Assembly: GCF_045037415.1 (NCBI RefSeq) | Contig: NZ_CP173438.1 | Source: Escherichia coli | GTDB lineage: Bacteria; Pseudomonadota; Gammaproteobacteria; Enterobacterales; Enterobacteriaceae | DNA length: 64,000 bases | Strand: one strand, 5' to 3' | Part shown: positions 1 to 64,000 of the stretch, piece after piece | How positions within the stretch are numbered: position 1 is the stretch's first letter | How the letters are laid out: the number at the start of each line of letters is the position of its first letter | Made by a program: the position numbers and the translations under genes | The notes under the pieces: model-generated | The model's database searches: none | What the model saw: the letters and a program-made list of their open reading frames with translations, nothing else | Told to the model about the DNA's origin: nothing

Positions 1-504
1 ACCTTTATTGCCGATACCTACGTCAATGATGAGCCTGATGCAGAAGAGCTGGCGGAGATCACCTTGATGGCGGCAGAAACTGTTCGTCGTTTTGGTATTG
101 AGCCGCGTGTGGCTCTGTTGTCGCACTCCAACTTTGGTTCTTCTGACTGCCCGTCGTCGAGCAAAATGCGTCAGGCGCTGGAACTGGTCAGGGAACGTGC
201 GCCAGAACTGATGATTGATGGTGAAATGCACGGCGATGCAGCGCTGGTGGAAGCGATTCGCAACGACCGTATGCCGGACAGCCCTTTGAAAGGTTCCGCT
301 AATATTCTGGTGATGCCGAACATGGAAGCTGCCCGCATTAGTTACAACTTACTGCGTGTTTCCAGCTCGGAAGGTGTGACTGTCGGCCCGGTGCTGATGG
401 GGGTGGCGAAGCCGGTTCACGTGTTAACGCCGATCGCATCGGTACGTCGTATCGTCAACATGGTGGCGCTGGCCGTGGTTGAAGCGCAAACCCAACCGCT
501 GTAA
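1..504 (+). CDS. maeB: NADP-dependent malic enzyme, C-terminal phosphotransacetylase-like domain (5' end lies outside window)
   Basis: Open frame from window edge to stop at 504; PTA-like C-terminal sequence; position upstream of eut operon as in E. coli. Confidence 0.85.
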   Translation, partial: TFIADTYVNDEPDAEELAEITLMAAETVRRFGIEPRVALLSHSNFGSSDCPSSSKMRQALELVRERAPELMIDGEMHGDAALVEAIRNDRMPDSPLKGSANILVMPNMEAARISYNLLRVSSSEGVTVGPVLMGVAKPVHVLTPIASVRRIVNMVALAVVEAQTQPL

Positions 505-796
505 TTCTTTTTTAACTCTCACGCTTACCCTGAATATTCAGGGTAAGCGGTTTAGCTGCAATATATTAGTAAAGTTTATTACTGAGTTTGCGAATAATAA
601 AAAAATCAGTATATAAAATATCTCGATATTATTTTATTTATATTCATGCGTTGTATATGAAAATTTATGCACCACAGCAAATATCTCTCCATTCTTAGTG
701 ATCTACCTCACCTTTTAAACGCGCTTGCCGAATTTTGTTATTTACTCTGACGAAAAATTGTCACGATACACGAAAGTTTTTCACAGGCGGCGACTC
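505..796 (+). promoter_or_regulatory. AT-rich leader/promoter region upstream of eutS (expected main eut promoter)
   Basis: 290-bp AT-rich non-coding region directly upstream of first eut gene; exact -35/-10 not assigned. Confidence 0.3.
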
Positions 797-1132
797 ATGG
801 ATAAAGAACGCATCATTCAGGAATTTGTGCCCGGTAAACAGGTCACACTGGCGCATCTCATCGCGCATCCCGGCGAGGAACTGGCGAAGAAAATCGGCGT
901 TCCGGATGCGGGCGCAATCGGCATTATGACGCTAACTCCCGGAGAAACGGCGATGATCGCCGGTGATTTAGCGTTGAAAGCCGCCGATGTGCATATCGGT
1001 TTTCTCGATCGTTTTAGTGGCGCGCTGGTGATTTATGGCTCGGTGGGCGCAGTAGAAGAAGCGTTATCACAAACCGTCAGTGGTTTAGGACGCTTATTAA
1101 ATTATACGCTTTGTGAAATGACCAAAAGTTAA
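797..1132 (+). CDS. eutS: ethanolamine utilisation microcompartment shell protein EutS (BMC domain)
   Basis: 111-aa product from internal ATG ([10 protein letters not shown]...); first gene of eut cluster. Confidence 0.9.
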
Positions 1133-1144
1133 TACGAGGCATTC

Positions 1145-1624
1145 ATGAAACGAATTGCGTTTGTGGGTACCGTCGGGGCAGGAAAAACAACGTTATTTAA
1201 TGCGTTGCAGGGGAATTATACCCTCGCAAGAAAAACACAGGCCGTGGAATTTAATGATAATGGCGATATTGATACGCCGGGTGAATATTTTAGCCATCCC
1301 CGCTGGTATCACGCCTTAATTACCACGCTACAGGATGTGGATATGCTGATCTATGTCCACGGCGCGAATGACCCGGAAAGTCGGTTGCCTGCCGGGTTGC
1401 TGGATATTGGCGTCAGCAAACGGCAAATCGCCGTCATCAGTAAAACGGACATGCCAGATGCTGACGTCGCCGCAACGCGAAAGTTATTGCTTGAGACGGG
1501 CTTCGAAGAGCCGATTTTCGAGCTAAACAGCCACGACCCGCAAAGCGTGCAGCAACTGGTGGATTATCTGGCATCTCTCACCAAACAGGAGGAAGCAGGT
1601 GAAAAAACTCATCACAGCGAATGA
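1145..1624 (+). CDS. eutP: EutP, P-loop GTPase/acetate kinase-like protein
   Basis: 159 aa, Walker A GTVGAGKTT; eut synteny. Confidence 0.9.
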   Translation: MKRIAFVGTVGAGKTTLFNALQGNYTLARKTQAVEFNDNGDIDTPGEYFSHPRWYHALITTLQDVDMLIYVHGANDPESRLPAGLLDIGVSKRQIAVISKTDMPDADVAATRKLLLETGFEEPIFELNSHDPQSVQQLVDYLASLTKQEEAGEKTHHSE

Positions 1625-2300
1625 TATTCGTGAAGCACACGCGCGCGGCGAACTGGCAATGTCCGTGGTTCTGCGCGCCAGCATTATTACCCCGGAAGCT
1701 CGTGAAGTGGCTGATCTGTTGGGTTTTACCATCACCGAATGTGATGAATCGATCCCGGTAACGGCGTCTGTTCCCGCCAGCGCATCAGCCGATAAAACCG
1801 AAAGCCAGCGCATCCGTGAAACCATTATCGCCCAACTGCCGGAAGGTCAGTTTACCGAAAGCCTGGTCGCGCAGCTGATGGAAAAAGTGATGAAGGAAAA
1901 ACAGTCGCTGGAACAGGGTGCACTGCAGCCGAGCTTTAAATCGGTGACCGGCAAAGGCGGCATCAAAGTTATTGATGGCAGCAGCGTCAAGTTTGGTCGT
2001 TTCGATGGCGCGGAACCGCACTGCGTAGGCTTGACTGATCTCGTGACCGGAGACGACGGCAGCAGTATGGCCGCTGGTTTCATGCAGTGGGAGAACGCCT
2101 TCTTTCCGTGGACCCTGAACTACGACGAAATCGACATGGTGCTGGAAGGGGAGCTGCATGTTCGCCACGAAGGCGAAACTATGATCGCCAAAGCGGGCGA
2201 TGTGATGTTTATCCCGAAAGGCTCCAGCATCGAATTTGGTACGACATCCAGCGTGAAATTCCTGTATGTCGCCTGGCCGGCTAACTGGCAATCCTTATGA
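1599..2300 (+). CDS. eutQ: EutQ, cupin-domain ethanolamine utilisation protein
   Basis: 233 aa; 26-bp overlap with eutP; eut synteny. Confidence 0.9.
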   Translation: MKKLITANDIREAHARGELAMSVVLRASIITPEAREVADLLGFTITECDESIPVTASVPASASADKTESQRIRETIIAQLPEGQFTESLVAQLMEKVMKEKQSLEQGALQPSFKSVTGKGGIKVIDGSSVKFGRFDGAEPHCVGLTDLVTGDDGSSMAAGFMQWENAFFPWTLNYDEIDMVLEGELHVRHEGETMIAKAGDVMFIPKGSSIEFGTTSSVKFLYVAWPANWQSL

Positions 2301-3100
2301 AAGATTTCATCACCGAAGCATGGCTAAGAGCGAACCATACGCTCAGCGAAGGCGCAGAGATCCATCTCCCTGCGGACAGTCGCCTGACGCCCTCTGCCCG
2401 GGAGTTACTGGAAAGCCGCCATCTGCGCATCAAGTTTATTGACGAGCAGGGCCGCCTGTTTGTTGACGATGAACAGCAGCAGCCGCAGCCCGTTCACGGG
2501 CTGACCAGTAGCGATGAACATCCGCAGGCGTGCTGCGAACTGTGCCGCCAGCCGGTGGCAAAAAAGCCGGATACGCTGACTCACCTGTCGGCGGAAAAAA
2601 TGGTTGCCAAAAGCGATCCGCGTCTGGGTTTTCGCGCTGTTCTCGACAGCACCATTGCGCTGGCAGTGTGGCTGCAAATTGAACTGGCAGAACCGTGGCA
2701 GCCGTGGCTGGCGGACATCCGCTCGCGTCTTGGCAACATTATGCGTGCCGATGCGCTGGGGGAACCGCTGGGCGAGCAAGCGATTGTCGGGCTTTCTGAC
2801 GAAGATCTGCATCGGCTTTCTCACCAGCCGCTGCGTTATCTCGACCACGATCATCTGGTGCCGGAAGCCAGCCACGGGCGCGATGCGGCGTTGCTCAATC
2901 TGCTACGCACCAAAGTGCGGGAAACAGAAACCGTAGCGGCGCAGGTCTTTATCACCCGCAGCTTTGAAGTATTACGCCCGGACATTTTGCAGGCGCTGAA
3001 CCGCCTTTCCAGCACGGTCTACGTGATGATGATCCTGAGCGTAACGAAGCAGCCGCTAACGGTGAAGCAGATCCAACAACGACTGGGGGAAACGCAATGA
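2297..3100 (+). CDS. eutT: EutT, ethanolamine utilisation cob(I)alamin adenosyltransferase
   Basis: 267 aa; 4-bp start/stop overlap with eutQ; synteny. Confidence 0.9.
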
Positions 3101-4113
3101 TTATTAAACGTTGTCGTGAACTGGCGTTGCGAGCGCCCGCCAGAGTAGTTTTTCCGGATGCGTTAGATCAACGTGTGCTGAAAGCTGCGCAATATTTACA
3201 TCAACAAGGTCTGGCAACGCCCATTCTGGTCGCCAATCCGTTTGAACTTCGTCAGTTTGCGCTCAGTCACGGCGTGGCGATGGACGGGCTACAGGTGATA
3301 GATCCGCATGGCAACCTCGCAATGCGGGAAGAATTTGCTCATCGCTGGCTGGCCCGCGCGGGCGAAAAAACGCCGCCGGATGCGCTGGAAAAACTTACCG
3401 ATCCGCTGATGTTCGCCGCTGCAATGGTCAGCGCCGGTAAAGCGGATGTCTGTATCGCGGGCAACCTCTCTTCCACGGCGAATGTGCTGCGTGCCGGATT
3501 ACGCATTATCGGCTTGCAGCCAGGCTGTAAAACGCTCTCATCCATTTTCCTGATGCTGCCACAGTACAGCGGTCCGGCGTTGGGTTTTGCCGATTGCAGC
3601 GTGGTGCCACAGCCGACGGCGGCACAACTGGCGGATATCGCGCTTGCCAGCGCCGAAACCTGGCGCGCCATCACCGGAGAAGAACCGCGCGTGGCGATGC
3701 TGTCGTTTTCCAGCAACGGTAGTGCCCGTCACCCCTGTGTTGCCAACGTCCAGCAGGCGACAGAAATCGTCCGTGAGCGCGCACCAAAGCTGGTTGTCGA
3801 TGGCGAGTTGCAGTTTGACGCCGCCTTCGTGCCGGAAGTGGCGGCGCAAAAAGCGCCTGCCAGCCCGTTACAGGGCAAAGCTAATGTGATGGTTTTTCCG
3901 TCGCTGGAAGCCGGAAATATTGGCTACAAAATCGCACAACGACTTGGCGGATATCGTGCCGTCGGGCCATTGATACAAGGACTTGCCGCGCCGATGCACG
4001 ATCTCTCTCGTGGTTGTAGCGTGCAGGAAATTATCGAACTGGCGCTGGTGGCAGCTGTGCCGCGTCAGACAGAAGTGAACCGCGAAAGCAGTTTACAAAC
4101 ACTGGTTGAATGA
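3097..4113 (+). CDS. eutD: EutD, phosphotransacetylase
   Basis: 338 aa PTA-family sequence; overlaps eutT stop. Confidence 0.9.
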
Positions 4114-4151
4114 ACGGTCCCGTTCTGGACCCTGATAAAGAGGAAAGCACA

Positions 4152-4445
4152 ATGGAAGCATTAGGAATGATCGAAACCCGGGGCCTGGTTGCACTGATTG
4201 AGGCTTCTGACGCGATGGTTAAAGCTGCGCGCGTCAAGCTGGTTGGTGTTAAGCAGATTGGCGGCGGCCTGTGTACTGCCATGGTTCGTGGTGATGTTGC
4301 AGCCTGTAAAGCCGCGACCGATGCAGGTGCCGCAGCGGCACAGCGTATCGGCGAGCTGGTATCTGTACACGTTATCCCGCGTCCGCACGGCGACCTGGAA
4401 GAAGTCTTCCCGATCGGCCTGAAAGGCGATAGCAGCAACCTGTAA
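4152..4445 (+). CDS. eutM: EutM, major BMC shell protein
   Basis: 97 aa from internal ATG ([11 protein letters not shown]...), canonical BMC-domain sequence. Confidence 0.9.
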
Positions 4446-4454
4446 TCACCCTGT

Positions 4455-4490
4455 GTGACGTCGATTCGGGCGTCACGCTCTCTCCTTTTT
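4455..4490 (+). terminator. stem-loop (gtgacg..cgtcac) followed by T-rich tract between eutM and eutN; possible intra-operon attenuator
   Basis: Inverted repeat read directly; T-run about 10 nt downstream, so only a weak intrinsic-terminator-like structure. Confidence 0.25.
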
Positions 4491-4551
4491 CATTTTACCT
4501 TCTGCGGAGGGTAGGGGGAGCTTTTACCTGAAATACGCCACGGAGGCGGGT

Positions 4552-4839
4552 ATGAAACTGGCAGTCGTCACTGGACAAATTGTTTGTACCGTACGCCATC
4601 ACGGACTGGCGCATGACAAATTGCTGATGGTGGAAATGATTGATCCACAAGGTAATCCTGACGGGCAATGCGCCGTCGCCATCGACAATATTGGCGCGGG
4701 AACCGGGGAGTGGGTGTTACTGGTGAGTGGCAGTTCCGCCCGCCAGGCGCATAAAAGCGAAACGTCACCGGTCGATCTGTGCGTGATTGGCATTGTCGAT
4801 GAGGTGGTGTCTGGCGGTCAGGTCATTTTCCACAAATAA
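4552..4839 (+). CDS. eutN: EutN, BMC vertex (pentamer-type) protein
   Basis: 95 aa; synteny after eutM. Confidence 0.9.
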   Translation: MKLAVVTGQIVCTVRHHGLAHDKLLMVEMIDPQGNPDGQCAVAIDNIGAGTGEWVLLVSGSSARQAHKSETSPVDLCVIGIVDEVVSGGQVIFHK

Positions 4840-4850
4840 GGCAGAACATC

Positions 4851-6254
4851 ATGAATCAACAGGATATTGAACAGGTGGTGAAAGCGGTACTGCTGAAAAT
4901 GCAAAGCAGTGACACGCCGCCCGCCGCCGTTCATGAGATGGGCGTTTTCGCGTCCCTGGATGACGCCGTTGCGGCAGCCAAAGTCGCCCAGCAAGGGTTA
5001 AAAAGCGTGGCAATGCGCCAGTTAGCCATTGCTGCCATTCGTGAAGCAGGCGAAAAACACGCCAGAGATTTAGCGGAACTTGCCGTCAGTGAAACCGGCA
5101 TGGGGCGCGTTGAAGATAAATTTGCCAAAAACGTCGCTCAGGCGCGCGGCACACCAGGCGTTGAGTGCCTCTCTCCGCAAGTGCTGACTGGCGACAACGG
5201 CCCGACCCTGATTGAAAACGCACCCTGGGGCGTGGTGGCTTCAGTGACGCCTTCCACTAACCCGGCGGCAACCGTAATTAACAACGCCATCAGCCTGATT
5301 GCCGCGGGCAACAGCGTCATTTTTGCCCCGCATCCGGCGGCGAAAAAAGTCTCCCAGCGGGCGATTACGCTGCTCAACCTGGCGATTGTTGCCGCAGGCG
5401 GGCCGGAAAACTTACTGGTTACCGTAACAAATCCGGATATCGAAACCGCGCAACGCTTGTTCAAGTTTCCGGGCATCGGCCTTTTGGTGGTGACCGGCGG
5501 CGAAGCGGTAGTAGAAGCGGCGCGTAAACACACCAATAAACGTCTGATTGCCGCAGGCGCTGGCAACCCGCCGGTAGTGGTGGATGAAACCGCCGACCTC
5601 GCCCGTGCTGCTCAGTCCATCGTCAAAGGCGCTTCTTTCGATAACAACATCATTTGTGCCGACGAAAAGGTACTGATTGTTGTTGATAGCGTAGCCGATG
5701 AACTGATGCGTCTGATGGAAGGCCAGCATGCGGTGAAACTGACCGCAGAGCAGGCGCAGCAACTGCAATCGGTGTTGCTGAAAAATATCGACGAGCGCGG
5801 AAAAGGCACCGTCAGCCGTGACTGGGTTGGTCGCGATGCGGCGAAAATCGCGGCGGCAATCGGCCTTAAAGTTCCGGAACAAACGCGACTGCTGTTTGTA
5901 GAAACCACCGCAGAACATCCGTTTGCCGTGACCGAACTGATGATGCCGGTGCTGCCCGTCGTGCGCGTCGCCAACGTGGCGGATGCCATTGCGCTGGCGG
6001 TGAAACTGGAAGGCGGTTGCCACCACACGGCGGCAATGCACTCGCGCAATATCGAAAACATGAACCAGATGGCGAACGCCATTGATACCAGCATTTTCGT
6101 TAAGAACGGACCGTGTATTGCCGGGCTGGGGCTGGGCGGGGAAGGCTGGACCACGATGACCATCACCACGCCAACCGGTGAAGGGGTAACCAGCGCGCGG
6201 ACGTTTGTCCGTCTGCGTCGCTGTGTATTAGTCGATGCGTTTCGCATTGTTTAA
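4851..6254 (+). CDS. eutE: EutE, CoA-acylating acetaldehyde dehydrogenase
   Basis: 467 aa aldehyde dehydrogenase-family sequence; synteny. Confidence 0.9.
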   Translation: MNQQDIEQVVKAVLLKMQSSDTPPAAVHEMGVFASLDDAVAAAKVAQQGLKSVAMRQLAIAAIREAGEKHARDLAELAVSETGMGRVEDKFAKNVAQARGTPGVECLSPQVLTGDNGPTLIENAPWGVVASVTPSTNPAATVINNAISLIAAGNSVIFAPHPAAKKVSQRAITLLNLAIVAAGGPENLLVTVTNPDIETAQRLFKFPGIGLLVVTGGEAVVEAARKHTNKRLIAAGAGNPPVVVDETADLARAAQSIVKGASFDNNIICADEKVLIVVDSVADELMRLMEGQHAVKLTAEQAQQLQSVLLKNIDERGKGTVSRDWVGRDAAKIAAAIGLKVPEQTRLLFVETTAEHPFAVTELMMPVLPVVRVANVADAIALAVKLEGGCHHTAAMHSRNIENMNQMANAIDTSIFVKNGPCIAGLGLGGEGWTTMTITTPTGEGVTSARTFVRLRRCVLVDAFRIV

Positions 6255-6264
6255 GGAGTAACCG

Positions 6265-7101
6265 ATGGCGCACGATGAACAATGGCTCACCCCACGTCTG
6301 CAAACGGCGGCAACGCTGTGTAACCAGACGCCCGCCGCGACGGAATCTCCGCTGTGGCTGGGGGTGGATCTGGGCACCTGCGATGTGGTGTCGATGGTTG
6401 TCGACCGCGACGGTCAGCCGGTGGCGGTATGCCTCGACTGGGCCGATGTGGTCCGCGACGGCATCGTCTGGGATTTCTTCGGTGCGGTCACCATTGTTCG
6501 TCGCCATCTCGACACCCTTGAGCAGCAATTCGGTCGCCGTTTTAGCCATGCGGCGACCTCATTTCCTCCTGGTACGGACCCGCGTATTTCCATCAACGTG
6601 CTGGAGTCTGCCGGACTGGAAGTGAGCCATGTGCTGGATGAGCCAACCGCAGTTGCGGATCTGCTGCAACTGGACAACGCCGGTGTAGTGGATATCGGCG
6701 GCGGCACTACCGGCATTGCCATCGTGAAAAAGGGCAAAGTGACGTACTCGGCGGATGAAGCCACCGGCGGACATCACATCTCTCTGACTCTCGCCGGAAA
6801 TCGCCGTATTTCGCTGGAAGAGGCAGAGCAGTACAAACGCGGTCACGGTGACGAGATTTGGCCCGCGGTGAAACCGGTGTACGAAAAAATGGCGGACATT
6901 GTGGCCCGTCATATTGAAGGGCAGGGCATTACGGATTTATGGCTGGCGGGCGGTTCCTGTATGCAACCGGGCGTAGCGGCGCTGTTTTGCAAACAATTTC
7001 CGGCGTTACAGGTGCATTTACCGCAGCACAGTTTGTTTATGACCCCGCTGGCAATCGCCAGTAGTGGGCGAGAGAAAGCGGAGGGGCTATATGCAAAATG
7101 A
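6265..7101 (+). CDS. eutJ: EutJ, Hsp70/actin-fold chaperone-like protein
   Basis: 278 aa; actin-like ATPase motifs (VDLGT, DIGGGTTG). Confidence 0.9.
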   Translation: MAHDEQWLTPRLQTAATLCNQTPAATESPLWLGVDLGTCDVVSMVVDRDGQPVAVCLDWADVVRDGIVWDFFGAVTIVRRHLDTLEQQFGRRFSHAATSFPPGTDPRISINVLESAGLEVSHVLDEPTAVADLLQLDNAGVVDIGGGTTGIAIVKKGKVTYSADEATGGHHISLTLAGNRRISLEEAEQYKRGHGDEIWPAVKPVYEKMADIVARHIEGQGITDLWLAGGSCMQPGVAALFCKQFPALQVHLPQHSLFMTPLAIASSGREKAEGLYAK

Positions 7102-8278
7102 ATTGCAGACCGCGCTCTTTCAGGCGTTCGATACCCTGAATCTGCAACGGGTAAAAACATTTAGCGTTCCACCGGTGACGCTTTGCGGTCCGGGCGCGGT
7201 GAGCAGTTGTGGGCAGCAAGCGCAAACGCGTGGGTTGAAACATCTGTTCGTGATGGCAGACAGCTTTTTGCATCAGGCAGGGATGACCGCTGGGCTGACG
7301 CGTAGCCTGGCCGTTAAAGGTATCGCCATGACGCTCTGGCCATGTCCGGTGGGCGAACCGTGCATCACCGACGTGTGTGCAGCCGTGGCGCAGTTGCGTG
7401 AATCAGGTTGTGACGGGGTGATCGCGTTTGGCGGCGGCTCGGTGCTGGATGCGGCGAAAGCCGTGGCGTTGCTGGTGACGAACCCGGATAGCACGCTGGC
7501 AGAAATGTCAGAAACCAGCGTTCTGCAACCGCGCCTGCCGTTGATTGCCATTCCAACGACCGCCGGAACCGGCTCTGAAACCACCAACGTGACGGTGATT
7601 ATCGATGCGGTAAGCGGGCGCAAACAGGTGTTAGCCCATGCCTCGCTGATGCCGGATGTCGCGATTCTCGACGCTGTGCTAACCGAAGGCGTGCCGTCGC
7701 ATGTCACGGCGATGACTGGCATTGATGCGTTAACCCATGCCATTGAAGCGTACAGCGCGCTGAACGCTACACCGTTTACCGACAGCCTGGCGATTGGCGC
7801 CATTGCGATGATTGGTCAATCGCTGCCGAAAGCGGTGGGCTACGGTCACGACCTTGTCGCCCGCGAGAGCATGTTGCTGGCTTCATGTATGGCGGGAATG
7901 GCGTTTTCCAGCGCCGGGCTTGGGTTATGCCACGCGATGGCGCATCAGCCAGGGGCGGCGCTGCATATTCCGCACGGTCTGGCGAACGCCATGTTGCTGC
8001 CAACGGTGATGGAATTTAACCGGATGGTTTGTCGTGATCGGTTTAGTCAGATTGGTCGGGCGCTGCGAACTAAAAAATCCGACGATCGTGACGCTATTAA
8101 TGCGGTAAGTGAGCTGATAGCGGAAGTTGGGATCAACAAGCGGCTGGCTGATGTGGGTGCAACAACCGGGCATTACGGTGCATGGGCGCAGGCCGCGCAG
8201 GAAGATATTTGTCTGCGCAGTAACCCGCGTACCGCCAGCCTCGAGCAGATTGTCGGCCTGTACGCAGCGGCGCAATAA
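7091..8278 (+). CDS. eutG: EutG, iron-containing alcohol dehydrogenase
   Basis: 395 aa from internal ATG (MQNELQ...), Fe-ADH family; 11-bp overlap with eutJ. Confidence 0.9.
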   Translation: MQNELQTALFQAFDTLNLQRVKTFSVPPVTLCGPGAVSSCGQQAQTRGLKHLFVMADSFLHQAGMTAGLTRSLAVKGIAMTLWPCPVGEPCITDVCAAVAQLRESGCDGVIAFGGGSVLDAAKAVALLVTNPDSTLAEMSETSVLQPRLPLIAIPTTAGTGSETTNVTVIIDAVSGRKQVLAHASLMPDVAILDAVLTEGVPSHVTAMTGIDALTHAIEAYSALNATPFTDSLAIGAIAMIGQSLPKAVGYGHDLVARESMLLASCMAGMAFSSAGLGLCHAMAHQPGAALHIPHGLANAMLLPTVMEFNRMVCRDRFSQIGRALRTKKSDDRDAINAVSELIAEVGINKRLADVGATTGHYGAWAQAAQEDICLRSNPRTASLEQIVGLYAAAQ

Positions 8279-8280
8279 AT

Positions 8281-8464
<184 letters not shown>

Positions 8465-8494
8465 ATAAATAACAACTAACAGGGAGTAAAGGCG

Positions 8495-9721
8495 ATGGGA
8501 ATTAACGAAATCATCATGTACATCATGATGTTCTTTATGCTGATAGCTGCCGTAGACAGGATCCTGTCGCAGTTCGGCGGTTCTGCTCGTTTCCTCGGTA
8601 AGTTCGGTAAAAGTATCGAAGGATCCGGCGGTCAGTTCGAAGAAGGCTTTATGGCAATGGGCGCTCTGGGCCTGGCTATGGTCGGTATGACCGCACTGGC
8701 ACCGGTACTGGCCCACGTTCTCGGACCGGTGATTATCCCGGTTTACGAAATGCTCGGCGCAAACCCGTCAATGTTCGCCGGAACACTGCTGGCGTGCGAT
8801 ATGGGCGGCTTCTTCCTCGCCAAAGAGCTGGCGGGCGGTGACGTAGCAGCGTGGCTATACTCTGGGTTAATTCTCGGGTCGATGATGGGGCCAACGATTG
8901 TGTTTTCCATTCCGGTGGCGCTCGGCATTATCGAACCTTCTGACCGTCGTTATCTGGCGCTCGGCGTGCTGGCGGGCATAGTGACCATTCCGATTGGCTG
9001 TATCGCTGGTGGTCTGGTAGCGATGTACTCCGGTGTGCAGATCAACGGCCAGCCTGTTGAATTCACCTTTGCGCTGATCCTGATGAACATGATCCCGGTA
9101 CTTATCGTTGCGGTGCTGGTGGCGCTGGGGCTGAAATTCATCCCGGAAAAAATGATCAACGGCTTCCAGATCTTCGCCAAATTCCTCGTTGCATTGATCA
9201 CCCTCGGTCTTGCCGCTGCGGTAGTGAAATTCCTCCTTGGCTGGGAACTGATCCCGGGCCTTGATCCTATCTTTATGGCCCCTGGCGATAAACCCGGTGA
9301 AGTGATGCGCGCCATTGAAGTTATCGGCTCGATCTCCTGCGTTCTGTTAGGGGCGTATCCAATGGTACTGCTGCTGACTCGCTGGTTTGAAAAACCGCTG
9401 ATGAGCGTCGGTAAGGTGCTGAATATGAACAATATCGCGGCAGCCGGCATGGTGGCAACGCTTGCCAACAACATTCCGATGTTTGGCATGATGAAGCAGA
9501 TGGATACCCGCGGCAAAGTCATCAACTGTGCCTTCGCCGTTTCCGCTGCTTTCGCGCTGGGCGACCATTTAGGCTTCGCCGCTGCCAACATGAACGCCAT
9601 GATCTTCCCGATGATTGTCGGCAAATTGATCGGCGGCGTAACGGCAATTGGCGTGGCGATGATGCTGGTGCCAAAAGAAGACGCGAGCGCGGCTAAAACC
9701 GAAGCGGAGGCGCAATCGTGA
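8495..9721 (+). CDS. eutH: EutH, ethanolamine permease
   Basis: 408 aa polytopic membrane protein; synteny. Confidence 0.9.
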   Translation: MGINEIIMYIMMFFMLIAAVDRILSQFGGSARFLGKFGKSIEGSGGQFEEGFMAMGALGLAMVGMTALAPVLAHVLGPVIIPVYEMLGANPSMFAGTLLACDMGGFFLAKELAGGDVAAWLYSGLILGSMMGPTIVFSIPVALGIIEPSDRRYLALGVLAGIVTIPIGCIAGGLVAMYSGVQINGQPVEFTFALILMNMIPVLIVAVLVALGLKFIPEKMINGFQIFAKFLVALITLGLAAAVVKFLLGWELIPGLDPIFMAPGDKPGEVMRAIEVIGSISCVLLGAYPMVLLLTRWFEKPLMSVGKVLNMNNIAAAGMVATLANNIPMFGMMKQMDTRGKVINCAFAVSAAFALGDHLGFAAANMNAMIFPMIVGKLIGGVTAIGVAMMLVPKEDASAAKTEAEAQS

Positions 9722-11121
9722 ACACTCGCCAGCTACTGAGCGTCGGTATCGATATCGGCACCACCACCACCCAGGTGATCTTCTCCCACCTGGAGCTGGT
9801 TAACCGTGCGGCGGTGTCGCAGGTGCCGCGCTACGAATTCATCAAACGCGAAATTAGCTGGCAAAGCCCGGTGTTCTTTACCCCTGTCGATAAACAGGGT
9901 GGTTTAAAAGAAGCGGAACTGAAAACCTTAATCCTCGAGCAATATCAGGCTGCGGGCATTGCGCCGGAAAGCGTTGATTCTGGTGCCATCATCATCACCG
10001 GTGAAAGCGCGAAAACCCGCAACGCTCGCCCGGCGGTGATGGCGCTCTCTCGGTCGCTGGGCGATTTTGTCGTCGCCAGCGCCGGGCCGCATCTCGAATC
10101 CGTGATCGCCGGTCACGGTGCCGGGGCGCAAACCCTTTCTGAACAACGGCTGTGTCGGGTACTGAATATCGACATCGGCGGTGGCACCGCGAACTACGCC
10201 CTGTTCGATGCCGGAAAAATCAGCGGCACTGCCTGCCTCAACGTCGGCGGTCGCCTGCTGGAAACCGACAGCCAGGGGCGCGTGGTTTACGCTCATAAAC
10301 CGGGGCAGATGATTGTGGATGAGTGCTTCGGCCCAGGCACTGACGCCCGTTCGCTGACCGGCGCGCAATTGGCGCAGGTTACCCGCCGGATGGCGGAACT
10401 GATTGTCGAAGTGATTGACGGAACGCTCTCGCCGCTCGCGCAGGCATTGATGCAAACCGGTTTGCTGCCCGCAGGTGTTACGCCCGAAATCATTACGCTT
10501 TCTGGCGGGGTAGGCGAATGTTATCGCCACCAGCCCGCCGACCCGTTCTGTTTTGCCGATATCGGCCCGCTTCTGGCAACGGCGCTGCATGACCATCCGC
10601 GTCTGCGTGAGATGAACGTGCAGTTTCCGGCGCAAACCGTGCGCGCCACGGTGATTGGCGCGGGTGCACATACCCTTTCGCTCTCTGGCAGCACAATATG
10701 GCTGGAGGGCGTACAACTGCCGCTGCGCAATTTGCCGGTGGCGATCCCGATTGATGAAACGGATCTGGTCAGTGCCTGGCAACAGGCGCTGATTCAACTG
10801 GATCTTTGCCCCAAAACTGACGCGTACGTGCTGGCGCTTCCCGCCTCGCTGCCTGTGCGTTACGCCGCGGTACTGACGGTCATCAACGCGCTGGTCGATT
10901 TCGTCGCGCGTTTTCCGAATCCGCATCCCCTGCTGGTGGTGGCCGGGCAGGACTTTGGTAAAGCTCTGGGCATGTTGTTGCGCCCACAGCTACAACAACT
11001 CCCGTTGGCAGTCATTGACGAAGTGATTGTCCGCGCGGGGGACTATATCGACATTGGTACGCCTCTTTTTGGCGGATCGGTTGTGCCGGTGACGGTGAAA
11101 TCACTCGCATTTCCTTCCTGA
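9718..11121 (+). CDS. eutA: EutA, ethanolamine ammonia-lyase reactivating factor
   Basis: 467 aa; overlaps eutH stop; synteny. Confidence 0.9.
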   Translation: MNTRQLLSVGIDIGTTTTQVIFSHLELVNRAAVSQVPRYEFIKREISWQSPVFFTPVDKQGGLKEAELKTLILEQYQAAGIAPESVDSGAIIITGESAKTRNARPAVMALSRSLGDFVVASAGPHLESVIAGHGAGAQTLSEQRLCRVLNIDIGGGTANYALFDAGKISGTACLNVGGRLLETDSQGRVVYAHKPGQMIVDECFGPGTDARSLTGAQLAQVTRRMAELIVEVIDGTLSPLAQALMQTGLLPAGVTPEIITLSGGVGECYRHQPADPFCFADIGPLLATALHDHPRLREMNVQFPAQTVRATVIGAGAHTLSLSGSTIWLEGVQLPLRNLPVAIPIDETDLVSAWQQALIQLDLCPKTDAYVLALPASLPVRYAAVLTVINALVDFVARFPNPHPLLVVAGQDFGKALGMLLRPQLQQLPLAVIDEVIVRAGDYIDIGTPLFGGSVVPVTVKSLAFPS

Positions 11122-11132
11122 GGGAACGACTT

Positions 11133-24913: not shown

Positions 24914-25746
24914 TGTTTGCAGTTTCTTCAAGACGCGTGCTGCCGGGCTTTACCTTAAGCCTCGGCACCAGTCTGCTGTTTGTGTGCCTGATTTTGCTGC
25001 TGCCGCTCTCCGCGCTGGTGATGCAACTGGCCCAGATGAGCTGGGCGCAGTACTGGGAGGTGATCACCAACCCGCAGGTGGTCGCAGCCTATAAAGTGAC
25101 GCTGCTGTCGGCGTTTGTGGCATCGATTTTTAACGGCGTTTTCGGTCTGCTGATGGCGTGGATCTTAACCCGCTATCGCTTTCCGGGTCGCACGCTGCTT
25201 GATGCGCTGATGGATTTACCCTTTGCGCTGCCAACGGCAGTCGCCGGTTTAACGCTGGCCTCGCTCTTTTCCGTGAACGGTTTTTACGGTGAATGGCTGG
25301 CGAAGTTTGATATCAAAGTCACCTATACCTGGCTGGGGATTGCGGTGGCGATGGCCTTTACCAGCATTCCGTTTGTGGTGCGCACCGTGCAGCCGGTGCT
25401 GGAAGAGTTAGGCCCGGAATATGAAGAGGCGGCAGAAACGCTCGGCGCAACACGCTGGCAGAGTTTTCGCAAAGTGGTGCTGCCGGAACTATCTCCGGCA
25501 CTGGTGGCGGGTGTGGCGCTGTCGTTTACCCGCAGCCTCGGTGAGTTTGGCGCGGTGATTTTTATCGCCGGGAATATCGCCTGGAAAACAGAAGTGACGT
25601 CGCTGATGATCTTTGTTCGCTTACAGGAGTTTGATTACCCGGCGGCGAGCGCGATTGCCTCGGTGATCCTCGCGGCATCGCTGCTGTTGCTGTTCTCAAT
25701 TAACACTCTGCAAAGTCGCTTTGGTCGGCGTGTGGTAGGTCATTAA
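24913..25746 (+). CDS. cysU: sulfate/thiosulfate ABC transporter permease
   Basis: 277 aa; start overlaps cysP stop. Confidence 0.9.
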   Translation: MFAVSSRRVLPGFTLSLGTSLLFVCLILLLPLSALVMQLAQMSWAQYWEVITNPQVVAAYKVTLLSAFVASIFNGVFGLLMAWILTRYRFPGRTLLDALMDLPFALPTAVAGLTLASLFSVNGFYGEWLAKFDIKVTYTWLGIAVAMAFTSIPFVVRTVQPVLEELGPEYEEAAETLGATRWQSFRKVVLPELSPALVAGVALSFTRSLGEFGAVIFIAGNIAWKTEVTSLMIFVRLQEFDYPAASAIASVILAASLLLLFSINTLQSRFGRRVVGH

Positions 25747-26621
25747 TGGCGGAAGTGACACAATTGAAGCGTTATGACGCGCGCCCGATTAACTGGGGCA
25801 AATGGTTTCTGATTGGCATCGGGATGCTGGTATCGGCGTTCATCCTGCTGGTGCCGATGATTTATATCTTCGTACAGGCGTTCAGCAAAGGACTGATGCC
25901 GGTGTTACAAAATCTGGCCGATCCGGACATGCTGCACGCCATCTGGCTGACGGTGATGATCGCGCTGATTGCCGTACCGGTAAACCTGGTGTTCGGCATT
26001 CTGCTGGCCTGGCTGGTGACGCGCTTTAACTTCCCCGGACGCCAGCTATTGCTGACGCTGCTGGACATTCCGTTTGCCGTGTCGCCGGTGGTTGCTGGTC
26101 TGGTGTATCTGCTGTTCTACGGCTCTAACGGCCCGCTGGGCGGCTGGCTGGATGAACATAATCTGCAAATTATGTTCTCCTGGCCGGGTATGGTGCTGGT
26201 CACCATCTTCGTGACGTGTCCGTTTGTGGTGCGCGAACTGGTACCGGTAATGTTAAGTCAGGGCAGCCAGGAAGACGAAGCGGCGATTTTACTTGGCGCG
26301 TCCGGCTGGCAGATGTTCCGTCGCGTCACGCTGCCGAACATCCGCTGGGCGCTGCTTTACGGCGTGGTGCTGACCAACGCCCGCGCGATTGGCGAGTTTG
26401 GCGCGGTATCGGTGGTTTCCGGCTCGATTCGTGGCGAAACCCTGTCGCTGCCGTTACAGATTGAATTGCTGGAGCAGGACTACAACACCGTCGGCTCCTT
26501 TACCGCCGCCGCGTTGTTGACGCTGATGGCGATTATCACCCTGTTTTTAAAGAGTATGTTGCAGTGGCGCCTGGAAAATCAGGAAAAACGCGCGCAGCAG
26601 GAGGAACATCATGAGCATTGA
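25746..26621 (+). CDS. cysW: sulfate/thiosulfate ABC transporter permease
   Basis: 291 aa; start overlaps cysU stop. Confidence 0.9.
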
Positions 26622-27708
26622 GATTGCCAATATTAAGAAGTCTTTTGGTCGCACCCAGGTGCTGAACGATATCTCACTGGATATTCCTTCTGGTCAGATG
26701 GTCGCGTTGCTTGGGCCGTCCGGTTCCGGAAAAACTACGCTGCTGCGCATTATCGCCGGGCTGGAGCATCAAACCAGTGGGCATATTCGCTTTCACGGTA
26801 CCGACGTGAGCCGTCTGCACGCGCGGGACCGTAAAGTCGGTTTCGTGTTCCAGCATTACGCGCTGTTTCGCCATATGACGGTGTTTGACAATATCGCTTT
26901 TGGCCTGACGGTGTTGCCACGGCGTGAACGCCCGAATGCGGCGGCGATCAAAGCGAAAGTGACAAAATTGCTGGAGATGGTGCAGCTTGCTCATCTGGCG
27001 GATCGTTATCCGGCGCAGCTTTCCGGCGGTCAGAAACAGCGTGTGGCGCTTGCACGCGCGCTGGCTGTGGAACCGCAAATTTTGCTGCTTGATGAACCGT
27101 TTGGCGCGCTGGATGCGCAGGTGCGTAAAGAGCTGCGTCGCTGGCTGCGTCAACTGCATGAAGAACTGAAATTCACCAGCGTGTTCGTGACCCACGACCA
27201 GGAAGAGGCGACCGAAGTAGCTGATCGTGTAGTGGTGATGAGTCAGGGCAATATTGAACAAGCTGACGCACCGGATCAGGTATGGCGTGAACCGGCGACT
27301 CGTTTTGTGCTGGAGTTTATGGGCGAGGTAAACCGCCTGCAGGGAACCATTCGCGGCGGGCAGTTCCACGTTGGCGCACATCGCTGGCCGCTGGGATACA
27401 CCCCCGCGTATCAGGGGCCGGTGGATCTCTTCCTGCGCCCGTGGGAAGTGGATATCAGCCGCCGTACCAGCCTCGATTCGCCGCTACCCGTACAGGTACT
27501 GGAAGCCAGCCCGAAAGGTCACTACACCCAATTAGTGGTGCAGCCGCTGGGGTGGTACAACGAACCGCTGACGGTCGTGATGCATGGCGACGATGCCCCG
27601 CAGCGTGGCGATCGTTTATACGTTGGTCTGCAACATGCGCGGCTGTATAACGGCGATGAGCGTATTGAAACCCGCGATGAGGAACTTGCTCTCGCACAAA
27701 GCGCCTGA
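26611..27708 (+). CDS. cysA: sulfate/thiosulfate ABC transporter ATP-binding protein
   Basis: 365 aa; Walker [10 protein letters not shown] and ABC signature LSGGQKQR. Confidence 0.9.
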
Positions 27709-27730
27709 TAGGTTGAGTGAATGTTAAACG

Positions 27731-27761
27731 CCCGGAGGCGCTTCCCGCGATCCGGGTTTTT
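27731..27761 (+). terminator. hairpin (cccgga...tccggg) plus T6 between cysA and cysM; possible partial terminator
   Basis: Inverted repeat with T-run read directly; inside the cys operon so probably attenuating rather than fully terminating. Confidence 0.35.
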
Positions 27762-27783
27762 TAATGGCAAGGTTTTGTAACCT

Positions 27784-27820
27784 GTAGGTCTGATAAGACG
27801 CGTAAGCGTCGCATCAGGCA
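27784..27820. repeat. REP element
   Basis: gtaggtctgataagacgcgtaagcgtcgcatcaggca, canonical REP palindrome. Confidence 0.8.
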
Positions 27821-27842
27821 ACACCACGTATGGACAGAGATC

Positions 27843-28754
27843 GTGAGTACATTAGAACAAACAATAGGCAATACGCCTCTGGTGAAGTTGCAGCGAATGG
27901 CGCCGGATAACGGCAGTGAAGTGTGGTTAAAACTGGAAGGCAATAACCCGGCGGGATCGGTAAAAGACCGTGCGGCGCTTTCGATGATTGTCGAGGCGGA
28001 AAAGCGCGGCGAGATTAAACCGGGTGATGTGCTGATCGAAGCCACCAGTGGTAACACCGGCATTGCGCTGGCAATGATTGCGGCGCTTAAAGGCTATCGC
28101 ATGAAATTGCTGATGCCCGACAACATGAGCCAGGAACGCCGTGCGGCGATGCGTGCCTACGGTGCAGAACTGATTCTGGTCACCAAAGAACAGGGCATGG
28201 AAGGCGCACGCGATCTGGCGCTGGAGATGGCGAATCGCGGCGAAGGAAAGTTGCTCGATCAGTTCAATAATCCCGATAACCCTTACGCCCATTACACCAC
28301 TACCGGGCCGGAAATCTGGCAGCAAACTGGCGGGCGTATTACCCATTTTGTCTCCAGCATGGGAACAACCGGCACTATCACCGGCGTGTCACGCTTTATG
28401 CGCGAACAATCCAAACCGGTGACCATTGTTGGCCTGCAGCCGGAAGAAGGCAGCAGTATTCCCGGCATTCGCCGCTGGCCTGCGGAATATCTGCCGGGGA
28501 TTTTCAATGCTTCTCTGGTGGATGAGGTGCTGGATATTCATCAGCGCGATGCGGAAAACACCATGCGCGAACTGGCAGTGCGGGAAGGGATTTTCTGCGG
28601 CGTAAGCTCCGGCGGCGCGGTTGCCGGAGCACTGCGGGTGGCAAAAGCTAACCCTGGCGCGGTGGTGGTGGCGATCATCTGCGATCGTGGCGATCGCTAC
28701 CTTTCTACCGGGGTGTTTGGGGAAGAGCATTTTAGCCAGGGGGCGGGGATTTAA
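27843..28754 (+). CDS. cysM: cysteine synthase B (O-acetylserine sulfhydrylase B)
   Basis: 303 aa PLP-dependent family. Confidence 0.9.
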   Translation: MSTLEQTIGNTPLVKLQRMAPDNGSEVWLKLEGNNPAGSVKDRAALSMIVEAEKRGEIKPGDVLIEATSGNTGIALAMIAALKGYRMKLLMPDNMSQERRAAMRAYGAELILVTKEQGMEGARDLALEMANRGEGKLLDQFNNPDNPYAHYTTTGPEIWQQTGGRITHFVSSMGTTGTITGVSRFMREQSKPVTIVGLQPEEGSSIPGIRRWPAEYLPGIFNASLVDEVLDIHQRDAENTMRELAVREGIFCGVSSGGAVAGALRVAKANPGAVVVAIICDRGDRYLSTGVFGEEHFSQGAGI

Positions 28755-28756
28755 GA

Positions 28757-29188
<432 letters not shown>

Positions 29189-29229
29189 CTGGAATACGAT
29201 GAGGATCATCGGCAAGGAGAAAAAATTAA

Positions 29230-30081
29230 ATGAGTAGTTTGTTGTTGTTTAACGATAAGAGCAGGGCACTGCAGGCGGATATCGTCGCCGTGCAGTCGCA
29301 GGTAGTGTACGGCAGCGTAGGCAACAGCATTGCGGTGCCTGCTATAAAGCAGAACGGCCTGAATGTCTTTGCCGTGCCGACGGTATTGCTGAGCAATACG
29401 CCGCATTATGACACTTTCTACGGTGGTGCGATTCCGGATGAATGGTTTAGCGGTTATTTGCGTGCGCTTCAGGAGCGTGATGCGCTGCGCCAACTTCGTG
29501 CTGTAACCACGGGCTATATGGGAACGGCATCGCAAATCAAAATCCTTGCCGAGTGGCTGACTGCGCTACGCAAAGACCATCCTGACCTATTGATCATGGT
29601 CGATCCGGTGATTGGCGATATTGATAGCGGAATTTATGTCAAACCTGACCTTCCCGAGGCGTATCGACAATATTTACTGCCGCTGGCACAGGGAATTACC
29701 CCCAATATCTTTGAGCTGGAAATCCTGACCGGTAAAGATTGCCGCGATCTCGACAGTGCCATTGCTGCCGCAAAAAGTCTGCTTTCAGACACATTAAAGT
29801 GGGTGGTGATTACCAGCGCCTCCGGCAATGAAGAAAATCAGGAGATGCAGGTTGTGGTGGTCAGTGCCGACAGCGTGAATGTCATTTCCCATTCCCGGGT
29901 TAAAACTGACCTGAAAGGGACTGGCGACCTGTTTTGTGCTCAGCTTATCAGTGGTTTGCTGAAAGGGAAGGCGTTAACCGATGCGGTGCACCGCGCGGGG
30001 TTGCGCGTACTGGAAGTGATGCGCTATACCCAGCAGCATGAGAGCGATGAATTGATTTTGCCGCCTCTGGCTGAAGCATAA
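29230..30081 (+). CDS. pdxK: pyridoxal/pyridoxine/pyridoxamine kinase
   Basis: 283 aa; ribokinase-like fold. Confidence 0.9.
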
Positions 30082-30110
30082 AAAAATGGCGCCGATGGGC
30101 GCCATTTTTC
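30080..30110. terminator. bidirectional intrinsic terminator between convergent pdxK and crr
   Basis: atggcgcc gatg ggcgccat hairpin flanked by A-run and T-run. Confidence 0.75.
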
Positions 30111-30123
30111 ACTGCGGCAAGAA

Positions 30124-30633
30124 TTACTTCTTGATGCGGATAACCGGGGTTTCACCTACGGTTACGCTACCGGACAGTTTGATCAGTTCTTTGATTTCGT
30201 CCATGTTGGAGATAACAACCGGAGTCAGGGTAGACTTGGCTTTCTCTTCCAGCAGCGGCAGATCAAATTCAATGACAGTATCACCAACTTTCACGCGCTG
30301 ACCTTCTTCAGCAATACGCTTGAAGCCTTCGCCTTTCAGTTCAACGGTGTCGATACCGAAGTGGACGAACAGCTCAACGCCGCTATCAGATTCGATAGAG
30401 AACGCGTGGTTGGTTTCAAAGATTTTACCAATGGTGCCGTCTACAGGCGCGACCATTTTGTTACCCGTTGGTTTGATAGCAATGCCATCACCAACGATTT
30501 TTTCCGCAAAAACGACATCCGGCACGTCTTCGATATTGACGATCTCGCCAGAGAGCGGAGCAATGATCTCAATAGTTCCGGTATCCTTCTTGTCGTCGGA
30601 AACCAGAGATTTCAGTTTATCGAACAAACCCAT
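30124..30633 (-). CDS. crr: PTS glucose-specific EIIA component
   Basis: 169 aa; matches EIIA-Glc sequence as recalled. Confidence 0.95.
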
Positions 30634-30673
30634 GATCTTCTCCTAAGCAGTAAATTGGGCCGCATCTCGTGGA

Positions 30674-32401
30674 TTAGCAGATTGTTTTTTCTTCAATGAA
30701 CTTGTTAACCAGCGTCATTAACTCGTCCGTTGTCGGTTGAGCAAGAGCCTGCTCTGCTAACACCTTCGCATCTTCGAAGTTCGTGTTACGGATAATCTTC
30801 TTAATGCGCGGGATAGAAATGGCGCTCATAGAGAATTCGTCCAGACCCATCCCCAGCAACAGAAGTGTAGCACGTTCATCGCCAGCAAGCTCACCACACA
30901 TGCCAGTCCATTTGCCTTCAGCATGAGAAGCATCAATAACTTGCTTGATCAAGTTCAGCACGGACGGTGACATTGGCTGGTAAAGGTGTGAAATCATATC
31001 ATTACCACGGTCAACTGCCAGAGTGTACTGCGTTAAATCATTGGTGCCGATACTAAAGAAATCAACTTCTTTGGCTAAATGACGTGCAATTGTTGCGGCA
31101 GCCGGTGTTTCCACCATTACGCCGATTTCAATTGACTCGTCAAACGCTTTACCTTCGTCGCGCAGTTCCTGTTTGTAGATTTCGATCTCTTTGCGCAGTG
31201 CACGCACTTCTTCAACAGAGATGATCATCGGGAACATGATGCGCAATTTACCGAAAGCAGAGGCACGCAGGATAGCACGGAGCTGATCGCGCAGGATCTC
31301 TTTACGATCCATCGCGATACGGATAGCGCGCCAGCCGAGGAACGGGTTCTCTTCTTTCGGGAAGTTCATGTATGGCAGCTCTTTGTCGCCGCCGATGTCC
31401 ATGGTACGAACGATAACCGCCTGCGAGCCACACGCTTCAGCCACTGCTTTGTAAGCAGCAAACTGTTCTTCTTCAGTGGGCAACGCGTCGCGGTCCATGA
31501 ACAGGAACTCAGTACGATACAGACCAACGCCTTCAGCGCCGTTACGCTCTGCACCTTCAACGTCACGAACCGTACCAATGTTAGCGCACACTTCTACCTG
31601 GTGACCGTCCAGCGTAATAGCTGGCAGATCTTTCAGTTTAGCAAGCTCTGCTTTTTCAGAAGCCACTTGCTCCTGAACAGCGCGCATTTTATCAATAACT
31701 TCGTTGGTTGGATTGACGTAAACCTGATTATTTACGGCATCCAGAATCAGATAGTCGTCATTTTTCACCTGAGAGGTGACGCTACCGGTACCCACGATAG
31801 CAGGCAGTTCCAGAGAACGCGCCATGATAGAGGTGTGGGAAGTACGGCCACCCGCGTCGGTGATGAAACCCAGCACCTTCTTCAGGTTCAGCTGTGCGGT
31901 TTCGGACGGCGTCAGGTCAGCGGCAACCAGAATGACTTCATCCTGAATGGCGCTCAGGTCGATAATCTTCAGGCCCAGGATGTTGCGCAGCAGGCGCTTA
32001 CCGATATCACGTACGTCAGCCGCACGTTCTTTCAGGTATTCATCATCCAGCTCTTCCAGGGCAGAAGCCTGACCTTCGATAACTTCATGAGCAGCTGCGT
32101 CAGCTGTCATGTGCTTATCTTTAATCAGGGCTATGATTTCCTGCTCCAGCTCCTCATCTTCGAGCAGCATAATATGCCCTTCAAAGATGGCTTCTTTTTC
32201 TTCACCGAACGTTTCACCAGCTTTCGTTTTGATCGTTTCCAGCTGGGCTGATGCCTTGGCACGACCGCTCAGAAAACGTTCAACTTCCTGATCAACCTGG
32301 TCGGCAGAAATTTTTTTCCGGTCAATGATAATTTCGTCTTCTTTCAGAAGCAGAGCTTTACCGAAAGCGATACCCGGGGATGCTAAAATGCCTGAAATCA
32401 T
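30674..32401 (-). CDS. ptsI: PTS enzyme I (phosphoenolpyruvate-protein phosphotransferase)
   Basis: 575 aa. Confidence 0.95.
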
Positions 32402-32445
32402 AACCCTACCTTACTTGTGACTGATTTTTAAAAGAACCCGGGAAA

Positions 32446-32703
32446 TTACTCGAGTTCCGCCATCAGTTTAACCAGATGTTCAACCGCTTTCTGCTCGTCT
32501 TCGCCTTCTGCGGAGATAGTCACAACGGTACCTTGAGTCAGGCCCAGAGTCTGCAGTTTAAACAGGCTTTTCGCGCTGGCGCTTTTGCCGTTGGAAGTCA
32601 CAGTAATTTCAGAAGTGAAGCCCTTAGCTTCTTTTACAAACTGGGCAGCAGGGCGGGTGTGCAGACCGTTCGGAGCGGTAATGGTAACTTCTTGCTGGAA
32701 CAT
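32446..32703 (-). CDS. ptsH: PTS phosphocarrier protein HPr
   Basis: 85 aa ([22 protein letters not shown]...), His15 motif. Confidence 0.95.
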
Positions 32704-33036
32704 TGTATTTCCCCAACTTATAGGTTTAGTGTTGTGGAACTAAAGTCTAGCCTGGCGGTTCGACTTTAGCCTGTATTGTTAGCGCCAGTTTTTAACAGAC
32801 GCGACGCACGAAGAGCGTAATACAGTCCATTGCTGGCGGGTGTTGACCGCTGACGTTTCGTACGTCATTAAACATTATGCCGCTAAAGGAAGAATTGAAC
32901 CAAATCATAAAATCGATTCAGCTTTGGCTTTTCCTGTAACGATTAATTTCGCGCATCAAAATAATTAGTCTGGTTAAATACCAGTTCCGACAGGCTGAAT
33001 CAATGCCAGGAGGGGCGAAAGTTTGAAGCAGGCCAC

Positions 33037-33064
33037 AAAAAAGCACCTAAAAAGGTGCTTTTTT
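33037..33064 (-). terminator. intrinsic terminator downstream of cysK
   Basis: gcacc...ggtgc hairpin with flanking A/T runs. Confidence 0.7.
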
Positions 33065-33086
33065 ACGCATTTTTTACAAGCTGGCA

Positions 33087-34058
33087 TTACTGTTGCAATT
33101 CTTTCTCAGTGAAGAGATCGGCAAACAATGCAGTGCTTAAATAACGCTCACCCGATGACGGCAGAATAACCACAATATTCTTATTGGTAAAGCTTTCATC
33201 TTCTTGTAGTTTCAACGCCGCAGCAACAGCTGCTCCAGAAGAGATACCAGCAAGAATGCCTTCTTCTTCCATCAGACGACGTGCGGTAGAAATGGCTTCT
33301 TCATTGGTGATGCCAATGACTTTGTCGACCAGCTTGAGATCAAGGTTAGCCGGGATAAAACCAGCGCCAATACCCTGAATTTTATGCGGACCAGGTTTAA
33401 TCTCTTCACCTGCCAGCGCCTGGGCGATAACTGGAGAATCGGTTGGCTCAACGGCGACAGAGATAAGATCGGTCTTGCCTTTGGTGCCTTTAATGTAGCG
33501 GCTGACGCCAGTCAGCGTACCGCCAGTCCCAACGCCAGCAATAAATACATCAACCTGACCGTCGGTATCTTCCCAGATCTCCGGACCGGTGGTTTTTTCA
33601 TGAATTTCAGGGTTTGCCGGATTGCTGAATTGTTGCAGCAGCAGGTATTTCTCTGGATTGCTGGCGACAATTTCTTCTGCTTTTTGGATTGCGCCTTTCA
33701 TGCCTTTAGCACCTTCGGTCAGCACCAGGTTTGCACCTAACGCTTTCAGCAGCTTGCGGCGTTCAATACTCATGGTTTCTGGCATGGTCAGGGTAAGTTT
33801 GTAACCGCGAGCGGCAGCTACATAGGCCAGTGCAATCCCGGTATTACCGCTGGTTGGTTCAACCAGTTCAACGCCTGGTTTCAGCACGCCGCGCTTTTCG
33901 GCATCCCAAATCATGTTGGCACCGATACGGCACTTAACGCTGAAGCTGGGGTTACGAGATTCCACCTTCGCCAGAATGCGTCCGTTACCGATGCGATTCA
34001 GGCGAACCAGCGGCGTGTGACCGATAGTCAGCGAGTTATCTTCAAAAATCTTACTCAT
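33087..34058 (-). CDS. cysK: cysteine synthase A (O-acetylserine sulfhydrylase A)
   Basis: 323 aa. Confidence 0.95.
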
Positions 34059-34242
34059 GGCCTGTCCTTAACTGTATGAAATTGGGATACAACAGGTAGC
34101 ATACCCGCTCAGAGAATATGCGGAAGTAAGGATTTAGCATATCTATATGCAGAAGGGAAATAATGACATGCAAGATGGAATAAGGGGCGGCATAAGCCAC
34201 CCCTGTTTCACACAAACGGTTTACAAAATAACCGGTAGATTG

Positions 34243-35004
34243 TTACCGCCACATGGCGTGTTTATCGCGATAGCAATCAACCCACATCGCCGTCGCGCCA
34301 CAAACGGCAACGGGCATAATGAACAGATTAAGCAGCGGGATCATCGTAAACAGGCTGGTTAAAGCACCAAACTGCATATTGGTGATTTTGCGTGTGCGCA
34401 GGGCGGTGCGCATCTCTTTAAACGGCACTTTGTGGTTATCGAAGGGGTAATCACAATACTGGATGGCTAACATCCAGGCGCTAAACAGGAACCACAGTAC
34501 CGGCGCGACGGTTTGCCCAATGCCAGGGATGAAGTAAAGAATTAGCAATACAATTGCGCGCGGCAGATACCAGGCAAATTTTTGCCATTCGCGTTTCATG
34601 ATTCGCGGCACATCTTTCATGATACCGAAAATTCCGGTATCTGGCGGTGTAGCGCCAGTCAGTCTTGCTTCCAGTTGTTCAGCCAATAAACCGTTGAACG
34701 GAGCAGCAATCCAGTTAGCAATCGTTGAGAAGAAATAGCCAAACACTAACAGCACAGAGATGACAGCCAGGGGCCACAACAGATAGCTCAGCCATTGTAA
34801 CCAGTCCGGAACATAACTCATGAGAGTCGGGATCCAGACATCGAGTTGCGTAAAGAGCCACCAGAATGCGCCCCCCATCAACAAAATATTGACCAGCAGC
34901 GGTAAAATAACGAAACGCCGAATCCCAGGTTGCGAGACGAGCTTCCAGCCTTGCGCAAAATAGTAAAAACCGCTGCGTGGGGCAGATGTGAATGATGAAA
35001 CCAT
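34243..35004 (-). CDS. cysZ: sulfate transporter CysZ
   Basis: 253 aa polytopic membrane protein. Confidence 0.9.
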
Positions 35005-35233
35005 AATCAGGATGAGCTCCTTTTGACCAATCCCAGGAAAATTCTGCGTATTTTACCGGGTAATTGCGCAATGGACAGTTAGGATATGTTCGAAAAAACA
35101 GCAAAAAGCACGATTTCATCTATCTTTGTGCTGTGAAAGTTAATAGTGCACTTGCACTTGAGGTAATCGGCAAATACTCTTAGTGAGTAAATGTTTGCCG
35201 TGGTGGCAAGGTGTTAGAACAACAGAGAATATA

Positions 35234-36232
35234 ATGATGCAGGATTTGCGTCTGATATTAATCATTGTTGGCGCGATCGCCATAATCGCTTTACTGGTAC
35301 ATGGTTTCTGGACCAGCCGTAAAGAACGATCTTCTATGTTCCGCGATCGGCCATTAAAACGAATGAAGTCAAAACGTGACGACGATTCTTATGACGAGGA
35401 TGTCGAAGATGATGAGGGCGTTGGTGAGGTTCGTGTTCACCGCGTGAATCATGCCCCGGCTAACGCCCAGGAGCATGAGGTTGCTCGTCCGTCGCCGCAA
35501 CACCAGTACCAACCGCCTTATGCGTCTGCGCAGCCGCGTCAACCGGTCCAGCAGCCGCCTGAAGCGCAGGTACCGCCGCAACATGCTCCGCGTCCAACGC
35601 AGCCGGTGCAGCAACCCGTGCAGCAGCCTGCCTATCAGCCGCAGCCTGAACAGCCGTTGCAGCAGCCAGTTTCGCCACAGGTCGCGTCAGCGCCGCAGCC
35701 AGTGCATTCAGCACCGCAACCGGCACAACAGGCTTTCCAGCCTGCAGAACCCGTAGCGGCACCACAGCCTGAGCCTGTTGCGGAACCGGCTCCAGTTATG
35801 GATAAACCGAAGCGCAAAGAAGCGGTGATTATCATGAACGTCGCGGCGCATCACGGTAGCGAGTTAAACGGTGAACTGCTTCTTAACAGCATTCAACAAG
35901 CGGGCTTCATTTTTGGTGATATGAACATTTACCATCGTCATCTTAGCCCGGATGGCAGCGGCCCGGCGTTATTCAGCCTGGCGAATATGGTGAAACCGGG
36001 AACCTTTGATCCTGAAATGAAGGATTTCACTACTCCGGGTGTCACTATCTTTATGCAGGTACCGTCTTACGGTGACGAGCTGCAGAACTTCAAGCTGATG
36101 CTGCAATCTGCGCAGCATATTGCCGATGAAGTGGGTGGTGTAGTGCTTGACGATCAGCGCCGTATGATGACTCCGCAGAAATTGCGCGAGTACCAGGACA
36201 TCATCCGCGAAGTCAAAGACGCCAACGCCTGA
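35234..36232 (+). CDS. zipA: cell division protein ZipA (FtsZ-binding)
   Basis: 332 aa from [18 protein letters not shown]-terminal TM anchor, P/Q-rich linker, C-terminal FtsZ-binding domain. Confidence 0.9.
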
Positions 36233-36262
36233 TACACTTAAGGCAAATTAACTCCTTTTCGA

Positions 36263-36285
36263 ACCCCCGCTTGTCGGGGGTTTTT
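36263..36285 (+). terminator. intrinsic terminator downstream of zipA
   Basis: cccccg cttgt cggggg hairpin followed by TTTTT. Confidence 0.7.
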
Positions 36286-36293
36286 AGCATTGA

Positions 36294-38318
<2,025 letters not shown>

Positions 38319-38319
38319 G

Positions 38320-38538
38320 ATGGAAAAAGAGCAGCTGATTGAAATAGCCAATACGATAATGCCGTTTGGCAAGTACAAAGGGCGTCGCTTAATCGACCTG
38401 CCGGAGGAGTATCTGCTGTGGTTTGCCCGCAAAGATGAGTTCCCGGCAGGGAAGCTCGGTGAGCTAATGCAAATCACGCTGCTGATTAAAATCGAGGGGC
38501 TGACGCAACTGGTCCAGCCCCTGAAACGTCCGCTTTAA
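38320..38538 (+). CDS. ypeB: small protein YpeB (DUF3820)
   Basis: 72 aa from internal ATG (MEKEQLIEIANTIMPFGKYKGRRL...); ATG 1 nt after ligA stop. Confidence 0.8.
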   Translation: MEKEQLIEIANTIMPFGKYKGRRLIDLPEEYLLWFARKDEFPAGKLGELMQITLLIKIEGLTQLVQPLKRPL

Positions 38539-39533
38539 GCTTTATCGGCGCTGCTTTCCTGCTGCGCCTGTAACTGTTCGGTCTGGCGTTTGTATCGACG
38601 CGCCAGCACCGCACAGACCATCAATTGGATCTGATGGAAAATCATCAGGGGCAGCACCATCATACCGATCACCGATGTGGGGAACAGAATGTTTGCCATC
38701 GGGATGCCATTTGCCAGACTCTTTTTCGAACCACAAAAGACGATAGTAATTTCATCTGCCTTATTGAAGCCCAGTCGGCGTGCCATAAAGACGTTAACTA
38801 CAATCACGATAGCCAGAAGAACGCAACTGACCACCACGATAAACAGCAATGATCCCCAGCCAACTTTGTGCCAGATACCGTTAACGACGGCTTCGCTGAA
38901 TGCCGTATAAACTACCAACAGAATGGACGTCTGGTCAGTTTTCGCAATCCATTTTTTATTACGCGACACCCAGTCACCAATCCACGGCCGGGAAAGATGC
39001 CCCAACACAAATGGCAGCAACAGTTGCAGCATAATTTTACCGACCTGCTCAAGGCTGCCCCCTGCACCGTGAACATTCATCACCAGACCAACCAGCAATG
39101 GTGAAAGGAAAATCCCCAGCAGGCTGGATGCTGACGCAGAACAAACCGCCGCCGCGACGTTACCGCCCGCCATTGACGTGAAGGCGATTGCAGACTGCAC
39201 GGTCGCGGGGAGAATGCACAAGTAGAGAAAACCGGAGTAGAGCATCGGGTCGACATTTACCGGTTTCCACCAGGCAAACAGCACGCCCAGAATCGGAAAC
39301 AGCACGAAGGTGCTGCACATTACCCACAAATGCAGTCGCCAGTGGCCACCGCCAGCAATAATCGCCTCACGCGATAACTTCGCGCCGTGCATAAAAAACA
39401 GCAGGGCTATCACTGCGGTGGTCAGATTTTCAAAGAAGGGGACGAAATCGCCTCTGGCCGGAAAGAAAGAGGCCAGCAACACCACCGTGATCAGGGTTAA
39501 GGTGAAAGGATCGAGGATACGAAAAAGTTTCAT
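38535..39533 (-). CDS. yfeH: bile acid:sodium symporter-family membrane protein YfeH
   Basis: 332 aa polytopic. Confidence 0.85.
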   Translation of the reverse strand: MKLFRILDPFTLTLITVVLLASFFPARGDFVPFFENLTTAVIALLFFMHGAKLSREAIIAGGGHWRLHLWVMCSTFVLFPILGVLFAWWKPVNVDPMLYSGFLYLCILPATVQSAIAFTSMAGGNVAAAVCSASASSLLGIFLSPLLVGLVMNVHGAGGSLEQVGKIMLQLLLPFVLGHLSRPWIGDWVSRNKKWIAKTDQTSILLVVYTAFSEAVVNGIWHKVGWGSLLFIVVVSCVLLAIVIVVNVFMARRLGFNKADEITIVFCGSKKSLANGIPMANILFPTSVIGMMVLPLMIFHQIQLMVCAVLARRYKRQTEQLQAQQESSADKA

Positions 39534-39622
39534 AAAGACTCCAGATGATCGATGGTTCTATTGTGCGTCTTCCAGTTTGAGAAATAAAATTGATTTATTG
39601 CATCCATTCATGAAAAAAACAG

Positions 39623-40549
39623 ATGAATTATTCTTTAAAGCAATTAAAGGTTTTCGTCACAGTAGCGCAGGAGAAAAGTTTTAGTCGTGCAGGAGAGCGT
39701 ATCGGCCTGAGCCAGTCGGCAGTGAGTCACAGTGTGAAGGAGCTGGAAAATCATACTGGTGTTCGCCTGCTGGACAGAACCACGCGTGAAGTGGTGCTTA
39801 CAGATGCAGGGCAGCAGTTGGCTTTGCGTCTTGAGCGACTGCTGGATGAACTTAACAGCACGTTGCGCGATACCGGGCGTATGGGGCAACAACTGAGCGG
39901 AAAAGTTCGGGTCGCTGCCAGCCAGACCATTTCCGCGCATCTTATTCCGCAATGCATTGCTGAAAGCCATCGCCGCTATCCAGATATTCAGTTTGTCCTG
40001 CACGATCGTCCGCAGCAGTGGGTGATGGAAAGTATTCGCCAGGGAGATGTCGATTTTGGCATCGTCATCGATCCTGGCCCAGTGGGCGATCTGCAATGTG
40101 AAGCGATTCTTTCCGAGCCTTTCTTTCTGCTTTGCCATCGCGATAGCGCTTTGGCCGTGGAAGATTATGTCCCCTGGCAGGCATTACAGGGAGCGAAATT
40201 GGTGTTGCAGGATTACGCGTCAGGCAGCCGACCGCTGATTGACGCAGCGCTGGCGCGCAACGGTATTCAGGCGAATATTGTGCAGGAGATTGGACATCCG
40301 GCGACGCTGTTCCCGATGGTAGCCGCAGGCATCGGCATCAGTATTCTTCCCGCACTGGCGCTACCATTGCCTGAAGGTAGCCCACTGGTGGTAAAGCGCA
40401 TTACGCCAGTGGTTGAACGCCAGTTGATGCTGGTGCGCAGGAAGAACCGTTCACTTTCCACCGCCGCTGAAGCGTTATGGGACGTAGTACGAGACCAGGG
40501 CAATGCGCTAATGGCTGGGCGGGAAGGGGATCCGTTGTATCAGATATAG
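39623..40549 (+). CDS. yfeR: LysR-family transcriptional regulator YfeR
   Basis: 308 aa; N-terminal LysR HTH. Confidence 0.85.
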
Positions 40550-40560
40550 AGTGAATTCAT

Positions 40561-40581
40561 ACTGCCGGGAGCTCCGGCAGT
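40561..40581. terminator. perfect palindrome between convergent yfeR and yfeN; putative bidirectional terminator
   Basis: actgccgggagctccggcagt inverted repeat; no strong T-run. Confidence 0.3.
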
Positions 40582-40587
40582 AATCAA

Positions 40588-41352
40588 TCAGAAATTAAAT
40601 TTGATGGAGTAGATTATCGCATCCTGGTAAAAATCTTCGCCCAGTTTGTCATCCGCATAACGATACTGAATCCCTGTGGTGATGTGTGAAGTTGCATTCC
40701 ACCAAAGTGCGACGGCACCGTTCAGACCTTCTTTGCCGCCATTACCTGCCGCGTAGGTGGCATCACGATCAAACTCGTACTCGTTCCAGTTGGTGAGGGT
40801 GAATTTCTCACTGCCCAGCATAAAGCTGTAACCTGCAACCCAACCGGCGACATAACCGTTATCGCCGGTATAATAGGTTTGGTCTGTATAGCGTTTTGCA
40901 AAGAACGGTTTGAACCACCAACCGCTGCCGGTGAAATTGTAGCCGATCCCGTAAAGGAACATATCGTCATGGAAATTTACACGATTCGCAGAACCGTAGG
41001 TGCCATACGCATGCAAGTAGAGATTAAATCCGGTGTCACCCAGGTAAATACGGTTGGTATTTTTAAATGTATAACGCTGCTCGCTACCCGGTTTATCATG
41101 ACGATCATTATAAAAGTTTTCCCAGTCGAAGAACCCGTACATTTCTCCCCAACTAAAGTTAGCGCCGCCTTCCAGTTCCAGATATCCAAAATCATCTTTG
41201 TGTGATTTGGTCGACGATTTCTCAGTGGTTCTGCTAGTCCAGTCAAGATAATGAATACCTATATCAGCAAAACCGCCTTTAAATTCTGCATGGGATACTG
41301 CTGGTATCGCCAATACAGAAGAGAGTGTCAGAGTAAAAAGATGTTTTTTCAT
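40588..41352 (-). CDS. yfeN: Tsx-like outer-membrane nucleoside channel protein YfeN
   Basis: 254 aa; signal peptide, aromatic-rich beta-barrel-like sequence ending in F. Confidence 0.85.
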   Translation of the reverse strand: MKKHLFTLTLSSVLAIPAVSHAEFKGGFADIGIHYLDWTSRTTEKSSTKSHKDDFGYLELEGGANFSWGEMYGFFDWENFYNDRHDKPGSEQRYTFKNTNRIYLGDTGFNLYLHAYGTYGSANRVNFHDDMFLYGIGYNFTGSGWWFKPFFAKRYTDQTYYTGDNGYVAGWVAGYSFMLGSEKFTLTNWNEYEFDRDATYAAGNGGKEGLNGAVALWWNATSHITTGIQYRYADDKLGEDFYQDAIIYSIKFNF

Positions 41353-41600
41353 AGCATAATTCCCTATGCCGATCGTTATTAGTTGATTGCTTAATAAAAA
41401 GGTTGATTAAAAGCGGCATATTGTTAATGCAAGGGAAAGGAGAGTACCAATACAGTTTTTTCAGCCTATTAATAGTGAAAAAATATAAATATATCGATAT
41501 CGAATAACTATCGGATACATGAAAAAAGTGTATTGGTATGAGGTAGGGCAATCTCGTTATAAAAAGGCGTTAGATTCCCCCCTACAAAAAAAGGATATAT

Positions 41601-42434
41601 ATGTATCAGGCTCAGTTTTCTCATAACCCACTGTATTGCGTAGATATTATCAAGACTTATAAACCTGATTTCACGCCACGAGTGGCCTTTATTTTAGGTT
41701 CCGGGCTGGGCGCGCTGGCCGATCAGATTGAGAACGCGGTCGCAATTTCCTACGAAAAGCTGCCTGGGTTCCCGGTAAGTACCGTACACGGTCATGCGGG
41801 TGAGCTGGTGCTGGGGTATCTCCAGGGGGTGCCAGTGGTGTGCATGAAAGGTCGCGGACATTTCTACGAAGGTCGTGGGATGACCATCATGACGGATGCA
41901 ATCCGTACCTTTAAGTTGCTGGGCTGCGAGTTGCTGTTCTGCACCAATGCGGCTGGCTCACTGCGCCCTGAAGTGGGGGCCGGCAGTCTGGTCGCATTGA
42001 AAGATCACATCAACACCATGCCGGGAACGCCGATGGTGGGTCTTAATGATGAACGTTTTGGTGAGCGCTTCTTCTCGCTGGCGAATGCCTACGATGCGGA
42101 ATACCGCGCACTGTTACAAAAAGTGGCGAAAGAAGAGGGGGTCCCTCTGACGGAGGGCGTGTTCGTCTCGTATCCGGGGCCGAATTTCGAGACTGCGGCG
42201 GAAATTCGCATGATGCAAATTATTGGTGGGGATGTTGTTGGTATGTCTGTGGTGCCTGAGGTTATTTCAGCTCGCCATTGCGAACTTAAAGTCGTTGCGG
42301 TCTCTGCGATTACCAACATGGCGGAAGGTCTGAGTGACGTGAAGCTTTCTCATGCCCAAACGCTGGCAGCAGCGGAACTCTCAAAGCAAAACTTTATTAA
42401 TCTTATTTGCGGCTTTCTGCGCAAAATTGCCTGA
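41601..42434 (+). CDS. xapA: xanthosine phosphorylase (purine nucleoside phosphorylase II)
   Basis: 277 aa PNP family. Confidence 0.9.
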   Translation: MYQAQFSHNPLYCVDIIKTYKPDFTPRVAFILGSGLGALADQIENAVAISYEKLPGFPVSTVHGHAGELVLGYLQGVPVVCMKGRGHFYEGRGMTIMTDAIRTFKLLGCELLFCTNAAGSLRPEVGAGSLVALKDHINTMPGTPMVGLNDERFGERFFSLANAYDAEYRALLQKVAKEEGVPLTEGVFVSYPGPNFETAAEIRMMQIIGGDVVGMSVVPEVISARHCELKVVAVSAITNMAEGLSDVKLSHAQTLAAAELSKQNFINLICGFLRKIA

Positions 42435-42494
42435 GTAAAACAACAATAAACGGCCTTACTGAGTGAGGCCATATGATGCGACAAGGAAACGATT

Positions 42495-43751
42495 ATGAGC
42501 ATCGCTTTGCGCTTAAAGGTAATGTCCTTTTTGCAATATTTTATCTGGGGGAGCTGGCTGGTTACCCTCGGTTCTTACATGATTAATACCCTTCATTTCA
42601 CCGGCGCTAATGTTGGCATGGTTTACAGTTCCAAAGGGATCGCCGCGATTATTATGCCTGGTATAATGGGGATCATCGCAGACAAATGGCTGCGTGCAGA
42701 ACGTGCATACATGCTGTGTCACCTGGTGTGTGCGGGCGTACTTTTTTATGCGGCATCCGTAACTGATCCGGATATGATGTTTTGGGTGATGTTAGTCAAT
42801 GCGATGGCGTTTATGCCGACTATTGCGTTATCGAACAGCGTCTCTTATTCCTGTCTTGCCCAGGCAGGGCTTGACCCGGTGACCGCTTTCCCGCCCATTC
42901 GCGTTTTTGGTACGGTGGGGTTCATTGTCGCCATGTGGGCAGTAAGCTTGCTGCATCTGGAATTGAGTAGTCTGCAACTGTATATCGCGTCCGGTGCGTC
43001 ATTGCTGCTGTCGGCTTATGCGCTGACTTTGCCGAAGATTCCGGTTGCGGAGAAAAAAGCGACTACATCGCTTGCCAGCAAGCTGGGTCTGGATGCCTTC
43101 GTGCTGTTTAAAAATCCACGCATGGCTATCTTTTTCCTCTTCGCCATGATGCTGGGTGCGGTGCTGCAAATTACCAACGTTTTTGGCAACCCGTTCCTGC
43201 ATGATTTCGCCCGTAATCCTGAGTTTGCTGATAGCTTCGTGGTGAAATACCCGTCCATTTTACTGTCAGTTTCACAGATGGCTGAAGTCGGTTTCATTCT
43301 GACGATACCGTTCTTTTTGAAGCGTTTCGGTATTAAAACCGTCATGCTGATGAGTATGGTGGCGTGGACGCTGCGCTTTGGCTTCTTTGCCTATGGCGAT
43401 CCATCACCAACCGGGTTTATTTTGCTGTTGCTGTCGATGATTGTTTACGGTTGTGCATTCGATTTCTTCAATATTTCTGGTTCGGTCTTTGTCGAACAGG
43501 AAGTTGATTCCAGCATTCGTGCCAGCGCCCAGGGCCTTTTTATGACGATGGTAAATGGCGTCGGCGCATGGGTTGGCTCGATTCTGAGCGGTATGGCAGT
43601 GGATTACTTCTCGGTGGATGGCGTAAAAGATTGGCATACCATTTGGCTGATGTTTGCAGGGTATGCTCTTTTCCTCGCAGTGATATTTTTCTTTGGGTTT
43701 AAATATAACCATGACCCTGAAAAGATAACGCATCGTTCAGTTACACATTAA
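42495..43751 (+). CDS. xapB: xanthosine/nucleoside MFS permease
   Basis: 418 aa, 12-TM-type. Confidence 0.9.
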   Translation: MSIALRLKVMSFLQYFIWGSWLVTLGSYMINTLHFTGANVGMVYSSKGIAAIIMPGIMGIIADKWLRAERAYMLCHLVCAGVLFYAASVTDPDMMFWVMLVNAMAFMPTIALSNSVSYSCLAQAGLDPVTAFPPIRVFGTVGFIVAMWAVSLLHLELSSLQLYIASGASLLLSAYALTLPKIPVAEKKATTSLASKLGLDAFVLFKNPRMAIFFLFAMMLGAVLQITNVFGNPFLHDFARNPEFADSFVVKYPSILLSVSQMAEVGFILTIPFFLKRFGIKTVMLMSMVAWTLRFGFFAYGDPSPTGFILLLLSMIVYGCAFDFFNISGSVFVEQEVDSSIRASAQGLFMTMVNGVGAWVGSILSGMAVDYFSVDGVKDWHTIWLMFAGYALFLAVIFFFGFKYNHDPEKITHRSVTH

Positions 43752-43803
43752 AAGGATTCGCAGCTCTGTTCCTTGGGGCTGCTTTTATGATAAAGGTTAA
43801 TTA

Positions 43804-43962
43804 GTGAAAGATATTTTATTTTCTTCTGGCGTTGGTTTTGGCATTGGTGCTTTGTTTACAATCGTGCGATTACCTATTCCTGTTCCAAATGTATTGCCGG
43901 GTATATTATCCATCGTGTTTATGTATGTCGGATATCTGGTGGTGAAATACTTTATGCCATGA
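43804..43962 (+). CDS. putative small two-helix membrane protein (XapX-like) between xapB and xapR
   Basis: 52-codon ORF with GTG start (VKDILFSSGVGFGIGALFTIVRLPIPVPNVLPGILSIVFMYVGYLVVKYFMP), two hydrophobic segments; below ORF-track size cut-off; identified by reading the sequence. Confidence 0.4.
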   Translation: MKDILFSSGVGFGIGALFTIVRLPIPVPNVLPGILSIVFMYVGYLVVKYFMP

Positions 43963-44002
43963 TAATTTAATACGATGTATTTATTATATGGAGCACTTAA
44001 TT

Positions 44003-44887
44003 ATGGAACGCGTATATAGAACAGATCTTAAGTTGCTCCGTTATTTTCTTGCCGTAGCGGAAGAGTTGCATTTTGGTCGCGCAGCAGCGCGTTTAAATAT
44101 GTCTCAGCCTCCGCTCAGTATTCATATTAAAGAGCTGGAAAATCAACTCGGCACGCAGCTTTTTATTCGCCATTCGCGCAGCGTCGTACTGACACACGCG
44201 GGCAAAATCTTGATGGAAGAATCGCGTCGATTGCTGGTGAATGCAAATAATGTATTGGCTCGGGTTGAACAAATAGGTCGGGGAGAAGCAGGGCGGATTG
44301 AACTCGGGGTTGTGGGAACGGCAATGTGGGGACGGATGCGCCCGGTTATGCGGCGATTCCTTAGAGAAAATCCTAACGTTGAAGTTCTGTTTCGCGAAAA
44401 GATGCCCGCGATGCAAATTGCCTTGCTGGAACGCCGCGAACTTGATGCCGGGATCTGGCGAATGGCGACAGAACCACCGACTGGTTTTACCAGCTTACGG
44501 TTGCATGAATCGGCGTTTCTGGTGGCGATGCCTGAAGAGCATCATCTCTCATCATTTTCCACCGTCCCGCTGGAAGCGCTACGTGACGAGTATTTCGTTA
44601 CAATGCCGCCCGTGTACACTGACTGGGATTTTTTGCAGCGAGTTTGCCAGCAGGTGGGATTTTCACCGGTTGTTATTCGCGAAGTTAATGAACCGCAAAC
44701 GGTACTCGCCATGGTCAGTATGGGTATTGGTATCACATTGATAGCGGACAGCTACGCGCAGATGAACTGGCCCGGTGTCATATTCCGTCCGCTCAAAGAA
44801 CGCATCCCGGCAGACTTATATATTGTTTATGAAACGCAGCAGGTGACGCCCGCGCTGGTTAAACTGCTGGCGGCGTTGGCGCAGTAG
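44003..44887 (+). CDS. xapR: LysR-family activator of xapAB
   Basis: 294 aa from internal ATG (MERVYRTDLKLLRYFLAV...). Confidence 0.9.
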   Translation: MERVYRTDLKLLRYFLAVAEELHFGRAAARLNMSQPPLSIHIKELENQLGTQLFIRHSRSVVLTHAGKILMEESRRLLVNANNVLARVEQIGRGEAGRIELGVVGTAMWGRMRPVMRRFLRENPNVEVLFREKMPAMQIALLERRELDAGIWRMATEPPTGFTSLRLHESAFLVAMPEEHHLSSFSTVPLEALRDEYFVTMPPVYTDWDFLQRVCQQVGFSPVVIREVNEPQTVLAMVSMGIGITLIADSYAQMNWPGVIFRPLKERIPADLYIVYETQQVTPALVKLLAALAQ

Positions 44888-44916
44888 ATGAGAGGCACGG
44901 GAACTGCCGGACATAG

Positions 44917-44946
44917 TTGGTCTGATAAGCGAAGCGCATCAGGCAA
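44917..44946. repeat. REP-like palindromic element
   Basis: ttggtctgataagcgaagcgcatcaggcaa. Confidence 0.6.
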
Positions 44947-44966
44947 TTTCGCAAATTGCAGATAGC

Positions 44967-44995
44967 AAAAAAACGCCTTTAGGGCGCTTTTTTAC
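44967..44995 (-). terminator. intrinsic terminator downstream of the tRNA Val-Val-Lys operon
   Basis: cgccctaaaggcg hairpin flanked by A7 and T6. Confidence 0.7.
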
Positions 44996-44997
44996 AT

Positions 44998-45073
44998 TGG
45001 TGGGTCGTGCAGGATTCGAACCTGCGACCAATTGATTAAAAGTCAACTGCTCTACCAACTGAGCTAACGACCC
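44998..45073 (-). tRNA. lysV: tRNA-Lys (anticodon UUU)
   Basis: Reverse complement matches the canonical E. coli tRNA-Lys sequence (GGGTCGTTAGCTCAGTTGGTAGAGCAG...CCA). Confidence 0.95.
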
Positions 45074-45077
45074 GAAG

Positions 45078-45153
45078 TGGTGGGTGATGACGGGATCGAA
45101 CCGCCGACCCCCTCCTTGTAAGGGAGGTGCTCTCCCAGCTGAGCTAATCACCC
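45078..45153 (-). tRNA. tRNA-Val (anticodon UAC)
   Basis: Reverse complement matches canonical tRNA-Val(UAC) (GGGTGATTAGCTCAGCTGGGAGAGCACCTCCCTTACAAGGAGG...). Confidence 0.95.
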
Positions 45154-45199
45154 ACTTCGGTACTTCACATTGTTACAAGAAATCTAGCTGGCGAGAAAG

Positions 45200-45275
45200 T
45201 GGTGGGTGATGACGGGATCGAACCGCCGACCCCCTCCTTGTAAGGGAGGTGCTCTCCCAGCTGAGCTAATCACCC
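45200..45275 (-). tRNA. tRNA-Val (anticodon UAC), second identical copy
   Basis: Identical to the copy at 45078..45153. Confidence 0.95.
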
Positions 45276-45533
45276 CCGCTGTGTGGAGTCGCATTATAGG
45301 GAGAGTTCAAAATGAGTCAACGCATTTTCTAAAGAAATTGTTCGTTCGTCGTAAATTTAAGCAAGATGATCGCAAAACAGACCGTGTTGCGCAATTTGTC
45401 AACGAAAACAATAATGCGTAAGGTTGCAACCCGAACTACATTGAGGAATCAGGCGGGAGTGATAGAATATCGCCCACTCAATTTTTCCAGGATTTGCCGG
45501 TTGTCGGCATCTTTCTAAACGTAAGGCCATTTC

Positions 45534-46949
45534 ATGAAAATCAAAACTCGCTTCGCGCCAAGCCCAACAGGCTATCTGCACGTTGGCGGCGCGCGTACTG
45601 CTCTTTACTCCTGGCTTTTTGCACGTAACCACGGCGGTGAGTTCGTGCTGCGTATTGAAGACACCGATCTTGAGCGTTCCACGCCGGAAGCTATCGAAGC
45701 CATTATGGATGGCATGAACTGGCTGAGCCTGGAGTGGGATGAAGGTCCGTACTACCAGACCAAACGTTTTGATCGCTACAACGCGGTGATCGATCAGATG
45801 CTGGAAGAGGGCACAGCTTATAAATGCTATTGCTCTAAAGAGCGCCTGGAAGCGCTGCGCGAAGAGCAAATGGCGAAAGGTGAGAAGCCGCGTTATGACG
45901 GTCGCTGCCGCCACAGTCATGAGCATCACGCTGATGATGAGCCGTGTGTCGTACGTTTTGCTAACCCGCAGGAAGGTTCTGTTGTTTTTGACGATCAGAT
46001 CCGTGGTCCGATCGAGTTCAGCAACCAGGAGCTGGATGATCTGATTATCCGCCGTACCGATGGTTCCCCAACCTATAACTTCTGTGTGGTTGTCGATGAC
46101 TGGGATATGGAAATCACCCACGTTATCCGTGGCGAAGACCATATCAACAACACACCGCGCCAGATTAACATTCTTAAGGCTCTGAAAGCGCCGGTACCGG
46201 TTTATGCGCACGTTTCTATGATCAACGGCGATGACGGTAAAAAACTGTCCAAACGTCACGGGGCGGTCAGCGTAATGCAGTATCGTGATGATGGTTATCT
46301 GCCAGAAGCACTGCTGAACTATCTGGTGCGTCTGGGCTGGTCCCACGGCGATCAGGAAATCTTCACTCGTGAAGAGATGATTAAATACTTCACTCTGAAT
46401 GCCGTCAGCAAATCTGCCAGTGCGTTCAACACCGACAAGCTGCTGTGGCTGAACCATCACTACATTAACGCGTTGCCGCCGGAGTATGTTGCTACTCACT
46501 TACAGTGGCACATTGAGCAGGAAAATATCGATACCCGTAACGGCCCGCAGCTGGCTGATCTGGTGAAACTGTTGGGCGAACGCTGCAAGACGCTGAAAGA
46601 GATGGCACAGAGCTGCCGTTATTTCTACGAAGATTTTGCTGAGTTCGATGCCGACGCCGCGAAAAAACATCTGCGTCCGGTAGCGCGCCAGCCGCTGGAA
46701 GTGGTTCGTGACAAACTGACTGCGATTACTGACTGGACCGCTGAAAACGTTCATCACGCTATTCAGGCGACGGCGGATGAGCTGGAAGTGGGTATGGGTA
46801 AAGTTGGTATGCCGCTGCGTGTCGCCGTAACCGGTGCGGGGCAGTCTCCGGCGCTGGATGTTACCGTTCACGCAATCGGTAAGACCCGCAGTATCGAGCG
46901 TATCAACAAAGCGCTGGCTTTTATTGCTGAACGCGAAAATCAGCAGTAA
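45534..46949 (+). CDS. gltX: glutamyl-tRNA synthetase
   Basis: 471 aa; class I HIGH motif ([12 protein letters not shown]) and KMSKS-like KLSKR. Confidence 0.95.
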
Positions 46950-46966
46950 TTAGCGCATAAAAGATA

Positions 46967-46998
46967 AACGGCAGGAGAGATACCCCTGCCGTTTTTTA
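46967..46998. terminator. bidirectional intrinsic terminator between gltX and yfeD
   Basis: ggcagg...cctgcc hairpin followed by TTTTTT. Confidence 0.7.
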
Positions 46999-46999
46999 T

Positions 47000-47392
47000 T
47001 TATGCTGATTCATCTATGTCGAGACGAGCAAGAAAATTACGAATTCCTTCGCGTGACAAAAATTGCGCAACTTTTTCTTGCTCACTGTGAGTCATGTTGT
47101 CTATTGCGCTGATGATTTGCCGATAAGCAGGAGTGCGAATACCCGGTGCGTATTCGGCAAGGGGTTCTTCGGCTTCCAGAAGCATCGGTGTGTTATGGAA
47201 GGCTGGCGTGTTCTGAATAAACTCGCAAACTTGCGTATCGACCAGAATAAGTCTGGCACGACCGCCTTTCACGCCGGGAAATTTTTCCGTTTTCCAGCCT
47301 TTTTCTCTGATCCAACGGTTAACAGTTTGTTTAGCCACACCGAGGCATTCAGCCAGTTCTTCGGTGGTCATTTTATTGCGTAATCTTTTCAT
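47000..47392 (-). CDS. yfeD: putative DNA-binding protein YfeD (HTH, DUF1323 family)
   Basis: 130 aa; N-terminal HTH-like region paralogous to the adjacent ORF; symbol by synteny next to gltX. Confidence 0.75.
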   Translation of the reverse strand: MKRLRNKMTTEELAECLGVAKQTVNRWIREKGWKTEKFPGVKGGRARLILVDTQVCEFIQNTPAFHNTPMLLEAEEPLAEYAPGIRTPAYRQIISAIDNMTHSEQEKVAQFLSREGIRNFLARLDIDESA

Positions 47393-47393
47393 A

Positions 47394-47738
47394 TTATTTG
47401 CTATCGCGAATCCCTAAGCGTTGTAACAATCCGATAATCCCTTCCCGCAGAAGCAAGGATGTAAACTGTTTTTGTTCAACTGGCGTCATCTCTTTCGCCA
47501 GTGTCACCAGCAACACTTCAAGCGGCGCATCACCAGAAAGGGCTGGCGCTTCTCCCTGACCTTCTGGACGTTCAGCATTGCGAATATATTCACGAACCTG
47601 TTCATTGACGTGAACCAGTCGAGCCTTGCCACCCTGGACGCCTGGTTTTGGTGACGTTGTCCAGCCTTCCTTGCGTACCCATTTATTAATGGTCTGGCGG
47701 CTATAGCCGGTCAGTCTGGCAAGTTCATCTGGCGTCAT
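47394..47738 (-). CDS. yfeC: putative DNA-binding protein YfeC (HTH, DUF1323 family)
   Basis: About 114 aa from internal ATG (MTPDELARLTGYSRQTINKWVRKEGW...); ORF-track start at 47753 is an alternative. Confidence 0.75.
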   Translation of the reverse strand: MTPDELARLTGYSRQTINKWVRKEGWTTSPKPGVQGGKARLVHVNEQVREYIRNAERPEGQGEAPALSGDAPLEVLLVTLAKEMTPVEQKQFTSLLLREGIIGLLQRLGIRDSK

Positions 47739-47973
47739 CCTCTCCTTGAACATAACAATTCCCTGAATGTATGTGGGTCTATTAGTAGTTCATTTTATAA
47801 CACCACTTTACAGGAAACCGTGACATGAATAACTACTGAATGCGAGCGGTTTTCCAAAATTGTTCATTTGCCTGATTTTTCAGCGATTGAAACTACACGT
47901 GGCAATTTGCCGTTGACACATTCGGGCGGAATTCATATGATGCCGCCCGTCAACTCGACAAGCTTTACGTGAT

Positions 47974-48049
<76 letters not shown>

Positions 48050-48088
48050 AATTTTGCACCCAGCAAATTTGGTACGTAAACGACTCGT

Positions 48089-48164
<76 letters not shown>

Positions 48165-48171
48165 AATTTCA

Positions 48172-48199
48172 AACCCTCGCTGCAAAGCGGGGGTTTTTT
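48172..48199 (+). terminator. intrinsic terminator after the tRNA-Ala pair
   Basis: ccctcgc..gcggggg imperfect hairpin followed by TTTTTT. Confidence 0.5.
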
Positions 48200-48370
48200 G
48201 TCTCTGCCTTTTGCCGCTTTTGTAATACAGTCTACATCCTGGCAGTGCCGTGTGGTGAATGCATCACTGACTGCAAAAACAGCAACAGGCTGGCCCCTGT
48301 TTGCTTCGCGATGCGAATAAACTTATTATTTGTGTGCCTGAAAACCCCGATCAGTGAGAGTAGTGTACTC

Positions 48371-50560
48371 ATGTTTGTGGAGCATAACCTGATAAAAAAT
48401 ATCAAGATATTCACACTAGCGTTTACGCTCACCGTGGTACTTATTCAGCTATCCCGTTTAATTTCGCCACTTGCTGTTATCCATTCCAATTATATCTTTC
48501 TGGCGTGGATGCCACTGTGCGTAATGCTGTCAATCTTGTTTATCTTTGGCTGGCGTGGTGTCGTTCCCATTTTATGTGGGATGTTTTGCACCAATCTGTG
48601 GAACCTTCATCTCACTTTTTTACAGACCGCCGTCATGATCGGCAGCCAGGCGTTTGCAGTCCTGTGTGCCTGTGCAATATTACGCTGGCAATTGGGGACG
48701 CGTTGGCGTTATGGATTGACCAGCCGATACGTCTGGCAACGTCTGTTCTGGCTTGGTTTGGTGGCGCCGATTGGCATCAAATGCAGCATGTATCTTGTGG
48801 GAAATTTCTTTGATTTTCCGCTAAAGATATCTACCTTTTTCGGCGATGCGGATGCCATTTTCACGGTCGTTGATTTGCTAAGCCTTTTCACCGCAGTGCT
48901 GATTTACAACATGCTTTTTTACTATCTCACCCGCATGATTGTAAGTCCCCACTTTGCACAGATATTGTGGCGTAGGGATATCGCTCCGTCGTTGAGCAAA
49001 GAGAAACGCGCATTTACCTTAAGCTGGCTGGCAGCTCTTAGCGTGCTGCTACTTCTGATGTGCACACCGTATGAAAATGACTTTATTGCCGGTTACTTGG
49101 TACCTGTTTTCTTTATCATCTTTACCCTCGGTGTCGGTAAGCTTCGCTATCCGTTTTTAAATCTCACCTGGGCTGTTTCAACGCTTTGCCTGCTGAATTA
49201 CAACCAGAACTTTTTGCAAGGGGTACTAACCGAATATTCGCTGGCATTTATTCTCGCAGTACTGATTTCCTTTAGTGTTTGTCTGCTCTATATGGTGCGT
49301 ATTTATCATCGTAGTGAATGGCTTAACCGCCGCTGGCATTTGCAGGCGCTGACCGATCCGTTAACGCTCCTACCCAACTTTCGTGCGTTGGAACAAGCAC
49401 CGGAGCAAGAGGCGGGCAAGAGTTTTTGCTGCCTGCGCATTGATAATCTTGAGTTTATGAGTCGTCATTACGGCTTAATGATGCGCGTTCACTGTATCCG
49501 CTCAATTTACCGTACGTTGCTGCCGTTGATGCAGGAAAACGAAAAGTTGTATCAATTGCCGGGTAGTGAACTGCTGTTAGTGCTGAGCGGGCCGGAAACG
49601 GAAGGGCGACTCCAGCATATGGTTAACATCCTGAATAGTCGGCAAATTCACTGGAACAATACCGGGCTGGATATGGGCTATGGTGCTGCCTGGGGGCATT
49701 TTGATGGAAATCAGGAAACCCTGCAACCCTTGTTGGGGCAGTTAAGCTGGCTGGCAGAGCAATCCTGCGCACATCATCATGTGCTGGCGCTGGATAGCAG
49801 AGAGGAGATGGTTTCCGGGCAAACCACTAAACAGGTGCTATTGCTGAATACCATTCGCACGGCGTTAGATCAGGGTGATTTGCTGCTCTACGCCCAGCCA
49901 ATTCGCAACAAAGAGGGTGAAGGTTATGATGAGATCCTCGCGCGACTGAAGTATGACGGCGGCATTATGACCCCGGATAAGTTTCTGCCCCTTATTGCTC
50001 AGTTTAACCTTAGCGCGCGTTTTGATTTGCAAGTGCTGGAATCCTTGTTGAAGTGGCTGGCAACACACCCTTGCGACAAAAAAGGTCCACGATTTTCAGT
50101 CAATTTAATGCCGCTCACGCTGCTGCAAAAGAATATTGCCGGGCGGATTATTCGTCTGTTTAAGCGTTATTACATCTCCCCGCAGGCGGTCATTCTTGAG
50201 ATCACCGAGGAGCAGGCGTTTTCTAACGCAGAAAGCAGCATGTACAACATCGAGCAGCTGCATAAGTTTGGTTTCCGGATTGCGATTGATGACTTTGGCA
50301 CCGGATATGCCAACTACGAACGGTTAAAGCGTTTGCAGGCTGATATCATCAAAATTGATGGCGTCTTTGTGAAAGATATCGTCACGAACACGCTGGATGC
50401 GATGATTGTGAGATCAATTACCGATCTGGCGAAAGCGAAGTCATTGAGTGTGGTCGCGGAGTTTGTCGAGACGCAACAGCAGCAGGCGCTATTGCATAAG
50501 CTCGGGGTGCAATATCTGCAAGGGTATTTGATTGGTCGCCCGCAGCCATTAGCCGATTAA
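48371..50560 (+). CDS. pdeA: c-di-GMP phosphodiesterase PdeA (YfeA): MASE-type membrane domain, degenerate GGDEF, EAL
   Basis: 729 aa from internal ATG (MFVEHNLIKN...); EAL motifs in C-terminal third; the ORF-track N-terminal extension (TTG at 48116) runs through tRNA-Ala and is rejected. Confidence 0.85.
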   Translation: MFVEHNLIKNIKIFTLAFTLTVVLIQLSRLISPLAVIHSNYIFLAWMPLCVMLSILFIFGWRGVVPILCGMFCTNLWNLHLTFLQTAVMIGSQAFAVLCACAILRWQLGTRWRYGLTSRYVWQRLFWLGLVAPIGIKCSMYLVGNFFDFPLKISTFFGDADAIFTVVDLLSLFTAVLIYNMLFYYLTRMIVSPHFAQILWRRDIAPSLSKEKRAFTLSWLAALSVLLLLMCTPYENDFIAGYLVPVFFIIFTLGVGKLRYPFLNLTWAVSTLCLLNYNQNFLQGVLTEYSLAFILAVLISFSVCLLYMVRIYHRSEWLNRRWHLQALTDPLTLLPNFRALEQAPEQEAGKSFCCLRIDNLEFMSRHYGLMMRVHCIRSIYRTLLPLMQENEKLYQLPGSELLLVLSGPETEGRLQHMVNILNSRQIHWNNTGLDMGYGAAWGHFDGNQETLQPLLGQLSWLAEQSCAHHHVLALDSREEMVSGQTTKQVLLLNTIRTALDQGDLLLYAQPIRNKEGEGYDEILARLKYDGGIMTPDKFLPLIAQFNLSARFDLQVLESLLKWLATHPCDKKGPRFSVNLMPLTLLQKNIAGRIIRLFKRYYISPQAVILEITEEQAFSNAESSMYNIEQLHKFGFRIAIDDFGTGYANYERLKRLQADIIKIDGVFVKDIVTNTLDAMIVRSITDLAKAKSLSVVAEFVETQQQQALLHKLGVQYLQGYLIGRPQPLAD

Positions 50561-50566
50561 CAGGCG

Positions 50567-50600
50567 TAAAAAAGCCGGGGAATTATCCCCGGCTTTTTTA
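50567..50600. terminator. bidirectional intrinsic terminator between convergent pdeA and nupC
   Basis: gccgggg aattat ccccggc hairpin flanked by A6 and T6. Confidence 0.8.
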
Positions 50601-50609
50601 TGTATGGTC

Positions 50610-51812
50610 TTACAGCACCAGTGCTGCGATTGACGCAGACAGCACACTCACCAGGGTAGAGCCGTAAACCAGTTTCAGACCGAAGCGAGAAACCACGTTA
50701 CCTTGCTCTTCATTCAGGCCTTTAACCGCACCCGCGATAATCCCGATTGAAGAGAAGTTAGCGAAGGAAACCAGGAACACAGAGATGATGCCTTCCGCAC
50801 GCGGAGAGAGCGTGGAAGCAATTTTCTGCAGATCCATCATCGCAACGAATTCGTTGGAAACCAGTTTGGTCGCCATGATACTGCCCACTTGCAGTGCTTC
50901 ACTGGAAGGAACACCCATCACCCATGCAATCGGATAGAAGATGTAACCCAGGATGCCCTGGAAGGAGATGCTGTAGCCAAACCAGCCAGTCACGGTGGCA
51001 AACAGTGCGTTCAGCGCGGCGATCAGGGCGATAAAGCCGATCAGCATCGCCGCAACGATAATGGCAACCTTGAAACCTGCCAGAATGTATTCACCCAGCA
51101 TTTCGAAGAAGCTCTGACCTTCGTGCAGGTTGGACATCTGAATATTTTCTTCACTGGCATCAACACGGTAAGGGTTGATCAGCGACAGCACGATAAAGGT
51201 GCTGAACATGTTCAGTACCAGCGCCGCAACGACGTATTTCGGCTCCAGCATGGTCATGTATGCACCAACGATGGACATCGACACGGTGGACATCGCCGTT
51301 GCTGCCATGGTGTACATACGATTGCGGGAGATTTTGCCGAGGATATCTTTATAGGCAATAAAGTTTTCAGACTGACCCAGAATCAGGGAGCTGACGGCGT
51401 TAAAGGATTCCAGTTTGCCCATGCCGTTGACTTTGGAGAGCAGGAAACCAATTGCGCGGATAATCACCGGCAACACGCGAATGTGCTGGAGAATACCGAT
51501 CAGTGCAGAGATAAAGACGATTGGGCACAGCACTTTCAGGAAGAAGAATGCCAGGCCTTGATCATTCATGCTACCAAAGACGAAGTTAGTCCCTTCGTTG
51601 GCAAAACCGAGCAGTTTTTCGAACATTTCGGAGAAGCCTTTCACGAAGCCCAGACCAACGTCGGAGTTCAGGAAGAACCACGCCAGTAACACTTCGATAA
51701 CAAGCAGTTGAATAACATAACGGATACGAATTTTTTTGCGGTCGCTGCTTACCAGCAGTGCGAGAATCGCAACAACGGCAAGTGCCAGTACAAAATGAAG
51801 GACGCGGTCCAT
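50610..51812 (-). CDS. nupC: nucleoside:H+ symporter NupC
   Basis: 400 aa from internal ATG ([13 protein letters not shown]...); ORF-track start is an upstream GTG. Confidence 0.9.
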
Positions 51813-52087
51813 ATTTGCTCCAAATATGAGGCAGGTTAAATTTCCGTGCACATTCTATGTAACATGGTTAAGGAAAACGAGATCTTGACACACACTATAA
51901 TGACGTCCTGTGACAAGCTTAAGCAAAAATAGTGATTCTGTCATACATTTCTGCTATGTTGTGTATGGAAGCGGAAGGTTATGTAAATGTGCTAATATTA
52001 AACATAACCATAACATTCGAGTCATCTATCTTTTCGTAGTCATAATCCTGGTCTATCAGAGAAATCATCACAACCCATTTAAATGAA

Positions 52088-52106
52088 TTTGATAATCATT
52101 CTCATT
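52088..52106 (+). promoter_or_regulatory. Fur box in mntH promoter
   Basis: tttgataatcattctcatt closely matches the Fur consensus GATAATGATAATCATTATC; about 50 bp upstream of mntH ATG. Confidence 0.6.
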
Positions 52107-52118
52107 TAACGTAGCATG

Positions 52119-52140
52119 AAACATAGCAAAGGCTATGTTT
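52119..52140 (+). promoter_or_regulatory. MntR operator palindrome in mntH promoter
   Basis: aaacatagc aaa ggctatgttt, near-perfect inverted repeat of the MntR-box type, 13 bp upstream of mntH ATG. Confidence 0.65.
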
Positions 52141-52143
52141 TAG

Positions 52144-53391
<1,248 letters not shown>

Positions 53392-53419
53392 TTGAATGAG
53401 CGTCGCATTTGGCACCATT

Positions 53420-53508
53420 GGCGGATGCGGCGTAAATGCTTTATCCGCCCTACGCGTTAAAGAGCTGGTTTGTAGGCCTGATAAGACGCGCTAGCGTCGC
53501 ATCAGGCA
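53420..53508. repeat. BIME (pair of REP palindromes) downstream of mntH
   Basis: ggcggatgcggcgtaaatgctttatccgccctacg and gtaggcctgataagacgcgctagcgtcgcatcaggca. Confidence 0.8.
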
Positions 53509-53531
53509 TTGTGCTCCATTGGCGAATGTGT

Positions 53532-53858
53532 TTAATGGCGGTGTCCATGTCCGCGGCCTTTTCCACGATGATCGTCACGATCGCGCCAGCCTTCACGATA
53601 GCCACGCTCATACGCTTTACGCTTATCCCAGCCACGATGGTAGCCATTATCATGACGCCACCAGCGGTTTTTACGCCATTCATAATTGCGGTGCCAGTAG
53701 TCACGGTCGCGCCAGTGACCACCGTCCCAGTAATTACCGTAATGATCGCGATCGCCAATTTGTAATTTGATTGATGGCAGTAGGGTGATTTCACCTGCGT
53801 TTGCCGCAAGCGGGGTAAATGCCATCAGGGCGGCCGCCAGAAACAGTGACCTGAACAT
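53532..53858 (-). CDS. ypeC: secreted His/Arg/Trp-rich protein YpeC (DUF2502)
   Basis: 108 aa; signal peptide then repetitive R/D/H/W/Y-rich sequence. Confidence 0.8.
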
Positions 53859-53972
53859 TGTTATTCTCCTTCACGATCGAAGCCGTCAGCGGCCTGTTAA
53901 CGCAATATTACGGGGAGGTAAAGCGCCGTATCATCGCCATAACTCTTAAATCATAAAGGAGAGCATTTTTTG

Positions 53973-55229
53973 CTAAACGTTATCGTGGGGTGGCTGTTGC
54001 TTCGGACGATTGACCATCATCATCGGCTTACCTGCTAATAACAGCCATGCCGGGAGCATGACGATACAGAGCAGCGGTAGCAATGTGGTATTGGGTACAA
54101 CGACTGCCGCCATAAAAAGACTTAACCAGCCATCACGTGTTACCACCAGCACGATGCCGAGAATAGCGCAGGAAACGGTTATTGCCGCTGGAACGGCGGG
54201 TACGTGCTCATGCAGCATCAACCCTAATGCCACGCCGACAAACACTGCCGGGAAGATTCGCCCACCGCGAAAGCCACTGGCGGCAGCAACGACCAGGGCG
54301 GCAAGTTTTATCACCGCCAGCAAAAAGTAATCGCTGGTGCTGAAAGCCTGATTTGCCACCATCTGCTGCATCTCATCCAGCCCTTTAAACAGCGAAACCG
54401 GTCCACCAATAACCCCCAGAATACCGAGAATAAATCCGCCAATACCCAGCACGAACACCGGATTTTTCATTTGATGCATCATCGCGTGCAACCGTGGTAA
54501 GCACCATACGGCGACCATCCCTGCTGCGATGGCAATCGCCGCGACAATTGCACCGCTGAGAATATCGGTCATTTCCATCTGTCCGTAATGCGCAATGGGC
54601 AGTGAAAAATGAGGATGGAAAAATAATCCGGTAGTAAGTGCACCAGCTGCTGCCGCCATTAACGGCGCAAAGAGACGATCCCATAGCGGAACTTCATTAC
54701 TGCCATTTAAGGTTTGCGAAAATATCAATGCCGCCGCAACAGGTGTGCCAAACAGCGCGCCGATGGTTCCGGCAGAGGCTAAAATAGTCCACTCCATTCG
54801 GTTGACGCGCGGTAACAGACGAGCGCCAATGGCGACGGCAAGGGCGATATTGACGGTCATGATCGGATGTTCCGGCCCCAGGCTGACGCCGCCAGCAAGA
54901 CCGAGAATTAATGCTACGATAAGTCCTGGTAGCGCAGAGGGCGGAACCGGTGCGCCGATCAGCGGTTCACAGGCGGGGTCTGGTCCGGCATGACCCTGGC
55001 TGAAACGGATAACCAACCCCACCGCAATACCCGTTAGCGTTAATACACCGATGATCCAGAGAGGTGAATCCTGGGCTATCCCCAGAGTTCCCGGCAGTCG
55101 TTGCCAGAGCAAATTCTGTAATACCGAGGCGATTTTCATCACCACAATCAGAATAAGACTGGACGCAATCCCAATTGCCACGGCGGGGAGCGATAATAAC
55201 AACATGGTTCTGGCTCGCGGATGGAGCAT
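53973..55229 (-). CDS. yfeO: ClC-family voltage-gated chloride channel-like protein YfeO
   Basis: 418 aa polytopic. Confidence 0.85.
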
Positions 55230-55432
55230 GTTCTATTCCTTATGCGGGGTCAGATACTTAGTTTGCCCAGCTTGCAAAAAGGCATCGCTGCAATTGGTGC
55301 TGAAACGATAAAGTAATTGTGTGACCCAGATCGATATTTACAGGGAGCCTGCCTTTCCGGCGTTGTTGTTATGCCCCCAGGTATTTACAGTGTGAGAAAG
55401 AATTATTTTGACTTTAGCGGAGCAGTTGAAGA

Positions 55433-56398
55433 ATGACAAAGTATGCATTAGTCGGTGATGTGGGCGGCACCAACGCACGTCTTGCTCTGTGTGATATTGC
55501 CAGTGGTGAAATCTCGCAGGCTAAGACCTATTCAGGGCTTGATTACCCCAGCCTCGAAGCGGTCATTCGCGTTTATCTTGAAGAACATAAGGTCGAGGTG
55601 AAAGACGGCTGTATTGCCATCGCTTGCCCAATTACCGGTGACTGGGTGGCAATGACCAACCATACCTGGGCGTTCTCAATTGCCGAAATGAAAAAGAATC
55701 TCGGTTTTAGCCATCTGGAAATTATTAACGATTTTACTGCTGTGTCGATGGCGATCCCGATGCTGAAAAAAGAGCATCTGATTCAGTTTGGTGGCGCAGA
55801 ACCGGTAGAAGGTAAGCCTATTGCGGTTTACGGTGCCGGAACAGGGCTTGGGGTTGCGCATCTGGTCCATGTCGATAAGCGTTGGGTAAGCTTGCCAGGA
55901 GAAGGCGGTCACGTTGATTTTGCGCCGAATAGTGAAGAAGAGGGCATTATCCTCGAAATATTGCGTGCGGAAATTGGTCATGTTTCGGCGGAACGCGTGC
56001 TTTCTGGCCCTGGGCTGGTGAATTTGTATCGCGCAATTGTTAAAGCCGACAACCGCCTGCCAGAAAATCTCAAGCCAAAAGATATTACCGAACGCGCGCT
56101 GGCTGACAGCTGCACCGATTGCCGCCGCGCGTTGTCGCTGTTTTGCGTCATTATGGGCCGTTTTGGCGGCAATCTGGCGCTCAATCTCGGGACATTTGGC
56201 GGCGTGTTTATTGCGGGTGGTATCGTGCCGCGCTTTCTTGAGTTCTTCAAAGCCTCTGGTTTCCGCGCCGCATTTGAAGATAAAGGGCGCTTTAAGGAAT
56301 ATGTCCATGATATTCCGGTATATCTCATCGTCCATGACAATCCGGGTCTTCTCGGTTCCGGTGCACATTTACGCCAGACCTTAGGTCACATTCTCTAA
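55433..56398 (+). CDS. glk: glucokinase
   Basis: 321 aa; N-terminal ATP-binding motif ([14 protein letters not shown]). Confidence 0.95.
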
Positions 56399-56410
56399 AT
56401 CCTTCCTGTT

Positions 56411-56444
56411 ATATCGGGAGGTAACTCTCCCGATAATCTTTTAA
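56411..56444 (+). terminator. intrinsic terminator downstream of glk
   Basis: atcgggag gtaact ctcccgat hairpin followed by T-rich tract. Confidence 0.55.
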
Positions 56445-56616
56445 ATCATACAGTTAATTAAATTTTTCTTTGTGTCCCCTCACAAGGCCGACCTGCGTCA
56501 CACTTCCGTACAGCGGGATTAATTCTCCAGTAAATGCATTATTTGTCTGGTAACGGCGATTTGTTTTGCACGTTCATAATTTCACTCGTCAACTATCACT
56601 GAACGAGGAATTAACG

Positions 56617-56943
56617 ATGAGTAAGAAACTGATTGCCTTATGTGCCTGCCCAATGGGCCTGGCTCACACTTTTATGGCCGCTCAGGCGCTGGAAGAAGCG
56701 GCGGTAGAAGCCGGTTATGAAGTGAAAATTGAAACCCAGGGCGCGGACGGTATCCAGAATCGCCTGACGGCGCAGGATATCGCCGAAGCGACCATCATCA
56801 TCCACTCCGTGGCAGTTACCCCGGAAGATAACGAGCGTTTCGAATCACGCGACGTTTATGAAATCACTTTGCAGGACGCAATTAAAAACGCTGCGGGAAT
56901 CATCAAAGAAATCGAAGAGATGATTGCCTCTGAACAACAGTAA
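56617..56943 (+). CDS. fryB: PTS fructose-like EIIB component
   Basis: 108 aa from internal ATG (MSKKLIALCACPMGLAHTFMAA...), EIIB cysteine motif. Confidence 0.85.
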   Translation: MSKKLIALCACPMGLAHTFMAAQALEEAAVEAGYEVKIETQGADGIQNRLTAQDIAEATIIIHSVAVTPEDNERFESRDVYEITLQDAIKNAAGIIKEIEEMIASEQQ

Positions 56944-56964
56944 TATTCGACAGGGATAATTGTT

Positions 56965-58212
56965 ATGGCCATTAAAAAACGCAGTGCAACCGTTGTGCAT
57001 GGCGCATCCGGTGCGGCAGCGGCAGTTAAGAATCCGCAGGCCTCTAAATCCAGCTTCTGGGGTGAACTCCCGCAGCATGTGATGTCAGGGATTTCACGCA
57101 TGGTGCCGACCTTAATTATGGGCGGTGTGATCCTCGCTTTCAGTCAGCTGATTGCTTATAGCTGGCTTAAAATTCCTGCTGATATCGGCATCATGGATGC
57201 TCTTAATAGCGGGAAATTCTCCGGTTTCGACCTCTCCTTACTTAAATTTGCCTGGCTGTCGCAGTCCTTCGGCGGCGTGTTGTTTGGTTTTGCAATTCCG
57301 ATGTTTGCTGCTTTTGTGGCGAACTCTATCGGTGGCAAACTGGCGTTCCCGGCTGGTTTTATCGGCGGCTTGATGTCTACCCAGCCGACGCAACTGCTGA
57401 ACTTCGATCCCAGCACTATGCAATGGGCGACCTCTTCGCCGGTGCCGTCCACCTTCATTGGTGCGCTGATTATTTCTATCGTTGCCGGTTACCTTGTGAA
57501 ATGGATGAACCAGAAAATCCAGTTACCGGATTTCCTGTTAGCGTTCAAAACCACATTTTTGCTACCGATTCTTTCCGCCATTTTTGTCATGCTGGCGATG
57601 TACTACGTCATCACCCCCTTTGGTGGCTGGATCAACGGCGGTATCCGTACCGTGCTGACCGCTGCAGGTGAGAAGGGCGCACTGATGTACGCAATGGGGA
57701 TCGCCGCGGCGACAGCAATCGACCTTGGTGGCCCGATCAACAAAGCGGCAGGTTTCGTTGCCTTCAGCTTTACCACTGACCACGTATTACCGGTCACTGC
57801 ACGTTCTATCGCTATCGTTATTCCGCCGATTGGTCTGGGTCTGGCGACCATTATTGACCGTCGTTTAACCGGCAAACGCTTGTTCAACGCCCAGCTTTAT
57901 CCGCAGGGTAAAACCGCCATGTTCCTGGCGTTTATGGGGATCAGTGAGGGTGCGATTCCGTTTGCACTGGAAAGCCCTATCACCGCCATTCCGTCGTATA
58001 TGGTCGGCGCGATTGTCGGCTCAACCGCCGCTGTCTGGCTGGGCGCAGTGCAATGGTTCCCGGAGTCCGCTATCTGGGCATGGCCGCTGGTCACTAACCT
58101 CGGCGTCTACATGGCGGGGATCGCGCTGGGGGCAGTCATAACTGCGCTGATGGTGGTGTTCCTGCGTCTGATGATGTTCCGTAAAGGCAAATTGTTAATC
58201 GATAGCCTGTAA
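56965..58212 (+). CDS. fryC: PTS fructose-like EIIC permease
   Basis: 415 aa polytopic. Confidence 0.85.
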
Positions 58213-58226
58213 GAAGGACAATCCTG

Positions 58227-59312
58227 ATGACATTACTCGCTTCGCTGCGCGACTGGCTTAAGGCGCAACAACTGGATGCGGTGCTTCTCTCCTCACGGCA
58301 GAACAAACAGCCGCATCTGGGGATCTCCACCGGATCAGGTTATGTGGTGATTAGCCGTGAAAGTGCGCACATTCTGGTGGATTCGCGCTATTACGCGGAT
58401 GTAGAAGCCCGCACGCAAGGTTACCAGCTGCATTTGCTCGACGCGATGCACACGCTTGCCACCATCGTCAGACAAATCATTGCCGATGAGCAGTTGCAAA
58501 CGCTCGGTTTTGAAGGCCAGCAGGTGAGTTGGGAAACCGCGCACCGCTGGCAGTCCGAACTCAATGCGAAACTGGTGAGCGCCACGCCGGATGTGCTGCG
58601 GCAAATCAAAACGCCAGAAGAGGTGGAGAAAATCCGCCTTGCCTGCGGGATTGCCGATCGTGGCGCAGAGCATATTCGCCGCTTTATTCAGGCGGGAATG
58701 AGCGAATGCGAGATAGCCGCTGAACTGGAGTGGTTTATGCGCCAGCAGGGCGCAGAAAAAGCCTCTTTTGACACCATTGTCGCCAGCGGCTGGCGTGGGG
58801 CGCTGCCGCACGGCAAAGCCAGCGACAAGATTGTTGCAGCGGGCGAGTTTGTCACTCTCGATTTCGGTGCGCTGTATCAGGGCTACTGCTCTGATATGAC
58901 GCGCACCTTGCTGGTGAATGGCGAAGGGGTGAGCGCCGAATCTCATCCGCTGTTTAACGTCTATCAGATTGTCCTGCAGGCACAGCTCGCGGCAATCTCT
59001 GTAATTCGCCCCGGCGTGCGCTGCCAGCAGGTTGACGATGCCGCGCGCCGCGTGATTACCGAGGCCGGTTATGGCAAGTTTTTCGGCCATAACACCGGTC
59101 ATGCTATCGGTATTGAAGTCCATGAAGAACCGCGTTTTTCACCGCGGGACACCACGACGCTACAGCCAGGTATGTTACTGACCGTGGAGCCAGGGATTTA
59201 TTTGCCAGGGCAAGGGGGCGTGCGCATCGAAGATGTCGTGCTGGTCACCCCGCAAGGCGCAGAAGTGCTCTACGCCGTGCCGAAAACAGTGTTGCTCACG
59301 GGAGAGGCATAA
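58227..59312 (+). CDS. ypdF: Xaa-Pro aminopeptidase (M24 family) YpdF
   Basis: 361 aa; pita-bread fold metal ligands region. Confidence 0.85.
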
Positions 59313-60349
59313 TGGATTTATCGCTCTTAAAAGCGTTGAGCGAGGCAGATGCGATCGCCTCCTCAGAACAGGAAGTACGGCAGATCCTGCGGGAAGAAGC
59401 GGATCGCCTGCAAAAAGAAGTGCGATTTGACGGCCTGGGATCGGTGCTGATCCGACTCAATGAGTCGACAGGTCCGAAGGTGATGATCTGTGCGCATATG
59501 GACGAAGTGGGATTTATGGTGCGCAGCATCTCCCGCGAAGGGGCGATCGATGTGTTGCCGGTTGGCAATGTACGCATGGCTGCCCGCCAGCTTCAGTCGG
59601 TGCGTATCACTACCCGTGAAGAGTGCAAAATTCCAGGCCTGCTTGACAGCGACCGGCAGGGGAATGACGTCAGCGCCATGCGCGTGGACATTGGCGCGCG
59701 CTCCTGTGACGAAGTGATGCAGGCAGGAATTCGTCCAGGCGATCGCGTCACCTTCGATACCACTTTTCAGGTTCTCCCTCACCAGCGGGTGATGGGGAAA
59801 GCCTTTGATGACCGCCTCGGTTGCTATCTGCTGGTGACGTTACTGCGTGAGCTGCACGACGCCGAACTGCCTGCGGAAGTGTGGCTGGTGGCAAGTTCCA
59901 GCGAAGAGGTGGGATTACGCGGCGGGCAAACTGCCACCCGCGCGGTGTCGCCGGATGTCGCCATTGTGCTTGATACTGCCTGCTGGGCGAAAAACTTTGA
60001 TTATGGCGCAGCTAACCATCGCCAGATTGGTAACGGGCCGATGCTGGTGTTAAGCGACAAGTCACTGATTGCGCCGCCAAAACTTACCGCCTGGATCGAA
60101 ACCGTGGCGGCAGAAATTGGCGTACCGTTGCAGTCAGATATGTTCAGCAATGGCGGCACGGACGGTGGGGCGGTGCACTTAACCGGCACTGGCGTACCCA
60201 CAGTGGTGATGGGGCCTGCAACCCGCCACGGACATTGCGCCGCATCGATTGCTGACTGCCGTGACATTTTGCAGATGGAGCAACTTTTATCTGCCCTTAT
60301 TCAACGTCTTACGCGTGAGACGGTTGTTCAACTGACGGATTTCAGATGA
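59312..60349 (+). CDS. ypdE: M42-family aminopeptidase YpdE
   Basis: 345 aa; start overlaps ypdF stop. Confidence 0.85.
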
Positions 60350-60373
60350 TCTCCTGATTAACCCGGAGCGGTT

Positions 60374-62869
60374 ATGTTAACGATTCAATTTCTCTGTCCT
60401 TTGCCTAACGGTCTACATGCTCGTCCGGCGTGGGAACTTAAAGAGCAGTGCAGCCAGTGGCAAAGCGAAATCACTTTTATTAACCATCGCCAGAACGCAA
60501 AGGCCGATGCGAAAAGCTCGCTGGCGCTGATTGGCACTGGCACTTTATTTAATGACAGTTGCAGCCTGAACATTAGCGGTAGCGATGAAGAGCAGGCGCG
60601 GCGAGTGCTGGAAGAGTATATCCAGGTGCGCTTTATCGACAGCGATAGCGTCCAGCCGACGCTGGCAGAACTGACGGCGCATCCGCTGCCGCGTTCATTA
60701 AGCCGCCTGAACCCGGATTTACTGTACGGCAACGTGCTGGCAAGCGGCGTTGGCGTGGGTACACTGACCCTGTTACAGAGCGACAGCCTCGACAGTTATC
60801 GGGTGATCCCTGCGAGTGCGCAAGATTCCACCCTACTGGAGCACAGTCTGGCAACGCTTGCCGAGCAACTGAACCAGCAATTGCGTGAGCGTGACGGCGA
60901 AAGCAAAACTATCCTCAGCGCCCATTTGTCGCTGATTCAGGATGATGAATTTGCAGGCAATATCCGTCACCTGATGGCAGAACAGCATCAGGGGCTGGGG
61001 GCGGCGATCATCAGCAATATGGAGCAGGTTTGTGCCAAACTTTCTGCTTCTGCCAGCGATTATCTGCGCGAGCGGGTCAGCGACATTCGCGATATCAGCG
61101 AACAGTTGCTGCATATCACCTGGCCGGAACTAAAACCGCGCAATAATCTGGTGCTTGAAAAACTGACCATTCTGGTGGCTGAAGATTTAACCCCAAGCCA
61201 GTTTTTGAGCCTCGATTTAAAAAATCTTGCGGGCATGATTCTGGAGAAAACCGGGCGCACCTCGCATACCCTGATCCTGGCCCGCGCTTCGGCGATCCCG
61301 GTACTGAGCGGACTGCCGCTGGATGCGATTGCCCGTTATGCCGGGCAACCTGCAGTGCTTGACGCCCAGTGCGGCGTGCTGGCGATTAACCCGAATGACG
61401 CGGTGAGCGGTTATTATCAGGTCGCGCAGACGCTGGCGGATAAACGCCAAAAACAACAGGCGCAAGCTGCCGCGCAGCTGGCCTATTCCCGTGATAACAA
61501 ACGTATTGATATTGCGGCGAATATTGGCACCGCTCTGGAAGCCCCAGGCGCGTTTGCTAACGGCGCGGAAGGCGTTGGGCTGTTTCGTACCGAAATGCTC
61601 TATATGGATCGCGACAGCGCGCCGGACGAGCAGGAACAGTTTGAAGCGTACCAGCAGGTGCTATTGGCGGCGGGCGACAAGCCGATTATCTTCCGCACGA
61701 TGGACATCGGTGGCGATAAAAGCATTCCTTACCTCAACATTCCCCAGGAAGAGAACCCGTTCCTCGGCTATCGCGCGGTACGTATTTACCCGGAATTTGC
61801 TGGCCTGTTCCGCACTCAATTGCGGGCGATTTTGCGCGCTGCCAGTTTCGGCAACGCCCAGTTGATGATCCCAATGGTCCACAGTCTCGATCAGATCTTA
61901 TGGGTGAAGGGTGAGATCCAAAAAGCGATCGTTGAGCTTAAGCGCGATGGCCTGCGTCATGCAGAGACGATTACGCTGGGTATCATGGTGGAAGTGCCGT
62001 CGGTGTGCTACATCATCGACCACTTCTGCGATGAGGTCGATTTCTTCAGTATCGGTTCTAACGATATGACCCAGTATCTGTATGCAGTCGATCGTAATAA
62101 CCCGCGCGTATCGCCGCTGTATAACCCGATTACGCCATCGTTCCTGCGCATGTTGCAGCAGATTGTTACCGCTGCGCATCAGCGCGGCAAATGGGTAGGT
62201 ATTTGCGGTGAACTGGGCGGTGAAAGTCGTTATCTGCCGCTACTGCTAGGGCTGGGGCTGGATGAGCTAAGCATGAGTAGCCCGCGTATTCCGGCAGTGA
62301 AAAGCCAGCTTCGTCAACTGGATAGCGAGGCGTGTCGGGAACTGGCGCGTCAGGCGTGCGAGTGCCGCAGCGCGCAGGAAATTGAAGCGTTACTTACCGC
62401 GTTTGCGCCGGAAGAAGACGTTCGCCCACTGCTGGCACTAGAGAATATCTTTGTTGATCAGTCCTTTAGTAATAAAGAGCAGGCGATCCAGTTCCTGTGC
62501 GGTAACCTCGGTGTTAACGGGCGTACTGAACATCCGTTCGAGCTGGAAGAAGATGTCTGGCAGCGGGAAGAGATTGTTACTACTGGCGTTGGTTTTGGCG
62601 TGGCGATCCCGCACACCAAATCACAGTGGATCCGTCATTCCAGTATCAGCATTGCCCGGTTGGTGAAACCGGTTGACTGGCAGTCAGAAATGGGCGAAGT
62701 CGAACTGGTGATCATGCTGACGCTGGGCGCTAACGAAGGGATGAATCATGTGAAAGTCTTCTCGCAGCTGGCGCGTAAACTGGTGAATAAAAACTTCCGC
62801 CAGTCGCTGTTTGCCGCGCAAGATGCACAAAGTATTCTGACGCTGCTGGAAACGGAATTAACCTTCTGA
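60374..62869 (+). CDS. fryA: PTS multiphosphoryl transfer protein FryA (HPr-like, EI-like and EIIA-Fru-like domains)
   Basis: 831 aa; N-terminal HPr-like (LHARPA), central EI-like, C-terminal EIIA. Confidence 0.85.
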   Translation: MLTIQFLCPLPNGLHARPAWELKEQCSQWQSEITFINHRQNAKADAKSSLALIGTGTLFNDSCSLNISGSDEEQARRVLEEYIQVRFIDSDSVQPTLAELTAHPLPRSLSRLNPDLLYGNVLASGVGVGTLTLLQSDSLDSYRVIPASAQDSTLLEHSLATLAEQLNQQLRERDGESKTILSAHLSLIQDDEFAGNIRHLMAEQHQGLGAAIISNMEQVCAKLSASASDYLRERVSDIRDISEQLLHITWPELKPRNNLVLEKLTILVAEDLTPSQFLSLDLKNLAGMILEKTGRTSHTLILARASAIPVLSGLPLDAIARYAGQPAVLDAQCGVLAINPNDAVSGYYQVAQTLADKRQKQQAQAAAQLAYSRDNKRIDIAANIGTALEAPGAFANGAEGVGLFRTEMLYMDRDSAPDEQEQFEAYQQVLLAAGDKPIIFRTMDIGGDKSIPYLNIPQEENPFLGYRAVRIYPEFAGLFRTQLRAILRAASFGNAQLMIPMVHSLDQILWVKGEIQKAIVELKRDGLRHAETITLGIMVEVPSVCYIIDHFCDEVDFFSIGSNDMTQYLYAVDRNNPRVSPLYNPITPSFLRMLQQIVTAAHQRGKWVGICGELGGESRYLPLLLGLGLDELSMSSPRIPAVKSQLRQLDSEACRELARQACECRSAQEIEALLTAFAPEEDVRPLLALENIFVDQSFSNKEQAIQFLCGNLGVNGRTEHPFELEEDVWQREEIVTTGVGFGVAIPHTKSQWIRHSSISIARLVKPVDWQSEMGEVELVIMLTLGANEGMNHVKVFSQLARKLVNKNFRQSLFAAQDAQSILTLLETELTF

Positions 62870-62871
62870 CG

Positions 62872-63729
62872 TTAGCCCTGAAAACGTGCGCTATACTCTC
62901 CCGGCGTCAGACCAAACTGACGCCGGAAAACGCGACAAAAATAGTCGCTATCCGGAAACCCGCAACGCTGCGCCACTTCATGAATCGACAGATGATATTT
63001 TTGCAAAATCATCCTCGCTTTTGCCATTCGTACCCAGCGAACATACTCGATAAAACGCATTGTTCCATGCTGAGCAAACAGTTTTGACAGATGATTTGGC
63101 GTGATATTAAAAAACTGCGCCACGCTCTCGCGGGTGAGCAGCTGGGCATAATTATCCTGAATCCAGTTACAAATGCTGTGATAGAGAAAATCGCCGCGCG
63201 GTTGCGAATTGCCCGGCGGCATATTCACCACGTTGCGGCAAAGATGCAGCAAACTTAACACCAGTGGCTGAATGATATTCTGCTCCAGCGGCGAACGGCT
63301 AAGATGGGTGAGGGCGGTAAGCATCGCTTCACCTTCACCGCGTTGCAGGCTGGGAAGCTGGATCTGGCGAGCAGGATGTAACAACGACGTGGTGCGGCTA
63401 TCGTAAAACGATAACCCAAGCCAGGTCGGTGCGAACACCAGGCTTAACAGCAGCACCGGTTTGTTGTTGACCGGTAAATTAGCCGCGCGTGCTGGAATAA
63501 ACAGCATTTCTCCTTCCACCATACGTTGCTGCTTTGCTTCCAGCAGATTGCCGTATTCGCCGCGTAGCACGATATCCAGACGGGGAAAATCAATACATAA
63601 ACTGCCCACTGGCAATGAGGTAGGCTGGCTGGCAAACCAGACGCGCCCCAGTAGTTGCGGGTTAAGCACCAGGCCGCTGAACAGATCGGCGAAAAATTGT
63701 TGATCGGCGGGCAAGCCTGGTGCTTTCAT
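62872..63729 (-). CDS. ypdC: AraC-family transcriptional regulator YpdC
   Basis: 285 aa; C-terminal AraC HTH; convergent with fryA (2-bp gap). Confidence 0.85.
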   Translation of the reverse strand: MKAPGLPADQQFFADLFSGLVLNPQLLGRVWFASQPTSLPVGSLCIDFPRLDIVLRGEYGNLLEAKQQRMVEGEMLFIPARAANLPVNNKPVLLLSLVFAPTWLGLSFYDSRTTSLLHPARQIQLPSLQRGEGEAMLTALTHLSRSPLEQNIIQPLVLSLLHLCRNVVNMPPGNSQPRGDFLYHSICNWIQDNYAQLLTRESVAQFFNITPNHLSKLFAQHGTMRFIEYVRWVRMAKARMILQKYHLSIHEVAQRCGFPDSDYFCRVFRRQFGLTPGEYSARFQG

Positions 63730-63741
63730 GAAAGTTCCCGA

Positions 63742-64000
63742 TTAAAGATGCATTAACTGGCGGAATTCTTTAACTTTGCTGCAGCTGACCGGCACTTCAA
63801 AATCCAGATCTTTCAGCCGCAGAATATAGGTGTTATTAAACCACGGTTCGATCTCGCGGATTTTGTTCAGATTGACACAAAATGAGCGATGGCAGCGGAA
63901 AAAATGCGACGGCGGCAGCTTGCTGCAAAACTCGGTAATGTTCATCGGCATTACGTAGGATTCACGCCGCGTATAGACAAAGGTCATTTTCTCATGCGCT
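63742..64000 (-). CDS. ypdB: LytTR-family response regulator YpdB, C-terminal part (N-terminus lies beyond window end)
   Basis: Open frame runs to the window edge; LytTR-like C-terminal sequence; synteny next to ypdC. Confidence 0.75.
   Translation of the reverse strand, partial: AHEKMTFVYTRRESYVMPMNITEFCSKLPPSHFFRCHRSFCVNLNKIREIEPWFNNTYILRLKDLDFEVPVSCSKVKEFRQLMHL

Follow-up and report, generated by a model that had tools for sequence, protein, structure and literature searches.

A probable bidirectional terminator between convergent pdeA and nupC in Escherichia coli and its apparent recurrent use as an IS186 target

The DNA analysed in this work (the window) is a 64-kb stretch of the Escherichia coli contig NZ_CP173438.1, in which pdeA (yfeA; 48371-50560, + strand) and nupC (50610-51812, - strand) converge. 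pdeA was placed from a list of open reading frames (ORFs) and the RefSeq annotation of identical DNA, and encodes a MASE1/EAL cyclic-di-GMP phosphodiesterase of 729 aa with 98% identity to MG1655 b2395 and Pfam matches to MASE1 (8e-64), EAL (3e-59) and, below threshold, GGDEF. nupC was placed from the ORF list and encodes a nucleoside:H+ symporter that is the same as MG1655 b2393 at 400/400 aa (100% identity) and carries the nucleoside transporter domains Nucleos_tra2_C, Nucleos_tra2_N and Gate (Pfam). The mechanically called pdeA ORF begins at a TTG at 48116 and so extends the gene by 255 nt at its 5' end relative to the annotated start at 48371, which agrees with the annotated 729-aa protein. 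Since the extension (48116-48370) contains a terminator-like hairpin (48171-48196, + strand) and relatives carry two tRNA-Ala genes just upstream of pdeA, it is almost certainly non-coding. The TAA stop codon of pdeA (50558-50560, + strand) and the stop codon of nupC (50610-50612, - strand) leave a gap of exactly 49 bp (50561-50609), as the original prediction had stated for this convergent pair, and a gap of the same length was found in eight other empty-site loci, including that of Escherichia sp. E1V33.

The gap consists, in order, of CAGGCGT, AAAAAA, GCCGGGG, AATTAT, CCCCGGC, TTTTTT and ATGTATGGTC. Its centre is a symmetric, intrinsic-terminator-like hairpin (50568-50599), recognised from the sequence and from RNA folds on both strands and made up of an A6 tract (50568-50573), the arm GCCGGGG (50574-50580), the loop AATTAT (50581-50586), the arm CCCCGGC (50587-50593) and a T6 tract (50594-50599). 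The RNA of each strand thus carries a 7-bp GC stem followed by six U residues (50594-50599 on the + strand, the complement of 50568-50573 on the - strand), with a loop of 6 nt, or of 4 nt with the A-U pair closed. The stem begins 13 nt past the pdeA stop codon and 16 nt past the nupC stop codon. Two variants of the hairpin were seen in other strains: the first, G50574A, leaves an A-C mismatch in place of the stem's outermost G-C pair and is frequent among the K-12-like, HS-like and other strains sampled; the second, a T-to-G change in the loop at window position 50583 (AATGAT), is found in HUSEC2011-like strains.

The hairpin was assessed by folding rather than by pattern scan, because a simple promoter and terminator scan listed sites no more numerous overall than in shuffled sequence and reported this hairpin on the - strand only, despite its symmetry. 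The minimum free energy was -31.9 kcal/mol (z -5.8) on the + strand and -32.2 kcal/mol (z -5.7) on the - strand, none of 200 shuffles (0/200) folded as well as the hairpin, and a tighter stretch gave z scores of -7.1 and -6.5. An Rfam search of the sequence returned no match at or above the gathering score; the four weak matches obtained (21-30 bits against thresholds of 45-50) were all positioned over the hairpin. The original prediction of a single bidirectional hairpin terminator therefore stands as regards one symmetric hairpin that folds far better than shuffles on both strands, and its anatomy and folding point to termination of transcription in both directions. Acting as a symmetric Rho-independent terminator, the element would let the RNA of either strand end in a strong hairpin and a U-run; pdeA transcripts should then end about 40 nt past their stop codon and nupC transcripts about 45 nt past theirs, and the two would overlap only across the hairpin. 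With other bidirectional Rho-independent terminators between convergent genes, as predicted by TransTermHP (PMC1852404) and as described by Ju et al. 2019 (cited in bioRxiv 10.1101/2022.10.23.513370), it shares an A-tract, a GC hairpin and a T-tract set between two stop codons. Nothing in this arrangement is unusual, and its sole peculiarity is that the stem spells the target of IS186.

The published IS186 target is 5'-GGGG(N6/N7)CCCC-3' (PMC5009759; PMC6925257), and the GGGG(N6)CCCC form of this motif is present, unoccupied, as GGGGAATTATCCCC at 50577-50590; the stem core GGGG-AATTAT-CCCC is also the sequence preferred by the IS186 transposase. Within it lies a single copy of the unit that is duplicated in occupied loci, the 12-bp GGGAATTATCCC (50578-50589), which is GGGAATTATCCCC minus its last C and was defined from the junctions of those loci. 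The motif GGGG(N6/N7)CCCC has one match in the 64-kb window against a chance expectation of 1.16, and its count is therefore uninformative by itself. The terminal inverted repeat of IS186, ATAAGCGCTAACTTAAGGGTTG, was absent from the entire 64-kb window with up to three mismatches allowed; GGGAATTATCCC occurs once and the palindrome is intact, in agreement with the earlier statement that the gap holds no IS186.

In the K-12 reference (NC_000913.3), "insertion sequence:IS186C" is annotated at 2514273..2515617, with insL3 (b2394), between nupC (b2393) and pdeA (b2395). Read in the direction of pdeA, the MG1655 junctions pass from AACCGGGGAATTATCCC into ATAAGCGCTAACTT at one end and from AAGTTAGCGCTTAT into GGGAATTATCCCCGGCTTTTTT at the other. 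IS186C splits the hairpin and is flanked on both sides by GGGAATTATCCC, of which the window has a single copy; the outermost G/C bases could equally be counted as IS186 termini, as the RefSeq feature does. The occupied gap measures 1398 bp, that is, 49 + 1337 + 12, and the K-12 flank differs from the window at 2 of 150 positions before the insertion point (50554 C/T, 50574 G/A). Locus and hairpin are thus the same in both, and they differ in that the window is free of IS186 and keeps its palindrome whole. Annotation and junctions together bear out the statement in the original prediction that MG1655 carries an IS186 copy (insL) between these genes. Where the site is occupied, the 1337-bp element has entered the hairpin, duplicated GGGAATTATCCC and set the two arms 1.35 kb apart, which should abolish the terminator for both pdeA and nupC and allow read-through. 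Shuffled sequences fold as well as the RNAs that cross the two K-12 junctions (z +0.34 and -0.85), a result consistent with such a loss of the terminator for both genes.

For the distribution of the insertion, 5,424 complete E. coli genomes with a match to the locus were classified. The gap was uninterrupted in about 4,450-4,460 of these (~82%), whereas IS186 was present at the pdeA junction in the K-12 orientation in 471-474 genomes and in the opposite orientation in 464-467, and about 20 genomes showed other states of the site. Overall, the site was occupied in about 940 genomes (~17% of sequenced E. coli), a count that is strongly shaped by shared descent and by oversampling of laboratory strains, so that genomes do not equal independent events. 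IS186 was found anywhere in 2,212 genomes, at 7,730 chromosomal places, which means that a copy lies at this site in roughly four in ten of the genomes that bear IS186. BL21(DE3) appears to be a strain that bears IS186 and has this site empty. The K-12-orientation class is made up mostly of laboratory K-12 derivatives (several hundred) and also includes isolates from cattle, chicken meat, water and patients; the opposite-orientation class includes E. coli HS, O104:H4 HUSEC2011, ETEC and many clinical isolates. Identity to the window of at least 99% over 1049 bp was found in 613 genomes.

Sixteen occupied loci (MG1655, M217 and 14 more) were examined, and a scripted comparison over pdeA plus nupC (3,393 nt) took in 12 occupied loci and 8 that were empty. 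The insertion point was identical in 16/16. The element was 1337 bp long in 15 of the 16 (11/12 of the scripted set), the exception being ETEC1732, with 1336 bp and a frameshifted transposase. The 12-bp duplication was likewise present in 15/16 (11/12 of the scripted set); the exception here, strain H8, carries an additional G and an additional A at its junction, which may represent an assembly error or a slightly different duplication. Counting independent insertions by numbers of genomes was dropped, because several hundred of the K-12-orientation genomes are laboratory derivatives. Independent insertions were instead judged at the level of sequence, from flank haplotypes and from variants within the duplication.

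By this approach, closely similar flanks were found in different states of the site. MG1655 (K-12 orientation) and ETEC1732 (opposite orientation) have 0 SNPs between them in the flanks; GF4 (K-12 orientation), HS (opposite) and ECCWS199 (empty) are 2 SNPs apart; and ws5-3 (K-12 orientation), HUSEC2011 (opposite) and strain 38 (empty) are 1-2 SNPs apart. MDR_56, H8 and GPEC403-625 are also occupied, on haplotypes 38-84 SNPs from the others. Four strains have the loop variant GGGAATGATCCC in each of the two copies of the duplication; the variant is therefore older than the insertion, and it is found with the element in either orientation. Both the loop change and G50574A are still targeted by IS186. 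On the haplotype of the window itself, a chimeric query that joined the window flank to an IS186 end matched six genomes at 100% identity. O25b:H4-ST131 strain 5506, which matches the window at 3393/3393 nt across pdeA plus nupC, has the element in the opposite orientation, as does EcPF7; TUM1857, with flanks near-identical to those of the window, is occupied in the K-12 orientation. Target sites with the T loop and with the G loop, and likewise the ST131-type haplotype of the window, have thus been hit in both orientations. These flanks and duplications suggest that the site has been hit by at least four to six separate insertions, a number to be read with the caveat that recombination could carry an occupied allele between lineages. 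As judged from sequence comparison, the terminator is a recurrent natural hot spot of IS186, and the insertion is not specific to K-12 and is found in many lineages.

Three further loci were noted in the course of the survey. Strain BS-01 (L041) resembled a case of degraded IS186; the assembly is evidently error-rich, and it was set aside. In E. coli 11899A_LBHALD (L042, 3205-5675), the IS186 at this site is cut about 150 bp in, leaving one terminal repeat and 72 bp of the transposase gene, and is joined to an rhs/DUF6531 pseudogene, an arrangement suggestive of the loss of nupC from this position through a rearrangement associated with IS186. In E. coli ST2747 (NZ_CP007394.1; L003, ~3400-3760), nupC is missing and mntH lies directly after pdeA, which has a changed 3' end (2214 bp versus 2190); the deletion begins near the hairpin.

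The locus of Escherichia sp. E1V33, a distinct species of the genus, is likewise empty, with a 49-bp gap that contains GCCGGGGAATTATCCCCGGC; it conserves the hairpin core and its position, while its pdeA is only 89% identical. The empty site is therefore the ancestral state by parsimony, given that both this outgroup and about 82% of the E. coli genomes are uninterrupted. The same reasoning favours the view of the original prediction that the window represents the pre-insertion state, although a precise revertant would look alike: precise excision of IS186 is documented at lon (PMC3861542), and "never occupied" and "reverted" therefore read the same from sequence alone.

A longer allele of the gap was also found. 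In E. whittamii (L027, 9250-9444) the gap is 227 bp and contains two copies of the hairpin around an insert with two REP-like units, and 18 E. coli genomes likewise have two hairpin copies around a REP-like insert, with 91 bp added (for example MFDS1019527, L040, 810-925). The duplicated hairpin of this REP-variant allele (~20 bp) is reminiscent of a long target duplication; deletion between the hairpin repeats could instead have given rise to the 49-bp allele. Six REP-variant records, five of them genomes and one a plasmid record, lose the match precisely at the IS186 insertion point in the second hairpin copy. In one of them, E200086 (L060, 1810-1830 and 3160-3180), IS186 lies in the second hairpin copy (GCCGGGG...CCCCGGC) with the usual duplication, and the first copy, with GCAGGG in its left arm, is empty; the REP-variant allele thus offers a natural single-base internal control for the GGGG requirement of IS186. 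The plasmid record (NZ_CP098226.1, 50,485 bp, E. coli Z0117EC0005) carries, at 26197-26322, the 3' end of pdeA and the REP-variant gap with the break at the IS186 point. This segment duplicates the chromosomal locus of the same strain, and it could be a plasmid-captured chromosomal segment or an assembly artefact.

Taken together, the gap very probably holds an ordinary bidirectional intrinsic terminator that doubles as an IS186 target, and the window its intact, unoccupied, ancestral allele. A different account of the hairpin, that it is not a classical intrinsic terminator and that transcription is ended by polymerase collision at a pause element or by Rho, with the palindrome incidental or a stabiliser of mRNA 3' ends, appears quite improbable. 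Polymerase collisions, and not canonical signals, have indeed been held responsible for one class of bidirectional terminator at convergent gene pairs of E. coli (bioRxiv 10.1101/2022.10.23.513370), but that class is described in the same work as unlike intrinsic terminators, whereas the full canonical anatomy (7-bp GC stem, short loop and six U immediately 3') is present here on both strands, and the hairpin core and its position are kept in Escherichia sp. E1V33, whose pdeA has diverged to 89% identity. We give almost no credence to the idea that the palindrome belongs to a dispersed repeat family, whether REP/BIME-like or a miniature mobile element, and is not a gene-specific terminator. 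The doubled hairpin around a REP-like insert in E. whittamii and in the 18 E. coli genomes ties it to repeat-element activity, but the REP sequence there is the insert and not the hairpin, and GGGG(N6/7)CCCC is single in the window. A scan of 100,044 species genomes (298 Gb) for exact matches to the 18-nt core CCGGGGAATTATCCCCGG returned 36 loci, and these included only two Escherichia representative genomes, in which the core was found at this locus only; other Escherichia species did not match the exact 18-mer, and the remaining 34 of the 36 matches fell in unrelated taxa, about the number expected by chance for 18 nt.

As to the history of the site, IS186 may have been present in the lineage of the window and been excised precisely, restoring the 49-bp gap. 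IS186 at the lon promoter is called "highly unstable" and undergoes precise excision (PMC3861542), and the genomes with flanks identical or near-identical to those of the window that are occupied in one orientation or the other indicate that the state of the site changes within the clade. Such a reversion is nonetheless highly improbable for the window: the 613 genomes at 99% identity or more stand against six that matched the window-flank and IS186 junction at 100% identity; across 520 mutation-accumulation lines excision was seen just once, and that event was not of IS186 (PMC5009759); and a revertant is unparsimonious given that the outgroup species is empty.

The site resembles the IS186 hot spots that have been described previously. 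Lee et al. 2016 counted 19 + 35 = 54 IS186 motif sites in the K-12 genome, observed that IS186 inserts in either orientation at one site and at some sites repeatedly, and identified fimA and menC as hot spots (PMC5009759); the lon promoter is a further hot spot, for which SaiSree et al. 2001 is cited. The gap has in common with lon, fimA and menC an exact match to the motif with a 6-nt core and the occurrence of both orientations at one position. Its target duplication comprises the core and flanking G and C bases, and a "+12 bp" duplication is likewise given for IS186 at lon (PMC3861542). Laboratory cultures served to define the earlier hot spots, which are situated within genes or a promoter, where insertion alters the phenotype, whereas the pdeA-nupC site lies in a terminator between two gene ends and is a standing polymorphism of natural isolates. 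That the K-12 element is annotated, that the IS186 target rule is published and that bidirectional terminators are textbook matter is already known biology. Within the literature searched, no paper was found that links IS186 with nupC, yfeA or pdeA, and a recurrent natural hot spot at this terminator may thus be unrecorded, yet predictable from the published target rule.

A more far-reaching reading, that this terminator is the principal natural "safe harbour" for IS186 in E. coli, beyond being one of some 54 motif sites, and that its occupancy could be under selection, is speculative and seems unlikely on present evidence. The site holds about 12% of the chromosomal IS186 copies in complete genomes (~940 of 7730 places), and under the same unlikely reading its state (empty, forward or reverse) would change within individual clones, such as the ST131 and ST10-like lineages. 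Were this true, loss of the terminator could alter the 3' ends or the expression of pdeA, which acts in c-di-GMP turnover, and of nupC, which acts in nucleoside uptake, and the site would bear on the question left by Lee et al. 2016 of whether selection retains some IS186 target sites.

As far as the window itself goes, the terminator is an ordinary one and the allele is the common form of an insertion polymorphism already known from K-12. For E. coli more broadly, the site is a clean natural confirmation of a target rule for IS186 that was derived in the laboratory, and its occupancy and orientation, which vary within clones, make it a possible fast-evolving typing marker and not a stable phylogenetic character. 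K-12 represents the minority state at this locus, and its nupC and pdeA would be without the terminator that they natively share, a point to bear in mind when K-12 transcript maps are carried over to other strains.

Follow-up and report, generated by a model that had tools for sequence, protein, structure and literature searches.

For the control of mntH in E. coli K-12, Patzer and Hantke (2001, J Bacteriol 183:4806) are said to have placed Fur on a stretch of 22 nt by operator titration, and a DNase I footprint of theirs reportedly put MntR on a nearly perfect palindrome. According to reviews of the Escherichia coli system, mntH has separate MntR, Fur and OxyR sites, with Fur and MntR repressing the gene independently of each other, and the interactions of all three regulators at mntH are curated in RegulonDB; mntH also belongs to the Fur core regulon that has been defined by ChIP-exo and expression data in nine E. 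coli strains, and the expression of mntH-lacZ depends on fur. In Salmonella, mntH and sitABCD are regulated by Fur, MntR and OxyR, as is summarised in a review, and sigma-S counteracts both repressors, Fur and MntR. Established since 2001-2002, this architecture explains how E. coli restricts its manganese import to conditions of iron or manganese shortage, or of peroxide stress.

Here, we have compared the region upstream of mntH in the window, i.e. the whole 64-kb stretch of DNA that was analysed, with these described systems. The window is a segment of the E. coli chromosome with the gene order maeB-eut-cys-pts-xap-gltX-pdeA-nupC-mntH-ypeC-yfeO-glk; the product of mntH matches the Pfam family Nramp (PF01566, E = 2e-128), and the 801-nt query that covers positions 51600-52400 is matched in 5,424 of 5,426 complete E. 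coli genomes, with a top identity of 99.4%. The intergenic region between the divergent genes nupC and mntH is 340 bp long, and both operators are located within its final 65 bp; the ATG of mntH (52153) lies 12 nt past the MntR palindrome, and the gap between the two contains a GAGG Shine-Dalgarno sequence. The elements of the locus are the following, with the data from which each was assigned in parentheses:

52153-53391, plus strand: coding sequence of mntH, an Nramp Mn2+/H+ symporter of 412 aa (open reading frame; annotation in RefSeq of the E. coli genomes that match)
50610-51812, minus strand: nupC coding sequence, the divergent neighbour (list of open reading frames, where the annotated start reads MDRVLHF...; annotation in RefSeq, as for mntH)
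52082-52100, no strand assigned: distal Fur site, the second of the cluster (18.4 bits), 6 bp from the main site
52088-52106, no strand assigned: main Fur box, a 9-1-9 site, TTTGATAATCATTCTCATT, with the 7-1-7 core TGATAATCATTCTCA at 52090-52104
52089-52094, plus strand: predicted -35 hexamer TTGATA, inside the Fur box (promoter scan; invariant in 81 sequences)
52112-52117, plus strand: predicted -10 hexamer TAGCAT (promoter scan; TAnnnT across species)
52119-52140, no strand assigned: MntR operator AAACATAGCAAAGGCTATGTTT, i.e. AAACATAGC-AAAG-GCTATGTTT, which covers the predicted transcription start at about 52124
52143-52147, plus strand: Shine-Dalgarno sequence GAGGC (read from the sequence; 93-100% conserved across species)

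An earlier note had recognised a Fur-box-like element and an MntR-type inverted repeat directly upstream of the mntH start codon, and both are found exactly at the positions that are listed above. The arms of the repeat, which the note had called near-perfect, are in fact perfect over 9/9 positions and enclose a 4-nt centre; its division into 9-3-10 was off by one base (9-4-9), a trivial difference.

The comparison of the Fur element with consensus sequences is only marginally informative: it agrees with GATAATGATAATCATTATC at 15/19 positions, a count that is equalled in 8% of random 64-kb windows and is hence not significant, and with the 7-1-7 consensus TGATAATnATTATCA at 13/14 positions, which is equalled in 1.5% of random windows. 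For this reason, a position weight matrix from footprinted sites has been used instead, built from the 12 footprinted K-12 regions of Table 3 of Chen et al. (2007), with mntH left out; the regions were taken from NC_000913.3, and each contributed one aligned 19-mer. On this matrix, the main Fur box (52088-52106) reaches 24.2 bits, the top match in the 64-kb window and a score that is attained by 0.5% of random 64-kb windows; it is followed by the distal site (52082-52100) with 18.4 bits, and then by a match of 13.0 bits, while the training sites themselves range from 12.7 to 26.9 bits, with a median of 21.6. The two overlapping sites, in a 6-bp register, form a multi-dimer cluster of the type seen in footprinted E. 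coli promoters, and the main 19-mer is the middle of a 31-bp imperfect palindrome (52079-52109), of which the distal site is also part. In Table 4 of Chen et al. (2007), mntH is listed with 19.9 bits and two sites, in a 25-bp cluster that is centred at -56; this centre corresponds to position 52097 of the window, i.e. to the centre of the 19-mer at 52088-52106, and the two-site cluster is reproduced here.

The motif of the palindrome, aRAyATAGC-N4-GCTATrTTw, is common to mntH and to the other known MntR targets of K-12, mntS and mntP (Waters et al., 2011). The MntR operator of mntS/rybA, AGATATAGCACAGGCTATATTA, is located at the rybA/mntS start, and two operators, GAATTTAGCCAAAGCTATGTTT and AGACATAGCTTAGGCTATATTA, are located upstream of mntP, where MntR reportedly activates, whereas it represses at mntH; among these four MntR sites (mntH, mntS and the two of mntP), the one at mntH alone has perfectly symmetric 9-nt arms. 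The three K-12 sites other than that of mntH (one from mntS, two from mntP), found by an arm-pattern search of the mntS-mntR and mntP upstream regions, have been used for a symmetrised leave-one-out matrix, from which mntH was excluded. The mntH palindrome scores 26.2 bits on this matrix, with the next match in the window at 14.0 bits and the maximum of 200 random windows at 18.0 bits; the two elements of the earlier note thus both pass the matrix scan that it had proposed as a check.

The rarity of the palindrome has been dropped as an argument for an operator: equally perfect 9-bp arms occur at about 13 loci of the window, several of which are GC-rich, flanked by A or T runs and terminator-like. 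Since consensus counts and palindrome rarity are both weak, the significance of the Fur and MntR sites rests on motif match, position and conservation. A second MntR site, or looping through half-site copies, has likewise been rejected: the copies TGCTATGTT (51952-51960) and AAACATAACC (52000-52009) score below 10 bits on the MntR matrix, the first coincides with an extended -10 in front of a mapped transcription start, and the second contains the start at 52006.

Two further palindromes of the window may be mentioned in their own right. A perfect palindrome of 28 bp, CGCTTACCCTGAATATTCAGGGTAAGCG, which has neither a loop nor a flanking T-run, is located between maeB and eutS (522-549). Another perfect palindrome, GC-rich and with an A-run and a T-run at its flanks, separates the ends of the convergent genes pdeA and nupC (50570-50597) and looks like a bidirectional intrinsic terminator.

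In order to follow the region across species, species-representative genomes have been scanned with MntH as the protein query, and the 80 loci obtained were aligned to the window (81 sequences, including the window); the loci span Escherichia, Citrobacter, Salmonella, Enterobacter, Klebsiella, Raoultella, Buttiauxella, Kosakonia and other genera. The presence, positions, scores and conservation of the sites are observed here, and their binding and regulation are taken from the literature. The main Fur box is 81-100% conserved over positions 52089-52104 (TTGATAATCATTCTCA) in the 80 Enterobacteriaceae species, and the palindrome is invariant over positions 52119-52136 (AAACATAGCAAAGGCTAT) in the 81 sequences, except for one base in one sequence (A52129, 99%). 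In the right arm, position 52137 is G in 26% of the species and otherwise A, while its partner, C52122, is constant; because the mntS and mntP sites also have C or T at this position of the half-site, it behaves as a degenerate operator position. The Fur core and the MntR core, which are about 100% conserved, are separated by the 12 nt between the Fur box and the palindrome (52107-52118), where the spacer positions 52108-52111 agree with the window in 11-23% of the sequences.

As an observation on the leader downstream of the MntR palindrome, the locus of Trabulsiella odontotermitis (L029) has a 16-nt tandem duplication about 20 nt before the mntH ATG, where TATTTCAGAGGCAGAA occurs twice; the duplication doubles the Shine-Dalgarno region.

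The promoter scan has returned the pair TTGATA-17-TAGCAT, with the main Fur box overlapping the predicted, conserved -35 hexamer and the spacer; the distance between the -35 and the -10 is 16 or 17 nt among the 81 sequences. The hexamer at the -10 position occurs as TAGCAT (54 sequences), TAGCTT (11), TAATAT (6), TAACAT (5), TAGTTT (3) and TAGCCT (2), and in all 81 sequences the palindrome begins 1 nt after it; the end of the palindrome is 2 nt before the Shine-Dalgarno sequence. Variation that keeps to TAnnnT at a fixed 1-nt gap is, as judged from the alignment, the signature of a -10 element and, together with the invariant TTGATA, of a -35/-10 pair. From this assignment, we infer an exact start near 52124, relative to which about -42 to -18 would be taken up by the Fur cluster and about -5 to +17 by the MntR palindrome. 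The transcription start table of Kim et al. (2012) has no mntH start from the core promoter, and only the weak upstream starts at -147 and -186; the absence of a core-promoter start presumably reflects repression of this promoter in their media, and the assignment of -35, -10 and +1 therefore rests on prediction plus conservation.

Further features of the same intergenic region are listed below; the OxyR input, the upstream starts, the reading of the palindrome as an RNA terminator and the overlapping small reading frame ypeD are subjects on which the earlier note had been silent.

52042-52078, no strand assigned: candidate OxyR site, ATAA-N7-CTAT-N7-ATCA-N7-CCAT, ending 10 bp before the -35
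51952-51960, plus strand: TGCTATGTT, an extended -10-like element that belongs to a weak promoter further upstream, with a mapped start at 51967
51990-51998, plus strand: TGCTAATAT, a partly conserved element of the same kind in a second weak promoter, with a mapped start at 52006
52083-52109, plus strand: ypeD remnant, ATG plus 7 codons plus TAA (K-12 annotation b4819, alignment, translation)

The OxyR consensus consists of four ATAG-type elements with a 10-bp spacing, ATAGnTnnnAnCTAT-N7-ATAGnTnnnAnCTAT, next to the -35. The candidate site has this spacing and agrees with the consensus at 13/20 positions, the best match of the intergenic region and one that 21% of random sequences equal; its conserved columns are 52042-43 and 52053-66. 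An OxyR site upstream of the -35 is plausible, with the string at 52042-52078 being a candidate only, as far as the sequence goes.

Of the two upstream starts of Kim et al. (2012), the one given in their Table S1 at K-12 position 2510914, i.e. at -186 from the mntH ATG (51967 of the window), has 11 reads, and the one at 2510875, i.e. at -147 (52006 of the window), has 5. The element in front of the former, TGCTATGTT, follows a TGnTAnnnT pattern that is conserved at 86-99% across species, and also repeats, letter for letter, the right half-site of the MntR palindrome.

On the opposite strand, Kim et al. (2012) have mapped an antisense start with 13 reads at position 52165 of the window, which they assign to nupC with a 348-nt leader; it begins in codon 5 of mntH, and its transcript crosses the MntR and Fur operators. 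Closer to nupC, the intergenic blocks 51843-51866 and 51909-51936 are 98-99% conserved. The former coincides with the nupC core promoter (mapped start at 51845, -10 TAGAAT), and the remaining nupC-proximal conserved blocks are presumably regulatory sites of nupC, of the CRP/CytR type.

In K-12, ypeD has 29 codons, running from an ATG inside the Fur palindrome across both operators into mntH (2188-2277 on the minus strand of locus L001 in our set). In the window, a TGG to TAA change ends the frame after 8 codons; this exact 90-nt allele is found in 719 of 5,425 E. coli records (13% of the complete ones), the K-12 allele is found in 3,330, and the annotation pipeline PGAP gives only an 18-aa ypeD remnant in strains that carry the TAA allele. 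Translation of ypeD, together with putative homologues in Salmonella and Citrobacter, has been reported by Stringer et al.

Several readings of this DNA other than a pair of operators have to be weighed. If the Fur-like string were an AT-rich -35 and spacer that resembles a Fur box by chance, the iron control of mntH would be indirect; the consensus count, which random windows reach so readily, leaves room for this, and two further strings of the window (36351-36369 and 41247-41265) also agree with the classical Fur consensus at 15/19 positions. These two, however, stay under 10 bits on the matrix from footprinted sites and have been rejected as chance matches, as against 24.2 bits for the main box, which has a canonical partner in the 6-bp register; moreover, the conserved block runs past the -35 hexamer, to 52104, and the information-theory site of Chen et al. 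(2007), the Fur ChIP-exo data and the fur-dependent expression are all contrary to a chance likeness, which we regard as extremely improbable. It is hardly more credible that both blocks are conserved as a coding constraint on ypeD and not as operators, even if the K-12 RefSeq annotation places ypeD over exactly both operators and the data of Stringer et al. speak for its translation and its homologues. The frame varies by species, with 8, 11, 23, 24, 25, 29, 31 or 43 codons, and is also reduced to 8 codons in three other Escherichia lineages; in most genera, a 1-nt difference in the spacer shifts it over the palindrome, whose DNA is nevertheless invariant; the variation at its three codon positions (0.083, 0.121 and 0.078) has no third-position excess; and the stop-containing allele is carried by that same 13% of the complete E. 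coli records. Since the frame shifts over fixed DNA with no such excess, the apparent conservation of YpeD is a by-product of the operators: its conserved pieces, MNLIIIL and KHSKGYV, are translations of the Fur box and of the MntR palindrome, respectively.

For the palindrome, a function at the level of RNA has also been proposed: in RNA from the upstream starts, AAACAUAGC-AAAG-GCUAUGUUUU could form the terminator-like hairpin of an Mn2+ 'OFF' riboswitch, besides or instead of binding MntR, a reading that we consider doubtful. It goes back to Shi, Zhao & Kong (2014), who, as their work is summarised in two reviews, described a terminator-like structure in the mntH 5' UTR of Salmonella, acting as an Mn2+ 'OFF' riboswitch, which is said to be conserved in enterics and present in E. 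coli; in these summaries, the terminator stem is the very same palindrome, and such a hairpin is thermodynamically plausible here, since an RNA that contains it would fold stably (11 bp, -12.4 kcal/mol, z = -7.1). The mntH-strand starts at -147 and -186 in K-12 lie behind the extended -10-like elements, of which TGCTATGTT is conserved and TGCTAATAT partly so, and the ribosome-profiling signal of ypeD likewise implies transcripts that enter the region from upstream. Against this, the starts that the hairpin needs are weak (5 and 11 reads), and a transcript from the predicted core-promoter start would lack the left arm. Among 77 distinct sequences, the covariation score of the hairpin is 0.015, with a shuffle mean of 0.013; all departures break pairs, save for three cells in which the variable pair furthest out, 52118/52141, changes from G-C to A-U. 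In four pairs, unpaired cells are the only departures, and the pair C52122-G52137 is C.A in 58/77 sequences. The alternative partner (copy 1, which overlaps the -10) varies as a -10 hexamer and not as a helix. The stem contains 3 G-C pairs among its 9-11 pairs and is followed by only 4 U, which are themselves paired in the minimum free energy fold; the terminator scan has found nothing at the palindrome, and the scan of 51700-52300 with Rfam 15 (E<=1) has returned only a sub-threshold match to a eukaryotic snoRNA. Finally, the same motif occurs at mntS and mntP, which are reportedly regulated by MntR, and this contradicts an RNA hairpin as the sole function. The locus thus differs from the riboswitch, as the reviews present it, by the lack of covariation, by a stem that is broken in most genera and by the lack of an Rfam family that matches it. 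We conclude that it is the operator function that explains the conservation of the palindrome; an RNA-level layer in only those genera that have the C-G pair (Escherichia, Salmonella and Citrobacter) is possible, if rather unlikely.

Taking the three readings of the same 60 bp together, i.e. operators, RNA hairpin and ypeD, we lean slightly towards the view that only the operators are selected, with ypeD as a translated, non-conserved by-product and the riboswitch stem as a feature that would be, at most, lineage-restricted. For the annotation of small proteins, this is a caution that the conservation of a short open reading frame can derive wholly from overlapping transcription-factor sites.

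Returning to the operators, we are highly confident that the region is the core promoter-operator of E. coli mntH, a sigma-70 promoter under two independent metal-dependent repressor sites. Fe2+-Fur on the paired, overlapping boxes (52082-52106) would cover the -35 and most of the spacer, and its occupancy would exclude RNA polymerase when iron is sufficient, a steric mechanism that we infer from the positions of the sites. Mn2+-MntR, a dimer of the DtxR family, would block open-complex formation or promoter escape from 52119-52140 when manganese is sufficient. Since the two sites do not overlap and are 12 bp apart, either metal alone could repress; activation by peroxide probably comes from an OxyR site that immediately precedes the -35. 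The co-repression by iron and manganese that the earlier note had proposed is supported by the two matrices, the site of Chen et al. (2007), the recurrence of the MntR motif at mntS and mntP, the conservation in 80 species, the reviews and the ChIP-exo data, and the note was right in treating the architecture as a known one and as a positive control, as it is the published regulation of E. coli mntH.

The comparison with E. coli K-12 places the window at the same mntH locus, with the same neighbours, nupC and ypeC, and with identical Fur sites, -35, -10, palindrome, Shine-Dalgarno sequence and start codon. The differences from K-12 are four substitutions in the spacer (52105, 52108, 52109 and 52111), one of which creates the TAA of ypeD, and small indels further upstream; in addition, K-12 has an IS186 beside nupC, which the window lacks. 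The Fur and MntR (plus OxyR) control region of mntH is thus already known, with nothing novel about it, and its value is mainly that of a control, where the operators have been recognised in raw sequence and placed to the base.

The mntH (Kehres et al., 2002) and sitABCD (Ikeda et al., 2005) promoters of Salmonella enterica have OxyR, Fur and MntR motifs, with the same order and content of elements as in the window. The mntH loci of Salmonella in our set (L012 and L013) have TTGATAATCATTATCA and an identical palindrome, with the same distance to the ATG as in the window, while their Fur box is one base nearer to the consensus (ATTATCA) than that of the window. In the layout that is attributed to Kehres et al. 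in 2002, OxyR is said to bind immediately before the -35 and Fur on the -35 itself, with the inverted repeat located between the -10 and the ribosome-binding site, and the geometry that we have derived here agrees with this layout.

Follow-up and report, generated by a model that had tools for sequence, protein, structure and literature searches.

The fryBC-ypdFE-fryA Operon of Escherichia coli: An Ancient PTS-Peptidase Cassette with a Possible Role in the Breakdown of Small Sugar-Linked Amino Acids or Peptides

Organization of the fry Locus

The window, a stretch of 64,000 nucleotides from an E. coli genome (contig NZ_CP173438.1), harbors five open reading frames between positions 56617 and 62869, all on the plus strand. 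The ORF listing, the RefSeq annotation of an identical E. coli genome, and Pfam searches identify them as fryB, fryC, ypdF, ypdE, and fryA, in agreement with the gene identities put forward in an earlier note on this DNA. Together with ypdC, which lies just beyond these limits and is part of the fry unit, the locus is the known and named fryBC-ypdFE-fryA operon of E. coli with its convergent AraC-type regulator gene:

56412..56435, plus strand: intrinsic terminator of glk, upstream limit of the fry unit
56617..56943, plus strand: fryB, PTS enzyme IIB, 108 aa, active-site Cys11 (Pfam PTS_IIB)
56965..58212, plus strand: fryC, PTS enzyme IIC permease, 415 aa (Pfam PTS_EIIC)
58227..59312, plus strand: ypdF, M24B prolidase/aminopeptidase-P-like metallopeptidase, 361 aa (Pfam)
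59312..60349, plus strand: ypdE, M42 TET-type aminopeptidase, 345 aa (Pfam)
60374..62869, plus strand: fryA, fused HPr-EI-EIIA multiphosphoryl transfer protein, 831 aa (Pfam domain order)
62872..63729, minus strand: ypdC, AraC-family regulator (Pfam HTH_18/HTH_AraC)

The tight coupling of the genes noted earlier is evident from gaps of 21, 14, −1, and 24 nt (fryB/fryC, fryC/ypdF, ypdF/ypdE, and ypdE/fryA, respectively), with ypdF and ypdE sharing a single base in a stop-start overlap (TAATG). A Shine-Dalgarno-like purine run precedes every start from fryB to fryA. The glk terminator follows the glk stop at a distance of 14 nt and consists of a 10-bp stem, a 4-nt loop, and a T-rich tail (perfect 9-nt arms according to the repeat finder), while at the other end ypdC and fryA converge with 2 nt between their stop codons. 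The start of fryB was placed at ATG 56617 and not at TTG 56566, because both homology and the Shine-Dalgarno run begin there and the −10 box would fall inside the longer ORF. The RefSeq symbol "ptsP" for fryA is misleading.

A Self-Contained Phosphorelay

FryA comprises PTS-HPr (residues 6-84), EI (119-650), and PTS_EIIA_2 (687-826) domains as delimited by Pfam, i. e., in the order HPr-EI-EIIA given previously. The HPr domain (PF00381) carries the motif GLH15ARPA, the EI portion (PF05524, PF00391, and PF02896) has intact GRTSH298T and C611GELG motifs, the EIIA domain (PF00359) features AIPH747, and FryB (PF02302) provides Cys11 within ACPMG. Judged by these motifs, the operon encodes a complete, self-contained PTS phosphorelay with every phosphorylation residue intact, which bears out the private relay postulated in the earlier note. 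Phosphate would accordingly travel from PEP via the EI, HPr, and EIIA domains of FryA to Cys11 of FryB and onward to the permease FryC.

FryC itself (PF02378) barely passes the Fru-type model TIGR01427 (157.6 bits, cutoff 157.55) and falls far below the cutoff of every equivalog model in the profile search; its identity to E. coli FruA, FrwC, MngA, and FrvB amounts to only 27-29 %. Fry was listed as "fructose-like" in a 2023 review (PMC10305011), and the literature searched assigns no substrate to the operon, just as had been stated before.

The Peptidases YpdF and YpdE

Profile matches and conserved residues mark YpdF and YpdE as two cytoplasmic metallo-aminopeptidases with intact catalytic residues. 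YpdF combines Creatinase_N (PF01321) and Peptidase_M24 (PF00557) domains, reaches 810 bits on NF007310 (cutoff 393), and matches the solved structure PDB 5CNX ("Aminopeptidase YpdF"), with its five metal ligands (D212, D223, H292, E321, and E335) being kept in 54 of 55 aligned sequences. Zheng et al. are said to have described in 2005 a specificity of YpdF for Xaa-Pro bonds, and both YpdE and YpdF reportedly hydrolyzed plain, unmodified peptides in vitro. YpdE is a Peptidase_M42 protein (PF05343, 286 bits) that scores 677 bits on the NF007421 equivalog model (cutoff 412) and matches the solved structure PDB 1YLO; H62, D64, D166/167, E198/199, D221, and H308 are kept in all 42 aligned sequences. 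Its activity has been characterized and a dodecamer reported in a study according to which M42 proteins are aminopeptidases, not cellulases (PMC3511314). All three M42 genes of E. coli reside within orphan PTS operons.

Within ypdE, one segment is polymorphic:

59519..59599, plus strand: 81-bp segment encoding residues 70-96, present in this window (full-length allele)

The segment has GTGCG direct repeats on both sides and occurs in 3695 out of 5426 complete genomes of E. coli (the operon in 5414); the in-frame deletion allele encodes 318-aa proteins with an exact 27-aa gap. That these 27 residues are missing in about one third of E. coli genomes suggests that YpdE is possibly dispensable there. 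A ypdE mutant of the uropathogenic strain UTI89 was outcompeted in the mouse bladder, with a competitive index of 0.30 (PMC8767336).

Promoter and Regulator

The alignment of 17 fryB upstream regions delineates the following features:

56488..56503, plus strand: conserved upstream block CCGACCTGCGTCACAC
56527..56554, plus strand: direct-repeat pair CCAGTAAA / CTGGTAAC, starts 20 bp apart, abutting the −35 position
56575..56580, plus strand: conserved −10 hexamer CATAAT of the putative fryB promoter

In the first block, GTCACA(C/T)TTC and CCGA are kept from Escherichia to Hafnia and Serratia, and it may possibly represent a distal activator site or a weak CRP-like half site. The repeat pair, whose units are shorter than the repeat finder can detect, forms the best-conserved non-coding block between genera. 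Its layout resembles that of class II AraC-family sites, and we regard it as a candidate operator of YpdC. The −10 element reads CATAAT or CATACT in 17 of 17 aligned genera, and a simple scan found no full sigma-70 promoter upstream of fryB, which is consistent with an activator-dependent promoter devoid of a −35 element.

YpdC (PF12833 and PF00165) has a C-terminal double helix-turn-helix, and its AF2 model (mean pLDDT 84) displays a beta-rich N-terminal domain next to the AraC DNA-binding domain, with Foldseek matches to full-length Rns, CsvR, and ToxT as well as to the regulatory domain of RhaR. Since in most of 36 fry-type loci ypdC is a neighbor of the fry genes, whether ypdAB is present or not, and the direct-repeat footprint is conserved, YpdC is presumably a fry-specific regulator. 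ChIP-exo of YpdC gave zero peaks under the conditions used (PMC8464067), and expression would probably need YpdC together with some inducer, both working through the conserved activator-type promoter in front of fryB.

Maintenance in E. coli

With the locus in 5414 of 5426 complete genomes and dN/dS values of 0.02-0.15 against Salmonella and Citrobacter (over saturated dS), the fry genes are under strong purifying selection and not decaying. The lowest values in the operon (0.02-0.05) belong to the EIIC and EIIB genes. Sporadic frameshifts occur in ypdE of locus L016 and in fryA of locus L024.

The FryC Clade Across Species

A search of 1.84 billion cluster representatives returned 970 matches to FryC at E≤1e-3. 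In an EIIC tree (neighbor-joining, without support values), a long branch separates the FryC clade from FruA, MngA, and FrwC, by which FryC is placed in a small, distinct EIIC clade. At least 80 species-level loci, a pattern-biased sample, were typed by their gene content; two of those listed end at a contig edge, which leaves 78 informative ones. The gene directly after EIIC is a YpdF-like M24 peptidase in 61 of them and a GH38 alpha-mannosidase in 17, and both kinds begin approximately 1.13-1.39 kb past the EIIC start. A linked 1-phosphofructokinase gene was never seen among the 80 loci listed, GH38 or peptidase genes being present instead. The two types are interleaved in the EIIC tree, and a search for type-specific EIIC residues gave none but one V/I column (144 of 415 columns shared).

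Among the loci listed, the M24 gene is accompanied by a second peptidase gene, either YpdE-like (M42) or PepV-like (M20), and 23 M24-type loci additionally encode a PatB-family C-S lyase: 14 clostridial loci have the order PRD regulator, IIA, IIB, IIC, M24, M42, PatB, and 9 others, including C. difficile, the order M20, regulator, IIA, IIB, IIC, M24, PatB. Of the NCBIfam equivalog models, those of YpdE (393.5 bits) and YpdF (352 bits) give the top scores with the clostridial M42 and M24 proteins, respectively, well ahead of the runners-up, FrvX-type (175.9) for M42 and archaeal PepQ (269.4) for M24, while the PLP gene of the cassettes matches the PatB C-S lyase model TIGR04350 at 340-357 bits, i. 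e., around the cutoff. Accordingly arranged genes in E. coli, Clostridia, and other Firmicutes mark the order IIB-IIC-M24-M42 as an ancient common cassette.

A single Enterobacterales MAG (L047) combines the fry architecture with PatB, and the metagenomic locus L004 (IIABC-M24-M20-PatB) further encodes RidA and alanine dehydrogenase, a set that would suit the handling of 2-aminoacrylate and pyruvate following beta-elimination. In the group of fry-type loci to which the Escherichia representatives belong, a PatB-family gene is absent within 7 kb of EIIC. AlaC, encoded near fry in the matching genome, has only 21-23 % identity to the cassette PatB proteins. The E. coli operon contains neither a glycosidase nor a deglycase nor a PatB lyase, and none of the cassettes examined encodes an SIS-type deglycase or an LmbE-type amidase. 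Across the 80 loci listed, the FryA fusion and YpdC are restricted to Enterobacterales; the cassettes of Firmicutes draw on the general EI and HPr and contain a PRD regulator, which is typical of catabolic PTS operons.

Comparison with Known Systems

A close parallel is MngA/MngB, the E. coli 2-O-alpha-mannosyl-D-glycerate PTS permease with its GH38 alpha-mannosidase. In this annotated system, a cytoplasmic hydrolase splits the phosphorylated conjugate imported by a Fru-family enzyme II, and its gene lies directly downstream of the permease gene, just as ypdF begins 14 nt past fryC; the same layout recurs in the 17 loci of the FryC clade that carry GH38. However, FryC shares only 27 % identity with MngA and branches apart from it, hence is no orthologue, two peptidases replace the GH38 glycosidase, and Fry possesses its own EI-HPr-EIIA protein. 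Fry may thus work like MngAB, yet is no member of the MngAB system.

Among other orphan PTS operons, frvABXR and sgcXBCQAER each contain an embedded M42 gene (frvX and sgcX, whose products share 35 % and 32 % identity with YpdE, respectively), but both lack an M24 partner as well as a private EI-HPr, and the sgc components are of the galactitol family. As of 2026, no substrate had been assigned to sgc, which is induced when cells grow on poor carbon sources that contain nitrogen (PMC13343008). The frw system shares the three-domain HPr-EI-EIIA fusion (PtsA, 45 % identical to FryA) and a similar EIIB (FrwB, 46 % identical to FryB), whereas its linked genes encode pflCD-type glycyl-radical enzymes instead of peptidases, and FrwC is only 29 % identical to FryC.

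To our knowledge, the thioalcohol pathway of Staphylococcus hominis takes up its substrate via a peptide transporter instead of a PTS and involves neither a sugar step nor a phosphorylation step. This body-odor route consists of a dipeptidase and a PatB C-S lyase (PMC11742315, PMC7385124), and thereby resembles the cassettes in that peptidase trimming precedes a PatB-family beta-lyase acting on a cysteine conjugate; the fry operon of E. coli, however, has no PatB. The M20 proteins of the cassettes match the Cys-Gly-3M3SH dipeptidase model more weakly than PepV/Sapep models and far below its cutoff. Finally, Salmonella gfr and E. coli frl break down Amadori sugar-amino acid compounds via a phosphorylated intermediate (gfr by means of a PTS) and rely on SIS-domain deglycases as well as mannose-family PTS or kinases, but such deglycases are absent from the fry-type cassettes examined.

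Proposed Function and Alternative Readings

The occurrence of either M24 or GH38 directly after EIIC, with both types interleaved in the tree, implies that the peptidase genes take the position of one for a hydrolase that cleaves the substrate after its import and phosphorylation. Our tentative proposal, which we hold to be quite possible if still short of probable, is that FryC imports and phosphorylates a small sugar-linked amino acid or peptide that is then trimmed by YpdE and YpdF. The substrate would be a small glycoside with a probably mannoside-like head group and an amino acid or short peptide as aglycone. YpdE (a broad aminopeptidase) and YpdF (Xaa-Pro-type) would work on the peptide part, thereby taking the role of GH38 alpha-mannosidase in the sister operons and of MngB for MngA. 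The pathway in Firmicutes would probably be finished by a PatB-family PLP beta-lyase that eliminates the sugar phosphate from Cys or Ser under release of pyruvate and ammonia; in E. coli, an enzyme encoded outside the operon would be needed. The steps after import are what we infer from gene context.

The idea of a sugar-conjugated peptide, originally a guess from one genome in the earlier note and still something we infer, has gained support, short of proof, from the cross-phylum synteny and the GH38/peptidase swap in one slot. Against it counts that, with no glycosidase, deglycase, or PatB in the E. coli operon to complete the pathway, the end of the trimmed sugar-phosphate-amino acid is left unaccounted for. 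Likewise, the PTS substrates known to us are sugars and sugar derivatives with the size of a mono- or disaccharide; none of them is a peptide conjugate. The 27-residue deletion in YpdE, the ChIP-exo null result for YpdC, and the plain-peptide activity in vitro were also weighed against the glycoconjugate.

Another scenario, unlikely in our view if still credible, would be a PTS for an ordinary fructose- or mannose-like sugar with YpdE and YpdF as co-regulated general peptide trimmers, for example, coupling carbon supply to amino acid recycling without acting on the import. The "fructose-like" label of Fry in databases, the reported cleavage of plain peptides by both enzymes in vitro, and the lack of an operon enzyme for splitting a sugar-amino acid bond would all agree with this. 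Moreover, M42 TET peptidases are generally seen as bulk peptide degraders (PMC3511314). However, the order IIC-M24-(M42/M20) recurs across phyla in 61 of the 78 informative loci listed, a GH38 glycosidase sits in the exact peptidase slot, and PatB has been recruited repeatedly; as mere co-regulation is not expected to yield such lasting gene order, the ordinary-sugar scenario is weakened, and the low identity of FryC to characterized E. coli Fru-family permeases (27-29 %) also speaks against it. The same gene context would fit equally with import of a sugar-amino acid compound that is not an O- or S-glycoside, which we deem rather improbable. Candidates include an aminoacyl-amino sugar such as bacillithiol-like Cys-GlcN-malate, an Amadori/Heyns glycated lysine peptide finished by FrlB-type deglycases encoded elsewhere, or a collagen-type glycosyl-hydroxylysine peptide. 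Formally, an aminopeptidase could act on an N-terminal aminoacyl amide, the set of PatB, RidA, and alanine dehydrogenase in L004 suits the release and breakdown of Cys, and the mouse-bladder defect of the ypdE mutant would suit urinary glyco-amino acids. Yet, the alternation with GH38 and an EIIC devoid of type-specific residues favor a head group that is mannoside-like over GlcN or a fructosyl moiety, and the cassettes examined contain neither an SIS-type deglycase nor an LmbE-type amidase.

It is very unlikely that the E. coli operon is a silent, disused remnant kept by inertia and slowly decaying. True, no inducing condition is known, ChIP-exo of YpdC was without peaks (PMC8464067), about one third of genomes carry the YpdE 27-aa deletion allele, frameshifts occur occasionally (L016 ypdE and L024 fryA), and PatB is absent, unlike in Firmicutes and L047. 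But the near-universal presence of the locus (5414/5426), five intact ORFs with their catalytic residues in this window, dN/dS of 0.02-0.15 over saturated dS, a non-coding promoter footprint kept between genera, and the in vivo fitness defect of the ypdE mutant (PMC8767336) all speak against decay. The least probable reading that we considered makes Fry a mainly sensory or regulatory phosphorelay, or one cross-talking with other PTS branches, in which the phosphorylation state of FryA would steer other processes instead of catabolic uptake. PtsP-PtsO-PtsN, the nitrogen PTS, is an E. coli precedent of such a non-transporting paralogous phosphorelay. In-frame deletion of fryA improved colony growth on LB plates following prolonged LB culture (PMC5364489), which, together with the lack of a known growth substrate, would fit a regulatory role. 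In contrast, the operon includes a complete membrane EIIC and an EIIB, whose genes show the strongest constraint of all five (dN/dS 0.02-0.05), EIIC is trailed by hydrolase genes, and the Firmicute cassettes use the general EI/HPr with a catabolic-type PRD regulator.

Summed up, the fry operon itself has long been known; what is new is the comparative evidence from the 80 loci listed, by which its two peptidases may be seen as part of the way in which an imported, sugar-linked amino acid or peptide would be processed.

Gene Layout and Conservation

The window is chromosomal E. coli DNA. Positions 56000-64000 match strain 4/1-1 with 100 % identity; among 5426 complete E. coli genomes, 5414 carry at least 80 % of this stretch. 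ORF listing and RefSeq annotation returned the same set of genes (Pfam domains in brackets):

55433-56398, + strand: glk
56412-56435: clean terminator after glk
56617-56943, + strand: fryB (IIB; C11 present)
56965-58212, + strand: fryC (IIC)
58227-59312, + strand: ypdF (Creatinase_N and M24)
59312-60349, + strand: ypdE (M42)
60374-62869, + strand: fryA (HPr, EI, EIIA_2)
62872-63729, - strand: ypdC
from 63742, - strand: ypdB

Within the fry unit, the genes are spaced by 21, 14, -1, and 24 nt, the negative value reflecting a TAATG at which ypdE starts on the stop of ypdF, and a Shine-Dalgarno-like run precedes every start. FryA comprises, in this order, HPr (residues 6-84), EI (119-650), and EIIA_2 (687-826). 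All PTS phosphorylation and catalytic residues are intact (FryA H15, H298, C611, and H747; FryB C11), which together with FryC as IIC gives a complete private phosphorelay plus permease. The metal ligands of the two cytoplasmic metallo-aminopeptidases, both of which have solved structures, are likewise all in place (YpdF, 5CNX: D212, D223, H292, E321, and E335; YpdE, 1YLO: H62, D64, D166/167, E198/199, D221, and H308). With ORF listing, RefSeq, Pfam, and residues in agreement, the five-gene unit is real and was correctly described in the earlier note, including the start-on-stop overlap of ypdF and ypdE, the HPr-EI-EIIA fusion, and the private phosphorelay with its permease; its boundary is to be corrected, as ypdC is part of the unit.

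Terminator-like sites are not in excess in the interior of the unit (11 found vs. 8.1 ± 2.4 expected), and an Rfam scan of 55000-64000 matched zero RNA families. The stop codons of fryA and ypdC converge 2 nt apart (62867-62874) with no terminator predicted between them, and the two transcripts could overlap or interfere. RefSeq/PGAP assigns fryA (60374-62869) the symbol ptsP, a mislabel that could mislead automated analyses, since this symbol rightly denotes the enzyme I of the nitrogen PTS, encoded elsewhere. RefSeq also lists a 19-codon "hypothetical protein" CDS (stop counted) that overlaps the start of mntH at about 52116-52172 (2117-2173 in L001, the record covering this region); it could represent a leader peptide, or else an artefact of annotation.

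Many YpdE proteins of E. coli and Shigella have 318 aa and lack precisely the 27 residues 70-96, which presumably fall in the PDZ-like dimerisation domain, judging from M42 structures in general. The deleted segment is in-frame, comprises 81 bp (59519-59599), and is bordered by GTGCG direct repeats; the window holds the full-length allele. The segment was detected in only 3695 of the 5426 complete genomes, as compared to 5414 for the operon, a frequency estimated from its absence, so that divergent alleles may be missed. Because Salmonella and Enterobacter retain the segment, the deletion arose within Escherichia.

Selection, the fryB Upstream Region, and YpdC

Relative to the Salmonella and Citrobacter orthologues, dN/dS amounts to 0.02-0.05 in fryB and fryC, 0.07 in both ypdE and fryA, and 0.15 in ypdF, all approximate ratios because dS exceeds 1 and is saturated. 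An alignment of the fryB upstream region from 17 genera, ranging from Escherichia through Hafnia and Serratia, revealed three conserved features:

56488-56503: distal GTCACAC block
56527-56554: two direct repeats, CCAGTAAA / CTGGTAAC, offset by 20 bp from start to start and reaching up to the would-be -35
56575-56580: -10 hexamer CATAAT

A consensus sigma-70 scan of this conserved region found no complete promoter, the -35 being absent. Judged by its sequence, the footprint (56488-56580) looks like an AraC-type, activator-dependent promoter, for which YpdC would most likely be the activator. The ypdC gene adjoins the fry genes in most of at least 36 fry-type loci, with or without ypdAB. In Salmonella enterica subsp. 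diarizonae and arizonae, a 412-aa gene, equal in length to alaC, directly follows ypdC, with neither ypdA nor ypdB between; because both are missing beside ypdC in these two subspecies, ypdC travels with fry and not with ypdAB. The AF2 model of YpdC shows a two-domain AraC-type protein (mean pLDDT 84) whose fold matches in the PDB cover fatty-acid as well as sugar sensors, and the ligand class is therefore not revealed by the predicted structure. ChIP-exo of YpdC returned zero peaks (PMC8464067).

FryC Relatives and Cassette Types

While fry is an already known orphan operon, the comparative analysis of FryC-clade loci is the new evidence here. FryC relatives are few (970 hits at E ≤ 1e-3 among 1.84 billion cluster representatives, 55 of them at E ≤ 1e-30), and identity to E. 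coli FruA, FrwC, MngA, and FrvB reaches only 27-29 %; orthology of FryC to MngA was ruled out by 27 % identity and a position outside the clade. In the contexts examined first, one relative (54 % identity by phmmer and 53 % by BLASTP) combines IIA, IIB, and IIC in a single fused protein, with 66 % identity to FryB in its IIB part, and relatives at 58, 44, 43, and 39 % identity adjoin GH38 alpha-mannosidases. The fused protein belongs to the fullest cassette among those seen, which lies on a low-G+C metagenomic contig (L004) and reads RidA, alanine dehydrogenase, RpiR regulator, fused IIA-IIB-IIC PTS, M24, M20, and PatB-like lyase. Scanning the genomes of species representatives with an alignment of the FryC clade gave at least 80 loci, a pattern-biased sample, which were typed by tblastn and placed on a neighbour-joining EIIC tree.

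Cassette types in the FryC clade (M24, YpdF-like; M42, YpdE-like; PatB, C-S/beta-lyase)
Fry architecture, at least 36 loci: IIB, IIC, M24, M42, HPr-EI-EIIA fusion; Enterobacterales
Clostridial type, at least 14 loci: PRD/Mga regulator, IIA, IIB, IIC, M24, M42, PatB; hosts include Hungatella, Enterocloster, [Clostridium] asparagiforme, Breznakia, Caproiciproducens, Ruminococcaceae, Lachnospiraceae, and Thermoanaerobacterales
M20 type, at least 9 loci: PepV-like M20, regulator, IIA, IIB, IIC, M24, PatB; hosts include C. difficile, Geosporobacter, Caloramator, Pelosinus, Lucifera
Rahnella type, at least 4 loci: LacI regulator, M20, IIB, IIC, M24; Rahnella
GH38 type, at least 17 loci: IIA, IIB, IIC, GH38; hosts include Hungatella spp., Leptotrichia, Sebaldella, S. 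suis, BVAB1

Gene order is thus conserved across phyla. The NCBIfam equivalogs of the E. coli peptidases are the top models for their clostridial counterparts (YpdE for M42, 393.5 bits vs. 175.9 for the next-best FrvX-type model; YpdF for M24, 352 vs. 269.4 bits for archaeal PepQ), and the PLP gene of the cassettes scores 340-357 bits, about the cutoff, against the PatB C-S lyase model. The slot directly after EIIC is filled, in the same position, by either M24 or GH38, and loci of both kinds interleave on the EIIC tree. Residues specific to either type are absent from the EIIC alignment: of its 415 columns, 144 are conserved alike in both types, and a single V/I column discriminates.

The fry-architecture set includes a few loci that are frameshifted or end at a contig edge. 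An AraC-family gene is adjacent in most, convergent except in L047, a MAG locus where it lies upstream and which is also the one case with PatB. AlaC was rejected as an enterobacterial stand-in for PatB (21-23 % identity, with the fold class alone in common). Next to the loci of the GH38 and Enterobacter types lie unrelated genes (DcuC, RNase T2, GntR, lactate permease, ETF, racemase, and sigma-54 activator) that offered no pathway clue. In four loci where ORF picking had missed ypdF, tblastn matches were full-length and in a single frame and are therefore not evidence of pseudogenes. Frameshifts in ypdE of Escherichia sp. MOD1-EC7003 (L016, 12348-13300) and in fryA of Citrobacter amalonaticus S646 (L024, 13411-15893) could reflect either genuine pseudogenes or faulty assembly. 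A complete fry locus resembling that of Enterobacter, with the full enterobacterial architecture and 74 % identity in FryC, was found on a contig titled Chryseobacterium sp. 18061, which is probably contamination or mislabelled.

Previous Work on fry and M42 Peptidases

YpdE has broad aminopeptidase activity, which proline blocks, and YpdF hydrolyses Xaa-Pro bonds; Zheng et al. reportedly studied the biochemistry of both in 2005. Each of the three E. coli M42 genes lies in an orphan PTS operon (ypdE, frvX in K-12 frvABXR, and sgcX in K-12 sgcXBCQAER), and these operons represent two different PTS families, a pattern that suggests a general, as yet unexplained connection of M42 enzymes with the PTS. 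In agreement with the earlier note, full-text literature searches found no substrate assigned to fry. A 2023 review enters it as "fructose-like" (PMC10305011), and the paralogous, M42-containing sgc operon was also without known substrate in July 2026 (PMC13343008). Published enzymology identifies M42 proteins as aminopeptidases, of which E. coli has three, with YpdE activity characterised; it marks "cellulase" annotations as wrong and rules out M42 as a cellulase or glycosidase (PMC3511314). As for phenotypes, colonies of an in-frame fryA deletion mutant grew better on LB plates when taken from prolonged culture in LB (PMC5364489), ypdF and fryA were mildly up on CpxR overproduction (PMC2731931), and a ypdE mutant of UPEC UTI89 was outcompeted in the mouse bladder (competitive index 0.30; PMC8767336).

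Proposed Mechanism and Alternatives

In E. coli, the glycosidase MngB follows MngA, whereas the corresponding fry slot holds YpdF and YpdE. Since GH38 occupies the post-EIIC slot of sister operons just as MngB follows MngA, YpdF and YpdE would, by analogy, act on the imported, phosphorylated molecule, in which an amino acid or a short peptide would therefore be attached to a PTS-phosphorylatable sugar. The transporter, common to both types and undifferentiated, suggests one head group, probably mannoside-like, with different aglycones. The repeated recruitment of PatB, along with RidA and alanine dehydrogenase in L004, suggests a final PLP-dependent beta-elimination, which from a Cys or Ser residue would yield pyruvate and ammonia. 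YpdE and YpdF would jointly clear Pro-rich glycopeptide stubs. In Enterobacteriaceae, an AraC regulator and the HPr-EI-EIIA fusion have taken the place of the PRD regulator and free EIIA, and PatB has been lost. The sugar-conjugated peptide proposed in the earlier note is thus plausible and now backed by comparative evidence, yet unproven. As a class, import and trimming of a glyco-amino acid or glycopeptide is our tentative reading; any single substrate is rated far below it.

That the PTS carries an ordinary sugar and the peptidases are merely co-regulated appears unlikely in view of the slot equivalence and the deep synteny. Most of the evidence would also accommodate a sugar-amino acid conjugate of non-glycosidic kind (for instance an aminoacyl-amino sugar, an Amadori peptide, or a glycosyl-hydroxylysine peptide from collagen), but the alternation with GH38 fits it less well, and we regard this alternative as distinctly unlikely. 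The ypdE deletion allele lends some support to fry being a decaying remnant, an improbable explanation given selection, near-universal presence, and the promoter footprint, while a purely regulatory phosphorelay is very improbable with EIIC and EIIB so strongly constrained.

Taking the import-and-trimming reading further, the fry-type cassette (EIIB-EIIC, M24 plus M42 or M20, and PatB) might constitute an undescribed catabolic route for glyco-amino acids or glycopeptides via the PTS, a possible if doubtful proposal. The PTS would import and phosphorylate a small conjugate, conceivably an O-mannosyl-Ser/Thr(-Pro) or S-glycosyl-Cys fragment derived from glycoproteins of the host, of yeast, or of bacteria; aminopeptidases would strip the flanking residues; and the PLP enzyme would free the sugar phosphate by beta-elimination. 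E. coli fry would be a truncated version of this route with its own phosphorelay.

Implications

Few other multi-gene units in E. coli K-12 are, like fry, near-universal in the species and yet without a known substrate, inducer, or phenotype. Its peptidase genes emerge as conserved, slot-equivalent partners of one EIIC clade, in Enterobacterales as well as in C. difficile and gut Clostridia, and frequently accompanied by a C-S/beta-lyase, and the alternation of this cassette with GH38 makes the substrate question testable, narrowing it to a short list of glycosyl-Ser/Thr/Cys peptides and related sugar-amino acid conjugates as well as to test organisms. If true, the proposal would provide the first demonstrated case of a PTS that accepts a peptide conjugate, widen PTS substrate chemistry, explain the recurrence of M42 "aminopeptidase" genes in PTS operons, and give YpdE and YpdF, perhaps also FrvX and SgcX, a physiological role. 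Because ypdE is a fitness gene in mouse bladder infection, the proposal could also bear on nutrient foraging in the gut and urinary tract.
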